DNA from: Sedimentisphaerales bacterium
Lineage (GTDB): Bacteria; Planctomycetota; Phycisphaerae; Sedimentisphaerales; Anaerobacaceae
Length of the DNA stretch: 64,000 bases
Direction: 5' to 3'
NCBI GenBank assembly: GCA_963708075.1
Contig: OY970194.1
Coordinates: forward strand, 5,312,001 to 5,376,000
Shown here: one piece after another, positions 1-64,000 of the stretch
Layout of the letters: each line of letters starts with the position of its first letter
Position numbering within the stretch: the stretch's first letter is position 1
Translations under genes and position numbers: made by a program
Notes under the pieces: model-generated
Seen by the model: only the letters and a program-made list of their open reading frames with translations
Databases searched by the model: none
What the model was told of the DNA's origin: nothing

Positions 1-204
1 GCGATCAGACGCAGTGCCGGTTCTGCCGGGGCGGCGTCAGAGTACATCGATTACAAGGATGTCGAGACCCTGCAGAAGCTGCTGACCAACCGGGGCAAGA
101 TCTATTCGCGCAAGCGCAGCGGCAATTGTGCCGGCTGCCAGAGGAAAGCCAAGGCCGCCATCAAGCGGGCCCGGTTCATGGCCCTGCTGCCGTATACCAC
201 GTAA
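1..204 (+). CDS. rpsR: 30S ribosomal protein S18 (5' truncated by window, one apparent indel near 40)
   Basis: Manual translation CRFC...[53 protein letters not shown]; directly upstream of L9. Confidence 0.95.
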
Positions 205-224
205 GCGCGGGTTATTGAGGATTC

Positions 225-290
225 GTAGGGTGGGGCTTGCCCCACCGTCTATCTACCAGGATTGTTCATGGTGGGGCGCACCCACCCTAC
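225..290. repeat. GTAG-type REP doublet (REPIN-like)
   Basis: GTAGGGTGGGGCTTGCCCCACC ... GGTGGGGCGCACCCACCCTAC, inverted pair of hairpins; same family at 40359-40430. Confidence 0.8.
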
Positions 291-305
291 AACGAGGTAT
301 TGACG

Positions 306-810
306 ATGAAAGTACTACTTTGCGAGGATGTGAAGAAACTCGGCTGGCTCGGTGACGTTGTGGACGTTCCCGAAGGCTACGCCCGGAACTACCTGCTGCC
401 GCAGAGGCTGGCGAAAGTGGCGACGGAGGGCAACATCAAGTCCATCGCCCAGGAGAAGGCCAAGCGGTCCGAGCAGCGGCTCCAGGAGCGCCGGCGGTCT
501 GGAGAAGGCCGCGCAGGCTGTCAACGGCGCCGAGGCCGTCGTGGCCGCCAAGGCCAACGAGCAGGGGATTCTGTTCGGTTCCATCAGCGAGTCGATGATC
601 GCCGCCAATCTGCGGGCCCAGAGCTTCGAGGTGGCCGACGAGATCGTGAAGCTGCCCGAGCACATCAAGCAGCTCGGCACGCACGAGGTGACTCTGAAGT
701 TCGCCGACGATGTCACTGCGACGATCCGCGTCGTGGTCGTTCCGGAGCAGGTTGAGGCCCCGGAGGGGGCTGCCCCCGCCGCGGAGGCACAACCAGAAGA
801 GCAGGAATAG
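306..810 (+). CDS. rplI: 50S ribosomal protein L9 (frameshift near 497)
   Basis: [32 protein letters not shown] in one frame, GILFGSI...[14 protein letters not shown] in the next. Confidence 0.95.
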
Positions 811-919
811 GATCCGCCCGAGGCACTGTCTTACGACGATCCGAGCCGGTGCAGGCGGCGTCAAGTCGGCCATGTACCTGTTCGCCTCGCGATGAGATGT
901 CGTCGCTCTTGATGAATTG

Positions 920-965
920 AAGCGGCCCATATGCATGTTATCATGCTGTGGGCCGCTTGCGTTTT
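920..965 (+). terminator. Long hairpin, possible terminator after rplI
   Basis: AAGCGGCCCA/TGGGCCGCTT stem with inner GCATG/CATGC, followed by GCGTTTT. Confidence 0.45.
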
Positions 966-1339
966 CAGACGGCTCACATGGCCTGGAACCACGTACGAGA
1001 GGGGTCAAAATGGCTGTCCGAGTCGTCCGAAAAAATCTTCAAAGAAAATTGGATTTTGTGAACCGGGGCTGTGGGGGCCCGTACGGGTACATGATTTTGG
1101 GGGGCCGTAGGAGAGAAGGACGCCTCGAAACGGTCCACGAGTGAGTGAACGATAGAGAGACCCAGAGGAACGGTGAATTATTCGGGCTTTGAGGCTATGG
1201 CGGTAAACGGAATAATAACCTGTCAAACCCTACCCTTGGATCCGGCTTGCATTCCAAAGTAACACTCTCCTTCTGAGATATGCTGCCGCTGCGATCCGCT
1301 CCGGCGGCAGTGACTAAGCCATCCACAGGGCCTCCAACC

Positions 1340-1374
1340 AAAAGGCCGCGAGCTACACACGCTCGCGGCCTTTT
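1340..1374. terminator. Bidirectional intrinsic terminator
   Basis: AAAAGGCCGCGAGC-7nt-GCTCGCGGCCTTTT between convergent rplI and metY. Confidence 0.8.
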
Positions 1375-1398
1375 ATCGTTCGTGCGCGGCCTTTCATT

Positions 1399-1552
1399 GG
1401 CTTCGTTCCAGTTCCTTGAGGTCTGGGTGGCAGCGTCAAGCGCAGCTTGGCGATGGTTTGCCTATTCGCCATCGCCAAGGCCTTCGGCCTTGACGCTGCC
1501 ACCCGGCTACATAGCTTGCACAGGCCCAATCTCAAGAATGGGGGACGTTGCC
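1399..1552 (-). mobile_element. MITE family A copy (TIR plus internal 80-bp palindrome)
   Basis: Reverse-complement homolog of 10119-10263; degenerate 8-bp TSD CTTTCATT/CCTTCGTT. Confidence 0.8.
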
Positions 1553-1563
1553 CCTTCGTTTGA

Positions 1564-2877
<1,314 letters not shown>

Positions 2878-3219
2878 TTACACTCAGTCAAGATGTCCCT
2901 GCTCCGCTGCCCGCCGAGGGCGTCACGGGGATGAACGTCATCCAGCGCTCGATCTACACGCTTTGCGTACGCACATCTGCCCAATTTGTTTCCCAAAGGT
3001 CCCCGGATGCCATTCCGCCTGGACATTGTACGATCACAGGAGGACAGCCAATTTCCCACGGTTCCCGTAGTGGTGCTCTGATATACCCAGGCTCAATTCC
3101 TGTCAAGGACAATCGCAGCAAGCAGATCCTCTGGCTTTGTTCGGCCGGGCCGGTCCAGTGCGTGGCGAGGCCATTCCCCGCCTGCGCGGGGACAGGCTCT
3201 GGCCTCGCCTGGCAGGCCA

Positions 3220-3734
3220 AATTGGCTTTGTTTCGCAGACCACGCCCGCCCCCGGCGGGGAGGGGCGGCCCCGGCAATGGGCTTTGTTTCGCGCGGTAGG
3301 CCGAGCGTCGCCACTCGCCCCGGTCGGGCAGGCCGAATTGGCTTTGTTTCACAAGATCATCCACGCGCTCCCCTCCAGCCTGCCGCCTTCCCTCAGCCAA
3401 TTGGCTTTGTTTCGCGCCGGCCTGCCGCACTAGTCTTCTCCAGGTGCCCCATCCCGCCCAAGTTTGGCTTTGTTTCGCAGACCACGCCCGCCCTCGGCGG
3501 GGAGGGACGACCCCGGTAATTGGCTTTGTTTCGCAGAATAGCCCTGGCTCGTAGTGCCGCAAGGCGTTCGTGGCGAGGGCGTCCCACCCTTGTCTTCCGC
3601 CCCGAATTGGCTTTGTTTCATACAATTGGCCATGTGGCTCCCTCGTCCCGGCCGCGGGTCCCGGGGCATATTGGGTTTGTTTCGCATCGCCATCCTCCCC
3701 CCATGTCGGTCCCCGGAATTGGCTTTGTTTCGAA
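3220..3734. repeat. Array of nine 18-nt direct repeats (AATTGGCTTTGTTTCGCA consensus) with variable spacers; no cas genes
   Basis: Repeats start at 3220, 3276, 3336, 3399, 3462, 3518, 3605, 3669, 3717; degenerate copy near 3130. Confidence 0.9.
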
Positions 3735-4028
3735 GAATCGTTCATCCGTCCTCATTCCGTATTCCGCAGTTCCCGGCCCCCCCAACCTCCCGGGACTTAC
3801 GATTCTTGATCTTTGATTTTTGAAGTGTGATTTGATAGTTGGTCATAGGCCCATATACTAGAGACGCTCGCCGAGCCGGATTGTTGCAACAAGTTTCTGT
3901 TAGCTGGTGAAAATAATTACAACCTGTTGTAGCCCGGTGCCATACAGTGCTGTGTTGTCGTGCATCGACCTGGAAGACCCGCCCCTGCCCCGCCCTACCC
4001 CGTGGCAGCCCCCCCGCATGGCGGCGCC

Positions 4029-4138
4029 GTTCGTAGTGACGCCGTAAGGCGTTCCCGTAGCATGGGCGTCCCGCCCATGAATCTCAAATCACGGGCAAAA
4101 TGCCCGTGCTACCATGCCCTTACGGGCACACTACAAAC
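4029..4138. repeat. GTTCGTAGTG-type REP doublet with a second GTAG-REP doublet nested inside
   Basis: GTTCGTAGTGACGCCGTAAGGCGTT ... ATGCCCTTACGGGCACACTACAAAC; uninterrupted copy at 60790-60847, half copy at 32790. Confidence 0.8.
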
Positions 4139-4467
4139 GAGCCGATCCGTCTGCTGCAAACGCCGGTTTTCCTTCACAGACACGCCCCGGCCTTCGGCCG
4201 CAATCAAGACCGCGATAGCCGAAAGAAGCGAAAAGGAGCGAAAAGATCATGTAGGCCGGCCGTCCCCAACTGGGGCAACCGCCAGACGCAGCCGCTTGAA
4301 GGCTGGGCTACAAGGCATACCGTTTTCTTTGCGTCTTCCTTCGCTCTTGTCGGCTCTCCGTTTCATTCCTTCCTCCTGTTCGTCCTTTCGGCTGCCCTTG
4401 TTGAGCCCGCCCGCAGGATGGGCCCGTGACCGACGCCGCTATCTTCCCGAAATTCTCGCCCGCCCGC

Positions 4468-4496
4468 TTGACCCGCCCGGGCGGACAAGTTACAAT
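4468..4496 (+). promoter_or_regulatory. sigma70-type promoter
   Basis: TTGACC-17nt-TACAAT upstream of the 4693 ORF. Confidence 0.6.
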
Positions 4497-4692
4497 CACG
4501 GATGACAGTTGGAGCGAATCGCATGGTGGCAGTGCTGGAGACGGACAATCTCAGGGACTCGCTCGGTACACATGGGGCAATCGTTGGTCCACGCGTCGCG
4601 GGACGGAGTTACAACGGCCCTCTTCAACCTAAACGCGTAACTTAAGGGCCGACCCCCAAAAGTCCCTGGGCGGTAAGAGAAGGGAGATACAC

Positions 4693-5322
4693 ATGGCGAA
4701 ACGGAAGGTCGGAGAGTTGCTTCGGATCAACCTGACGGTTCCACTCTGGTTCATCATCGGTGCGGGTGTGCTCGCCTTTCTTATCAGCTATCTCTGCGCA
4801 GCACAACACCGAGACCAGATCAAGTTTGCAGCCGTTCTCCTCGGTGCCGCCGCCGGGATCTACAGCGCGTACTATGTCGGTGCTGCCCTGCGTTTGCAGC
4901 TTTCAAGAGAGCGCCAGAAGGCAAGCTTCGAGCTGCTCGGCCTGCTGAATCGACCTGAATTCGTCAAAGTGAGAAACTTCCTGGAAAGGGAAGTTGAAGG
5001 GCACGAGAAACTCTCCGCTGAAGAGCTCTACGCCAAGGTCGATGGGAACGATGAACTGGATAACGCTGTAACAGTGGTGATGGACATTCTGGAGGACATG
5101 TCGATAGCGATCCAGAACGACTACGCTGAGGAAGAGATTCTCCGTCTATCTCTGGTGTGTATCGTCGAGCGGAATTGGAATGGTCTGCGTGGCTGGGTCG
5201 AGCAACTTCGCAAGAAGCATGGCGATCAAAGACTGTTTTCGGAACTCCAGAAGCTCGCGACAAGCTGGGAGTCGGGAAAGCGCCTATGCGATGGGCGGGA
5301 ACTCCCAGTGCTTCCCAAGTGA
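4693..5322 (+). CDS. Membrane protein, DUF4760-like
   Basis: Two N-terminal TM helices then RQKASFELL...ILEDMSIAIQND..EEEIL...W..L..WV..LR.....LFSELQKLA..W pattern; AGGGAG RBS. Confidence 0.7.
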   Translation: MAKRKVGELLRINLTVPLWFIIGAGVLAFLISYLCAAQHRDQIKFAAVLLGAAAGIYSAYYVGAALRLQLSRERQKASFELLGLLNRPEFVKVRNFLEREVEGHEKLSAEELYAKVDGNDELDNAVTVVMDILEDMSIAIQNDYAEEEILRLSLVCIVERNWNGLRGWVEQLRKKHGDQRLFSELQKLATSWESGKRLCDGRELPVLPK

Positions 5323-5561
5323 TTGACGTTAGGGCGGGCCCTACCGCGACACTTAATTCAGACTCGCAATGAGTATTGTGCCCCCGGAATCTCCCGTAAC
5401 TTCGCGACGGACTAAGGGCTCCCCCACGTCCCGTTGGCTTTCCTTTTAAACTCGCGCCTCACGTTCGGTGGAATTTGGTATGGTGTCACGGCAATTCACC
5501 GCAATTCCCATAAAGCTTGCCATGCGTGGTCACCATCCTTGGACGTTTCCGCGTGGGGTAG

Positions 5562-5723
5562 TTACTTGCCCTTCTTCCCGCCACGCCCCGTGTCACCGTG
5601 TCCGGGGAGCGGGATGTTTTCCTTTTGCGTCGTCGCCGGCCGCTTGTCGGCTTCTTTCAGCGGAATGAACTTCCCAGTGCGTGAGTCACGCGCGCCTCGT
5701 CGTGCTTGCCGGTCTTTGGCCAT
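5562..5723 (-). CDS. 53-aa small basic protein (below ORF-track cutoff)
   Basis: GAAAGGAG RBS 7 nt upstream; MAKDRQARRGARDSRTGKFIPLKEADKRPATTQKENIPLPGHGDTGRGGKKGK*. Confidence 0.7.
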   Translation of the reverse strand: MAKDRQARRGARDSRTGKFIPLKEADKRPATTQKENIPLPGHGDTGRGGKKGK

Positions 5724-5907
5724 CTGATAGCTCCTTTCTGTTCAATGCAATCCTTACAAGACTCGAATAGACTACCCGATCAGAATGGTCGCCGCAAGGC
5801 AAGACGACGCCATTATCCGGTTTCAACGGGTCTTCGAGGGTCGGGTATCCATATAGGATTCTTGTCAAGTACAAGAATATTCTCTCTGAACCGAAATCTT
5901 TACGGGG

Positions 5908-6084
5908 TCAGGGGCCAGCCCTTAAGTCAAGCGTTAAGGGTGGCGGGGGGTCTTTGAGTTTGGCGGCGATGGTGGCTACCGTGACTTGCAGGCGTTTGTT
6001 TGATTCAAGGGCCTGGGCGAGCTTGCGCAGTTGGAGACTGACGGCCGCCCCGGTGGCGATGCCCAGTATGTGGGCCGCCTGCCG
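5908..6084 (-). pseudogene. C-terminal HTH remnant resembling the tail of REP-associated (Y1/HUH) transposases
   Basis: RQAAHILGIATGAAVSLQLRKLAQALESNKRLQ..., no start codon, ends in a TGACCCC motif. Confidence 0.45.
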
Positions 6085-6231
6085 TTAGGCTTGTGCAGCG
6101 TTTTGAATATCAGTTATGAGACAGGCGGATATTGACTAAGGTGCGGGGGTGCGGTATTCTGGGTGGTTTGCCCGGCGCTTGTGCTGCGCGCTAAGGGGCC
6201 ACTGAAATCAACTATTGTCGAAAGCGTCAGA

Positions 6232-8042
6232 ATGCTGAAAAGAACACACAACTGCGGCGAGCTTCGCCTGGAAGACACGGGCAAGAAGGTCATACTATCC
6301 GGCTGGGTCCAGTCCTATCGGGACCACGGCAACCTGGTGTTTTTCGATTTACGAGACCGGGAGGGGCTGACGCAACTGGTGTTTGACCCCGAGATCCAGG
6401 CGGAGCCACACCGAATGGCCCGCACGGTCCGCTGCGAGTGGGTCGTCGCCGCCAGCGGCACGGTTCGGCCGAGGAGCGAGGGCATGGAGAACCCCAAGCT
6501 GGTCACCGGGCAGATCGAAGTGATCGTGGACCGGCTGGAGATCCTCAATATGGCCAGGACCCCGCCGTTCGACATCGACGACGAGATCCGCACCAACGAG
6601 GAAACCCGGCTGGAGTACCGCTACATCGATCTTCGCCGGCCTTCGATGCAGCAAAAGCTGCGGACCCGCCATCGCGTCACGTCGCTCGTGCGCAAGTACT
6701 TTGACGAGAAGGGTTTCTGGGAGATCGAGACTCCCATGCTGGCCAAGAGCACGCCGGAGGGGGCCAGGGACTTCCTCGTGCCCAGCCGCCTGGTGCGAGG
6801 CTCCTTCTACGCCTTGCCCCAGTCGCCCCAGTTGTTCAAGCAGATCCTGATGATGAGCGGCATGGACAAGTACTTCCAGATCGTCCGCTGCTTCCGCGAT
6901 GAGGACCCGCGGGCCGACCGCCAGGCGGAGTTCACGCAGATCGACGTGGAGATGAGCTTCGTCGAGTCCGATGACGTCATTCGGATGCATGAGCCGCTGA
7001 TCGCCCGGATCTGGAAGGAGATCGCGGGGATCGACGTGCCGCTGCCCATCCGCAGAATGCCATACTCCGAGGCGATGCGGGATTACGGCATCGACCGGCC
7101 CGACCTGCGGTTCGACATGAAGCTCAAGGATATCTCCGACCTTGCCCGCCAGAGCACCTTCAAAGTGTTCGTCTCGACCATCGAGAATGGGGGCGTGGTC
7201 AAAGGTTTGTGCGCCCGGCCGGCGACAAGTACTCGCGAAGCGATATCGACAAGACGCTCACGGGCCTTGTGATGGACTATGGCGCCAAAGGCCTGTCCTG
7301 GGGCAAGCTGAAAATGGAGGGCGGAACGCCCTCGTTCGTCGGCGGGCTCGGCAAGTTCTTCACTCCCGAGCAGCAGAAGCAGTTGGTCGAGCGCTTCGGG
7401 GCCAAAGACGGCGATATATTGCTGGTCGTGGCCGACAAAGAGGCCGCGGCGAACAAGGCGCTGGCGCCGCTTCGATGCCGGGTGGCCAGGGACCTGAAAA
7501 TGTACGATCCGAGCAAGTTCGAATTTGTTTGGGTCGTAGACTTCCCGCTGTTCGAATGGAACGAGGATGACAAGCGGTTCGATTCCGTCCATCATCCGTT
7601 TACAGCCCCGGTAGCCGAGGACCTGCTCAAGCTCGAAACCGATCCGGGCCACATCCGCTCCCAGGCGTATGACATCGTCGTCAACGGCAGCGAGGTCGGC
7701 GGCGGAAGCATTCGTATCCACAGGCCCGAGGTCCAGCAGAAAGTCTTCGATCTGCTCAACATCACGCGGGAGCAGGCGGAAGTACGGTTCGGTTTCTTCC
7801 TCAAGGCTCTGGACTACGGTGCCCCGCCCCACGGCGGCATCGCCCTTGGACTGGACAGGCTCATCATGATGCTGACCGGCACGGACAACATCCGCGACGT
7901 GATCGCGTTCCCCAAGACGCAGAGGGGCCAGTGCCTCATGACCGGCGCTCCCAGCGAGGTCGATCAGAAGCAGCTCGATGAGCTTAACCTGCGGACGCAA
8001 AAGCACTTACACGCGGACGAGGAGAAGCCCAAGCAACCGTAG
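6232..8042 (+). CDS. aspS: Aspartate-tRNA ligase, probably non-discriminating (frameshift near 7215)
   Basis: [59 protein letters not shown] in RDHG and GxxNP fit the ND type. Confidence 0.97.
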
Positions 8043-8163
8043 GACGGCTGGATTGATGACTGACAATTGATGATTTTGAGTTGTCCGGCGCAGCGAAACA
8101 CTTAGAATGGCCTTCACGGCAACGGTCCGGCAATGATCAATAATCAGTGGTCAATTACGAGCT

Positions 8164-9807
8164 ATGCGTATCGATCTGGGCAAGGTCCTGCAACGGGTTC
8201 TGCGGTTTCTGCATCTGACGCCGCTTTCGCTTGCGGAGAAGTGCCGGATCATGTTCGGCGCGGCCGTGCTGTTCAGTCTGGTCATCGCGCTGCTGATTCC
8301 CTACATCTGGATGCGCCAGCTCACCAAGGGGACGCTACTGGAGACCAACAAAGCCAGGGCGGAATCGCTGTTGCTCCACCTCCACTTCAAACTGAAATCC
8401 TCGGGCGAGATCACCCTGCCGGAGTTGAACGAGCAGGGAGCGGCAAAGGAACCGAACCAGCCCGACATCGTCTGGGTGCGCTTCCAGCGGGAGAAGGATA
8501 AGAGCGATTTCTCAAAGCTGAGCAGCGTACAGAGGCAGCTCCTGGATGAGTTGGTGGCCGGCGGGACGCAGGATGAGACCATCGCGCTGAGCCGGGTCAA
8601 TGGCGTGCTGCAAAGCGATTATGTGCGCGTGTTCCGCGCCACGGACAACTGCGTGAGTTGCCACAGTGCACAAAGCATCGCCGCGCCGTTCACCCCAAAG
8701 GAGATCATCGGGGCGGCGGTCGTCCAGACTCGCAACATCGGAGGCGAGTTGAGGTGGATGACCCTCATGAACGGCGTCTGGATCCTCGTGGCCGGCATCA
8801 TCGGCGGCACCGGCGCCATCGTGGCCTTCTACTGGATCACCCAGCGGGTCATCCTTCGCCCGATCCGCCAGTTGCGGGCCTTGGCCAACAATGTCGCCGA
8901 AGGCAACCTGGACATCCGAAGCTCCATCGCCACGGCCGACGAGTATGAGAAGCTCGCCCAGGCCTTCAACCACATGCTCGACAACTTGCAGGCCGCCCAG
9001 GAGGAGCTGCGCCAGGCGAACCGCCAGCTCGACGCGAAAATCGGCGAGCTGTCCGAGCGCAATATCGAGCTGTTCCGAGCCAACCAGCTCAAGAGCGAAT
9101 TCCTGGCGAACATGTCGCACGAATTTCGCACGCCGCTCAACGCGATCCTCGGTTTCGCCCAGGTGCTCCGCGAGAAGCCGGGGCTGCTCAGGCGGGACAA
9201 GGGGCAGCGGTACATCGAGAACATCATCACCAGCGGCAACGGCCTGTTGAGCATGATCAACGACCTGCTCGACCTGGCCAAGGCGCAGGCCGGCAAGATG
9301 GAGCTGCACGTCGAGCAGACCTCGCTGGTGCAGTTGTGCGAAGTTGTCGTGTCGTCGTTTTCGCTGCTCGCGAAGAAGAAGAGACTGAAAATCCAAATGG
9401 AAGTGGACAAGAATGTTCCGCTGCTTGTGACGGACGCGGGCAAGGTGCAGCAGGTGCTGTACAACTTCCTGAGCAACGCGGTGAAGTTCACGCCCCTTCG
9501 CGGCCGGATCGACATTCACGCCTCCATGCTCGATGAGAAGATGGTGCGCATCGCCGTGACGGACACCGGCTGCGGCATCGCGGAGGCCGACCGGGAGATC
9601 ATCTTCGACAAGTTCCGCCAGGCCGACGGCTCGCTGACGCGCGAATCGGCGGGCAGCGGGCTGGGCCTGTCCATCTGCAAGGAGTTGGCCGCCATGCTGG
9701 CCGGGTCCATCGGCCTGGCAAGCGAGGTCGGCCGGGGCTCCTGCTTCTGGCTCGACATTCCCGTCCAGTTGCGCCGGGCGGCGCCTCCCATCCGCAAGCC
9801 GAACTAG
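8164..9807 (+). CDS. Membrane sensor histidine kinase with periplasmic CxxCH motif, HAMP, HisKA and HATPase domains
   Basis: Two TM helices, CVSCH, FLANMSHEFRTPLN, NFLSNAVKFT, DTGCGI, GSGLGL. Confidence 0.93.
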   Translation: MRIDLGKVLQRVLRFLHLTPLSLAEKCRIMFGAAVLFSLVIALLIPYIWMRQLTKGTLLETNKARAESLLLHLHFKLKSSGEITLPELNEQGAAKEPNQPDIVWVRFQREKDKSDFSKLSSVQRQLLDELVAGGTQDETIALSRVNGVLQSDYVRVFRATDNCVSCHSAQSIAAPFTPKEIIGAAVVQTRNIGGELRWMTLMNGVWILVAGIIGGTGAIVAFYWITQRVILRPIRQLRALANNVAEGNLDIRSSIATADEYEKLAQAFNHMLDNLQAAQEELRQANRQLDAKIGELSERNIELFRANQLKSEFLANMSHEFRTPLNAILGFAQVLREKPGLLRRDKGQRYIENIITSGNGLLSMINDLLDLAKAQAGKMELHVEQTSLVQLCEVVVSSFSLLAKKKRLKIQMEVDKNVPLLVTDAGKVQQVLYNFLSNAVKFTPLRGRIDIHASMLDEKMVRIAVTDTGCGIAEADREIIFDKFRQADGSLTRESAGSGLGLSICKELAAMLAGSIGLASEVGRGSCFWLDIPVQLRRAAPPIRKPN

Positions 9808-9830
9808 CAAATCTCAAATCGTGAAAAAAA

Positions 9831-10001
9831 GGATTCTGCAAAATGGAGATTGGGCTTATATTGTTCAAGGAAATCGGCTTTGAGAGTTCCTTGAGCAATC
9901 CATATGATCATTTCTGCGTCCAACACTTGCTATTTCTGAAGGAAAAATGAAAGACGATTTTTCCTTCAGAAAGTAAACCCAATCTCCATTTTGCAGAGTT
10001 C
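9831..10001. mobile_element. 171-bp MITE-like element, family C (about 40-bp imperfect TIRs)
   Basis: TCTGCAAAATGGAGATTGGG perfect 20-nt inverted core at both ends; related single end at 19527-19557. Confidence 0.65.
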
Positions 10002-10023
10002 ATATTCTAAGAAGGAACTGTTC

Positions 10024-12243
<2,220 letters not shown>

Positions 12244-12283
12244 TGACGACTCGGTTGCTGCAGAGCACAATGGGTCTTCGTTG

Positions 12284-12367
12284 GTCCACGTCGTCCACTG
12301 TGTCCATCACGTCCACAGTAGTCTCGTGGACATGGTGGACGAAGTGGACGTTATGGACGAACAGGAC
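12284..12367. repeat. Inverted arrays of 9-nt periodic repeats (GTCCAC/GTGGAC)
   Basis: GTCCACGTCGTCCACTGTGTCCATCACGTCCAC ... GTGGACATGGTGGACGAAGTGGACGTTATGGAC. Confidence 0.8.
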
Positions 12368-12521
12368 CACTCGGACCGCCGCCGACCCAGGCTTCACTGC
12401 CCGGCCCCCGGAGGCGACACTTGGCGAAAAAGCCCGGCAAAAAGCCTGTCGTGCGGGCGGTCAGTCTGCCGATGCCTTGAATCGGGGCGCCTGATGTCGC
12501 GGCGGCACAACGGCTTGTGAT

Positions 12522-12610
12522 GGGTGGCAGCGTCAAGGCCGAAGGCCTTGGCGATGGCTGCACCGCATCCCAAGAACGCCATCGCCAAGCTGCGCTTGAC
12601 GCTGCCACCC
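12522..12610 (+). repeat. Internal palindrome of family A without TIRs
   Basis: GGGTGGCAGCGTCAAG...CTTGACGCTGCCACCC, same arms as 10158-10237. Confidence 0.9.
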
Positions 12611-12670
12611 AGGTGTCCCGGACGGATCGTGAAAACTTGCGGCAATCGGCGTCAACTTCCGCTTCGCCGT

Positions 12671-12699
12671 TTGACCGTCAGCGAACGTGGCGGTACAAT
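12671..12699 (+). promoter_or_regulatory. sigma70-type promoter of the dnaB-bamA-lpx operon
   Basis: TTGACC-17nt-TACAAT. Confidence 0.7.
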
Positions 12700-12782
12700 G
12701 CTGGCCTGTTGTCGGTGAAAGCCAAAATACAGGGACGAGTCGATTCCGTATTTCGGGCGTGTTAGTTGGACAGGATGCTCTG

Positions 12783-14270
12783 GTGGCAGCAAAAGGCAAT
12801 CATAAGAAGACGGGGGACAAGCCGGGACCGAACGGCGAATCGAACGGGACTGCCGGGGCGGGTCCGGCACGCAACGGCGCCGCTTCCACCCGCTTGAAAG
12901 CCAATGGGGCGTCGCCGGTCCTTCGCAGCATGCCACAGTCTCTGCCGGCGGAGGCCGCCGTGCTCGGCTCGATGATCGTGGACCCGCGCTGCGTCGGCGA
13001 GGTGGTCGAGCTGCTCAGTCGCGACGCATTCTACCACACCGAGCATCAACTGATCTTTGACGCAATCGTCGCCCTGTTTGAGAAGAACCGCGGCGAAGGC
13101 ATCGACGGGTTCCTCGTGCGTGACGAACTCGAACGGCGCAACCACCTGGCGACGATCGGCGGCATGGAGTACCTCCAGCGGGTCATCGAGACAGTCCCCT
13201 CCTCCGCCAACGTCGCGTACTACGCCGAGATCGTCCGGGAAAAGATGCTGCTGCGCGAGACCATCTCGGCGGCGACGGACATCCTCAACTCGATGCCTAC
13301 GACGAGAGCGGCGACACCGGCGAGAAGCTCGACGACGCCGAGCGGCGGATCTTCGCCGTGGCGGACAAGCGAATCACCAACTCGGCGGAGCCCCTCAAGG
13401 ACCTGGTGATGCAGGCCTACGAGCTGATCGAGAAGCGCGAGGGGACGCACGTCACGGGTCTGCCGACCGGTTACTACGAGCTGGACGACCTGACCTGCGG
13501 CCTGCAGAACGGCGAGATGATCATCATCGCCGGCAGACCCAGCATGGGCAAAACGGCCCTGGCGCTGAATATCGCCGAGCATGTCGGAATCGTCGAAAAG
13601 ATTCCGCTGGCGATCTTCTCGCTGGAAATGGGCCAGCCAGCAGTTGGCCGAGCGGTTCCTGTGCAGCTACAGCGGCGTAGACTCCCAGCTCGTCCGCAAG
13701 GGGATGCTCAGCACGGAGCACTATCAAAAGCTGGTGGAGGCCTGCGGGATCATCTCGGAGGCCCCGATCTTCATCGACGACACGTCGGCCCTGACGCCGC
13801 TGGAGCTGCGGGCCAAGGCCCGGCGACTCAAGAGCATGCACGACATCCAGGCCATCGTCGTCGACTATCTCCAGTTGATGGGCCTGGGGATGGGCAAGAT
13901 CGAATCCCGCCAGCAGGAAATCACCGCGATCTCGCGGTACATGAAGTCACTGGCTCGCGAGCTCAACGTCCCGGTGATCGTGCTCAGCCAGCTCAACCGT
14001 TCCCCGGAAGGCCGGGAAGGACCACCGCCCGCGAATGAGCGACCTGCGCGAATCCGGGAGTATCGAACAGGACGCAGACGTGGTGATGCTGTTGCACCGG
14101 GAGGACTATTATCACCGGGGCGAGCCCGATTACCAGGCGGACAATACGGCGGAAGTGATCATCGCCAAGCAGCGCAACGGTCCCACGGACATCGTCAAGC
14201 TGTCATTCCGGGAGAAATGCACGCGGTTCGAAAACCTGGCACAGGTTCAGCAGGAAGCAGTGCCTTTCTA
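12783..14270 (+). CDS. dnaB: Replicative DNA helicase (three apparent frameshifts)
   Basis: PQSLPAEAAVLGSM, AGRPSMGKT, FSLEM, VDYLQLM, SQLNR, SDLRESGSIEQDAD, AKQRNGP. Confidence 0.96.
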
Positions 14271-14297
14271 ATTGATAATGGATGATTGATAATCGAT

Positions 14298-16474
14298 ATG
14301 CAGGATGCTGTTCTCATCTCCACATTGTTCAGCCTCATAGGATTCTTGAGTCCGTGCGTCGCGGCCGAGGCCGGGGATCCAAATCAACAATCAACAATCA
14401 ACAATCAACAATCGACATCGATCGTCAAGTCCATCGAGTTCAAGGGCAACCGCAAGTACAAAGATCACGTCCTGCGGGAGCGGCTCGGATTCGAGCTGGG
14501 CGACCGCCTGGACCCGTTCCTGGCCGAAGGCGGGCGGGTCACCATCTCCGAGGTCTACCGCAAGATCGGCTATCCGTTCGTCAAAGTCTCGCTCGATAAG
14601 GAGCGCCTGGCCGACGGCCACCTGCTGTACATCATCGACGAAGGGCCCCGCGTGCGGATCGACAAAATCGATTTCGTCGGCAACGACTCGTTCGGCGACG
14701 GCACGCTCAGGCAGGTCATCAAGACGAAACAGAGAAAGTTGTTGCTGTGGCCGTCTCACTTTACGGAGGATGCCATCGACGAGGACCTGGATCGGCTGCG
14801 GGACTTCTACTACAACCACGGGTTCCTCGACTACCACATCTCCGCGGAGAAGGAATTCACCATCGACGGCAGTGGCGTGCAGCTGGTCTTCACGATCGAC
14901 GAAGGCCCGGTGTACCGGGTCGGGGAGATCCTCTTCGTGGGGAATACGCGCTACACCGATGAGCAGTTGCGCGAGCGGATGGAACTGCGCGAGGAGCAGG
15001 TATACCTCAAGCCCGTGGCTCGAGCGCGACGCCCGGACGATCGCTCAACTGTACCGCGAGCAGGGTTTCGTGGACGCCGGCGTCGCGCAGACGCCCCGCT
15101 TTACCACGCGGGAGGGGGACAACCTGGTCACCGTGGAGTTCGACGTCACCGAGGGCAAGCAGTTCCGCATCGGCCGGATCGAGGTGACGGGCAACGAGAT
15201 GACGAAGGACAAAGTGGTCCGGCGGGTGCTCGACGAGTACGAGTTCACCCCAGGCGACCTGTATAACGCCAAAATGGCGCCCAAGGAAGGCAGCGGGTTG
15301 CTCGAAAAGTACGTGCAGCGCTCCGCCGCCGCCCAGGAGGTCATGATCCGGCCCGTGAACCCGCCCGACGGAGATCCCAACCAAAAGGACGTCCGCGTGA
15401 ATATCGAGGAAGGCATGACCGGCGTGATCATCCCGGGCGTTGGCTTCAGCACCGATCACGGCGTGGTCGGCCGGCTCATCTATCGGCAACAGAACTTCGA
15501 CATCACGGACTGGCCCGAGAGCCTCCGCGAGTTTTTCTCCATGAAGGCATTTCACGGGGGCGGCCAGACCCTGAGCCTTGTCCTTCAGCCGGGAACGCAG
15601 TACAGCACGTACTGCGTCGATTTCGTGGACCCCTATTGGCGCGACAAGCCCGTCGACGCTCGATGTCGGCGGTCGAAGCTGGGAGCGCTTCCGGGAAAGC
15701 TACGACGAGAGCCGGCTCAAGGGCACCGTCGGATTCGAGAAACGCCTGGAGGACTATTGGCGCCAGAGCATCGGCTTCCGTGCGGAGAACGTGGGGGTAC
15801 ATCACCTGGATTACGATGCACCCGTGGAGATTCGCGAGTTCGAGGGCGACACCCAACTCTTCGGCGCGCGATTCGGGCTTGGCCGCTCGGCCGTGGACGA
15901 CCTGTACAACCCCTCGCAGGGCCACAGGTTCAATGCGTGGTATGAACAGGTCACCGGCGACGATGCATTCGGGTTGCTCGAAGGCTCTTATAACAACTAC
16001 TTCACGCTCTACACGGACGTCCTCGATCGAAAGACGGTGCTATCCACGAAGATTCTGGCCGGCACAGTGGTCGGCGAAGCTCCGCCGTTCGAGAAGTATT
16101 ATGCGGGCGGCTCGGGCCGCTACGGGGTGCGGGGTTTCGAATATCGCGGCATCAGCCCCCGCGGGCTGCAGACCAATGTCGGTCCCTTCGCGGAACGCAA
16201 AGACCCGATCGGCAGCGATTGGATCTTCCTGGCGAACGCCGAGGTTGTGTTCCCGCTCATCGGTGAGAACTTCGGGGGTCTGCTCTTCGTAGACAGCGGC
16301 ACCGTGGAAATGGGCAAGTACCGCCTGTCCGTCGGCACCGGTATCCAGATCCTGATCCCGCAGCTTTTCGGGAACATCCCGATGCGATTCGAGATTTCCG
16401 TGCCCCTGCTCAAGGATGAAGAGGACGAGACGCAGGTCTTCAGCTTCTCTCAGCCGGAAATGTATTTCCAATAA
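14298..16474 (+). CDS. bamA: BamA-family outer membrane assembly factor (frameshifts near 15020 and 15655)
   Basis: POTRA repeats (IEFKGN, IDEGP), VRGFEY motif, bamA-skp-lpxD context. Confidence 0.9.
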
Positions 16475-16535
16475 GGGGTGGAGTTCTGCCAGGTACAGAT
16501 GGGCTTGAGACTCCACACAGCAGAAAGGGTTTGAT

Positions 16536-17141
16536 ATGAAAATTGGAGCAAAGACGGTGGGAATTCTCCTGGGCGTGGTCGCCTTGTTGGCGACGTTCCA
16601 GTACAGCTATGCGGCGTCCGAGTCGGCGCCTGCGGCGTCAAAGATCGGCATCGTGAGTGTCCGAACCGTGTTCAATACGTCCACGCGGCACGGTTTGTAC
16701 CGCTCCCAAGTCCTCCAGACTCAGACCCGGGCCAGGGCCCAGTTGGATGGCATGGCCAAGGAGATCGAGGCCGAGGAAGCCGGACTCAAGGCCCTCAAGG
16801 AAGGTACCGCCGACTACATGAAGCAGCTCCAGGCGATCCTCAAGAAACGCGCCGATCTGGAAAGCCAGCGCGAATACCTCAAGCAGCAGCGATCCCTGGA
16901 AGATAAGAACTGGATGGAGGCCCTGTACCAGGAGACCCTGAAGATCGTCCAGACGGTCGCCAAGGAGAAGGGCTTGAACCTCGTGTTCGAGCGGACCGAG
17001 CCGGAGTTTCCGGTTCCCAGCGAGGAGCTGATGATGACGTTCAGCACGCACAAGGTGCTCTACGCCGAGGGATGTGTGGATCTGACGCAGGAAGTGACCG
17101 CCCGGCTGGATGCCGCCGGCGGCGCACAGTCTCAAAAGTGA
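16536..17141 (+). CDS. skp: OmpH/Skp periplasmic chaperone
   Basis: Signal peptide, KIGIVS, coiled coil, VAKEKGLNLVF, DLTQEV. Confidence 0.88.
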   Translation: MKIGAKTVGILLGVVALLATFQYSYAASESAPAASKIGIVSVRTVFNTSTRHGLYRSQVLQTQTRARAQLDGMAKEIEAEEAGLKALKEGTADYMKQLQAILKKRADLESQREYLKQQRSLEDKNWMEALYQETLKIVQTVAKEKGLNLVFERTEPEFPVPSEELMMTFSTHKVLYAEGCVDLTQEVTARLDAAGGAQSQK

Positions 17142-17181
17142 CGATGCACGGACCCGATAGAGAACCTCTTTCGAGATTACG

Positions 17182-18230
17182 ATGGGAATGACGGTTCGAG
17201 AACTGGCCGAAAGGCTTGGCGCAAGGTTGATCGGCGAGTCTGCTGATGGCGACAGGCAAGTAGGCGCGGTCATGCCGGCCGATGTCGCCGGAACGAGCGA
17301 TGTGACCTTCGTGGCCGATGCAAAGTACGAGGCCGCAGCGCTTCAATCCAAGGCCGCCGCGGCGATTGTCTCCCGGCCGATCGAAGGCCTGGCCAAGCCG
17401 CAACTGCTGGTGCAGGATGTCAATGCCGCTCTGATTCAAGCCCTTACGCAGTTCGCCCCGGAACGAAAGCCCCCCGTGGAGGGTGTGGATCCCTCCGCAC
17501 GCCGGGAGAGAATGTGCGTCTGGGCCGGGGTGCAGCATCGGACCGAACGTCGTCATCGATGACGACGTGCAGATCGGCCCGAATACGGTCATTGCCGGCG
17601 GGTGCAAAATCGGCGAAAACTCCATCATCGGGGAGAATTGCCGCCTTGACAGCAACGTCGTGGTCTACCACGGCTGCCGACTGGGCAACCACGTCATCGT
17701 CCAGGCCAATAGCACGATCGGTTCCGTCGGCTTCGGATACGTCTTTATCGACGGGCGCCCACACGCTGGTCCCCCACAACGGCGGCGTCGTGATCGAGGA
17801 CTTCGTCGAGATTGGGGCCAACTGCTGCGTTGACAGGGCGAAATTTGGCAATACTATAATTGGGATGGGCACGAAGATCGACAACCTGGTGCAGATTGCG
17901 CACAACGTCGTCATCGGCAAGTGCTGCCTGATCGCCGCCCAGGTGGGGGTCGCAGGCAGTTGCCGACTGGGCGACGGGGTCGTGCTTGCAGGACAGGTCG
18001 GTCTGGCCGACAATATCGAGATCGGAGCCGGCACGATGGTCGGGGCGCAGGCCGGCGTCATGAGCAGCGTTGCACCCGGAGAGAAGCTGGCCTGGTCGCC
18101 GGCCCTGGACGTCAGAGAAGCGGCCAGGGTGGTCGCACATGTCCTGCGCCTGCCGAAATTATCGCAACAGGTGAAGCAGTTGACGGCGAAGGTGGAGAAA
18201 CTTGAAGCTGCAAAAGACGATAAAGGATGA
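17182..18230 (+). CDS. lpxD: UDP-3-O-acylglucosamine N-acyltransferase (frameshifted)
   Basis: Hexapeptide repeats, [32 protein letters not shown]. Confidence 0.95.
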
Positions 18231-19522
18231 GGTGAAACTCAGCGGCAAAGGATTGTTCGGCGGCGAGGAGCCACGGTTATATTCCGCCCTGCGCCGGAGG
18301 ACGCGGGCATCGTCTTCGTGCGGACCGACGTGCCAGCGACCGTCCGCATCCCGGCGATTGCCCCGAACATTGCCGAGCGCAGCCGCCGCACGAGCGTCAA
18401 AAAGGGCGACGTCAGCATCGAGACCGTCGAGCATTGCCTGGCGGCGATCCGCGCGCTGGAAATCGACAACATCATCGTGGAGGTGGAGGGGCCCGAGCTG
18501 CCCGCCCCCGATTGCAGCAGCGCCGAGTACGTCAACGTCCTCAAGCAGGCCGAGATCGTCGAGCAGCAGAGCCCGCAGAAGGAGTTCATCATCAAGAAGC
18601 CGATCAGCGTCAGCGCCGGCGACGCCACGATCTACGCGCTGCCCTATGCCGACGGCGGCTTGAACATCACGTACGATCTGGACTACAGCAGTCATCCGGC
18701 GATCGGCCGGCAGATCTACAGCTATCACCTCACGCCGGACAGCTTCGAGAGCGAGCATGGCGGCCGCCCGCAGCTTCCTGCTCGAAGGCGAAGCCCGGCA
18801 GTTCCAGGCCCGCGGGCATCGGCACGCACATCGGTCCGAACGACATCCTCGTGATCGATTCGGACGGGCCGATCAAGAACGCCTACCGTTTCCCCAACGA
18901 GTGCGTCCGTCACAAGATCGTGGATCTGATCGGCGACCTGACGCTGGTCGGCCGGCCCATGCGTCGGGCGGATCGTGGCCTACAAGAGCGGCCACGCCCT
19001 GAACCAGCAGCTCGTCCGCAAGCTCTACGAGACGGTCCAACAACAGGACCGCCTCGACAAGTTCGGGACCGACGCGGTGCTCGACATCCGGCGGATTCAG
19101 AAGATCCTGCCGCATCGCTATCCTTTCCTGCTCGTGGATAAGATCATCGAGGTGGAAGGCGATACGCGGATCAAGGGCATCAAGAACGTGACCATTCAAC
19201 GAGCAGCTTCTTCCAGGGTCACTTTCCCGCGTACGCCGATCATGCCCGGCGTGCTGATCGTCGAGGCGATGGCCCAGGTCTCGGGACTGCTGTTTGCCCA
19301 GCGGCTCGAACATACCGGCAAGCTCGCCGTGCTCCTGAGCATGGACAGGGTGAAACTGCGCAAGGCTGTCGTGCCGGGCGACCAGTTGATTCTGATGGCC
19401 GAGACCGTCCGGCTGCGACGCAGGACCGCCCATTGCCGGTGCCAGGCGATGGTCGGCGATGCTATCGTGGCCGCGAGGCGGAGATCAAGTTCATGCTTCT
19501 CGACGACGATGAGAAGCTGTGA
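18202..19522 (+). CDS. lpxC/fabZ: Bifunctional LpxC/FabZ (frameshifted)
   Basis: [31 protein letters not shown], then [11 protein letters not shown] and [14 protein letters not shown]. Confidence 0.93.
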
Positions 19523-19575
19523 TATGGGGTTCTGCAAAATGGAGGTTAGGCTTATGAGGTGCAGGAACCACTAAC

Positions 19576-20411
19576 ATGGCGACAGTACATCCCACGGCGA
19601 TTCTGGAAAAGAACGTGCAGTTGGCTGACGACGTGGTCGTCGGGCCCTATTGCGTGATTGGCAGACAGTGTCTCGATCGGCGCCGGGCACGATTCTCGTA
19701 CGCCCGGGTGGTGATTGCCGACCGCGTACGCATCGGCGCGGCAGAACCACTCTGTACCCGAATTCCGCGATCGGCTGCTGTCCCCAGGTTCTCGGCCTGA
19801 CGCCGAATGCCCACGATGGGCGGCCTGGTGATCGGCGATCGCAACATGATCCGCGAAGAACGTGACGATCCATCCGAGCAGACACGAGGGCACCGCGACC
19901 CAGATCGGCAGCGACAACCTCCTGATGGTCGGGTCCCACATCGGTCACGATTGCGATCCGTCGAGCGACAAGGTCGTCCTGAGCAACTATGTGCAGATCG
20001 CCGGACACGTGCAGATCGGCATGGGCGCCTGGTTCAGCGGGCATGGCGGCGTCGCACCAGTTCGTCACCATCGGGCGCTGGTCCTTCATCGCCGGGCTGG
20101 CCGGGCTCACCCACGACATACCGCCGTTCCTGATCGTCAGCGGGCACTATCCGGTCAAGGTTCGCGGCGTGAACAAACGCGGGCTGCTTCGCGCGGGCCT
20201 GAGCGGAGAGCAGCAGTTGCACATCTTCGAGGCCTACAGGAAGCTTTATCGCCAGGGCAGCACGCTGCTGGCCAATGCGCAGGAGCTGGCCGAGCAGGAC
20301 GGCCTGGACGAGAATGTTCGAGATATAATCGAGTCGATCTTCAATAGTCATCAGCACCGGTTCGGCCGCTATCGCGAAAGCCTCAGGACGGAGTCAGCCA
20401 GATTCCTATGA
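19576..20411 (+). CDS. lpxA: UDP-GlcNAc acyltransferase (frameshifted)
   Basis: VHPTAI, IGDRNMIRE, GSDNLLMVGSHIGHDC, HQFVTIG, DIPPF, GVNKRGL. Confidence 0.93.
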
Positions 20412-21420
20412 GCAACGGGAAGATTCGCACGGCGATCGTCGGCGCCGGGAAGATGGGGGGGATCCACGCCAAGGTGTACAGCACGTTGCCCGACAGCGAG
20501 CTGGTCGCGGTGGTCGATACGGACGCCAACAAGGCCGCTGATCTGGCCGACAAGTACGGCTGCCTCGCCTACACTGATTGCGAGCGAGATCCTCGACAAG
20601 GTCGATGCGGTCACAATCTCCACCCCGACGATGACGCACCTGAAGCTGGCCAAGCTCTTCCTGCGACAGCGGATCCCGGTCCTGATCGAGAAGCCGCTGG
20701 CCTCGAGCGTGCGGGAGGGACGCAAGATCGTCTCGCTGGCCCGCCGGTACGATACGGTCGTCGCGGTCGGCCATTCCGAGCGCTGCAACCCGGTGGTGCA
20801 GGCGATGAAACGGCTGGAGATCGAGCCGAAGTTCATCGAGGCCCATCGCGTCAGCCCCTATCCGTTCCGCTCGACCGACGTCGGCGTCGTCCTGGATATC
20901 ATGATCCACGACATCGACATCGTTCTGTCCCTGGCGGCCAGCAAGATCAAGCGAGTGGACGCCGTCGGCGTCAGCGTCATCGAAGGTCAGCGAGGACATC
21001 TGTAACGCGAGGCTCGTGTTCGAAAACGGCTGCATCGCCAATCTGACGGCGTCGCGCCTCGCTCTCAAGACGGAGCGCCGCGTCCACGTCTTCTCCCGCC
21101 AGGCGTACCTGAGCGTCGATTACCTCAAGAAGAGCGGCATCATCGTCAAGACCGACCCGAACGACAACGTCGTCGAGTGGATCAAGCAGCAGCGGGAAAG
21201 CGGCGAGCTGGACCTGACGAGTGTCAACTGGCCCGACCTGCTGCACATCGAGCAGCTCCAGATCGACGACAAGGAGCCTATCCGGCTTGAGCAGGAAGCG
21301 TTCCTCCGGGCCGTCCGGGACCGGTCCTTCAGGCCGGAGGTCAGCGCCGAGGAAGGCTTCGCCGCCCTCAAGTGCGCCCAGAAGATCATCGCCTGCGTCA
21401 AGCGCCACAAGTGGGACTGA
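20408..21420 (+). CDS. Gfo/Idh/MocA oxidoreductase, GnnA-like (frameshifted)
   Basis: VGAGKMG, IEKPLA, VGHSERCNP, DVGVVLDIMIHDID, ANLTASR; ATGA overlap with lpxA. Confidence 0.85.
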
Positions 21421-21585
21421 CGTGATTGTTGATTGCGGACTGCGGATTCCGCATGGCGTCCGCCCTCGGCCCCATGACTCGTCTGCGGCGTGTGTCACAT
21501 TTTCCGTGACTACCCTCCACAATCCTGCCTTTTCTCTATGAGCGATTCATCGTTGTTCAAAAGGCGAGTTTGAAAGGGTACGCAC

Positions 21586-22224
21586 ATGTTCGCAAGAGGC
21601 AAAGGAGTCCTGATCGTTGTCTGTGTGTTGCTGTTCACACTCACGCTGATGGGGCAGCGGTCCAACGTGCGGCCGGGTCAGCGCCCCGTCGTCTCGACTG
21701 AGCCGCTGGCGGCACTGGTCGAGGCCTTCATCGTCGAGGTGAACCTGCCGGCCCTGGCCAAGCTGGGCATCAGCCCCATTGGCGAGGAGCCGCACGCCGT
21801 GACTGTCCCGGATATCCTCAAGTGCCTCGGCACCGGCCAGGCGCGGGTGGTCGCCGGAGCCAAGGCGGCCTCCCAGCAGGGAAACACCGAAGTCCGGGCG
21901 ACAAAGACAACCTACATCGTGCGAGAGACATCCACGCCGGGCCAGAAGGACTACAGTCCATACGAATCGGGCAGGCGGTTCTCCGTCTCCACCGGTGTGG
22001 CTCCGGACAATGCCCCGGCTACGGCCATCCTCGTGCAGTTCAGCTTGGAGGAGAGCCGGTTTATCGAGAAGAGGCAGACCCCGGACGCTCCGTCGGACCG
22101 GGCGATGTGGGACTGGTCCGGGTCCGTGCTCCTTCAGCCCGGCCGGCCCGAGATCGTCGCCGCCAGCCAGAATGCCGAGAGGGCCATCTTCCTGCTCCTT
22201 ACAGCCCACGCACAGGGCCAATAG
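21586..22224 (+). CDS. Hypothetical exported protein
   Basis: 212-aa ORF with signal-like N-terminus and GC-rich codon usage. Confidence 0.7.
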   Translation: MFARGKGVLIVVCVLLFTLTLMGQRSNVRPGQRPVVSTEPLAALVEAFIVEVNLPALAKLGISPIGEEPHAVTVPDILKCLGTGQARVVAGAKAASQQGNTEVRATKTTYIVRETSTPGQKDYSPYESGRRFSVSTGVAPDNAPATAILVQFSLEESRFIEKRQTPDAPSDRAMWDWSGSVLLQPGRPEIVAASQNAERAIFLLLTAHAQGQ

Positions 22225-22313
22225 CCCGGATGGACCTGTGCGACGTCGCTCGCGCCGGGTGGCGGCCCCGTGTGCACGAAATTGTTTTGCAAAAGGTTCG
22301 TGCGGGGCCCATC

Positions 22314-22985
22314 ATGGGCGCCATGTTGACGCCCAGTGAGGACAATCACCTGGAATCTACCCGCCGGCTGATGCTGCAGGAACACCTGCGTGGACGCGGC
22401 ATCACGGACCCCGATATTCTGGCCGTCATGGCTGAGGTCCCCCGCGAGCGGTTCGTCCCGCCGGAGCATCGCTTTCGAGCGTATGCGGATGGCCCGCTGC
22501 CCATTGGCGAGGGCCAGACGATTTCACAGCCTTATATCGTGGCCTTGATGACCCAGCTTCTGCGGGTGCATCGCGAATGCGAGGTCCTGGAGGTCGGCAC
22601 CGGAAGCGGGTACCAGACGGCTGTTCTCGCCCGGCTGGCAAAGCGCATTTACACCATCGAGCGATTCCCGGAGCTGTCGGCAACCGCCCGCGATACCCTG
22701 GGCGAGCTGGGCATCGGCAACGTCGAGTTTCGAGTCGGAGATGGCAGTTGTGGCTGGCCTGAGGACAGGACCTTCGACCGGATCATCATCACGGCGGCGG
22801 TCCCGGACTTCCCTGCGCCCCTGACGGCTCAACTGGCCGAGGCCGGCGTCATGATCGCTCCCGTCGGCCAGCGTGCCGTGCAGCAGCTTGCCGTCGCCGA
22901 GAACTTCCACGGCAAGCGGGTCGAAAAGCACACCAGCAGTTGCCGCTTCGTAAGACTCATTGGCAAATACGGTTTCCCCGAGTGA
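22314..22985 (+). CDS. pcm: Protein-L-isoaspartate O-methyltransferase
   Basis: VPRERFVP, AYADGPLPIGEGQTISQPY, LEVGTGSGYQ, FDRIIITAA. Confidence 0.96.
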   Translation: MGAMLTPSEDNHLESTRRLMLQEHLRGRGITDPDILAVMAEVPRERFVPPEHRFRAYADGPLPIGEGQTISQPYIVALMTQLLRVHRECEVLEVGTGSGYQTAVLARLAKRIYTIERFPELSATARDTLGELGIGNVEFRVGDGSCGWPEDRTFDRIIITAAVPDFPAPLTAQLAEAGVMIAPVGQRAVQQLAVAENFHGKRVEKHTSSCRFVRLIGKYGFPE

Positions 22986-23078
22986 AAACGCTGGTCAATA
23001 GACCATAAACCGGGTAGAATGGCCGGGTGTAGTTGGTACAGGTTGGATGCAGTTGTGGAATCGAAAGCTGTCAGGGAT

Positions 23079-25198
23079 ATGCAAGGTGCAGTTTCCAAAG
23101 ACGTTCAGGGCAAGGAGAGCATAACACTCACGATGCCCGTGCAGTACGTCAAGGGGGTCGGCCCGGCGCGGGCGGCGATCTTTGAGAAGCTCGGCGTGCA
23201 GACCGTCGGCGACCTCCTGGAGTACTTCCCTCGCGACTGGGTCTTTGCGCCGGGTCCGATCAAGATCGGCGCAGATGCAGCCCGAACGAGCCGGCCACCA
23301 TCGTCGGCCTGGTCGAGTCCATCGACTTTCAACAGCACCGCCGTGTGCCGCTGCTGGAGGTGATGGTCAGCGACGACACGGGCGTCTGCCGGGTCATCTG
23401 GTTCCACGGCGGCTATTTGCGTAGTCAGATTCAACTGGGCCAGGTGCTCATGGCCTCGGGCAAACCGGCGATCTACAAGCACCAGATCCAGATGACCAAC
23501 CCCAAGTTCATGGTCCTCGATGAAAAGCACGCCGAATCCGACAAGTACTTCTCCGGCGGCGTTTACGCTGCGACCGCCCGGCTGAGCAGCCGGCAGATCA
23601 AGGGGATCATCGTGCCGGTGCTCGATCACGTCAATGAGTTGATCGGCGAGTTCTACGATGCGAGCTTTCTCAAAGACAACCTGATCGTCAGCCGCAAGGA
23701 GGCGTTCGCCTGGATTCACATGCCGCCGGACGAGGAAAAGCTCGCCGCCGCCACGCGACGGCTCAAGTATGACGAGCTGTTCCTCATGCAGCTCGGGCTG
23801 GCCCTGCGCCGTTATCGAACGCAGCACTATTGCATGTGCCACGGCGTGCACCCTCACCGACGAGATCGACAGCCGGATTCGCAAGCGTTTCCCCTTCCTG
23901 CTCACGGACGACCAGAACGCCTGCATCGCCGAGATCGCCGAGGACATGAGCCGCACGACGCCGATGAATCGCCTGCTGCAAGGCGACGTCGGCTCCGGCA
24001 AGACCGTGCGTGGCGCTCTACGCGGCGCTGCTGGCCATCGCCAACAAGACCCAGGCCGCCATCATGGCCCCTACGGAAATCCTCGCCTCGCAGCACTTTC
24101 TGAGCATCGAGCGGTATCTCAAGGACAGCCAGGTCCGCCGCGTCCTCATCACCGGCGGCCTGACCGGCAAGAAACGCGAAGAGATCCTCACGCAAATCAA
24201 GCAGGGCGAGATCGATATCGTCGTCGGCACCGTCGCGCTGCTGCAGAAGGATATCGAGTTCCACAACCTGGGCCTGGTCGTGATCGACGAGCAGCACAAG
24301 TTCGGCGTGCACCAGCGGGCCGAGCTGCGCAAGGACTGCGCCCCGCATTGCCTGGTGATGACCGCCACGCCCATCCCGCGAACGCTGGCGATGACGGCGT
24401 TCGGCGACCTCGACGTCTCCGTGATCAAGCAGTGCCCTCCCGGCCGTGGCGCGGTCGTCACCCGCTGGGTGGACCCGCAGCGACCGCCGGAAGGCCTACG
24501 ACTTCATTCGCGAACGGCTGCAAGGCCAAGAAGCAGGCGTACTTCGTCTTCCCGCGCATCTCCGCCGTCGAGGAGACCGGGCAAGGAAATCAAGGCCGCC
24601 ACCGACGCGCTGGAAGGAGCTTTCCGAGCGGGTCTTCCCCGAGCTTCAGCGTCGCCCTGCTGCACGGCCAGATGTCCTCCGCCGAGAAGCAGCGGATCAT
24701 GGCCGACTTCCGCAAGGGCACAGATCGACGTCCTTGTCTCGACCGTCGTGATCGAGGTCGGCGTCGATGTGCCCAACGCAACGATCATGGTGATCGAGGC
24801 GGCCGACCGCTTCGGCCTGGCCCAGCTGCACCAGCTTCGCGGCCGCATCGGCCGGGGCGAGTCCAAGTCCTACTGCCTGCTCTTCGCCGAGACCGACAAC
24901 GAGGTCGCCAAGAGCCGGCTCGAAGTGATGACGCGAACGAACGACGGCTTCGAGATCGCCGAGCAGGACCTGCGCATCCGCGGCCCGGGCGAGCTGTTCA
25001 GCGCCCGCCAGCACGGCCTGCCCGACCTCAAGATCGCCAACATCATCGACGACTACGACCTGCTCGTCATGGCGAGAAGACACGCCTTCGAGCTGGTCTA
25101 CAAAGACCCCACCCTGACCCAGCCCGAGCACTACAACATCCGCCGAGCCCTCCTGGCCAAATTCGGCAGGCTCCCTCGGCCTGGCCGACGTGGCGTGA
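23079..25198 (+). CDS. recG: ATP-dependent DNA helicase RecG (multiple frameshifts)
   Basis: KGVGP, MNRLLQGDVGSGKT, IDEQHKFGV, MTATPIPRTL, QLHQLRGRIGRG, DLRIRGPGE. Confidence 0.96.
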
Positions 25199-25394
25199 GG
25201 CATGGATGATCGATTATTGATGATGGATGATTCGCCCCCGCAGCATCGTCCGTGCCGTTGCAAGTCCCACAGGGTGTGCCATGCGCACCTTCTCCATCTG
25301 ACATCCGATGGTTCCTGGATTCCTGCTTGCGCAGGAATGGACTGGCAAATCGGTGTCAACAGTCCTTCAACCGCTGCATCCACGACGGTCGGGG

Positions 25395-26610
25395 TCAGTG
25401 ACTACGCGCCGCCAGCTTTCGTCTGCGGAGCTTCCGTGACGGCTGTTTCGTTGCTCGCTTCGAGACTCGCGGGGGACGTTTGCGGCCTTTGCGCGCGGGG
25501 GCCTTGGGCCGGGCTGCCGTCCGCTTGCCTTTCGTCTTGGCCTTCCTGGCCTTTTGCCTGGCCATTTTCCGCTTCCACGCGGCATGCACTTTTCGCCGTC
25601 GTTCGGGCGGCCACTCGTCGGGCAGGTTCACCCAGGCGAACTCGCCGCCGCACTCGACGGCCCTGTAATCATAGGCTCGGGCCGCCTCGATCTCTTCACC
25701 GAACGACCCAAGCTGGAATTCTTCACCCTTGAAACTGAATCTTGCATACCACCTGCGGCTATTTCGAGCGCGCATGACACCCTTGAACCTCGAAACGCCA
25801 CCCATGCGTTTGGGGCTATTGTGCGCATTCTCCCCGCGTGGGTGCGGTCGGCATTCGGTGGCGGCTTCGGATTCCAGCCGACACAAGAGCGCAACCCAGT
25901 CTTCTTTCGCCCCTACGGGGCTTTGGGATGTGATTGGCTATCGGTACCCACCGTTGAAACGGTGGGCTAGTGTCGATCGCCCCCGTGGGGCGGACGGGCC
26001 GACGCAAGAGGACTGAAGCGAAGTCCAAGCCCGCAGGGCGATAGAGAATAGCCCAGCGATTTATCGCTGGGGAACCGGGGCCGAGGACAAAAGCCAGTCC
26101 CGTAAGGGACGAAAGAGGCGCAGTCCGCACACGGCGGCTGCACGCCGCCACCGAATTCCGACCACCCCCCCCGCGTGTGCAAGCGCGCAGGTTACGCGCG
26201 CAGTTGTCCAGGCGATTACCGTTCCTGTGATCGACGACCATTCCCTTCGGGGGCTGTATGATTTGGTGGTACATGAAGATGGCTCTTCCCTTCTCGTACC
26301 GAGCGGCATATCCGGCACACACTCTCCACTTGTACCGGCTCAGCCGCTCGTAGTCGGCGGCGTCCACATAGGCGTACGGGCCGCCGGATAGGGGGATTCG
26401 CTTGACCGTCTCGTCGGCCGGGTCCGGGGACGGAGGCCTGACCCGATAGTTGCGGCAGACCGTGCCGGGCGGGATCTCCCGCATCAGGCCCGGCGTGTCC
26501 GGGTGGTTGGCACAGACCGGGCGGGCCGGAAAACCTGACGATAGGCTGCGCGTCTATAGACCCCGGTCCCAAAACGCAAAAACGCAGGTGTGACAGCTTG
26601 GCTTTACCAT
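25395..26610 (-). pseudogene. Cys-rich-HNH-AP2 endonuclease, disrupted by a TAG at 26554-26556 and a MITE insertion
   Basis: CHTC...CANHP...CRNY, VDHRNGNRLDN..NLRACT|RGENAHN, SRFKGV, LGSFGEEIEAARAYD; paralog of 62681-63568. Confidence 0.88.
25840..26168. mobile_element. About 330-bp MITE family B (TIR plus multiple internal hairpins)
   Basis: Near-identical to 32822-33150; flanked by duplicated CCCCGCGT; excision restores NLRACTRGENAHN. Confidence 0.9.
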
Positions 26611-27024
26611 GTTCTTCTCCCTTCCTGTGACTCTCGTTTGTTCCGGGCCGACAATGTCGTCGCACCATGTGCTGTTCCATGTATGGTACATTCGCCATAT
26701 ATTCTGCCAATAGAAAACCATCAAAAAACTCTCCATCTTGTAAGTCCCTGTCCCTAAACGACTAACAGCGACTGGAATGGAGAATCTTGTCTTTTCGAGT
26801 GGCAGCAGCAAGCAGAGAGCAGCGGTGCTTACCGATGGTGCCATGCGTCTTACGAGCCATCGGCAAGCTGGCGCTTGCCGCTGCCACGCGAATCGCAGTC
26901 CGTGATACACACGAGGGCGATTCATCGTGCTTTCGGGGTTTGCAAAGCGGCGCCGTGGTTGTATGATGGCGGGCTTTGGCGGCGAGGGTGATGTTTGGAG
27001 TCGTTCGGGCAAGGCAGTGAAGAT

Positions 27025-28689
27025 ATGAATGAGCAGAATGCAGTCCAGGGACCGGTGCCGGCGGAGCGGATTCAGTTCGGCGAGCCGCGGCGGTACCTGG
27101 TGAATATCGATTCGATCTCGACAAACCAGCTTTTCGCCGATTGCGTGATCGTCGGCGCCGGGGTCGCCGGCCTGCGAGCGGCCATCGAAGCGGCCGACCA
27201 ACGCAACGTCATTGTCGTCTGCAAGGCGGGCCTCGAAGACAGCAACACCTGGAAGGCCCAGGGCGGCATCGCCTCGGTGCTGCGCAAGGACGACTCCTTC
27301 GAGTCGCACGTCGCCGACACCCTGCGGACCGGCTGCGGGCTCAGCGAGCCGGACATGGTCGAGCAGGTCGTCCACCAGGGACCCGAGCTGGTCAGGCAAC
27401 TGCAGGAGTGGGGGGCGGGGTTCGACCGCGTGAACGGCGAGATCGACACGACCCTCGAAGGCGGCCACTCCCATGCCCGCATCATCCACGGCCACGGCGA
27501 CGAGACCGGCCGGGCCATCGCCGAGACGCTGATCGCCAAAGTCAGGAGCAAGCCGAATATCCGCGTCATCGAGCACTTCTTCACGATCGACCTGCTCACC
27601 GATGCGGACAATCGCTGCATCGGCATCATCGGTCGCGGACAAGGACCGCGGCTTGCAGATCATCTGGGCGGCCAACACGATCCTCGCCACCGGCGGCGAC
27701 GGGCAGCTCTACCGCGAAACCACGAACCCGCCGGTCGCCACCGCCGACGGCCTGGCGATGGCCTATCGGGCCGGCGCGGTCCTGCGCGACATGGAGTTCG
27801 TGCAGTTCCACCCGACGACGCTCTACATCGCCGGGGCATCCCGCGCCCTGATCACGGAGACGCTTCGCGGCGAAGGGCGCCTATCTGCTCGACACCAAGG
27901 GCCGGCGGTTCATGAAGGACTACAGCGAGGCCGGCGAGCTGGCCCCGCGCGACGTGGTCAGCCGGGCCATCCTCGCCCAGATGCGAAAGACCGACGCGAC
28001 GCACGTCTACCTCGACGTGCGGCATCTGGACAAGGAGTATTTCGCCAAACGCTTCCCGCTGATCAGCGACCTGTGCGAGAGCTTCGACATCGACGTGAGC
28101 CACGATCTGATCCCGGTCCGGCCGAGCGCCCACTACATGGTCGGCGGCGTCAAGACCGACGCCTCAGCCCGGACGAACATCGAGAATCTCTACGCCTGCG
28201 GCGAGGTCGCCTCGACGGGTCTGCACGGCGCCAACCGGCTCGGCAGCAACTCGCTGCTCGAAGGGCTGGTCTTCGGCAAGATCGCCGGCCAGGCGGTGGC
28301 TCGGCGCGCGAGCCGAACGGACGTCACGTGCGCTCAAGCACCCGGCGATCCAGTACGACATTCCGCACTCGGACCGCAGCCGGCTGGACACCGCGGACGT
28401 CCGCAACTCGCTGCGGTCGCTGATGTGGCGCAACGTCGGCATCACGCGCAAGGCCCAGCCTCTGGCCGAGGCCCAGGAGATCATCCGCTTCTGGCATCGC
28501 TACGTGATGGACAAGGTCTTCGACGCCCCGGAAGGCTGGGAATGCCAGAACATGCTCACGGCCTCGCTGCTGATCGCCCATGCGGCGGAGCCTGCGCAAG
28601 GAGAGCCGCGGCGTTCACTACCGCATGGACGACACCAGACCGACGACAAGCACTTCCGCAAGCACATCGAGATCGTTCGCGCGGACTGA
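27025..28689 (+). CDS. nadB: L-aspartate oxidase (frameshifted)
   Basis: [65 protein letters not shown]. Confidence 0.95.
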
Positions 28690-28740
28690 TAGGTCCTATT
28701 GGTCCCATGAGTCCTATAGGTCCTGTCGCCGGCAGGCCAC

Positions 28741-29481
28741 CTACGCCGCCGGCAAATGGCCGGCGTCGATGCTGAAGTGCGCCAGATGCTCCGGCCGGGC
28801 GGGCAGGTCTTTGCGGACAATCCGGCTCGGATTATCGCTATTCACCACGTTGCGCAGGTTCTGCGAATGGACCACCTGCAGCCAGTAGGGCTTGTCCTTG
28901 ATATAGCACCTCTGGACCTCGGTGGGGATCCGGCTGTGGTCCCACTGGCAGATTGTGTGCGGGTCCCGGGCGTCTTCGATCAGGGTGGGGCAGTTGTTGG
29001 ACCAGTACTCCATGAGCCATGCCTGCCGGGTGGGAAGGTCCAGGATCAGGCCGAAGGGGAAAACGATCAGCCAGGGCTCTGAGCGATGCTCGCGCTCGGC
29101 TCGCCACGTCTCCTGGATGGTCTGCACCGTGTCCCTGTGGAAGGCGTCGTCGTTGTCGATTCGGCTGGTGATGAGATCGTATTCGCCGAAGGGGATGTCC
29201 TGCAGCCACAAGGGCTTGCCGGGCGCAGGATAAATGAGCCTCATGTTCGGATAACCGACGTTCTCCAGCGTCCGGATGTCGCGCTCGGGGGTCCGCTTGT
29301 CCATCAGGACATGCCACGTGAACTCCTGGCAGCTTTGGCCCATGATTGAGGGCAGCGTCAGCGTAGTGAACAGGCGCAGGCGATGCTCCATCCACTCCTG
29401 CGGCGAGACCGGCAACTCCGCCGCCCGCCGGTACAGCCCCGCGTTGAATCGCGTCAAAATGTAATGCTTGAATTCCGCCAT
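28741..29481 (-). CDS. Putative glycosyltransferase (rhamnosyltransferase-like)
   Basis: HYILTRFN, RLRLF...LPSI..Q, SRIDNDDA. Confidence 0.75.
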   Translation of the reverse strand: MAEFKHYILTRFNAGLYRRAAELPVSPQEWMEHRLRLFTTLTLPSIMGQSCQEFTWHVLMDKRTPERDIRTLENVGYPNMRLIYPAPGKPLWLQDIPFGEYDLITSRIDNDDAFHRDTVQTIQETWRAEREHRSEPWLIVFPFGLILDLPTRQAWLMEYWSNNCPTLIEDARDPHTICQWDHSRIPTEVQRCYIKDKPYWLQVVHSQNLRNVVNSDNPSRIVRKDLPARPEHLAHFSIDAGHLPAA

Positions 29482-29490
29482 TCGTCTGGA

Positions 29491-31287
29491 CTAACTCTGT
29501 TGCAGCACGGCCATGAGCCACATCGTGTAGGAGACCATCGGCGTCCAATACTCAGAGACATTGTAGACGCCGTCGCCGATCAAGGGCTGATCGTCCATCG
29601 TGCCGCCCAGGCCGTTCATCACGGCACCGGGCAGGAGCGGCGTGGCCGGCTGAAACTCGCTGCCGTTGACGAACCGGGGCGGGTGGTTGTGCCCGATGCC
29701 GATCCACTGTGCTGGCGTCGAACGGATTGCAGCCGAGGATCCAGTCGAGCTGCCGCTGGGCCACCGCTCGCAACTGCGGCTCGTCGAGAACCTTTGCGGC
29801 CCGAACCAACCCGACGCCCGCGGAGGCGAGGTTGGCGTTGATACCCACCCACCAGTTCTCCGGCCGCATGAAATAGCGATACCAGTAGTTGGCGATCTTG
29901 CGATTGCCCGCGTCCTCCTTCGATTGAAAGCCATAAGGGACGATGCCGAAGCTGTTGCGTGCGGACATCGCCGCCAGGTAGTCGTGGGTGTAGAGGCGGA
30001 TGGCGTTGCGCCAGCTTTTGGCGTCGGGATGGTCGGGGAACAGCTCCACGAGATCGCACAAGCCGAAGAGATGCCAGCAGCCGTGATAGATATCACGATA
30101 CGGCTCGGAATTGTTCGTCCCCGCGCGATAGAAGCCGCGGATGGCGTCCTTCGAGTCCAGGGGCTCTGTCACTTGAAGCTGCATGAGACGCGAGGCACAA
30201 TCAATCGCCGTCCTTCTTGTACTGCTCCTGCTCGCCGCTCTTGTAGAGTTGTATGGCCGCCGCCATCGCGCCGCCGAGGCGCTCGGTGGCGTTCTCCGGA
30301 CGGTCCTTGGTGCACCAGTCATAGCATCGCTTCGCCGCCTCCAGGCAGCGGGTGGAGTACGCCGGGTCACTGGTTTTCGTCAGGCGGGCCATCATGGCCT
30401 CGGCGATCACGAACTTGTACTGACCAAGACGGTCCAGCGGCTTGGCCTGGATGACGCGGTCGTCCTTGTCGCCGACGATCGTGATCTTGCTGCGGGACCC
30501 GCCCGGCGTCGGATCGATCGTGGCGGGCTCGCCGCCTTCCAGGCCGACGGTGTTGTCCGTCCAGCGGTTGCCGTCCCCGTGCCGCAGGGCATCGCCGCCG
30601 ACATGGCTCATCACGTAGCCGGCGGACTCCTGCATGTTGAGGAAGTACCGGTTGCCCCAACGAAGCTCATCCATGATCCGCCGGCGCATCGGCTCGGACG
30701 CCGTGAGCTCATAGACCTGTGCCAGGCCGATCATGCCGTGGATCGTAGCCCCGACCCACTTGCGCAGGTCCGACGCATCATGCCAGCCGCCTGTGGTGTC
30801 CTGATGCTTTCCGTTGTCGAGCCGCACGGCGTCATCACAATGGCACGGGGCCAGATACCCCGTCTCGCTCGGTCCGCACCGCTGCAGCGAGAAGTACCCG
30901 ACGATCATATCAATCGCGTCCTCGTAAACCCCGGGACCGATCCGGAACGGATAGGATCGCGACTGCCCGGCCCGGATGTAGTATGTGCCCGCGCCTTTGA
31001 CTACGCTGAAATCACCCGTATAGAACGTGCCGAAGTCGCCCTTCGATTCCACCAGCGGGCCGGAGAACAGCGACGCTCTGGTCCGTCGTCCGGATCACCT
31101 CGAATTGCTCTGCCGTGCGGTCCTTGAGCACGCACCTCTTTGACGCCCCCGGCACAAAGCCAACCTGGTTCATCGTAACATCGACCCGCAAATCCCGCGA
31201 AAACATCTGGCCGAATGTTGGACTGGCGATGCAGAGCACCGCAAGCGACAGAAAGCGACCCGGCATCAAAGAAGCTGGTCTATGCAT
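29491..31287 (-). CDS. Secreted glycoside hydrolase family 9-like protein (frameshifted)
   Basis: Signal peptide, NQVGF Ig-like domain, LQRCG, TGGWHDASD, DWILGCNP, SEYWTP. Confidence 0.8.
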
Positions 31288-31657
31288 GAGATTCCCCTTC
31301 AGGATTTGGCTCCGCAGGTCGGTCCTGTTTGCCCGCGCGATAGAAGTGAATATTGACATCTTCCAGCGTGGCGATGCCTTCGTCAACGACGGCATCGATC
31401 ATCTCCAGGAAGCCGGCGATCTTCTCCTTCGTATCGACGATTTCGATCACGATGGGCAGGTCCTGCGAAAGTCGGAGAATCTTGGCCGTGTGCATCCGGC
31501 TGTGCGCGCCGAAGCCTTGCAGGCCGCGAACCACGGTCGCGCCGGCCATGTGCTGCTCGCGGGCCTTGCGCACGATCCACTCATACAGCGGCAAGCCCCC
31601 ATGCTTGTCGCTTTCGCCAATGAAGATCCTCAGCAACTGTCCTTCTTTCGGCAGCAT
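31280..31657 (-). CDS. DUF190 family protein
   Basis: LLRIFIGESD, AGATVVRGLQGFG, DLPIVIEIVD; typical crcB partner. Confidence 0.92.
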   Translation of the reverse strand: MLPKEGQLLRIFIGESDKHGGLPLYEWIVRKAREQHMAGATVVRGLQGFGAHSRMHTAKILRLSQDLPIVIEIVDTKEKIAGFLEMIDAVVDEGIATLEDVNIHFYRAGKQDRPAEPNPEGESHA

Positions 31658-31663
31658 GGCTCA

Positions 31664-32041
31664 TCACCTCAGATTCGATAACCCGTACCCCAGCGCCACG
31701 GCGGCAAAGCCAACAATCACATGCCCGCCCACGTACAGAAACGCGTAGAGCAGCTCTTTATCCCGCAACATCGCCATCGCCTCATAGCCGAACGTGGAGA
31801 ACGTCGTGAAGCCGCCGAGCAGCCCAATGAGCAGGAATAGACGCATGGAGGGACTGAACAACTCCGCGTTATCCGCCCACCCGCCCAGCAGACCAATCGC
31901 CAGGCAGCCCAGAACATTGACGCTCAGTGTCCCGTATGGAAATGAGGCTTCGTCCGACAATCGTTGCACCCAACCCGCCATGAGATATCGCAGGATCGAC
32001 CCTGCGAAGCCCCCGATCCCGACTATAATGATTTGACGCAT
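31664..32041 (-). CDS. crcB: Fluoride channel Fluc/CrcB
   Basis: GGFAGSILRY, FPYGTLSVNVLG, GLLGGFTTFSTF. Confidence 0.96.
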   Translation of the reverse strand: MRQIIIVGIGGFAGSILRYLMAGWVQRLSDEASFPYGTLSVNVLGCLAIGLLGGWADNAELFSPSMRLFLLIGLLGGFTTFSTFGYEAMAMLRDKELLYAFLYVGGHVIVGFAAVALGYGLSNLR

Positions 32042-32074
32042 GCAGTGCCCTCTATTGTTGCCTGTTGCGGGCGT

Positions 32075-32103
32075 AGTGTAGATGGCGCGGGGCGTGGCGT
32101 CAA
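32075..32103 (-). promoter_or_regulatory. sigma70-type promoter for crcB
   Basis: TTGACG-17nt-TACACT on the minus strand. Confidence 0.6.
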
Positions 32104-32136
32104 GCCGAATGACGGCCGGGCCATCGGCAAGGCTGC

Positions 32137-32216
32137 GGGTGCCATGTCTACGCTTGCGTAGACATGTTTTCATCCCAGGCGAAGGCATGCTTACGCGAGC
32201 GTAAGCATGGCACCCG
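32137..32216. repeat. REP-like inverted doublet
   Basis: GGGTGCCATGTCTACGCTTGCGTAGACATG ... CATGCTTACGCGAGCGTAAGCATGGCACCC. Confidence 0.75.
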
Positions 32217-32298
32217 AACCGTGGTGGAAGAGAGCGTCGGAGTATGCTACAATGACTGCGCGCTCATTCGTAGATTGTAAATGGTAAATCGTAAATCC

Positions 32299-32709
32299 CA
32301 AGGGTCGGTCGGGCGGTCGCTGGCTCGCGCGAGCGGCCGGAGGAAAGTCCGAGCAGGGCAGGGCACGGTGATGGCTAACAGCCATCGGGGGCAACCCCAG
32401 GGACAGTGCCACAGAAAACACACGGCCGATGGCCCCTCGGGGCTCAGGCAAAGGTGAAATGGTGCGGTAAGAGCGCACCGCGGCGGCGGCGACGTCGCCG
32501 GCAGGGAAAACCCCACCGCCTGCAAGACCAAGCAGCCGGTCAGCGAAAGCTGCACTCGGCCCGGGTGGCGAGCGGCTACGGCCGCTCGGCCGGCGGGTAG
32601 GTTGCTTCCCGCATCGCGGGAGAATCAGTCGGCAACGGCTGGTCCAGATAAATGATCGCCGCCCACCCTCAAGGTGGGAACAGAACTCGGCTTATAGACC
32701 GGCCCTTGG
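32299..32709 (+). ncRNA. rnpB: RNase P RNA (type A)
   Basis: GAGGAAAGTCC, AGTGCCACAGAAA, GGTAAGAGCGCACC, AGATAAATGAT, ACAGAACTCGGCTTA; P1 AAGGGTCGGTC/GACCGGCCCTT; TGnTACAAT at 32245-32253. Confidence 0.96.
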
Positions 32710-32821
32710 GATTTACGATTTACCATTTACGATTTACGATTTGCAGGGCGGCATTCGTGCATCGATTCCGGATCTGGGCCGCCAGGTCTGTTCGTAGTGA
32801 CGCCGTAAGGCGTTCTCCAGG

Positions 32822-33150
32822 GGGTGCGGTCGGCATACGGTGGCGGATTCGGATTGCAGCCGACACAAGAGCGCAGCCCAGTCTTCTTTCGCCCCTACGG
32901 GGCTTTGAGATAGGATTGACTATCGTACCCACCGTTGAAACGGTGGGCTAGTGTCGATCGCCCCCGTGGGGCGGACGGGCCGACGCAAGAGGACTGAAGC
33001 GCAGTCCAAGCCCGGAGGGCGATAGAGAATAGCCCAGCGATTTATCGCTGGGGAACCGGGGCCGAGGACAAAAGCCAGTCCCGTAAGGGACGAAAGAGGC
33101 GCAGTCCGCACACGGCGGCTACACGCCGCCACCGAATTCCGACCACACCC
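32822..33150. mobile_element. 329-bp MITE family B
   Basis: TIR GGGTGCGGTCGG/CCGACCACACCC, perfect 9-bp TSD TTCTCCAGG at 32813-32821 and 33151-33159. Confidence 0.92.
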
Positions 33151-33163
33151 TTCTCCAGGTTTG

Positions 33164-34213
33164 TCAGCACACTGTGCGTCGCAGCAGCGGGATGTTCATC
33201 AGGATCGAGGTGATCAGGTAGCACACGGCGAAGGTCGCCAGCGGCACGAGAATGACAGCGAGCAGAAATGAGCCGTCCCCTGCGTGCTTGCCCAGCCGAT
33301 CCCCTATGTATTTGAGCACGAGCGGGTGCAGCACGTAGATGCCCAGCGTGGTGGAGGCGACCCATTCGAGGGCCGTCTTGCAGAACCCCTCGGGCGGCCT
33401 GGCTGTCTTGTCGCGCAGGTACGCCGCCCAGAAGATCGAGATGGACAGGAACACCATCGGCAGGCTGAAGAAGTCGAAGAGGTATCGCACGCCGATGCCG
33501 CCTTGCCTGGCAAGGAACGCAGGGGCAAACGCCGTCAGGTAGATTGCCGAGACGATCACGGTCAACGATGGGAATCCCGTGGGTATCTTCTCCGGGTCGA
33601 TCCGCGGCAGTTCGTAGCCGCACAGGTAGTATCCGATGAATGGGATGAACATCGTGAAGATGGACCGGCGGTTGTTCCAGAGCAGCACGTCGGTCTGGAA
33701 GTAGGCGTTCGCAAGGATCAGAATGAGGATGATGGCGAAGATCCGGTCCCGCTGGGGCGCACATCGCACGAACGTCCGCAGCACCGGCGTGACCAGATAC
33801 AGCCCGGCGATCATGTAGAGAAACCACAGATGGTAGTACGCGTCGCCCGTGAGGATCAACCGGGCGATGGAGCCGGCGGTAAGCCGCTCACCATCCACCA
33901 CCTGCCGGACGATGAGATAGATAACCGTCCAGAACACGAGCGGAATGCCCACGCGATACAGCCGCTTCTTATAGAAAGCAAGAGCGGATTCCTCTCGCTC
34001 ATTGCCGAGCAGCAGCACTCCGCTGATCATGACGAAGACGGGAATCGCGAAATGCGCCAGGTAAAAGAGTGAGCCGCCCAGCCACCAGTTGGCGGTGAAC
34101 GGCCGCATCGGCATCGTGAGTCCAATGGCCACGTGCCCGGTAACCACCGCGTAAATACCGAGAATCCTCAGCCGGTTGATGTACTGAATGCTTCGAGCCT
34201 TCTCAGCCGGCAC
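33164..34213 (-). CDS. Membrane O-acyltransferase (Acyl_transf_3, WecH-like)
   Basis: LRILGIYAVVTGH, PVFVMISG, YHLWFLYMI, TLGIYVLHP; GTG start with GGAG RBS. Confidence 0.88.
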   Translation of the reverse strand: MPAEKARSIQYINRLRILGIYAVVTGHVAIGLTMPMRPFTANWWLGGSLFYLAHFAIPVFVMISGVLLLGNEREESALAFYKKRLYRVGIPLVFWTVIYLIVRQVVDGERLTAGSIARLILTGDAYYHLWFLYMIAGLYLVTPVLRTFVRCAPQRDRIFAIILILILANAYFQTDVLLWNNRRSIFTMFIPFIGYYLCGYELPRIDPEKIPTGFPSLTVIVSAIYLTAFAPAFLARQGGIGVRYLFDFFSLPMVFLSISIFWAAYLRDKTARPPEGFCKTALEWVASTTLGIYVLHPLVLKYIGDRLGKHAGDGSFLLAVILVPLATFAVCYLITSILMNIPLLRRTVC

Positions 34214-34215
34214 GT

Positions 34216-34554
34216 TTACGCTCCACGGGCAAGCTGACTCAGCACAAACGACTTGAGTTGCGGCAGGTTGCTGCGACATGTATCCCAGACTACCTTCAGA
34301 TCTACGCCGAAGTACTGATGAATCAAGACATTCCGCATTGCTTTGATCCTGCGCCACGGTATCTCTGGATGTTCCTCGATGAAGGGAGCGGACAGATTCC
34401 TTGCGGCCTCACCGATGATTTCCGGTTCCCTGACCACGGCATCGATCATCATGTCGTTTGCCGCGAATGCCTCATAATCCATGCCCGTGAGGTAGCGATC
34501 GATCTTCTCGATGGCCGCGAGCATGTGACGCAGGTACACAGGATCATTTTGCAT
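34216..34554 (-). CDS. HEPN RNase toxin (DUF86/HepT-like)
   Basis: EIIGEAA, PEIPW, MRNVLIHQY (R-X4-H-X-Y). Confidence 0.92.
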   Translation of the reverse strand: MQNDPVYLRHMLAAIEKIDRYLTGMDYEAFAANDMMIDAVVREPEIIGEAARNLSAPFIEEHPEIPWRRIKAMRNVLIHQYFGVDLKVVWDTCRSNLPQLKSFVLSQLARGA

Positions 34555-34849
34555 AGACCGGTTGGGCCTCTCTCAGTACGTCATCGCGGAAATACTGGCT
34601 GAGAGCTTGGGGCGTCAGGAGATCCACCTTTTTGCCGAGCGCCTCCGAGAACTGCTCCTGAATCTCGATGAACTCGAACAAGCCTATGGTAGCGCGTGGG
34701 TCAAACTCGATCAGCACATCGACGTCGCTGTCTTCCCCGGCCGTACCGTGTATCTGAGAGCCGAAGAGGGCCAGGAATCTGATGGCGTCGCGGTAAGGGC
34801 TCTCTTGAACGGCCTTGCCCAGTCGTCCTGTCAATTCTCCTTTGTTCAT
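34544..34849 (-). CDS. Minimal nucleotidyltransferase antitoxin (MntA-like)
   Basis: LFGS-X10-DVD, KKVDLLT; overlaps the HEPN gene. Confidence 0.92.
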   Translation of the reverse strand: MNKGELTGRLGKAVQESPYRDAIRFLALFGSQIHGTAGEDSDVDVLIEFDPRATIGLFEFIEIQEQFSEALGKKVDLLTPQALSQYFRDDVLREAQPVYAK

Positions 34850-34906
34850 GATCGGAGTGTACGATTTCCGGGCTCAATCTGTCAAAGCCAATCCATCGTG
34901 ATAGGG

Positions 34907-35932
34907 CTACTTCTTCGGTGCCTCCAGCTTGTGGTCGGCGGGGGTGAGGCCTTTCTTGAATCCGCCGAAGCCGATGGGGAAGGGGTCGTACTGGCCGAGG
35001 ATGTCCACCTTGCCCTGCGCCGGGATCTTGTCCTCCATACCAAGGCCCCAATAGCAGGCGTTGACGAGCAGCCGGCGGAAGTTGGCGTCCTTGAGGTCGC
35101 CCGCGTGGCCCATCGTAGTCGTGAAGACCCGGGCGGCCTTGCCGGTCTCGCCCGTATAACTCTTGATCCAGGCGACCGGCAGAGGCTTCTTATTCGTATT
35201 CTCCTTGTCGTCCGGATTCATGCCGGCCAGCACATGGCCCATGATCACCGGCTTGCAGTCGCCGTGCAGTGTGGTCAGGCCATAAACATCGGACGGTCCC
35301 CAGATCGTGCCGACGCCGCGAACGATCGGCTGATTCTCCATTCCCTCGGCCACGATGCCGCGAGTGCTCTCCTTCTGGTGGTCGCCGTAGTGGCTGACCC
35401 ACGTCTCGCCGAGCACTTGCCGGCCGTAGCCGCCCTTGAACGCCTCGTCCTTGTTCTGCCAGCTCCATTTCGCGTACAGGCTGTCCTTGCGCTTGTTGTA
35501 GTTGAAGGGATGGGTCGCCGTGCGCAGCGCGACAATCGGCCTGCCTGAATTCGTGTAGTCGATGATATGTTTCATCTGCTCGTCCGGCAGCTCTCGGAAC
35601 CGGGTGAACAGCACCATCAGGTCCGCCTTGTCGAGAGCTTCGAGCCCCGGGATGTTGTCGAGCGTTAACGGGTCGATCTGGCCGGTCTCCTTGTTGATCG
35701 CAAACAGCACGGTGCACTTGAACCCGTGATGCGCAGCCAGGATTTTCGCCAGCATCGGCATCGACTCCTCGGAGCGGTACTCCTCATCGCCCGTGACGAA
35801 CACGATATGTTTTCCCTGCCCCGGTCCCGCCCCGCCCTCATACACCACCCAGGGCGTTTCCGCTGACCTCGCCGGTGCTGATACGATGATCATCAACATC
35901 CCCGTAAACAGGCTCAGTGCTGCGTTCCTCAT
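34907..35932 (-). CDS. Secreted ThuA-like domain protein
   Basis: Signal peptide, GDEEYRSEE, LRTATHPF, RVFTTTMGH. Confidence 0.8.
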   Translation of the reverse strand: MRNAALSLFTGMLMIIVSAPARSAETPWVVYEGGAGPGQGKHIVFVTGDEEYRSEESMPMLAKILAAHHGFKCTVLFAINKETGQIDPLTLDNIPGLEALDKADLMVLFTRFRELPDEQMKHIIDYTNSGRPIVALRTATHPFNYNKRKDSLYAKWSWQNKDEAFKGGYGRQVLGETWVSHYGDHQKESTRGIVAEGMENQPIVRGVGTIWGPSDVYGLTTLHGDCKPVIMGHVLAGMNPDDKENTNKKPLPVAWIKSYTGETGKAARVFTTTMGHAGDLKDANFRRLLVNACYWGLGMEDKIPAQGKVDILGQYDPFPIGFGGFKKGLTPADHKLEAPKK

Positions 35933-36045
35933 ACTCGTCAACCCCGTCCTTTCTGCAGTATGACATTGCCCGAAGCAATCTGTTGCAGCCATTGTTTCTC
36001 CATAGCGGCCTGGCGTCAAGCACGAACCCGGACGAGAAGCCTACG

Positions 36046-36381
36046 AGGTGCGGCCGGCATACGGTGGTGGATTCCGACCACACCCGACGCAAGGACGCGT
36101 CCCCGCTGCCCGTCTTCTGTCGCCCCTGCGGGGCTTGGGATAGGATGGGCTATCGGCACCCACCGTTGAAACGGTGGGCTATTGTCGATCGCCCCCGTGG
36201 GGCGGATGGGCCGACGCAAGAGGACTGGGGCGCAGTCCAAGCCCGCAGGGCGATAGAGAATAGCCCAGCGATTCATCGCTGGGGAATCTGAGCCAAGGAT
36301 AAAAGCCAGTCCCGTAAGGGACGAAAGAGGGGTGGTCGGCACACGGCGGCTATGCGCTGCCGACACATTCCGACCGCGCCC
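36046..36381. mobile_element. Diverged third copy of MITE family B
   Basis: Shares CCCACCGTTGAAACGGTGGG, TAGCCCAGCGAT..ATCGCTGGG and AGTCCCGTAAGGGAC blocks; abuts a family A half-palindrome at 36387. Confidence 0.85.
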
Positions 36382-36449
36382 GCCAAGGGTGGCAGCGGCA
36401 AGCGCCAGCTTGCGACGGCTCTCTCGCGGCGAGGAATGCTGGCTGAGCA

Positions 36450-37571
36450 CTACTGGCTGTGGGCCATGGCTTCGAGGAATTCCTTGTTGGTGGGGTACTT
36501 CTTGAGCAGCCTGTGCAGGGCGTCCATGGCGCCTTGCGGCTCGTAGCTGGACAGGACCCGTCGAAGTGTGGTCAGGCCGCGGCTCTCCTGAGGCGAGTAG
36601 AGCTTGGCTTCCTTGCGCGTGCCGCTGGCCGGCAGGTTGATCGCGGGCCAGATTCGTGCCTCGGCGAGCTTCCGGTCGAGGATGAGCTCACTGTTGCCGG
36701 TGCCCTTGAACTCCTCGAAGATCAACTGGTCCATCCGCGAGCCGGTGTCCACCAGGCACGTGGCGACGATCGTGACGGACCCGCCTTCCTCAGCCCGGCG
36801 TGCCAGTCCGAACACGCGGCGGGGCACTTCGAGGATGCCCGCCTCCAGGCCGCCGCTCATCGTTGGCCGCGAGCCGCCGCTGCGCCGCGTTCGGTTGTTG
36901 AAAGCCCGGCCCATCCGCGTGAGACTGTCGATCATGAGGACGACCTCATGGCCGCATTCGAGCTCGATCTGGACGTGGGCGAGGATCAGCTCGGCCAGCT
37001 CGACATGCTCGTCGGCCGTGCGGTCGCTCGTGCTGGCGGCGATTTCCGCGCCCTCGGTGGCCCTGCGAAACTGGGTGACTTCCTCCGGCCGCTCATCCAA
37101 CAGCAACACGATGATCCGGCTCTGCGGGGAGCATTTGCGAATCGCCTGAACCATCTGTTCCAGCATCACCGTCTTGCCTGCCTTCGGCGGCGAGACGATC
37201 AACTGACGCGAGCCCTTGCCGATCGGCGCGATGAGATCGACGATCCGCATGCTCTCGTGGCCGCTGATGCCGAGGTCAAACCGCTCGAACGGATCGACGG
37301 CCACCAGGTCGGAATAGCGAGGCCGCTTGGCAAATGCCTGCGGGTCCAGTCCGCCGAGCGTCTCGATGGAGACCAGCTTGGGCTTGCCCTTCCTCTGCTC
37401 GACCTTGCCGGTAACGCTTGCGCCTTCCACGAGCGGATAGCGGCGCATCAGCTCCGGCAGCACCAGCACCTCGGGATGCTTGGCCCGATAGGATCGGTCG
37501 GCCATGCGGACCGCGAACTGCTGTTTGTCGATTCGTTTCAGTACTCCGCGAACTACCTCAGTCTCAGCCAT
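36450..37571 (-). CDS. rho: Short transcription termination factor Rho paralog
   Basis: PIGKGSR, SPPKAGKT, DERPEEVT, DSLTRMGRAFN, EEFKGTGNSE, SGTRKE. Confidence 0.9.
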   Translation of the reverse strand: MAETEVVRGVLKRIDKQQFAVRMADRSYRAKHPEVLVLPELMRRYPLVEGASVTGKVEQRKGKPKLVSIETLGGLDPQAFAKRPRYSDLVAVDPFERFDLGISGHESMRIVDLIAPIGKGSRQLIVSPPKAGKTVMLEQMVQAIRKCSPQSRIIVLLLDERPEEVTQFRRATEGAEIAASTSDRTADEHVELAELILAHVQIELECGHEVVLMIDSLTRMGRAFNNRTRRSGGSRPTMSGGLEAGILEVPRRVFGLARRAEEGGSVTIVATCLVDTGSRMDQLIFEEFKGTGNSELILDRKLAEARIWPAINLPASGTRKEAKLYSPQESRGLTTLRRVLSSYEPQGAMDALHRLLKKYPTNKEFLEAMAHSQ

Positions 37572-37777
37572 TCAACCGTTCCATGGGAATTGCATCAGAG
37601 ATCCTTATGATTACAAAACAGTCCCTATCATACCATGTTGTCATGTATTGGCAACCCTGCCATCTGACGCATTCGTCGTTAATTCTTACGGATTGTTGCG
37701 TGGGGCGATCCGGGGTAACATGGTTGCCGCATGAATCTGCTGTCTTTGACAGGATTATCGAGGAGCCGGACCGTTTC

Positions 37778-39046
37778 ATGACCAGATCGTATGATTCCCC
37801 GCTTGCCTGTGTCCTGCTGGTCTGTTGCACGGCGCTGAGCGTCTTGGCCGGGCCAATGCAGGAGTTGAACCCGCCCGTGCAGAGCTGGTTTCCGGCGGCG
37901 CCGCCGCTGCCAAAGCCGGAGGGCAAGATTGTCGAGGCCGCAACCGTTGAGGAGCTGATCAAAGCCATTGAACAGGCCCGGACGGGCCAGACCATCCTTG
38001 TTGCGGATGGCCATTACCTGATGCCTCGCTATGTGGAGATTCGAGCGGACGGCGTCACATTGCGAAGCGCATCGGGGCATCGGCAGCACGTCGTTCTGGA
38101 TGGCGCTCACAGCCGCCATGGCGAGTTGCTGGGCGTGCGGGCCTGTTCCGGCGTGACGGTCGCGGATCTGACGATTCAGAACGTCCGGACGAACGGGTTC
38201 AAGATCAACTCCGAGACGAACGTGCAGAAGCTGACCCTCTACAACTGCATAATCCACAACGTGTGGCAGCGCGGGGTCAAGGGCGTAAAGGTGCCGGCGG
38301 AGAACCGCGAAGCGATCCGGCCGAAGGATTGCCGCATCCGGTACTGCCTGTTCTACAACGACCGGCCAAAGCGACTCAGCGACGATCCCGCCGACATCGC
38401 CAACGGCAATTACGTCGCCGGCATCGACGTGATGTACGCGAAGGATTGGACGATCAGCGACAACGTCTTCGTCGGAATTCAGGGCAGCACGTACGAGGGC
38501 CGCGGCGCTATCTTCCTCTGGTTCGATGCGACGAATTGCAGCGTCGAGCGCAACATCATTATCGATTGCGATGTCGGGCTGCAGCTTGGCAATCCGCACC
38601 GCGCGGACAACATCGAGTATCACTGTGTCGGCTGCGTGGCCCGCAACAACTTCATCACGCGGGCCCCGGAGGCGGGCATCGTGGCCGTGTACACGAAAGA
38701 TTGCAGGGTGCTTCACAATACGATTCACGACCCGCAGACTCGCAAGGGCCGCCTGATCCGCACGGTCTTCACGAACGACGGACTGGTCATCGCCAATAAT
38801 CTGCTCAGTGGCCCGGCCGTAAGCAATGAGTCCGACAGCGAGATCCGATGGCTCGGCAACCTCATGGAAGACATGACCGGGTCGTTTGCCGATCCGGCTC
38901 GCGGCGATTTGCATCTGACGGACTCCGCGACGAAGGCCCTCGATGCCGCCGTGCTCCTGCCGGACGTGGCCAGGGATATCGACAACCAGCGCCGCGACAA
39001 GCCGGACATTGGCGCCGATGAGCTGAGTTCTGAGGACGTGAGATGA
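37778..39046 (+). CDS. Secreted right-handed parallel beta-helix protein
   Basis: Signal peptide, ILVADGHY, repeated I..N.F/I motifs, C-terminal PDIGADE. Confidence 0.82.
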   Translation: MTRSYDSPLACVLLVCCTALSVLAGPMQELNPPVQSWFPAAPPLPKPEGKIVEAATVEELIKAIEQARTGQTILVADGHYLMPRYVEIRADGVTLRSASGHRQHVVLDGAHSRHGELLGVRACSGVTVADLTIQNVRTNGFKINSETNVQKLTLYNCIIHNVWQRGVKGVKVPAENREAIRPKDCRIRYCLFYNDRPKRLSDDPADIANGNYVAGIDVMYAKDWTISDNVFVGIQGSTYEGRGAIFLWFDATNCSVERNIIIDCDVGLQLGNPHRADNIEYHCVGCVARNNFITRAPEAGIVAVYTKDCRVLHNTIHDPQTRKGRLIRTVFTNDGLVIANNLLSGPAVSNESDSEIRWLGNLMEDMTGSFADPARGDLHLTDSATKALDAAVLLPDVARDIDNQRRDKPDIGADELSSEDVR

Positions 39047-40305
39047 TGCAACATACTACTGGGTACAGGGCGGAGGAGCAGCGACTGAAACGGGTGGCAT
39101 CGGCAAGGCCGGAGGCTTTGCCGATGGCGAATGGGCAAACCATCGGCAAGCTGGCGCCTGCCGCTGCCACCCATGAACCACACGCCTACTGTGCCGAAAC
39201 TGTGTCGCGCCCTCGTACAATTCTACTCGCATGTTTCCTGTTGGTATGCGCCTTGTCATTGGTGAGAGCCGCCGAAATCCAGGTCGCGGATTCAGGGCAA
39301 TTGCGTGCGGCGATCGCGCAGCTCGCGCCAGGGACGACGGTCCTGCTGGCGCCGGGGGTCTATGAAGGCGGGCTGTATCTGGAGAAAGTGGTGGGAGCGG
39401 AGAATGCTCCTGTCATCATCGCGGGGCAGGATGCGAATAATCCACCCGTATTCCGGGGCGGCGGCCAGGCTATGCATCTCGCCGATTGCAGTTACGTGAC
39501 GCTCAGGAATCTGCAGGTCGAAGGCTTTCCCGGCAACGGGATCAACATCGATGACGGCGGGTCGTTTGAAACGCCCGCGCACCATATCGTTCTGGAGAAC
39601 GTGACGATCCTGAAGACCGGGCCGACGGGCAATCACGACGCGTTGAAAATGTCCGGCGTGGACCAGTTCACCGTACGCAAGTGCCACTTCGAGGCCTGGG
39701 GCAGCTCGGCGATCGACATGGTTGGCTGTCATCGCGGCGTCGTGGAGGACTGCACGTTCGTCGGCCGAGAGGGATTCGGACAGGACAACGCCGTGCAGCT
39801 CAAGGGCGGCACCAGCGACGTCCTCGTCCAGTGCTGCTCGTTCACCAACGCGGGCCAGCGGGCGATCAACCTCGGCGGCAGCACCGGCCTGCCGTACTTC
39901 CGTCCCAGCGTCGGTGATTACGAGGCGAAGGACATCACCATCGCGGGCAACCGCTTCACGGGCAGTCTCGCCCCGGTCGCCTGGGTCACCGCCGATGGCG
40001 GCCACGTCCATCACAACACGATCATCCTGCCCGACAAGTGGGTATTGCGAGTTCTCCAAGAGACGCGCGACCCTCAGTTCAAGCCCTGTCACAGCGGCCT
40101 GTTCGAGCACAACCTGGTGATCTACGACTCCCGCGTGCAGATCTTCGTGAACGTTGGCACCGGCACGGCCCCGGAGACGTTTCGGTTCCGCCGGAATGCC
40201 TGGTGCGACGTGGAAGCCTGCCGCAAGCCCCAGTTGCCCACGCCTGAGGAGGACGGCACATACCTCTGTGACATCGGAGCCGAAGCCTACACACGAGCGC
40301 GGTAG
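39043..40305 (+). CDS. Secreted right-handed parallel beta-helix protein (start 39043 or GTG near 39203)
   Basis: LLAPGVY, G....PV.I, NGINIDDGG, DALKMSG, QLKGG, DIGAEA. Confidence 0.82.
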   Translation: MMQHTTGYRAEEQRLKRVASARPEALPMANGQTIGKLAPAAATHEPHAYCAETVSRPRTILLACFLLVCALSLVRAAEIQVADSGQLRAAIAQLAPGTTVLLAPGVYEGGLYLEKVVGAENAPVIIAGQDANNPPVFRGGGQAMHLADCSYVTLRNLQVEGFPGNGINIDDGGSFETPAHHIVLENVTILKTGPTGNHDALKMSGVDQFTVRKCHFEAWGSSAIDMVGCHRGVVEDCTFVGREGFGQDNAVQLKGGTSDVLVQCCSFTNAGQRAINLGGSTGLPYFRPSVGDYEAKDITIAGNRFTGSLAPVAWVTADGGHVHHNTIILPDKWVLRVLQETRDPQFKPCHSGLFEHNLVIYDSRVQIFVNVGTGTAPETFRFRRNAWCDVEACRKPQLPTPEEDGTYLCDIGAEAYTRAR

Positions 40306-40462
40306 ATAAGCGCGTGCTTTGCCCCCAGGGACATGATAGACTTGTGGCATGGCAGTCCGTAGGGTGGGTTCTTAACCCACGCGGTTGTCCCATTGAAGCT
40401 AACGACGCGTGGGTTGAGAACCCACCCTACACCGTTGCGATAGCCTTTTCAAAGGAGCACGT

Positions 40463-41815
40463 ATGGAACGACAGAACGATCAGAATACGTCGCGTCGGGA
40501 ATTTCTGACACAAGGGTCCAGAATTGTGGCGGGCTCCGTGCTGGCCGGGGCCGTGATGTCCCGGGCCTACGCGCGCGAGGACAATACGATCCGTATCGCG
40601 CTGGTCGGCTGCGGCGGGCGGGGCAGCGGAGCCGCCGGCAATGCCCTGTCCTCCAAGACCGGCCCGACGAAGCTGGTCGCCATGGCGGACCTGTATGAGA
40701 ATCGGCTGGCGAAATCGTACAAGGCTCTGAAGGAGCAGTTTGGCGAACAGATCGACGTGCCTCCGGAGCGACAATTCGTCGGTTTCGACGCTTATCGCAA
40801 CGTTGTCGATTCGCTGCGCCCGGGCGACGTGATGATTCAGGCGACGCACGCCGCCTTTCGGCCCACCCATGTCGCGTACGCCGTGGATAAGGGCATCAAC
40901 GTATTCATGGAAAAGTCGTTCGCGCCTGACCCGGGTGGGACAAAGGACATTCTCCGCATCGCTGAGATCGCCAAGAAAAAGAACCTCAAGATCGGCTGCG
41001 GCTTGATGTGCCGGCATTCCGCCTCGCGCCAGGCGCTGGTCAACAAGATCCGCGACGGGGCGATGGGCCAGATCCAACTGATCCGCGCCTACCGCATGGA
41101 TCCGGCGCGCGGATGGGCCCGTTCAAGGGCGGCCAGAGCGAGCTGCTCTGGCAGATTCGCCAGCCGTACTATTTCCTGTGGGTCTCCTCCGCCTGGTTCA
41201 TCGAGATGATGATCCACCAGGTCGATGAATGCTGCTGGATCAAGGACGCCTGGCCGGTCTCGGCGCAAGGCTCTCGGCGGCTGCGAGCCGCGAAGCACCG
41301 ATTGCAGCCAGAACCTGCATACCTACGCCATCGAGTACACGTTCCCCGACGGGACCAAGGCGATGGTCAACAGCCGCAACGAGTCGAATTGCCACAACGA
41401 GTTCGCCACGTGGGTCCACGGCACCAAGTGCGCCGCCCAGTTCTCGGGCAACGTCCACGCCCCGACCGTGCACACGTACAAGGACCAGCGATGCGATAAG
41501 GGCAACATCACCTGGCAGCCGGAGAACGAAAAGGTGAGCCCGTACCAGGCGGAGTGGGACGAGCTGCTGACCGCGATCCGCAAGGACCAGTCGTACAACG
41601 AGGCCGAGCGGGCCGCCTACGCGAACATGACCTCGATCATGGGCCGTGCCGCCATCCACATGGGCCGCATCATCACCTGGGACGAAATGATGGCCTCGAA
41701 TTTCCGCTTCTGCTCGACCGTGGCCGACTTCATTAAAGACAGCCCCGCCCCTGTCCAGGCCGACGCCGAAGGCCGCTACCCCGTCCCCCTCCCCGGCCCC
41801 TGGACGGAAGTCTAA
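40463..41815 (+). CDS. Tat-exported Gfo/Idh/MocA oxidoreductase (frameshifted)
   Basis: SRREFL, LVGCGGRGSGA, FMEKSFA, AAGGAG RBS. Confidence 0.88.
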
Positions 41816-42071
41816 GAGTACGCGGCAGCGGGCGAGCGCAACTAAGATCATCTCGCGCAGAGACGCCGAGGTGCAGAGAACAGCAAGATGCCATCGCCCT
41901 CTCAGCTCTGCATCCCCGCGTCCCTGCGCAACACAGTCCGTGGAACGGGCTTCAGCCCATGTTGGACTCTGGCTCGGCTGCGGTGGGAGGGGGTGCAGTG
42001 CGGAGAATAGGGGGATTTCAGATCAGAGATTTCGGATTCCAGATTTCAGACCGCTCCCTGGCATTTTCCTG

Positions 42072-42191
42072 TTGCAATCGGTCTGGGCGGTGGTACAATA
42101 TGGCTGGCGTGGGCGGACCATGAGAACGCTATCATAATTGTATATCCGCCATCATACTTCAACGCTTCGATCATACCGGTCCCGCCTCCGC
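42072..42191 (+). promoter_or_regulatory. Promoter plus conserved structured leader (copy 1)
   Basis: TTGCAA-16-TACAAT; GC stem 42107-42119/42178-42191 enclosing ATCATA at 42131, 42151, 42170. Confidence 0.65.
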
Positions 42192-42364
42192 TGGGGTTCA
42201 TATACGAGTCAGGAGCAGGCCCTTCAAGGCCCGGTCTTGATTGCGCCGCGGGCGGCCGGGGCGTGCATGAGCCTCCAGACATATCACCGCGTCACGGGAA
42301 TAAAGGCATGCGGTGTGCCTTTGTGTGTTTTCATATTGTTTTCCTATATTTGGAGGGACCGAAC

Positions 42365-45016
42365 ATGGCATCATCAAAGAGTCACCAGCCAGTGCACGCC
42401 GCTCTCGCAATCATTTTAGTCTTGGGTTCCTGCGTGGCAGCATGGGCCGTCGAGTTCGCCGGCGGGACGGGCGAGCCGAACGATCCCTACCAGATCGCCA
42501 CGGCCGAGCAGCTCATCGCCATCAGCTCGGACCGGATGCTGTTCGACAGGCATTTCGTCCTGGTGGCGGACATCGACTTGGACCCCTGCCTGCCCGGCCG
42601 GAAGGTGTTTCAAGGGCCCCTCATGCAATGGACTGCGGGGAGACTCCGAGTAGCCCAGGACAGTGCGTTTCACGGGTCTTTCAACGGCGGCGGACATGTG
42701 ATCCGCAACGGCGTGTTCTACAGCGCGAGCGCCCCGTCATACGCAGGGTTCTTTTACAGTATCGCCCCGGAGGGCATCGTCCGCGACCTGCATTTTGAAG
42801 ACATAGTGATCGAGAGCCTGGCTGGTTTTGCTTCCAAAGCCTCCTGTGTCGGCATTCTTGCGGTGAACAACGAGGGAACCGTAGTCGGCTGTTCGGCCAC
42901 GGGTACGCTCACGGCTTATGCAGGAGGGGGCTTGATCGGCCGCAACGCTGGGCTTGTCTCAGGATGTCACAGCCGCTGTGACATGTTCGGCGAAGATATC
43001 GGCGGGTTGATAGGAATCAACGAAGCAACAGGTCGAGTGGTATTGTGCGAGTCGGATGGGGCTCTGTACGGCGGTGCGCAGGCAGGCGGCCTCGTCGCGA
43101 CGAACAAGGGCACGATCCAATATTGCACAACCGACGGCTACATGTTCGGCACTCGGGCCGGGGGACTGGTGGGCGACAACAGCGGCCAAGTCCGCGAGAG
43201 CTTCGCCATTGCCACGATGGTTATGAGCCCGTACGCCGGCGGCATCGCGTCCACCAATTCCGGCACGATTGTCAATTGCCATGCGGCGGGGCCCGTTTCC
43301 AATGCGTATTCCGACGGCCTAGTCGCCACCAATCGTGGCACCATCCTGTCGAGCTACAGCACGACAGCTTCTCAGTCCAACCCCAAGCTGGACCCCCCGC
43401 ATCTCAGGTCGCTCGGCCTGACCGGTCAGTCAGGCAGCGGTGACGCTGATTCGGCAGAACTGGCGGCTCTGAGCGACGTGACAGTCGCTGCTGTCGCCCA
43501 GGGGACCGTTCGATGCGTGTATTACCTGGACCCCCAGAAACCGCCGGGTCAGATGGCCAGTCCGTACTCCGGCTACGGAGTCGCCCTGTCCCCGGAGGAG
43601 ATGAAGCAGGCGTCCAGTCTCATGGGCTTTGACTTCTACGGCGACGCCAACGATGGCCCGGCGGGCCATTGGTTCATGCCCCCGGATGGCTACCCGGTCC
43701 TCACGTGGCAGACGCAGGTCACGGGCCTGGTCGGCGTGCCTGACTTGTCGGGTCTGAGCCCTGAGCAGGCCAGAATCGTGCTGGAGACAATGGGTCTTGA
43801 GATGAACGGTGTGACTTACGACTACGCCCGGCCCCCGGACGGCGGGACCACTTGGGACGTGGACATCAGGGGTCAGGTCGTCACAGCCGTGCCGGTCGGC
43901 TACCATCCCGCGGGCAGTCGGATTGGGGTCGTCGTCAGCTTGGGCAAATACGATTTCAGCAAGAACGCCGGTGACGGCAGCGAAGCGAATCCCTACCAGA
44001 TCGAGACCCCCGGCCAGCTTGACAGCCTCTACAACCAGACCATTCCCGCCGGCCGGCACTACATTCTGACGGCCGACATCGATATGAGCCGCTACGCTTA
44101 TGCAGGCTCCCTGATCCGTGAGTTCTCAGGCGAATTCAACGGCAATGGCCGCACGATCCGCGCCATACAGACCGGCGCTGCCTCTATTGTCTACGGCAAC
44201 GCCTTTGCGCCCTTTGGGCTATTCGGAAAGATAGCATCATCTGGCTTTGTACACGACCTCACGGTGTATGAGGCGCGCGCCGCTGGAGGGATTCTGGCTG
44301 GTGAGAATCTCGGGCAAGTGCTCCGGTGCAAAGCTGCCGGTCAGATCACCGGCGGCTATTCATCTGTCGGTGGACTGGTGGGCTACAACAACGCCAGCGG
44401 GCAGTTGACGGACTGCAGGTTCAGCGGCCGAATCCGGCCGGGCGGCAATAGCACCGACATCGGCGGACTCGTCGGCAACAACATGGGTGCCATCGTCCGG
44501 TGTTGCGCCTGCGATGTGGATATCTCAGGCGGCAGCTACGTGGGTGGGATGGTTGGTGAAAACGGCTATGCAACTGGTCTTATCGAAGCGTCTTACGCGA
44601 TAGGCACAGTGCAAGGCGTCGATTCCGTTGGAGGCCTTGTCGGACGAAACGGCATTCCTCCCGTGGTGATGAAGCGTCGCGCGATCCTGGCACAGGCGGA
44701 GACGACCATTCCAGTCGGCCCTTCGCCTAATGGCGTGGTCCGTGGTTGTTACGCCGCCTGCTCCGTGACAGGCCAGCAGAACATGGGCGGCCTCGTCGGG
44801 TCGGCTCCTGTCCCGGAGGCGATCCAAGAGTCGTCCTTCTTCCTCGATCCCAAAGATGGTGGCGGCCCGGACAATGGCCTCGGCACCGCGTTGACAGCTT
44901 CGCAGATGAAACAGCAGGCCAGCTTCACCGCCTGGGATTTCGTCGACACTTGGACGATCTGCGAAGGGATAGACTACCCTCGACTCAAATGGGAGAAGGC
45001 CGAATGCACCCAATAG
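42365..45016 (+). CDS. Secreted GLUG-repeat protein with PASTA-like domain
   Basis: Signal peptide, FAGGTGEPNDPYQIATAEQL, many GGLVG.N repeats, VPDLSGLS.EQA, C-terminal WDF..TWTICEG.DYPRL.WE. Confidence 0.88.
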   Translation: MASSKSHQPVHAALAIILVLGSCVAAWAVEFAGGTGEPNDPYQIATAEQLIAISSDRMLFDRHFVLVADIDLDPCLPGRKVFQGPLMQWTAGRLRVAQDSAFHGSFNGGGHVIRNGVFYSASAPSYAGFFYSIAPEGIVRDLHFEDIVIESLAGFASKASCVGILAVNNEGTVVGCSATGTLTAYAGGGLIGRNAGLVSGCHSRCDMFGEDIGGLIGINEATGRVVLCESDGALYGGAQAGGLVATNKGTIQYCTTDGYMFGTRAGGLVGDNSGQVRESFAIATMVMSPYAGGIASTNSGTIVNCHAAGPVSNAYSDGLVATNRGTILSSYSTTASQSNPKLDPPHLRSLGLTGQSGSGDADSAELAALSDVTVAAVAQGTVRCVYYLDPQKPPGQMASPYSGYGVALSPEEMKQASSLMGFDFYGDANDGPAGHWFMPPDGYPVLTWQTQVTGLVGVPDLSGLSPEQARIVLETMGLEMNGVTYDYARPPDGGTTWDVDIRGQVVTAVPVGYHPAGSRIGVVVSLGKYDFSKNAGDGSEANPYQIETPGQLDSLYNQTIPAGRHYILTADIDMSRYAYAGSLIREFSGEFNGNGRTIRAIQTGAASIVYGNAFAPFGLFGKIASSGFVHDLTVYEARAAGGILAGENLGQVLRCKAAGQITGGYSSVGGLVGYNNASGQLTDCRFSGRIRPGGNSTDIGGLVGNNMGAIVRCCACDVDISGGSYVGGMVGENGYATGLIEASYAIGTVQGVDSVGGLVGRNGIPPVVMKRRAILAQAETTIPVGPSPNGVVRGCYAACSVTGQQNMGGLVGSAPVPEAIQESSFFLDPKDGGGPDNGLGTALTASQMKQQASFTAWDFVDTWTICEGIDYPRLKWEKAECTQ

Positions 45017-45194
45017 GCTCAAATAGATGAATTTGGCCTGAAACGAACGCGAGAATCATGCGTCACCATGAACAAAGGAGCGGAGCATCGTGGAAGAGTC
45101 ATTGAGTCCTTTAGAGACAACATGCACGTTGATTGCCACAGTCGCATGGGCGCTATCGGCGACGGCGTCGCAGCATACATTTGCGGGGGGACCG

Positions 45195-45311
45195 ATGCAG
45201 ACCGCCGCGCCTTTCCTCGCCGCCGGCTGGGACTTTGACACGATCTGGACGATCTGCGAGGGCAAGGACTATCCCCGGCTGCGGTGGGAAGGTGTCGAGT
45301 GTGGCGAGTAA
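45195..45311 (+). pseudogene. Orphan C-terminal module of a GLUG-family gene
   Basis: MQTAAPFLAAGWDFDTIWTICEGKDYPRLRWEGVECGE*, closely matching the end of 52460-54592. Confidence 0.8.
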
Positions 45312-48121
45312 CGGTTTGCTTGAATGCGTTCGAATTCTTGGAGGGCACGGAAATGGCACTGTCGAACAGGCATGCATGCGTGAGCATCGTTTGGATCGTT
45401 GCGATCCTGGGATTCTGCACGGCGGCGTCGGCCGTCGAGTTCGCCGGCGGGGACGGCACGATGGGTAATCCATATCAGATCACGACCGCCAAACAGCTCA
45501 TGGACATCGGAATGAACGCGCAGCTTCTCAAGCAGTGCTTCGTCTTGAACAATGACATTGACTTCAACAGTCATTACGGCCCCGAAGGTTACACCCGCCA
45601 GTCAGTGATCGCCCCACATCTGTTCGCGCCTGCCTTTGAGGGCTGGCTGGACGGCCGCGGGCACGTGATTCGCCATCTGCGCATCACCGCGGAGTACGGC
45701 AAAATCTTCGGCCTCTTTGGACAGGTGGGCGCCAAGGGGACGATTCTATCGCTGGGCGTCGAAGACAGCGCCATCGACGGGGCGGCAGATGGTGTCGGAC
45801 TGCTGGCCGGGTCCAGCTCCGGCACGATCATCGGCTGCTGGGCCAAGGGACAAATCAAGGGCAGGGCTGATGTCGGCCTGCTGGTCGGCCTGCAGCAAGG
45901 CGGCACGATCTCCTATGGGCACTCGGAGGGGAGCATAGACGGGCGGCAGGCCGTCGGCGGGCTCATCGGACGGGTGGCGGCGGGGGAGGTCCTGGAGTGC
46001 TCCTCAGACTGCCGCTATGAAAACGCGAAGGGACAGGTTTATGACTGCGGGGGATTGGTGGGCCGACTCGGGGCGGGCACGATTGAGAACAGCTTTGCCC
46101 GCGTGAGCTTGGCAGGGCCGCAAAGCAGCAAGGTGGGCGGGCTGGTCAGCCTCAACGAGGCGGGAGCGATTCGAGGGTGCCTCACGCTCGGAACGGTCCT
46201 GGGCTCGTCGTCGGCAGGTTTGGTCGAGACAAATAATGGCACGATCCGCTCCTGTTACTCGCTGTGCCGGGTGGAAGCGGACTATTCCGCCGCAGGGCTG
46301 GTCTGCAGCAATGGCGGGACGGTCATGATGTGCTATGCCGTCGGGGTGGTCAAGGCGCCCAGGGCGGGTGGCCTGATCGCGCAGGGCCACGGGGCCTTCC
46401 TGAGTTATTGGGATGCCGAGAAGAGCGGCGTGTCCACCAGCGCCGGGGGTTTCGGACGCACTACCGCGCAGATGCGCCAGGCGGCGACGTTCAGGGGTTG
46501 GGGACATGAGAGCGAATGGTTCCTGCCCGAGGGCGACACGCCTTGCCTGTGGTGGGAGCCATCCTGGGGCGCTGCACTGGTAGATTCGCCCACGCAGTTC
46601 TCCGGGGGCAATGGCACGGAGGACGATCCGTACCAGATTCAAACGGCCGCGGAGTTTGCCTCGCTGGCCTGGGACGCCGACCTGCTGGACAAGCACTTCG
46701 TGCTGACCCAGGACGTCAATCTCACAGGGCTTGGTTCCGACGAGTTGCTGCCGATCGGGGCGCGGGGCCTGTCGTTCTGCGGGGCTTTGGATGGGCGGGG
46801 CCATGTACTTTCCGGTCTTGTCTGCGATCTTTCCGTCAACTACGCAGGCCTGTTCGGTTGTGTGGGTACATCCCTGGAAGACCCAAATCGGGCTGGCCGC
46901 GTGACGCACCTGGTCCTGCGGGACGCTCAGGTCACCGGCGGCGACATAACGGGGGCCTTGGCCGCCTGCCTCGACGGCGGGCGCGTCGAGCGGTGTTCTG
47001 TCACAGGCAAGGTCCAGGGCTTCAGCACGGTTGGCGGGACGATCGGCGAGGTGACCTCCGGGGAGATTGTGGAGAACGCTTTTGAAGGTCGTGTCAGCGG
47101 GAACGACGGAGTGGGGGGATTGGTCGGCTCACATCAGGGAATCCTCAGGTCCTGTTATAGTGCCGGCGAGGTCACAGGCCACTCCGGGGTCGGAGGCCTG
47201 GTGGGCAGCTTGGGGAAGGCATCCGCCGGTCCATCCTGGCCGCTGATTGCCTTCTGCTATTCCGAAGCCCGGGTCCAAGGAGATTACAGCACCGGGGGTC
47301 TGCTGGGTTCTGCGGACCAGGCCGAGGTCTTTGCCTGTTATGCGTCGGGCAATGTTCACGGGCGCATGCCGGCCGGGGGACTGGCCGGCCGGGCCGATTG
47401 CATGGTGACCTGGGGCAACATCTGGGATCGCCAGAACGCCGGGATCAGCGACAGCGCATTCGGCGAATCGCAGACGACCGCGTCCATGAAGGACCCCAAG
47501 ACCTATATGGGATGGGAGTACGGCGGGCAGTGGACGCTCAAGCCGGGCACGGACTACCCGCGCCTGGCTTGGGAGGATCGGGCCGGCGCGCCATTGGTTG
47601 ATCCGGCACGTTCTTATGGCGGCGGTGAGGGCACGCGCTCCAATCCATACCTGATCAGTCAGGGCGAACACCTGGTGACCCTCAGCCGCCACCCGCAGGA
47701 CTTCGACAGGCATTTCCGCCTGACGAAAGATATCAACCTGCAAGAGACCGACGCGATTCTACCGCCCATCGGCACACTGTCGGCGCCCTTCACCGGCTCA
47801 TTCGACGGCAACTATCACACGCTGAAGAATCTCACGTATACGGACAGCACGGTCGCCTACGCCGGGTTGTTCCGATCCATTCAGCGAGCCCCGGACGCCG
47901 GCGCCACGTCCGGCCTGGTCAGCAATCTGCATCTGAAGAGTGCCTCGATCACGGCGGCGCAGTACGTCGGGGCGCTGGCGGCCCGCAATGACGGAGAAGT
48001 CCTTTTCTGCACGGTGTCCGAATCGACTATCACGGCTAACGAATATGCCGGCGGGCTGGTCGGGCACAACGGCGCGGACGGCGTCCTGCTGGCCTGTGAA
48101 TCGGGGGCCACCGTCATGCTA

Positions 48122-49267
48122 AGTAGGTAGCCAAAAGTCTTCACACAAAAGCCTTGAGCCAGAAATCCGCCGACAAGACACCGGCTTTGCGGAGGCCCTG
48201 GGTCGCAGTTAGTCCCAAGAGCCACTGTTCCGCGTAGGCCGCCTCATCATCAATCGTTTGGAACTGGCGATTGGCCGCAATCAACCGTTTCAACTCCTTC
48301 CAGAGATGATCCTGAGAGTTCAGTTCCGGGCACTGCTTCGGCAACCACAAGAGGGTCACCTCCAAGTGGGTGGCCAGTCGTTGGCTTTTGATCGCCTGAT
48401 GAAAAGAGGCCTTGTCCAGCAACAGCCAAATCGGGCGTCCGGGATACCGTCGCCGCAACTCCCGCAGGAAGGCTTGAAAGTCCTCTTGCCGCTGGCGGGG
48501 CCGACGCAGGACCACCCGGTGTCCGGTTCGTGGATTGATCGTGCCGAACAGAACCCGTTTGTCGTTTTGGCCCGTGATCTTGACCTGCGCCTGTTCGCCG
48601 CGAAACGCCCACACATAGCGCAAGGGCGGAAACCAGCGGAGGATGGTCGCATCCGAAAACAACAGCACCGCCAGCGCCGGCATCCGTTTCAGGCGGCGAA
48701 CCAGGCCCCCTTTTTCTGGGCTCGGTTCGGGTCCTTGGTCGCATAGACATACCGGGGACGTTTCCACCGCAGATCCAAGTCCCGCATCCGCCGCCGCAGG
48801 GTACGAGGCGAGATTGCACACCCGTACCTTTGCTGGAGGTGATCTGCCAGCAAGGACACCGTCCAACCCGTGGCGCGATAGCCCAAACGCATCGGGTCCC
48901 GGCGGAACTCGCGTACCAGACGGGCGTCCGTGATCGGCGTGGCGACCGGAGGCCGTCCGGAACGCGGTGCGTCCTGCAGGCGGTCTGGACAATGGGTGTG
49001 CAGATAGGCCCGCACCCAGCGATAGACGCTCCACGGCCGGGTCCCGGTGATCTGCGCTGCTTCCGGAACCGTCCGACCCTGGGCCACCAACAGGATCGCT
49101 CCGATACGCCGGTAGGTGCGAATGTCAGCGACCCCCTGTAAGGCCCGCGTAAGACGATGTTTATCATATCGATCGAAACCACGTTCTGAGGCGCTCTTCG
49201 TTCTTCGCATGTACCCCATCATACACGCGAAGAGAATCGTTCCTGTGAAAACTTTTGGCTACCTACT
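48122..49267 (-). mobile_element. IS630-family insertion sequence (1146 bp)
   Basis: 24-bp TIRs AGTAGGTAGCCAAAAGT(C/T)TTCACA, TA duplication at a CTAG target. Confidence 0.95.
48141..49222 (-). CDS. IS630 transposase, orfA/orfB joined by a probable -1 frameshift
   Basis: HTH orf ending QKKGAW over the slippery AAAAAGGGGG near 48706-48715; orfB FSDAT, LLDKASFH, PELNSQDHLW. Confidence 0.9.
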
Positions 49268-50107
49268 TAGGTGGGGCAGTGCAATCAGATGGACATTTCC
49301 AGAATGCCGGCGGCCTGGTGGCCCTCAACGAGGGCGAACTCCTGCTGTGCTCGTCCTCGGGACAGGTCCGCGGCGGCAGGGACACTACGTCGAGCATGAA
49401 GCCAATGAGATCCTCGGTGAATCTGGGCGGCCTGGTGGGAGTCAACCGGGGCGCGGTCACCGGGTGCATGTCGACATCGGCGGTTTCGGGCTCCTCGAAC
49501 GTCGGGGGCCTGGTGGGCTTCAACGAGGGCGGCCGGCTCTATCGCTGTGGCGCGGTCACGAACGTGGACACGATCGACTGGGCCGGCGCCTTCGTGGCCG
49601 AGAGCGTGGGAGGAACGATCACAGGCTGTTTTGCACGGGGCAAAGTGAAAGGCACCAGCTTGGGCGGATTCATCGGGTCCAGCCGGGACGACGCTATCGA
49701 GTCCTGCTACTTCGAGGGGTCCGTCTCCGGTCGCAACCTGGCCGGATTCATAGGCGAGGCATACGGCCAGACCCGGCTGCGCGACTGCTATTGTGCAACC
49801 GAGATTCTTGGTGTGCCCTACTCCTACGCATTCGGCCGCTCCGTTATGCCGTCGGTGCAGGCATCGAACTGCTTCTGGGATAACACCGTCTTTCCGGACA
49901 GCCGCAATATGCAGAGCCTCCCCATGCCCGCAAAAGCAGGCGTAACCGGCCTGGACACGGAGTCCCTCCAGACCGGCCAGAAGCTCCGCGACGCCGGCTG
50001 GGATTTCGTCGGCACCTGGGTGCAGTGCGCCGGAGACCATCCCCGACTCTGGTGGGAAGAGATCGAGTGCGGCCAATAGACTGAGACCATTTACGGCGGA
50101 TTTTCCT

Positions 50108-50228
50108 TTGCAGGGCGAAACCGTCATGGTATAGTGACCTCTGCGAAGGTGGGCCACGGAAGTACCATCATAATTCATACGATTCGCTATCATACGCGCA
50201 TACACCATGTCATCATCGGCCGCCTTCG
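50108..50228 (+). promoter_or_regulatory. Promoter plus conserved structured leader (copy 2)
   Basis: TTGCAG-16-TATAGT; stem CGAAGGTGGGCC/GGCCGCCTTCG enclosing ATCATA repeats. Confidence 0.7.
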
Positions 50229-50312
50229 TGAGAGGGTTGGGTCGGCGCGTTGAGGGCACGGACGGGCCTTCGTCGGTTGTTGTTGTCTCATTCGGAGTTC
50301 GAGGGGATAGAC

Positions 50313-52190
50313 GTGGCATTACGGCGAAAAGACCATCCAGGCGAGGATCTTGCGATCACACGACTTGTTCTCTTTCTGCTCCTGGCTCTATGGAGCCCGG
50401 CCTCGGCTGTCGAATTCGGCGGCGGTACCGGCGAGCCGAACGACCCCTACCAGATCGCCACGGCCGACCAGCTCATCGCCGTCGGTTTGGACCCGAACCT
50501 GCCGCGAAAGCATTTCGTGCTGATCGCCGACATCGATCTGTCTGGAGTGACGCTGTCCGCCCCAGTCATTGCGGCCTTCTACGGCACATTCGACGGGAAC
50601 AACCACGCGATACGAAACCTGAGCATGACAGGCATAGACAACCAGGGCTTGTTCGGCGCTATCGTGGATGGCCGGGTTAAGAACCTCGGCCTGGTGAACG
50701 TGGATGTGGTGAGCGTGGGCAGCGCCGGCGCGCTGACCGCACGGAACAACGGCACGGTGCACAACTGCTACAGCGCTGGAAGCGTCGTCGGCATGGAATA
50801 TGCCGTTGGCGGGCTCGTAGGCTACAATGAGGGAACCGTGGCTGACTCCTACAGCGTGGCCCGTGTCATCGGCAGTCAGTGTGTCGGCGGCGTGGTGGGA
50901 GTCAATTATCGCATCGTGGCCGCCTGTCGCGGCACGGGCAGTGTCACAGGCAATACGACGGTTGGAGGGCTGGTGGGTGAGAACCGCTGCGCCATATCCG
51001 CCTGCTATTCAACCGCTGATGTAACGGGAGCGTCCGAAGTCGGCGGATTGGTGGGTTGGAACAGGAACCGCATCTCCGGCAGCTATTCAACCGGCAATGT
51101 CGAAGGAACCACCCGCGTTGGCGGGTTAGCGGGATACAACGTGGGCCGAATGGTTCCGTGCTACTCCACGGCAACCGTGACGGGACATTCCCACGAGTCG
51201 ACCGTGGGTAGCCTCGTCGGTGGAGGCTCCGGCCTCGCGGGACTCGAGAACTGCTACTTCCCTGCCCCCGCCGACGGCAGGTCGAACAATTGGATCGGCA
51301 CGCCCCTGACGACCGGGCAGATGATGCGTCAGAGCAGCTACATCGGCTGGACCTTCTGGCAGACCGGCCTGGACCGCAAGGATCTCTGGTGGATGCCGGC
51401 CGACGCCTTTCCAGTGCTCGCCTGGCAGACGGAGATCACCGGCTTGCGTCCGGTTCCGGATGTGGCGGGGCTGTCTGCCGATCAGGCCCGTGCGGTACTG
51501 GCGGCAGCCGGGTTTGTTCCGGGGGACACGACCTACGATTTCTGTCAGGCCCTTCCTGCCGGCTGCGTCATCCGTGCCGAGCCCCACTCCATCGCTCCCA
51601 CGGGCCGGACCATCGGCCTGGTCCTGAGCTCCGGCGGAACATACGATTGGACCACGAACCCCGGCGACGGAACCGCCGCCAATCCGTACCAGGTGCAGAC
51701 CGCCGGGCAACTCGAGTCTCTGGCCGACCACCCAGAGCTTTGGGACAAGTGCTTCGTTCTGACGACCGATCTCGAGATGGCGGGCAGAACCTACTCGCAG
51801 GCCCTGATCGCACCGGATATGGACGACATGAAGAGCGACTTTCAGGGCCCGGCCTTCACCGGCACATTCGACGGCCGGGGCCATGCGATCCGCAACCTGA
51901 CGATCCGCGCCGGCGGACGCGATTACATGGGTTTGTTCGGCATGATAGGATGGGCGGGCCGGGTCAGCAACCTCCACGGAGTGGACGCCGAGATAGCGGC
52001 AAGTGGACGGAGGAAATACCACGGCGTCCTGGCCGGCTATAGCAATGGAACTCTCACCGATTGCTCCGCTATGGGTGTCCTCGTCACAACATCCCTGAAC
52101 GACGGCAACGGCCTGACAGGCTCCGGTTTCGGCCGGCAGATCAACTGCCGTGCGGATATCGCCGTCTTGAAGTACTATGTCGGCCCTTGA
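50313..52190 (+). CDS. Secreted GLUG-repeat/PASTA protein lacking the family C-terminal module
   Basis: FGGGTGEPNDPYQIATADQL, GLUG repeats, VPDVAGLSADQA; ends KYYVGP. Confidence 0.87.
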   Translation: MALRRKDHPGEDLAITRLVLFLLLALWSPASAVEFGGGTGEPNDPYQIATADQLIAVGLDPNLPRKHFVLIADIDLSGVTLSAPVIAAFYGTFDGNNHAIRNLSMTGIDNQGLFGAIVDGRVKNLGLVNVDVVSVGSAGALTARNNGTVHNCYSAGSVVGMEYAVGGLVGYNEGTVADSYSVARVIGSQCVGGVVGVNYRIVAACRGTGSVTGNTTVGGLVGENRCAISACYSTADVTGASEVGGLVGWNRNRISGSYSTGNVEGTTRVGGLAGYNVGRMVPCYSTATVTGHSHESTVGSLVGGGSGLAGLENCYFPAPADGRSNNWIGTPLTTGQMMRQSSYIGWTFWQTGLDRKDLWWMPADAFPVLAWQTEITGLRPVPDVAGLSADQARAVLAAAGFVPGDTTYDFCQALPAGCVIRAEPHSIAPTGRTIGLVLSSGGTYDWTTNPGDGTAANPYQVQTAGQLESLADHPELWDKCFVLTTDLEMAGRTYSQALIAPDMDDMKSDFQGPAFTGTFDGRGHAIRNLTIRAGGRDYMGLFGMIGWAGRVSNLHGVDAEIAASGRRKYHGVLAGYSNGTLTDCSAMGVLVTTSLNDGNGLTGSGFGRQINCRADIAVLKYYVGP

Positions 52191-52252
52191 GCGACAGGAC
52201 GTCTCGTGAGGAGCGAGGGTGAATAGACCGGGACAATTTCGCGCGGATTTCC

Positions 52253-52376
52253 TTGAACAAGGTGGCGCGGTTGTGGTATAGTAATTTACGGCGAAGGTCG
52301 GCCACGAGAAGACCATTATACTTACACGATTCGTTATCATACTTGCATAAGCCATGTCATAACCGGCCGCCTTCGC
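52253..52376 (+). promoter_or_regulatory. Promoter plus conserved structured leader (copy 3)
   Basis: TTGAAC-18-TATAGT; stem GCGAAGGTCGGCC/GGCCGCCTTCGC; ATTATA/ATCATA/GTCATA at 52315, 52336, 52356. Confidence 0.7.
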
Positions 52377-52459
52377 GAGAGAGTTAGGTAGACGCGTTGA
52401 AGGCACACAGGTGCCTGCGTCGGCTATTATCGTCTCGGTCGGAATCTGCGAGGACGGAC

Positions 52460-54592
52460 ATGGCATTACGGCGGAAAAACCATCCGGGCGAATGCTCCAC
52501 AGTCACACTCCCTGCCCTCATTCTGCTCCTGACCCTGTGCACGGTGACCTCCGCCGTCGAATTCGCCGGCGGCACCGGCGACCCGAACGACCCATACCAA
52601 ATCGCCACCGCCGACCAGCTCATCGCCATCGGCTCCGACCCCAACCTGCTCGACAAGCACTTTGTGCTCGTTGCAGATATCGATTTGGGAGCATATTTGT
52701 TCTCTTCGTCCCCGATCGTGCCCGTATTAGATACTCAGACTGCTATGCTTCAGAATGGGGCTTTTCAAGGGGTTCTTGACGGCAACTGCCATGTCATACG
52801 CAACCTCACTATCAATGGCTCCACCGCATCGTACATGGGGCTTTTCGGAAGTGTCGGGTGGGCGGGACAAGTCAGAAGGGTGGGACTGGAAGGCGTGACA
52901 ATCTCCGTGGCGACAGGAGCGGCGGGCAGTCTGGTCGGACTCAACGGAGGTCGGATCATCGAATGTTATGCCACAGGCTCACTCCGTGGACCCCAGTCGG
53001 ATTGCCTCGGGGGACTCGTGGGCAACAACATCGGCGGTATGATCATGCGCTGCTACACAGACGTGTCCATTACGGGGCAAGGGCGTCTCGGCGGACTCGT
53101 GGGAGACCTGCTGAGTGGAACCGTCGCGGAATGTTTTGCCGCCGGCTTGCTCGCCGACTATGTTGCCGGTCCGTTATCCAGTCCGGAAGATCAACACGCA
53201 ACCCGCTGGTGCGGAGGTTTGATCGGTATCGCGCGAACCGCTGCCGCTCGGGTGCGATCCTGTTACTACCTTCGAGGACTGGAACGCCATCCAAGCGCCG
53301 CCGACGTCGGAACGATGCTTACCGACTCTCAGATGAGCGAGAAGGCCAGCTACAGGGACTGGGACTTCGTCCATGAGGACCAGGATGGTTTGATGAATCA
53401 CTGGTTCATGCAAGAGGCGGCCCGTCCTGTCTTGACTTGGCAGACGAACGTGACGCAGCACGTCATCGTGCCACCCGCAGTCGGTCTTTCATTGGATCAG
53501 GCTCAATCCATATTGCAGTCCTGTGGCCTTTCCCTAGGCAGCGTGGAATATGACTACCACGAAACCCTCGCGGAGGACCAGGTGGCGTTCACACGACCGA
53601 TCATATATGCTCCGGTAGGTGGGATCGTAGATGTGACAATCAGTCATGGCCCCTACGATTGGTCAACTAATCCGGGGGACGGAACCGAAGCTCATCCGTA
53701 CGAAATCGAAACCCCCGGACAAATGCGATGCCTTGGGCGTTCTGCGTCGCTATATGACAGACATTTCGTGCTTATCGGTAACCTCGACATGCGCGGCCAA
53801 GCGTGCGAGACGGCCTTGGTCGCACCAGATCCGACAGATCCACGCATAAACTATGATAGAGGAGCACCAACCACCCCGCCGATGTTCTCGGGCTTATTTG
53901 ACGGGGGAGGGCATACGATCTCCAATCTTCACGTACAAGGAATAGGCAAGGGTTGTGGTGTCTTTGGCGCGGTCGATCGTCACGGGAGAATCCAGGACCT
54001 ATGCGTCCAAGGCATCTATGTCTGTGGAGAGGCCATGGTTCGTGTCGGAGGGCTGGTGGGGCACAACGGCGGAGAAATCATCAATTGCAGGGCGGATGCC
54101 CATGTCAGCGGCCTATCGCAGGTCGGCGCGCTCGTCGGGGCTAACTATGGTCAGGTGACCGCAAGCTGTGCGGCTGGATTGGTGTCTTTTGGCGATCTTA
54201 TGGGGGGATTAGCTGGTGTCAATCTGGATACGATTGCCGACTGCTACGCAAGTTCGTCAGTCGATGGGCGAGATGTGGTCGGTGGGCTTGTAGGCGACAA
54301 TTACTTCGCAAGAATCACGACGAGCTATTCGTCAGGCCAAGTGAACGGTACACGGTTCGGCGGATTAGTGGGACGAAGCAACCATGCCGTGGTTGAATCG
54401 AGCTTCTGGAATGTAGAAGCCAGTGGCGTCGCCCGGAGCGACGGCGGTACGGGGCTGGCCACTACCAATATGCAGGCATCGGGGACCTTCATTGGAGCCA
54501 GCTGGGACTTTGAGAGTGTTTGGATGATCTGCGAGGGGCGGGACTATCCGCGGCTGCGGTGGGAGGGGGTTGAGTGTGAGGCGGGACATTGA
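52460..54592 (+). CDS. Secreted GLUG-repeat/PASTA protein
   Basis: FAGGTGDPNDPYQIATADQL, GLUG repeats, C-terminal WDFESVWMICEGRDYPRLRWE. Confidence 0.88.
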   Translation: MALRRKNHPGECSTVTLPALILLLTLCTVTSAVEFAGGTGDPNDPYQIATADQLIAIGSDPNLLDKHFVLVADIDLGAYLFSSSPIVPVLDTQTAMLQNGAFQGVLDGNCHVIRNLTINGSTASYMGLFGSVGWAGQVRRVGLEGVTISVATGAAGSLVGLNGGRIIECYATGSLRGPQSDCLGGLVGNNIGGMIMRCYTDVSITGQGRLGGLVGDLLSGTVAECFAAGLLADYVAGPLSSPEDQHATRWCGGLIGIARTAAARVRSCYYLRGLERHPSAADVGTMLTDSQMSEKASYRDWDFVHEDQDGLMNHWFMQEAARPVLTWQTNVTQHVIVPPAVGLSLDQAQSILQSCGLSLGSVEYDYHETLAEDQVAFTRPIIYAPVGGIVDVTISHGPYDWSTNPGDGTEAHPYEIETPGQMRCLGRSASLYDRHFVLIGNLDMRGQACETALVAPDPTDPRINYDRGAPTTPPMFSGLFDGGGHTISNLHVQGIGKGCGVFGAVDRHGRIQDLCVQGIYVCGEAMVRVGGLVGHNGGEIINCRADAHVSGLSQVGALVGANYGQVTASCAAGLVSFGDLMGGLAGVNLDTIADCYASSSVDGRDVVGGLVGDNYFARITTSYSSGQVNGTRFGGLVGRSNHAVVESSFWNVEASGVARSDGGTGLATTNMQASGTFIGASWDFESVWMICEGRDYPRLRWEGVECEAGH

Positions 54593-54666
54593 TTTGGCGT
54601 TATCATTCTTATAGAATAGGTCGATAATGGAATTGGCGAGGAAACCGTTTTAGGGGAGGTTTCAAC

Positions 54667-57600
54667 ATGAAACGGACAGGAATCCTGATCGGTGTCATCA
54701 TCACAATCATGGTCGGCGTGTGTGCGGCCGGGCCGCGGGACGACCTGTGGAACCAGGTGACCCGTGCGATCAACCAGGGCCTGCCCAAGACGGCCGTCGA
54801 ACTGCTGGAGCAGATCGTTCCCGGGGCCGTGGCGGACCAGGCGTACGCCGAGGCCACCAAGGCCATCTGCATCAAGATCGTGCAGGAAACCCGCATCCAG
54901 GGGAACAAGGCGGAGGAAGGGATCGTCCGGCTGCAAGCGGAGATCGCCAAGGCCCCGGAGCCTATGAAGCCGGTGATGGAGGCGGTGCTCGCTCACTGGT
55001 ATTGGCTGTACTTCCAGCAGAATCGCTGGCGATTCGTGCAGCGGACGGCGACGGCCGAGCCGCCGGGCGAGGACTTCACGACCTGGGACCTGTCCCGCAT
55101 CCTGGCGGAGATCGACAAGCACTTCACGCTGGCCCTGTGTAGCACCCCCGCCCCCGGGGGTGATTCCTCGAATTCCACAGCCGAGGGCGGCTGTGCCACA
55201 TTGCTCAAGACCACGCCCATCGGCGACTGGGACGACCTGCTGGAAAAGGGGAGCGTCCCGGATACGTACCGGCCCACGCTTTACGATTTCCTGGCGCACG
55301 ATGCCCTTTCGTTCTACAACTCCGGCGAGCAGGCGGGCGCCTCGCCGCAGGACAGCTTCCACATCATGGCCGACAGCCCCATCTTCGCTCCCGTGGACGG
55401 GTTCCTCGCATGGCAGCCGCAGACCTCGGACATGCAATCGGCCAGGCTCAAGGCTGTCCGGCTCTATCAATCCCTCCTGGACTTCCACCAGAACGACAAG
55501 GACAAGACCGCGTTCATCGACGCCGATCTTTATCGCCTGGAGTTTGGCTACAACCAGGCTCTCGGACCCGACAAGGCCGACCTGTACATGGGCGCCCTGG
55601 AGGATTTCACGGACCAGTGGAAGAGTCACGAGCTCAGCGCCCGCGCGTTCTACGCCTGGGCCGGCGTCGAGTACGCGCAGAGGAATTACGTTCACGCGCG
55701 CGAGCTGGCTGCGGAGGGATGGGACACCTGGCCCGCGAGTATCGGAGGCATCAGGTGCTACAACCTGATCCTGCAGATCGAGGGCCGGTCCGCCTCGATT
55801 GTGACGGAGCGGGTGTGGAACGATCCCCTGCCGGACATCGCTGTCACCTACCGCAACGTCACGCAAGTCTTTTTCAGAGCGGTGCCGGTCGGATACCAGC
55901 AGCTCATCGAGCGGAATTCGACCTATGTGAGCGATCAACAGCTCGACGCCTTGCTCGCAGCCGCCCCTGCACTCGAATGGAACGCGGAACTACCGCCCAC
56001 GAAGGATTACCAATCGCGGACCGAGAAGCTGCCTGCGCCCAAGGGCCTGGCCCCCGGCTGCTACTACATCCTGGCCAGCCACGACCCTTCGTTCAAGCTG
56101 ACCGACAATAAGATCAGCATCGCGGTGGTCTGGGTCAGCGATCTGGCGCTGGTCATGCGGAGTATCAGCCGGGACGGCGTGGTCGAGGGATTCGTGCTCG
56201 ACGCACGCACCGGGCAGCCCATCGCCAATGCGACGGCGACGCGATGGATCTGGGGAGACTACAATTCCACGTGGCAGTGGCAATACCGGCCGGCGGACCA
56301 GGCGAAATCCGACGAGAACGGCCTGTTCCGCTTCACCGCTCGGGACAACAAGCAGGAGCAGTTCCTGATCGTGGTCGAATCGGGCAACCAGAGACTGGCC
56401 AGTCAGGACACCTACACCACTCATGACGGGTACGGCTCGCCGAGCCCGACGCAGCAGACCATCTTCTTCACGGACCGCTCGCTCTATCGCCCCGGCCAGA
56501 CCATCCATTACAAGGGCATCTGCATCCACATGGATACCGTGGGCGACAACTACCAGACGCTGGCCGGCAGGCACCTGCTCGTGTTGTTCCTCGATGCCAA
56601 CGGGCAGGAGATCACCCGCCAACAGCACCTGTCCAACGACTACGGCGCGTTCAGTGGCAGTTTCATCGCCCCGCGGGATCGCCTGATGGGGCGAATGGCC
56701 CTGCGCGTCAGCAGCGGTCCCTCGGGCTACACGTCTTTCAACATCGAGGAGTACAAGCGACCCAAGTTCCAGGTCCGGTTCGACCCGCCCGCCGACGCGC
56801 CTAGGCTCGATACCGAGGTCGTCGTGCCGGGCACGGCGACGGCCTACACCGGCGCCTCCATCGGGGGAGCCAAGGTCGCCTGGCACGTCGTGCGCCAGGT
56901 GCGCTTCGCCCCCTGGCGATGGTGGGTCCGCTGGACGCCTTCTTCATCGCAGGCCCAGGTTATCGCCCTCGGTGAATCGGTGACGGCGTCCGACGGGTCG
57001 TTCCAGGTCCCGTTTGTCGCCAGTCCCGATCTGACCGTGCCGGAGGAGGATGAGCCGGTCTTCGAGTTTCAGGTCCATGCCGACGTGACGGACACCACCG
57101 GCGAGACCCGCTCGGCCGACCACACGGTGCGTGTGGGCCATACTGCCCTGCAGGCCACGGTCTCGGCCAACGCATGGCAGACGCTGGATAAGCCGGTGGA
57201 GTTGACCGTCAGGACGCAGACCCTCAACGGCCAGGGTGAAGCGGCGGAAGGCACCCTCCGCGTGCATGCTCTGAAGCAGCCGGATAAGGTCGTACGTAGC
57301 GCCGCCCCGCTGTACTACGCCTATTATGCGTCCCCGACCGAATCCGATCTGTCCAATCCTGATACCTGGGAACCGGCCGAGTTGATCAGTGAGCAACCTT
57401 TCAAGACCGACGCCCAGGGCCAAGTCACCATTGCTGTTCCGCTGGAGGCGGGTATCTATCGCGCCACGGTGCAAACCCGGGACCGTTTCGCAAAGCCGGT
57501 CAACGCCCAGTGCACCATTCACGTAGTGGACCCGCAGGCGACGCATTTCGGCGTGCGCATCGCCAACCACTTCGCCGCCCCGAGTTGGTCCGTCCAGCCG

Positions 57601-60600
57601 GGCGAATCCTTCACGGCCCTGTGGGGCACGGGTTATGACACCGGCCGGGCCTACGTGGAGCTGGAATGCCGCGGACAGGTCCTGCGCGCCTGGTGGACCG
57701 ACCCGAGCCGGACCCAGGAACTGATCGCGCAGGAGGTCACGGAGGACATGCGCGGCGGATTTACCCTGCGCGTCACGTATGTGCGGGAGAACCGCGCGTA
57801 TCTGAATCAGCAGATCATCAGCGTACCCTGGACGAACAAGGAACTGACCCTTGCGTGGGAGCGCTTCCGCTCGTTGCTGGAGCCGGGACAGAAGGAGACG
57901 TGGACCGCGGTCATCACCGGCCCGGACGCGAGGAAGGCCGTCGCCGAGATGGTGGCCGCCATGTACGACGCGTCGCTGGACCAGTACCTCAAGCACGACT
58001 GGCTTCACAGCTTCAGCGGCTTCCGCAGCGAGGGCAGTCGCTTGAGCAGCCGGTTCGAGAACAGCACGCTGACATTCGGCAGCACTCGCGTCATCTGGTA
58101 CATACAGTACAAACCCGTGGCACTCTCCTATCGCTACTACCTGAGCGAGATCATGCTCCAGGTGTACTCCAGCGGGGGCATTGCCTACCGCGGCGGTCCC
58201 GGCGGGCCGGCCAAATCCGGAGGCGACGACCTCGGTTACTCGGAACCGGCACCGGGCGGCGCGCCTCCCACGGAGGGCACATCGGACAATAACCAGACCG
58301 GGGCTGAATCCGGGCCGGACCTGAGCCAGGTCTCCGCGAGAACGAATCTCGATGAAACCGCGTTCTTCTTCCCGCATCTTGTCTCCAGTGCCGACGGCGT
58401 GGTGCGCATGGAGTTCACGATGCCCGAGGCGCTGACGCAATGGAAGTTTCTCGGCTTTGCTCACGACAAACAGATGCGCAGCGGCTACCTGACGGACACG
58501 ACCGTGACGGCCAAGGACCTGATGGTCGAGCCGAACCCGCCGCGATTCATGCGCGAAGGCGACGTCATCGAGTTCACCGTCAAAGTCACGAACAGCTCGG
58601 CCGCCCGGCAGACGGGCAAGGTCATGCTGACGCTCTCGGACGCCCGCACGCTGGAAGTCCGCGACGAGGCCCTGGGCAACACGGCGCCCGAGCAGGATTT
58701 CGACGTGCCCAGCGGGGAGTCGCGCACGTGCTCGTGGCGGCTGACTGTGCCCGACGGCTGCGAGATGCTCATCTACAAGGCCGTCGGCGCGACGACCCGA
58801 CTCAGCGACGGCGAACAAGGCTATCTGCCCGTGCTCAGCCGCAGGATTCTGGTCATCGAGTCCCTGCCCCTGCCCATTCGCGGGCCGCAGACGAAGGAAT
58901 TCGAGTTCACCAAGCTGCTCAACTCCGGCCAGTCGGATACCCTCGTCCACCAGAGTCTCACCGTGCAGATGGTGTCCCAGCCCGCGTGGTACGCGGTGAT
59001 GGCGCTGCCCTATCTGATGGAACACCCCTACGAGTCCAGTGATCAGATCTTCAACCGCCTGTACGCCAACTCGCTGGCGGCGGACATCGCCAACTCCGAC
59101 CCGAAGATCCGGCGGATCTTCGACCAGTGGAAGGCCACGCCGGCCCTCGACAGCCCGCTGGAGAAGAACGAGGACCTCAAGGGCATCGCCCTGGAGGAGA
59201 CTCCGTGGGTTGTGGAGGCCATGGCCGAATCGCAGGCCCGCAGGAACGTCGGCATCCTCTTCGATCAGAACCGGCTCAGCGACGAGACGGCCCGCGCCCT
59301 GTTCGAGCTCAAGCAGAGGCAGTACGCGGACGGCCTGTGGCCGTGGTTCCCCGGCTGTCGCGGCAACGAGTACATCACGCTCTACATTGTCACGGGCTTC
59401 GGCCGCCTGCGCCACCTTAGTGGTCAGCAACTCGACGGCAATACCACGGGTTCTGGCCGCGTGCGCCACCTCGGCGTCGCGCAGCTCGACGTCAGTTGCG
59501 CCGTCAATGCCCTCAGTGCCTTGGACAGGTGGATGGACGAGCAGTACCGCTGGATCCTCGCACACGGCGATAAGGAACAGAACCACCTGAATCCGACCGT
59601 GGCTTACTACCTGTACGGCCGCAGCTTCTTCCTGGCCGATCAGCCCATCGCCGCCGAGTACCAGGAGGCGCGCGACTACTGGCTCGGCCAGGCCCGCCAA
59701 TACTGGCTGTCCCTCTGGCGGCAGTCCCAGGCCCACCTCGCCATCGGCCTCAAACGCTTCGGCGACAAAGACACGCCCGCGGCGATCATGAAGTCGATCA
59801 AGGAGTTCAGCGTCACGAGCGAGGAGCTCGGCATGTACTGGCGCGACACGGAGCGAAGCTGGTGGTGGTATCACGCGCCCATTGAGACGCAGGCGATGAT
59901 GATCGAAGCGTTCGATGAAGTCATGGGCGACGCCCGGGCCGTCGAGGATTGCCGCGTCTGGCTGCTCAAGCAAAAGCAGACTCGCGACTGGAAGACGACC
60001 AAGGCCACCGCCGACGCGGTCTATGCCCTGCTCCTGCGCGGCGCAGACATGCTGGCGTCCGACGCCGTCGTCGAGGTGGCGCTGGGCGGCGAATGGATCG
60101 AGCCCGAACAAATCGAGGCGGGCACAGGGTTCTATGAGGAGCGATTCGTGCGCGGCGAGATCGAGCCCGAGATGGGCCACATCACGGTCAAAAAGGTCGA
60201 CCAGGGCGTCAGTTGGGGCGGCGTGCACTGGCAGTACCTCGAAGACATGAGCAAGGTCACGCCCTACGAGGGCACGCCGTTACAGCTTCACAAGACCATC
60301 TACGTCAAGAAGACGACCGCGTCGGGCCAGGTCCTGTTGCCTGTAGCCCAGCCGCCCTCGGCTGGGGAACCCGAAGGATCACCGCCGGGGGCGGCGGTGC
60401 TACATGTCGGCGACGAGCTGGTCGTCCGCATCGAGCTGCGGGTGGATCGTGACATGGAGTACATCCACATGAAAGATCAACGCGGCAGCGGCACCGAGCC
60501 GGTGAACGTCCTGAGCCGGTACCGCTACCAGGACGGCCTGGCCTACTACGAATCCACGCGCGACACCGCCACGCACTTCTTCATGGACTACCTGCCCAAA

Positions 60601-60735
60601 GGCGTCTATGTCTTCGAGTACTCGACGCGGATTCAGCACAGGGGCAACTACCAGACGGGCATCGCGAGCATCCAGTGCATGTACGCCCCCGAGTTCAACA
60701 GCCACTCCGAGAGTTTCAACCTGGAGGTGAAGTAG
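54667..60735 (+). CDS. Bacterial alpha-2-macroglobulin family protein (2022 aa)
   Basis: Signal peptide, FTDRSLYRPGQ, EEYKRPKF, RTNLDETAFFFP, PRFMREGD, CMYAPEF. Confidence 0.93.
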   Translation: MKRTGILIGVIITIMVGVCAAGPRDDLWNQVTRAINQGLPKTAVELLEQIVPGAVADQAYAEATKAICIKIVQETRIQGNKAEEGIVRLQAEIAKAPEPMKPVMEAVLAHWYWLYFQQNRWRFVQRTATAEPPGEDFTTWDLSRILAEIDKHFTLALCSTPAPGGDSSNSTAEGGCATLLKTTPIGDWDDLLEKGSVPDTYRPTLYDFLAHDALSFYNSGEQAGASPQDSFHIMADSPIFAPVDGFLAWQPQTSDMQSARLKAVRLYQSLLDFHQNDKDKTAFIDADLYRLEFGYNQALGPDKADLYMGALEDFTDQWKSHELSARAFYAWAGVEYAQRNYVHARELAAEGWDTWPASIGGIRCYNLILQIEGRSASIVTERVWNDPLPDIAVTYRNVTQVFFRAVPVGYQQLIERNSTYVSDQQLDALLAAAPALEWNAELPPTKDYQSRTEKLPAPKGLAPGCYYILASHDPSFKLTDNKISIAVVWVSDLALVMRSISRDGVVEGFVLDARTGQPIANATATRWIWGDYNSTWQWQYRPADQAKSDENGLFRFTARDNKQEQFLIVVESGNQRLASQDTYTTHDGYGSPSPTQQTIFFTDRSLYRPGQTIHYKGICIHMDTVGDNYQTLAGRHLLVLFLDANGQEITRQQHLSNDYGAFSGSFIAPRDRLMGRMALRVSSGPSGYTSFNIEEYKRPKFQVRFDPPADAPRLDTEVVVPGTATAYTGASIGGAKVAWHVVRQVRFAPWRWWVRWTPSSSQAQVIALGESVTASDGSFQVPFVASPDLTVPEEDEPVFEFQVHADVTDTTGETRSADHTVRVGHTALQATVSANAWQTLDKPVELTVRTQTLNGQGEAAEGTLRVHALKQPDKVVRSAAPLYYAYYASPTESDLSNPDTWEPAELISEQPFKTDAQGQVTIAVPLEAGIYRATVQTRDRFAKPVNAQCTIHVVDPQATHFGVRIANHFAAPSWSVQPGESFTALWGTGYDTGRAYVELECRGQVLRAWWTDPSRTQELIAQEVTEDMRGGFTLRVTYVRENRAYLNQQIISVPWTNKELTLAWERFRSLLEPGQKETWTAVITGPDARKAVAEMVAAMYDASLDQYLKHDWLHSFSGFRSEGSRLSSRFENSTLTFGSTRVIWYIQYKPVALSYRYYLSEIMLQVYSSGGIAYRGGPGGPAKSGGDDLGYSEPAPGGAPPTEGTSDNNQTGAESGPDLSQVSARTNLDETAFFFPHLVSSADGVVRMEFTMPEALTQWKFLGFAHDKQMRSGYLTDTTVTAKDLMVEPNPPRFMREGDVIEFTVKVTNSSAARQTGKVMLTLSDARTLEVRDEALGNTAPEQDFDVPSGESRTCSWRLTVPDGCEMLIYKAVGATTRLSDGEQGYLPVLSRRILVIESLPLPIRGPQTKEFEFTKLLNSGQSDTLVHQSLTVQMVSQPAWYAVMALPYLMEHPYESSDQIFNRLYANSLAADIANSDPKIRRIFDQWKATPALDSPLEKNEDLKGIALEETPWVVEAMAESQARRNVGILFDQNRLSDETARALFELKQRQYADGLWPWFPGCRGNEYITLYIVTGFGRLRHLSGQQLDGNTTGSGRVRHLGVAQLDVSCAVNALSALDRWMDEQYRWILAHGDKEQNHLNPTVAYYLYGRSFFLADQPIAAEYQEARDYWLGQARQYWLSLWRQSQAHLAIGLKRFGDKDTPAAIMKSIKEFSVTSEELGMYWRDTERSWWWYHAPIETQAMMIEAFDEVMGDARAVEDCRVWLLKQKQTRDWKTTKATADAVYALLLRGADMLASDAVVEVALGGEWIEPEQIEAGTGFYEERFVRGEIEPEMGHITVKKVDQGVSWGGVHWQYLEDMSKVTPYEGTPLQLHKTIYVKKTTASGQVLLPVAQPPSAGEPEGSPPGAAVLHVGDELVVRIELRVDRDMEYIHMKDQRGSGTEPVNVLSRYRYQDGLAYYESTRDTATHFFMDYLPKGVYVFEYSTRIQHRGNYQTGIASIQCMYAPEFNSHSESFNLEVK

Positions 60736-61231
60736 CTTCGCCACATCTGAAGACTCCATAATCCGGGTAGCCGTGGCAAGTGCAGGCGTGTTCGTAGTGT
60801 GCCCGTAAGGGCATACAGAAGTAACGCCTTACGGCGTCACTACGAACGAGGCCTTCGCCCTTGCCGCCACCCGCCGAAGGGATGGCAGAATCGCTGCAGC
60901 GCAAGGATCTCTCCGACCTGCACGCGAGGGGCTAAGCGATTCTGCCAAACAAACCGAATTTCCCGTATGTCCGCCGGGAACTGAGGCTCTGTATCTATGT
61001 CAATAAGGATGAGCGTATATACGGACCAAAGCCGACGGCCGATGGACCGCGGTACGAAACAAACCCAATGTGTCGGGCCCGGGCCACCTCCGTGGGCGGG
61101 ATTTGCCGCTTGCGGCGTGAGGGCGGGCTCGGCTATATAGGGGGGACGTGGCCGGGCCGTTCCCGGCGGAGAACCAGGTACCCCCGAGGCAGGGGGGGCG
61201 ATATAGGGAGACCTTTCTCAGGAGATCGAAC

Positions 61232-62176
61232 ATGCAACGACGAGAATTCTTAGCGACATCATGTGCGGCGGGATTGGCTTCGCTGGCCGGCAGTGCGGCA
61301 ATGGCTCAGGACCCGCCGGCGCGTCTTCCGGGCGAATCGGAGGCGCAGTATCGCGCCCGGCTGGTTCGGACCAAAGCCGCGCAGGAGGCGGCAGCGAAAA
61401 ACGAGGCAGGCGTGCAGGCCTCCGGACGTCTTCCCAATGAATCGGAGGCGGCGTATCGCGCCCGGCTGGTTCGCTCGACGGCACGTGACTGTTACGAGCT
61501 GCGGCGGTACGAGATCGAGACGCCGGAGCAGAAGGCGGGCTTCGACAAGTTTGCCGCCGGCGCGCTGATCCCTGCCCTCAACCGGCTCGGCATTGAGTCC
61601 GTCGGCGTATTCTATCCCGAGAAGGACCTCAGCCCGATCTATGTCCTGATTCCGCACAAGTCACTCATCTCCTTCGCCACGCTCACGCAGAGACTGTTTG
61701 AGGACCAGGAGTTCCAGCAGGCGGGGGCCGAGTTCGTGGACGCCCCGGCGGACAAGCCCGCGTACAAGGTTTTGGAAACCCAGGTCATGGTCGCCTTCAA
61801 GGGCATGCCGCACCTGGAGGCGCCGATCCGCGACGACGGCCGCATCTTCCAGCTTCGCACCTATGAGAGCCCCAGCGAGAAAACCGGCCTCAAGAAGATC
61901 GAAATGTTCAACACGGGCGAGCTGGACATCTTCCGCAAGGTCGGCCTGCACCCCGTCTTCTTCGGCCAGACCCTCGCCGGCGCCAAGATGCCCAACCTCA
62001 CCTACATGCTTGTCTTCAAGGACGCCGAGGAGCAGCAGGCTAACTGGAAGAAGTTCGGCGCCGATCCCGACTGGCAGAAGCTCCGCGCGATGCCCGAGTA
62101 CATGGACAAGGCCATCCTCCGCCAGAAGGGCATCACCAACCTGATCCTCAAACCCGCCCCTTACTCGCAGATCTAA
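61232..62176 (+). CDS. Tat-exported NIPSNAP-family protein
   Basis: MQRREFL, YELRRY, RIFQLRTYES, KKIEMFN.GE, PNLTYML, LKPAPYSQI; AGGAG RBS. Confidence 0.88.
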   Translation: MQRREFLATSCAAGLASLAGSAAMAQDPPARLPGESEAQYRARLVRTKAAQEAAAKNEAGVQASGRLPNESEAAYRARLVRSTARDCYELRRYEIETPEQKAGFDKFAAGALIPALNRLGIESVGVFYPEKDLSPIYVLIPHKSLISFATLTQRLFEDQEFQQAGAEFVDAPADKPAYKVLETQVMVAFKGMPHLEAPIRDDGRIFQLRTYESPSEKTGLKKIEMFNTGELDIFRKVGLHPVFFGQTLAGAKMPNLTYMLVFKDAEEQQANWKKFGADPDWQKLRAMPEYMDKAILRQKGITNLILKPAPYSQI

Positions 62177-62207
62177 CCCCGCACCCCGCGGCAATTGACC
62201 AATCCAA

Positions 62208-62245
62208 AGGGCCGACGGCTCCAAACCCGTCGGCCCTGTTCTTTT
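62208..62245 (+). terminator. Intrinsic terminator
   Basis: AGGGCCGACGG-8nt-CCGTCGGCCCT followed by GTTCTTTT. Confidence 0.75.
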
Positions 62246-62289
62246 CGACTTGCCCGCGTGGCCGATCCTCGTGTGCTCCTGTTACCTTG

Positions 62290-62493
62290 ATAGGCGAGCG
62301 GGGACGCTCGCCCTACGCTGAGGTCTTACTCTTCCGTAGGTCGTGCGTCCCCGCACGACGCTCTCCGCCGAGCCAATACCAGCCATTTGCACGGACTCTG
62401 TCATCCTGAGCGCAGCGAAGGATCTGGCCCGAGCATGAGAACAAGCACGGGGCACGTTCATTACCCGGCCGCTTCACTCCGTTCAGCATGACA
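62290..62493. repeat. Cluster of REP-like palindromes
   Basis: GGCGAGCGGGGACGCTCGCCCTAC, GTAGGTCGTGCGTCCCCGCACGAC, TGTCATCCTGAGCGCAGCGAAGGATCT...TCAGCATGACA. Confidence 0.7.
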
Positions 62494-62680
62494 AGCCGGT
62501 CCGGCTTATCGTCGCATCACAATATCTAATAATTCCCAGCCCCTTGCGGGACAAGGACTTACGCGCGAAACGCGCGTCCGCCGCAGAATTGTATGGATAA
62601 ACTCACATACATAGTTTATAATGTAGTAAACATACTGGAGAGACCGTGATTTGACAACCAAGTCATGAAAGGGCGAGAAG

Positions 62681-63568
62681 ATGAAGAGCCAGCGGACGTT
62701 CAAAATGGGAACCCCGAGGCGGACGCAGAATACGGTCCGCGCCTGCCCCGGGGTCTGTGCCCGCCACAAGACCCCCGCGGACCCAAATGCTGCAACAGTC
62801 ACCTGCTACGACTGTGTCTACGCCGTATGGGACCGCAACCAGTGGATGCGGAGCATTGGCCTGAGCTGGGCCGTCCGCCCCACCTGCGCCAACCACCCCG
62901 ATTCCCTGGGCGCGATGCGGGAGATCCCGTGCGAAGGTCCCTGCCGCAACTTCCGATGGAAGAAGGAAACCCGGGGCCGGGTGACCCCGCCGAAGCCCTC
63001 CAGCCCCGACATCGCCTACATCCCCCTGACCAAGCGCAAGTTCGCCATTGTCGACAAGGCCGATTACGAGCGGCTGAGCCAGTACAAGTGGTTCGTCCTG
63101 GACGGCCGCAACGGCGCCTTCTACGCCGGACGCAAAGAAGGGTATCGCATCATCCCCATGCATCGCGACATCATGCAGCCCCCGCCCGGCATGGTCGTCC
63201 ACCACATCAACGGCAACGGCCTCGACAACCGCCGGTGCAATCTGCAAATCTGCAGGGCCGAGGAGAACCAGCGTTACAGGCAACTCGGCACCACGGCCTC
63301 CGGCTTCGTCGGCGTCTATCCCTACGGCAAGCGCTGGCGCGCCCTGGTTCAGAACAAGGACGGCATCCTGTACCAGCAGGTCTTCGCCGACAAAATCGAA
63401 GCCGCCAAGGCCCGCGACGACGCGGCCGCCGCCCACTTCGGCGAATCCGCCCGCGTGAACTTCCCCCGACCGATCTCGCCGCCACAGCCCCCCACCCCGC
63501 CCCCAGACCAGCCGCAGCCAAAATCAGTCTTGGCCCGGCAGGCCACAGGTACCAAGGAGGAAACCTGA
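62681..63568 (+). CDS. Cys-rich-HNH-AP2 endonuclease (intact)
   Basis: CYDC...CANHP...CRNF, IPLTK..FAIVD..DYE.L..YKW, MHR.IM, VHHINGNGLDNRRCNL, SGFVGV, EAAKARD.AA...FGE.A.VNFP. Confidence 0.9.
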   Translation: MKSQRTFKMGTPRRTQNTVRACPGVCARHKTPADPNAATVTCYDCVYAVWDRNQWMRSIGLSWAVRPTCANHPDSLGAMREIPCEGPCRNFRWKKETRGRVTPPKPSSPDIAYIPLTKRKFAIVDKADYERLSQYKWFVLDGRNGAFYAGRKEGYRIIPMHRDIMQPPPGMVVHHINGNGLDNRRCNLQICRAEENQRYRQLGTTASGFVGVYPYGKRWRALVQNKDGILYQQVFADKIEAAKARDDAAAAHFGESARVNFPRPISPPQPPTPPPDQPQPKSVLARQATGTKEET

Positions 63569-64000
63569 CAACCGATCTTCAACCACGAAGCACGCAAAGA
63601 AAGGGAGGGCCATAAACCACTGAAAACTGGGTACTTGCCACGATTCCTCTGGCCTACAGTCTCTGGTCTCCGGACCTTCTTCCAGATTCCCACCCATGTT
63701 CGCCGGGTGACAATCGCCACATGCACAGGAGAACGGTGGGATGTGTGGAATGTGTGTGCGCGTCGAGCGTCCGGCTTTACACTTGACACTTGCCGCCATT
63801 CTGCAATCCGGAATTGAGCACAGCTTTGCCGTAGATATCCTGCCGGCCCGCAAACTCGCGTGGCTCTCTCACTTTTTCTTGATCTTCCACCCAACTTCCG
63901 CCATAATACCGTTATCTACGAGACGAGCATCTGTGATGCGGTTGTGACGAATCGTTTGAGGCCTGAGATGGCGCGTTAAACTCGGTGGCTGCGCAAATCG

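Follow-up and report, generated by a model that had tools for sequence, protein, structure and literature searches.

Nine 18-nucleotide repeats in a Sedimentisphaerales genome form the tail of a multi-copy cassette whose gene is missing here

The nine short direct repeats found near the start of the window (the whole stretch of 64,000 nt of DNA that was analysed) form the tail of one copy of an uncharacterised, multi-copy cassette of a planctomycete genus. This copy lacks the gene, and its repeats are not of CRISPR type. The AT-richer flank next to them is the 5' region of this opposite-strand gene cassette, not a leader of the CRISPR type. The 18-mer itself is a putative cis-acting recognition site belonging to the cassette, a site that recombination among copies would have amplified and rearranged; belief and doubt in this reading are about evenly balanced.

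The window array and its cassette

An 18-mer search allowing up to three mismatches located AATTGGCTTTGTTTCGCA nine times on the plus strand between 3220 and 3734, each copy with zero to two mismatches. Including two further weak copies on the minus strand (60943 and 61053, three mismatches each), the window holds 11 such matches, compared with 0.01 expected from shuffles. The periods of the array are 56, 60, 63, 63, 56, 87, 64 and 48 nt and its spacers 38, 42, 45, 45, 38, 69, 46 and 30 nt, exactly as the first-pass annotation had reported for its nine 18-nt repeats. The degenerate copy which it had placed near 3130 was located at 3131-3148, and the AT-richer stretch was also recovered, GC being 0.50 in 3701-4000 against 0.59-0.69 within the array. 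The 18-mer is non-palindromic, differing from its own reverse complement; its sense strand in the window was taken from gene-linked arrays. The features of the locus are as follows.

3220..3734, minus strand: nine 18-mers in an array (sense TGCGAAACAAAGCCAATT), their eight spacers measuring 30-69 nt
3220-3237, 3276-3293, 3336-3353, 3399-3416, 3462-3479, 3518-3535, 3605-3622, 3669-3686 and 3717-3734, minus strand: the nine 18-mer copies (the first number of each pair is the copy start on the plus strand)
3131..3148, minus strand: tenth 18-mer, degenerate and one base short; in the sense of the cassette it lies at the distal, 3' end of the array
3735..3779, minus strand: first module adjoining the cassette leader, with CGGAAT-type heptamers; spacers of the arrays at 482605, 2780351 and 5762229 are of like build
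3780..3794, minus strand: remnant of a ribosome-binding stretch, sense CCCGGGAGGTTGGGG, from comparison with intact genes
3784..3839, minus strand: A-rich heptamer leader, ATCAAAA-type in sense and TTTGAT-type on the plus strand, part of the AT-richer stretch
3840..3947, minus strand: conserved cassette 5' region, containing GAGCGTCTCTAGTATATGG in sense, from alignment to an intact gene
3832..3859, plus strand: sigma-70-like hexamer pair TTGATA-16-TATACT, directed away from the array; consensus match only, 10/12
2954..3745, minus strand: 263-codon open frame MNDSSKQSQF..., spanning the whole array, from ORF translation
2857..6163, no strand: segment absent from two congeners; besides the array and the cassette 5' region it includes hairpin repeats and a DUF4760 gene
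4693-5322: the DUF4760 gene, within the segment 2857..6163

In a complete cassette, a conserved 5' region that includes an A-rich heptamer leader precedes a gene of about 185 codons. The gene is followed by an array in which TGCGAAACAAAGCCAATT occurs between one and a dozen times, with G+C-rich and mostly unrelated spacers in between. All nine gene copies in the genome are followed by a sense array, which begins 40-250 nt past the end of the match. Amongst 27 genes sampled from 20 other species of the genus, 25 have a sense motif copy within 800 nt downstream and none (0/27) has one in the 800 nt upstream; the contigs of the other two end after 265 and 406 nt.

Comparison with these complete cassettes showed that the window array is the 3' part of a minus-strand cassette, a copy in which the 5' region and the array were kept and the gene was lost. 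Positions 3840-3947 align with -300..-193 of the intact gene at 940929 (71% over 109 nt, E 9e-9), and positions 3823-3784 with the stretch of three intact genes that lies at -142 to -104 relative to the ATG (82.5% over 40 nt, E 5e-6); nine flanks with the A-rich leader were also aligned with one another. The conserved 5' region occurs in about 10 copies in the genome, nine of them adjoining arrays, and the same block lies upstream of intact genes. Intact genes carry CCGGAGG-7 nt-ATG, which is absent in the window copy and in its sister copy at 5762229. In the window the ATG after the ribosome-binding remnant is missing and the leader is joined straight to the array. The heads of 21 of the 37 arrays in the genome, that of the window included, fall in one BLAST cluster with gene-bearing heads.

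Two sigma-70-like sites were found in the region, compared with 0.9 +/- 1.1 in shuffles. The consensus scan gave no sigma-70-like promoter match on the minus strand, and the window copy of the cassette may therefore be silent. Four plus-strand hairpin-plus-T-run sites end in a repeat, as would be seen if the array were a row of transcription signals on that strand, either terminators or sigma-54-type promoters. This is the least probable of the explanations considered, since four sites do not differ significantly from the 2.2 +/- 1.5 of shuffled sequence, no rationale is apparent for repeating such a signal up to 13 times in 37 arrays, and the linked gene is read from the opposite strand. The GG and GC elements of the motif resemble the -24 and -12 boxes, but a sigma-54 promoter was rejected, the two lying one base too close for the consensus. 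A hairpin in the 5' flank with by-eye covariation was likewise discarded, as it failed in the gene-linked copies.

The protein encoded by the cassette belongs to a very large, unnamed family of 24,149 clusters at 50% identity and is basic and, by a model of moderate confidence (pLDDT 68), all-helical. It gave no significant match in Pfam, NCBIfam, PHROGs or PADLOC, and a defence-system library returned only an E of 0.038 to an unrelated model. Foldseek against the PDB gave no match at E <= 0.001, and the best E in a PDB sequence search was 0.65, with no significant match to a solved endoribonuclease. VIA-align returned generic helical hairpins only (Z <= 8.7, which is noise for helical proteins), and in the protein atlas the protein falls in unnamed clusters only. 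These profile, sequence and structure searches recognised no nucleic-acid-binding fold or family in it. Peptides that are translated prints of the motif were found in 90 of 102 metagenome homologues with tails of at least 40 aa and in 77 of 119 50%-identity representatives, whereas the same patterns matched the cores 1, 0 and 0 times. On this sequence evidence, the motif travels with the gene family far beyond the genus.

Copy number, spacers and rearrangement of the arrays

Counting the 18-mer genome-wide, as the first-pass annotation had suggested, gave 288 copies in the 7.5-Mb genome (0 for a reversed-motif control) and revealed the co-located gene family. The copies form 56 clusters, 37 of which hold at least three copies, and all of these 37 arrays are co-oriented internally. 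A replication-linked polarity was considered and rejected, the arrays being split 12 plus/7 minus on one replichore and 9/9 on the other. The motif is present in all 23 congeneric genomes, and its copy number ranges from 3 to 692 among the 24 congeners. Gene and motif numbers correlate across these 24 genomes (Spearman 0.66), although the genomes are kin and this is no clean test. In the low-copy species most motif clusters have no detected gene nearby; in G014 just one among the 13 copies listed has such a neighbour.

At E <= 0.01, five of the eight window spacers match nothing else in the genome, in keeping with the earlier description of mostly unique spacers. Spacers 1 and 5 agree at 92%, 48 nt of spacer 6 recur in another array, and spacers 3 and 4 have a single 18-19-nt match each; a 71-nt segment is duplicated inside the array (3222-3292 and 3464-3534, 93%). 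The 232 spacers of the genome are 15-357 nt long. The view that they derive from a few families proved too strong, only 55 being grouped, in 14 families, while 177 have no relative. GTAG-headed hairpins occur as modules in and beside arrays.

Short conserved repeats, mostly unique spacers and one-directional arrays adjoining a conserved flank are what a CRISPR-like or other processed repeat-spacer RNA array storing acquired sequences would display, and it was as CRISPR-like that the first-pass annotation had framed the locus, while holding that it was no classical CRISPR and that no cas gene lay in the window. The former of these two points was borne out, the latter as far as cas1 is concerned, and the framing was not. 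CRISPR direct repeats are usually about 23 nt or longer, but the conserved part here is 18 nt and the spacers vary widely in length. No match to cas1 (PF01867), the sole cas family searched, was found in the single-contig genome, which is 92.8% complete by markers; the profile was positive in 7 of 14 known genomes used as a control. The proposed comparison with phages likewise gave nothing: at E <= 0.01, positions 3100-3960 of this array match none of 50,697 phage records. Predicted folds of the spacers are no more stable than those of shuffled sequences (-16.6 vs -15.5 and -19.9 vs -19.3 kcal/mol), and Rfam gave no match at the gathering score in 2800-4700 and no relevant one in four cassette loci at E <= 0.1. 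Furthermore, the flank is the 5' region of a gene, and between recent paralogues the spacers are as well conserved, in percent identity, as the gene itself. We infer that the array is not one of adaptive immunity, and a processed repeat-spacer array is given very little credence. ARAGORN found no tRNA; a T-arm-like stretch in the cassette 3' element corresponds to none of the genome's 49 tRNA genes, 9 nt being the best shared word, and is a separate genus-wide repeat.

A strain comparison had also been proposed. A 1,379-nt contig of a related strain, from a metagenome assembly (DNA contigs of four runs), covers both flanks of the window locus and carries its blocks in the order 3338-3479, 3220-3335, 3518-3617 and 3605-4052. 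All five block junctions between the two lie at repeats, and the jump from 3130 to 3338 places a full repeat at the site of the degenerate copy (3131-3148). Close paralogue arrays differ by whole modules and never by a bare 18-mer, for which reason motif-only insertion events were rejected. At the level of the locus, the gap between the metY-like and aspS-like genes is about 325-390 nt in two congeners, G005 and G013, in which the window locus is empty, compared with 3.3 kb in the window. A 2-kb cassette at 3262454-3264456 is missing from the same spacer in five of five relatives.

Breakpoints at repeats and exchange of whole modules, together with repeats that follow a constant N-terminal domain within one open frame, might point to a site-specific recombination array of the integron or shufflon kind, with the 18-mer as crossover site, a recombinase encoded elsewhere and modules that vary the C-terminal tail. 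The R64 shufflon, with 19-bp repeats in pilV, has the same layout. However, no recombinase gene lies within the 1.3-2.6-kb homology unit of the cassette, and the cassette protein lacks an invariant tyrosine or serine where a recombinase would need one. Inversion switching is unsupported: in 13 forward-reverse pairs of relatives the inverted segment is open in the gene frame in 3 of 13 and the native one in 13 of 13, and shufflon-type inversion was rejected on the grounds that the inverted form closes the frame in 10. Moreover, duplication or deletion by direct-repeat slippage gives similar block patterns, and the rearranged contig stems from a metagenome assembly. A recombination array of this kind is accordingly judged quite improbable.

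A selfish miniature repeat, that is, an 18-24-nt unit with or without a module that forms a tiny mobile or slippage-prone element, accumulates at any site where it does no harm and is without function for the cell, is unlikely, though less so. The wide range of copy number between congeners and the absence of arrays at orthologous sites would suit it, as would the motif being stop-free in every frame (judged by eye from the sequence) and the clusters of three forward and three reverse copies with pair-specific variants in G014, if these are nested inverted-repeat elements. Such a repeat would be tolerated in a loosely constrained gene tail, the motif being open in all six frames. On the other hand, the modules of this genome are not bounded by terminal inverted repeats or target duplications, such ends are found in no insertion sequence, and the 18-24 nt or so common to the copies are too little for a known transposable unit (single copies have nothing in common beyond about 20 nt). 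The link with the gene family is strict, polar and old. The forward and reverse partners do not covary (17.9 of 28 for own pairs against 18.0 for cross pairs), and a long-range stem between them was rejected on the same count. The sole inverted pair of single copies in this genome (1548510 and 1550669) encloses ordinary frames and has dissimilar ends. The first nine bases of the motif are reminiscent of an IS903-group end, but an insertion-sequence end was dismissed, no element with such ends being found in the genome. In one case, judged by eye, a 78-nt indel relative to a metagenome homologue is bordered by direct repeats of 9-11 nt.

Open frames and conservation of the motif

The reading frame is open through the whole array in all eight intact genes, the tails running for 75-299 codons each (1,590 in all) before the first in-frame stop; the other two frames of these tails contain 34 and 56 stops. 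Seven of the eight terminate in one conserved C-terminal peptide. The readings KQSQF, ETKPI and RNKAN noted previously all occur in the minus-strand translation of the window. Within one open frame the motif is read in two phases, and the third (RNKAN) is avoided, being used by 0 of 31 copies here and by 2 of 169 and 3 of 148 in homologues. Stops in the sense strand of 31 arrays are depleted (330 vs 482 +/- 12 shuffled), while the other strand contains 264 vs 277 +/- 13. That sense stops are depleted, the tails open and two phases used almost exclusively argues that translation of the intact tails matters.

It may be asked whether the tails and the frame 2954-3745 are a real, disordered repeat protein in which the repeats are kept for the peptides AKQSQF and CETKPI. 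The composition of the tails argues otherwise. GC at the three codon positions is 0.68/0.56/0.59 in the tails, which are without codon bias, but 0.71/0.45/0.81 in the gene cores and 0.59/0.42/0.81 in metY. In a genome of 60% G+C, the motif is fixed for codons ending in A at its synonymous sites, the same letters serve two phases in one frame, and only 105 of the 232 periods are divisible by three. In the window the frame lacks the start region of the family, has no Pfam match and, at 0.65/0.59/0.63, lacks the coding signature. Its openness is not beyond chance among gene-less arrays: in 22 such arrays of at least five copies, a stop-free sense frame was found in five and an antisense one in three, near the expectation at low stop density. 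The frame 2954-3745 is probably not a gene, and a repetitive protein as the reason for the array appears more doubtful still than crossover by a distant recombinase.

Conservation at the nucleotide level, as the first-pass annotation had argued from periods that are not all multiples of three, is strongly suggested by a logo of 264 copies. Third positions in the AKQSQ frame are fixed in 260-264 copies, and information is confined to motif positions 1-18 plus a weak 4-5-nt extension, visible as GATTC in sense. Gene-less copies are kept as well as gene-linked ones, with 1.06 mean mismatches in 218 of the former and 1.31 in 48 of the latter. Since synonymous positions are invariant, two phases are used and gene-less copies are equally well kept, the 18-mer appears to be held fixed as nucleic acid. 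The good upkeep of the motif in gene-less arrays could also reflect the youth of these arrays.

Fixation as nucleic acid, together with an association with the gene family that reaches far beyond the genus, is the ground on which the 18-mer is proposed as a cis-acting site. It would serve as a docking site, on DNA or mRNA, for a sequence-specific protein, the simplest candidate being the cassette's own protein supplied in trans from the nine gene-bearing copies. Arrays would grow, shrink and reshuffle via recombination or slippage between copies, and docking might bring about control, spread or maintenance of the cassette. The first-pass annotation had inferred a processed RNA array, a protein-binding scaffold or a recombination-site array; the latter two still fit best, while its CRISPR-like framing falls away. 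The openness of the frame through the array and the avoidance of the RNKAN phase are left unexplained by a docking site. Against it also stand the failure of the searches to recognise a nucleic-acid-binding fold or family in the protein, the spacing without clear helical phase, the motif clusters of low-copy species that have no detected gene nearby, and the minus strand of the window with no promoter match.

A more far-reaching and only tentative proposal is that of a dual-coded signal behind the conserved domain of this family, the 18-nt signal being set in a stretch that has to remain translatable but is not adapted in its codons. Gene and signal would together form a new self-propagating cassette. 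Its protein would dock on its own DNA or mRNA repeats, and amplification in some lineages would leave gene-less, trans-dependent arrays such as that in the window.

Significance and comparison with known systems

The gene-plus-repeat cassette fits no described system, and a full-text literature search returned nothing on the motif, its peptides or such arrays. Repeat finders will report arrays of this type as orphan CRISPRs; they may be told apart by further copies across the genome, by spacers of uneven length and by a gene on the opposite strand. If the repeats are docking or crossover sites, they would offer a small gene a new means of marking, controlling or spreading its own locus, and this would provide a way into a sizeable tract of unannotated protein space in Planctomycetota and, probably, Acidobacteriota.

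With CRISPR arrays, including cas-less orphan arrays, the cassette arrays share short direct repeats, mostly unique spacers, one orientation and one conserved flank. They differ in having only 18 nt conserved, spacers that are not near-constant in length, no cas1 and no phage match, and in that they lie in or behind the open frame of a gene, number 37 per genome and have a gene 5' region as their flank.

The sopC array behind sopB of plasmid F is a binding-site array following the gene of its own binding protein. As there, direct repeats of a single short site regularly stand in a row behind a small gene; gene and site numbers rise together across genomes. Unlike sopC, the spacing here is irregular, no partner NTPase was seen, the repeats lie in an open frame, binding is putative, and there are dozens of chromosomal copies, many of them gene-less. 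The regular, helically phased spacing of partition-site and iteron arrays was not clearly seen (R = 0.14 at 10.5 bp over 228 spacings; the best of the scanned periods gave R = 0.27 at 4.8).

In type III toxin-antitoxin systems, ToxI repeats form an uninterrupted tandem of identical units that precedes the toxin gene. Both there and here a promoter, an array of short repeats and a single small gene make up a unit, and the sense repeat is A-rich, but the repeats here are downstream, have unrelated spacers and lie in an open frame, and the protein model consists of helices only. Rickettsia palindromic elements insert into protein-coding genes and are translated, and they too are nucleotide-level repeats inside open reading frames that are left unbroken. 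The repeats described here are non-palindromic, confined to the 3' tail of one family and arranged in arrays.

Shufflons and integrons resemble the cassettes in having short recombination-site-like repeats behind a constant gene part and modules that vary in number and order. They differ in that here no recombinase lies in or beside the cassette and that modules of 15-170 nt are gene-less. The terminal inverted repeats, target-site duplications and parent element that mark MITEs and insertion-sequence ends were not found here.

REP-type repeats, among them the GTAG-tagged REPs of Di Nocera et al. (2013, PMC3733652), are, like the present repeats, lineage-specific and very abundant, form intergenic clusters and vary in copy number between species, and GTAG-headed hairpins are present in both. 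In contrast to REPs and BIMEs, the 18-mer is non-palindromic, its arrays are one-directional in this genome (mixed in G014), and it is tied to one gene family, in whose reading frame it is maintained.

The window array and its family

The window holds nine plus-strand copies of AATTGGCTTTGTTTCGCA, with 0-2 mismatches each; a shuffled window is expected to give 0.01 matches.

3220, 3276, 3336, 3399, 3462, 3518, 3605, 3669 and 3717 (start positions), plus strand: nine copies of the 18-nt motif

The nine repeats are real, well outside what chance would give. The periods and spacer lengths listed in the first-pass annotation were reproduced exactly, the degenerate copy it placed near 3130 is a tenth motif copy at 3131-3148, and the peptides it had read in three frames, KQSQ(F), ETKPI and RNKAN, all occur in the minus-strand translation. 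Of the eight spacers, five are without a second genomic match; spacers 1 and 5, both lying within a 71-nt duplication, share 92% identity.

Throughout this genome, a single 7.52-Mb contig of 60% G+C, the motif was found 288 times at up to 3 mismatches, compared with 0 for a reversed-motif control. These copies form 56 clusters, 37 of which hold at least three (maximum 13), and the arrays are one-directional without exception. Spacer lengths range from 15 to 357 nt (n = 232), and strict clustering placed 55 spacers in 14 families and left 177 as singletons. A 15-nt core of the motif (at most 1 mismatch) is present in all 23 other genomes of the genus, at 3 to 692 copies, and falls to background outside the family (0-3 copies versus 0-1 for the control). 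A one-letter variant is fixed in some species of the genus.

A second, decayed mini-cluster was noted at 60943-60960 and 61053-61070 on the minus strand (two copies with 3 mismatches apiece, spaced by 110 nt), and the hairpin repeats of 4027-4143 recur behind it. These GTAG-headed, REP-like hairpins (4027-4143 and about 60790-60850) give 7-14 BLAST hits per 30-nt bin genome-wide and also occur as modules within several arrays; in four metagenome runs no other part of the stretch comes close to their contig depth, which sums to as much as 326. The low-copy relative G014 has a symmetric cluster at locus L110 (C90:71000-72500), three forward then three reverse motif copies, whose inner two pairs have private shared variants and resemble nested inverted-repeat insertions.

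A CRISPR-like RNA array, as the first-pass annotation labelled it, is one of five rival explanations. The window array does have the repeat-spacer look of CRISPR arrays, but the label proved wrong. No cas1 was found in the whole genome by a search whose control worked, the array matches no phage sequence and no Rfam family, and its spacers fold into no more structure than shuffles do. Furthermore, only 18 motif positions are informative and the spacers are very unequal.

The cassette gene and its gene-less copies

Several arrays are entered from the opposite strand by a long open frame whose first ~185 codons form a conserved domain. Nine domain copies were found in this genome by tblastn, one of them frameshifted, and all nine are followed by an array 40-250 nt past the end of the match. 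Because the arrays lie in sense orientation behind all nine genes, the sense strand of the motif is TGCGAAACAAAGCCAATT. The domain matched no family in Pfam, NCBIfam, PHROG or PADLOC; a word-indexed search gave 2,732 relatives, those named being all 'hypothetical', and an exhaustive search gave 24,149 representative clusters at E <= 0.001 and 7,325 at 1e-10. The structure model is all-helical (pLDDT 68), with likeness to generic helical hairpins only. Homology among cassette copies runs from ~220 nt before the ATG to the array end plus a ~130-nt 3' element (genome positions 1539499-1539699 and six further copies), which overlaps the gene's last 15 codons and stop and is absent from every other genome of the genus. 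Downstream of this element lies a separate genus-wide ~35-nt repeat, T-arm-like in sequence and outside all tRNA genes.

Within the genus, 22 of 24 genomes have the gene, at 1-21 matches each. Of 27 genes taken from 20 other species, 25 are followed within 800 nt by a sense motif, the contigs of the other two ending after 265 and 406 nt, and none has a motif in the 800 nt before it; in 14, an extra inverted motif precedes the sense one, and the pair reads ELASFG ... CETNPI. Of the 120 top-ranking metagenome homologues, 110 have a recognisable core and 102 have tails of at least 40 aa, 90 of which carry AKQSQ- or CETKPI-like prints, peptides from two reading phases of the motif. For 139 further representatives prints were found in 77 of 119 tails, and core matches for those patterns numbered 1, 0 and 0. 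The gene-motif link is general and polar. Motif number correlates with gene number over the 24 genomes (rho 0.66), which are kin, and the majority of the motif copies listed in G014 do not adjoin a detected gene. Many genomes of the genus (loci L079-L108 among them) also have, besides full-length copies, partial matches covering only the domain's first ~100 residues, at 53-63% identity versus 42-58% for full-length matches; these may represent a shorter sub-family or recurrent truncation.

The flank described earlier as AT-richer is so (GC down to 0.50 at 3701-4000), but it is the cassette 5' region read on the minus strand, in collinear alignment with intact genes: 3947-3840 aligns with -300 to -193 before the ATG (71% over 109 nt, E 9e-9) and 3823-3784 with -142 to -104 (82.5% over 40 nt, E 5e-6). 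About 10 copies of this 5' block exist in the genome, 9 of them beside arrays. In intact genes a heptamer leader rich in A comes after it, then CCGGAGG, then seven bases and the ATG. The window copy retains the ribosome-binding stretch (3780-3794) and lacks the ATG and the entire gene, its leader standing directly against a heptamer-type module and then the array. The array at 5762229 shares this junction, and gene-less cassettes have therefore themselves been copied. In other gene-less arrays a strong TTGACA-17-TAnnAT promoter precedes 13-30 N-terminal codons in degenerate form (read by eye), a unit of which one example is also present in G014. In all, 21 of 37 array heads, including the window's, form one BLAST cluster with gene-bearing heads. 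The window copy is a gene-less cassette with 5' region, leader remnant and nine-and-a-bit repeats, and no 3' element.

The window's 263-codon frame has no coding signature; of 22 gene-less arrays, 5 have an open sense frame and 3 an open antisense frame, and its openness is within what low stop density gives. No sigma-70-like site facing the window array was found, and the lone consensus match (3832-3859) is directed away from it.

Constraint and remodelling

In all 8 intact genes of this genome the frame stays open for 75-299 codons past the domain, across all repeats, and 7 share one C-terminal peptide. Their tails total 1,590 codons, over which the other two sense frames hold 34 and 56 stops, a rate at which an untranslated stretch is expected to close after about 35 codons. 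Forward-reverse segments of relatives keep the gene's frame open in 13 of 13, the other two frames being open in 1 and 3. Over 31 arrays the sense strand has 330 stops versus 482 +/- 12 in dinucleotide shuffles, and the other strand 264 versus 277 +/- 13. The phases AKQSQ, CETKPI and RNKAN are used 24, 7 and 0 times in the intact genes, and 92, 75, 2 and 61, 84, 3 times in the homologue sets. Given these open frames, ribosomes must be able to pass through intact cassettes.

A true repeat protein would be a further explanation of the tails. They are, however, without the genome's codon signature, with GC1/2/3 of 0.68/0.56/0.59 versus 0.71/0.45/0.81 in the domain and 0.59/0.42/0.81 in the neighbouring gene metY. 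As the first-pass annotation had proposed, conservation is at nucleotide level: within the motif, synonymous sites are held fixed at codons ending in A, and identical letters are used in two phases of one frame. The majority of spacers have diverged past recognition while the motif is equally well kept with or without a gene (mean mismatches 1.06 in gene-less arrays, n = 218, versus 1.31 in gene-linked ones, n = 48). Taken together, the fixed synonymous sites, the two phases, the preservation in gene-less arrays and the missing codon signature indicate that the motif is kept as nucleic acid, DNA or RNA. The window array is an orphaned member of a gene-plus-repeat cassette whose double constraints are unusual.

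Close paralogues (85-91% identical) differ by entire motif-bounded modules, their arrays reading AAAA., AAAAAC. and ACACG. in sense order. Window segment 2857-6163 is absent between the same two genes in the congeners G005 and G013, and all 5 relatives compared lack the 2-kb cassette at 3262454-3264456, in a spacer between convergent genes that is otherwise conserved. A 1,379-nt sediment-metagenome contig from another study takes in the flank on either side of the window array (2665-2916 and 3605-4052), and most of its blocks are roughly 92-97% identical to the window. Its modules run 3051-3130, 3338-3479, 3220-3335, 3518-3617 and 3605-4052, with two short novel inserts, and all block junctions are at a repeat. 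The suggested strain comparison thereby revealed array polymorphism, with modules reordered in one assembled contig. Such remodelling at repeats would also fit a rival explanation, a recombinase-site array.

The segment absent from G005 and G013 also holds a DUF4760 gene (PF15956, E 8e-17; phrog_2284, E 3e-8) at 4693-5322 (plus), with the cassette remnant on one side and aspS on the other. At 4468-4496 there is a TTGACC-17-TACAAT site, and a short minus-strand frame at about 5560-5725, in the strain-specific segment, encodes a very basic ~54-aa peptide (read by eye). With cumulative GC skew lowest near 5.15 Mb and highest near 1.40 Mb, the likely replication origin falls some 160 kb from the window. 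Six Acido-Lenti-1 RNA motifs (RF01687) scored 38-45 bits, the gathering score being 37:

26028-26071, minus: Acido-Lenti-1
33009-33052, minus: Acido-Lenti-1
36159-36204, plus: Acido-Lenti-1
36240-36283, minus: Acido-Lenti-1
L043 323-368, plus: Acido-Lenti-1
L043 473-516, minus: Acido-Lenti-1

The four window copies surround the RNase P RNA gene (32301-32710); the two in locus L043 are just upstream of intact cassette 3263542, within the 2-kb segment absent in five relatives.

Putative role and known systems

The 18-mer is a putative cis-acting recognition site of the cassette. In the simplest reading the basic helical protein that the cassette encodes would dock on it, either as DNA or as mRNA; gene-less arrays might be served in trans by the nine copies that have the gene, as non-autonomous elements are by autonomous ones, and arrays may change through recombination or slippage between copies. 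The docking reading is weakened because a binding-fold search of the protein found none, the spacing is without helical phasing, docking explains neither why the frame must be open nor why the third phase is avoided, and the G014 copies mostly stand apart from a detected gene. A purely selfish mini-repeat ranks first among the five rivals, ahead of the recombinase-site array, the true repeat protein, the CRISPR-like RNA array and, last, rows of transcription signals.

A full-text literature search for the motif, its reverse complement and the peptide prints gave nothing relevant, and the gene-plus-repeat cassette is undescribed. The motif was also compared with the sigma-54 consensus and with IS903. 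Single traits are shared with CRISPR, REP/BIME, ToxI, shufflons and others, but all defining features tested failed. Abundance and lineage specificity are common to the motif and REP/BIMEs, among them the GTAG-tagged REPs of PMC3733652. The cassette's order of gene then sites resembles sopC-type arrays. These have their sites placed behind their gene. Rickettsia palindromic elements are repeats tolerated within frames, as the motif is, and ToxI pairs a small gene with a repeat RNA much as the cassette pairs a small gene with repeats. Shufflons and integrons have modules that vary at short sites downstream of a gene part that stays constant, and the cassette's modules likewise vary at short sites past such a part.
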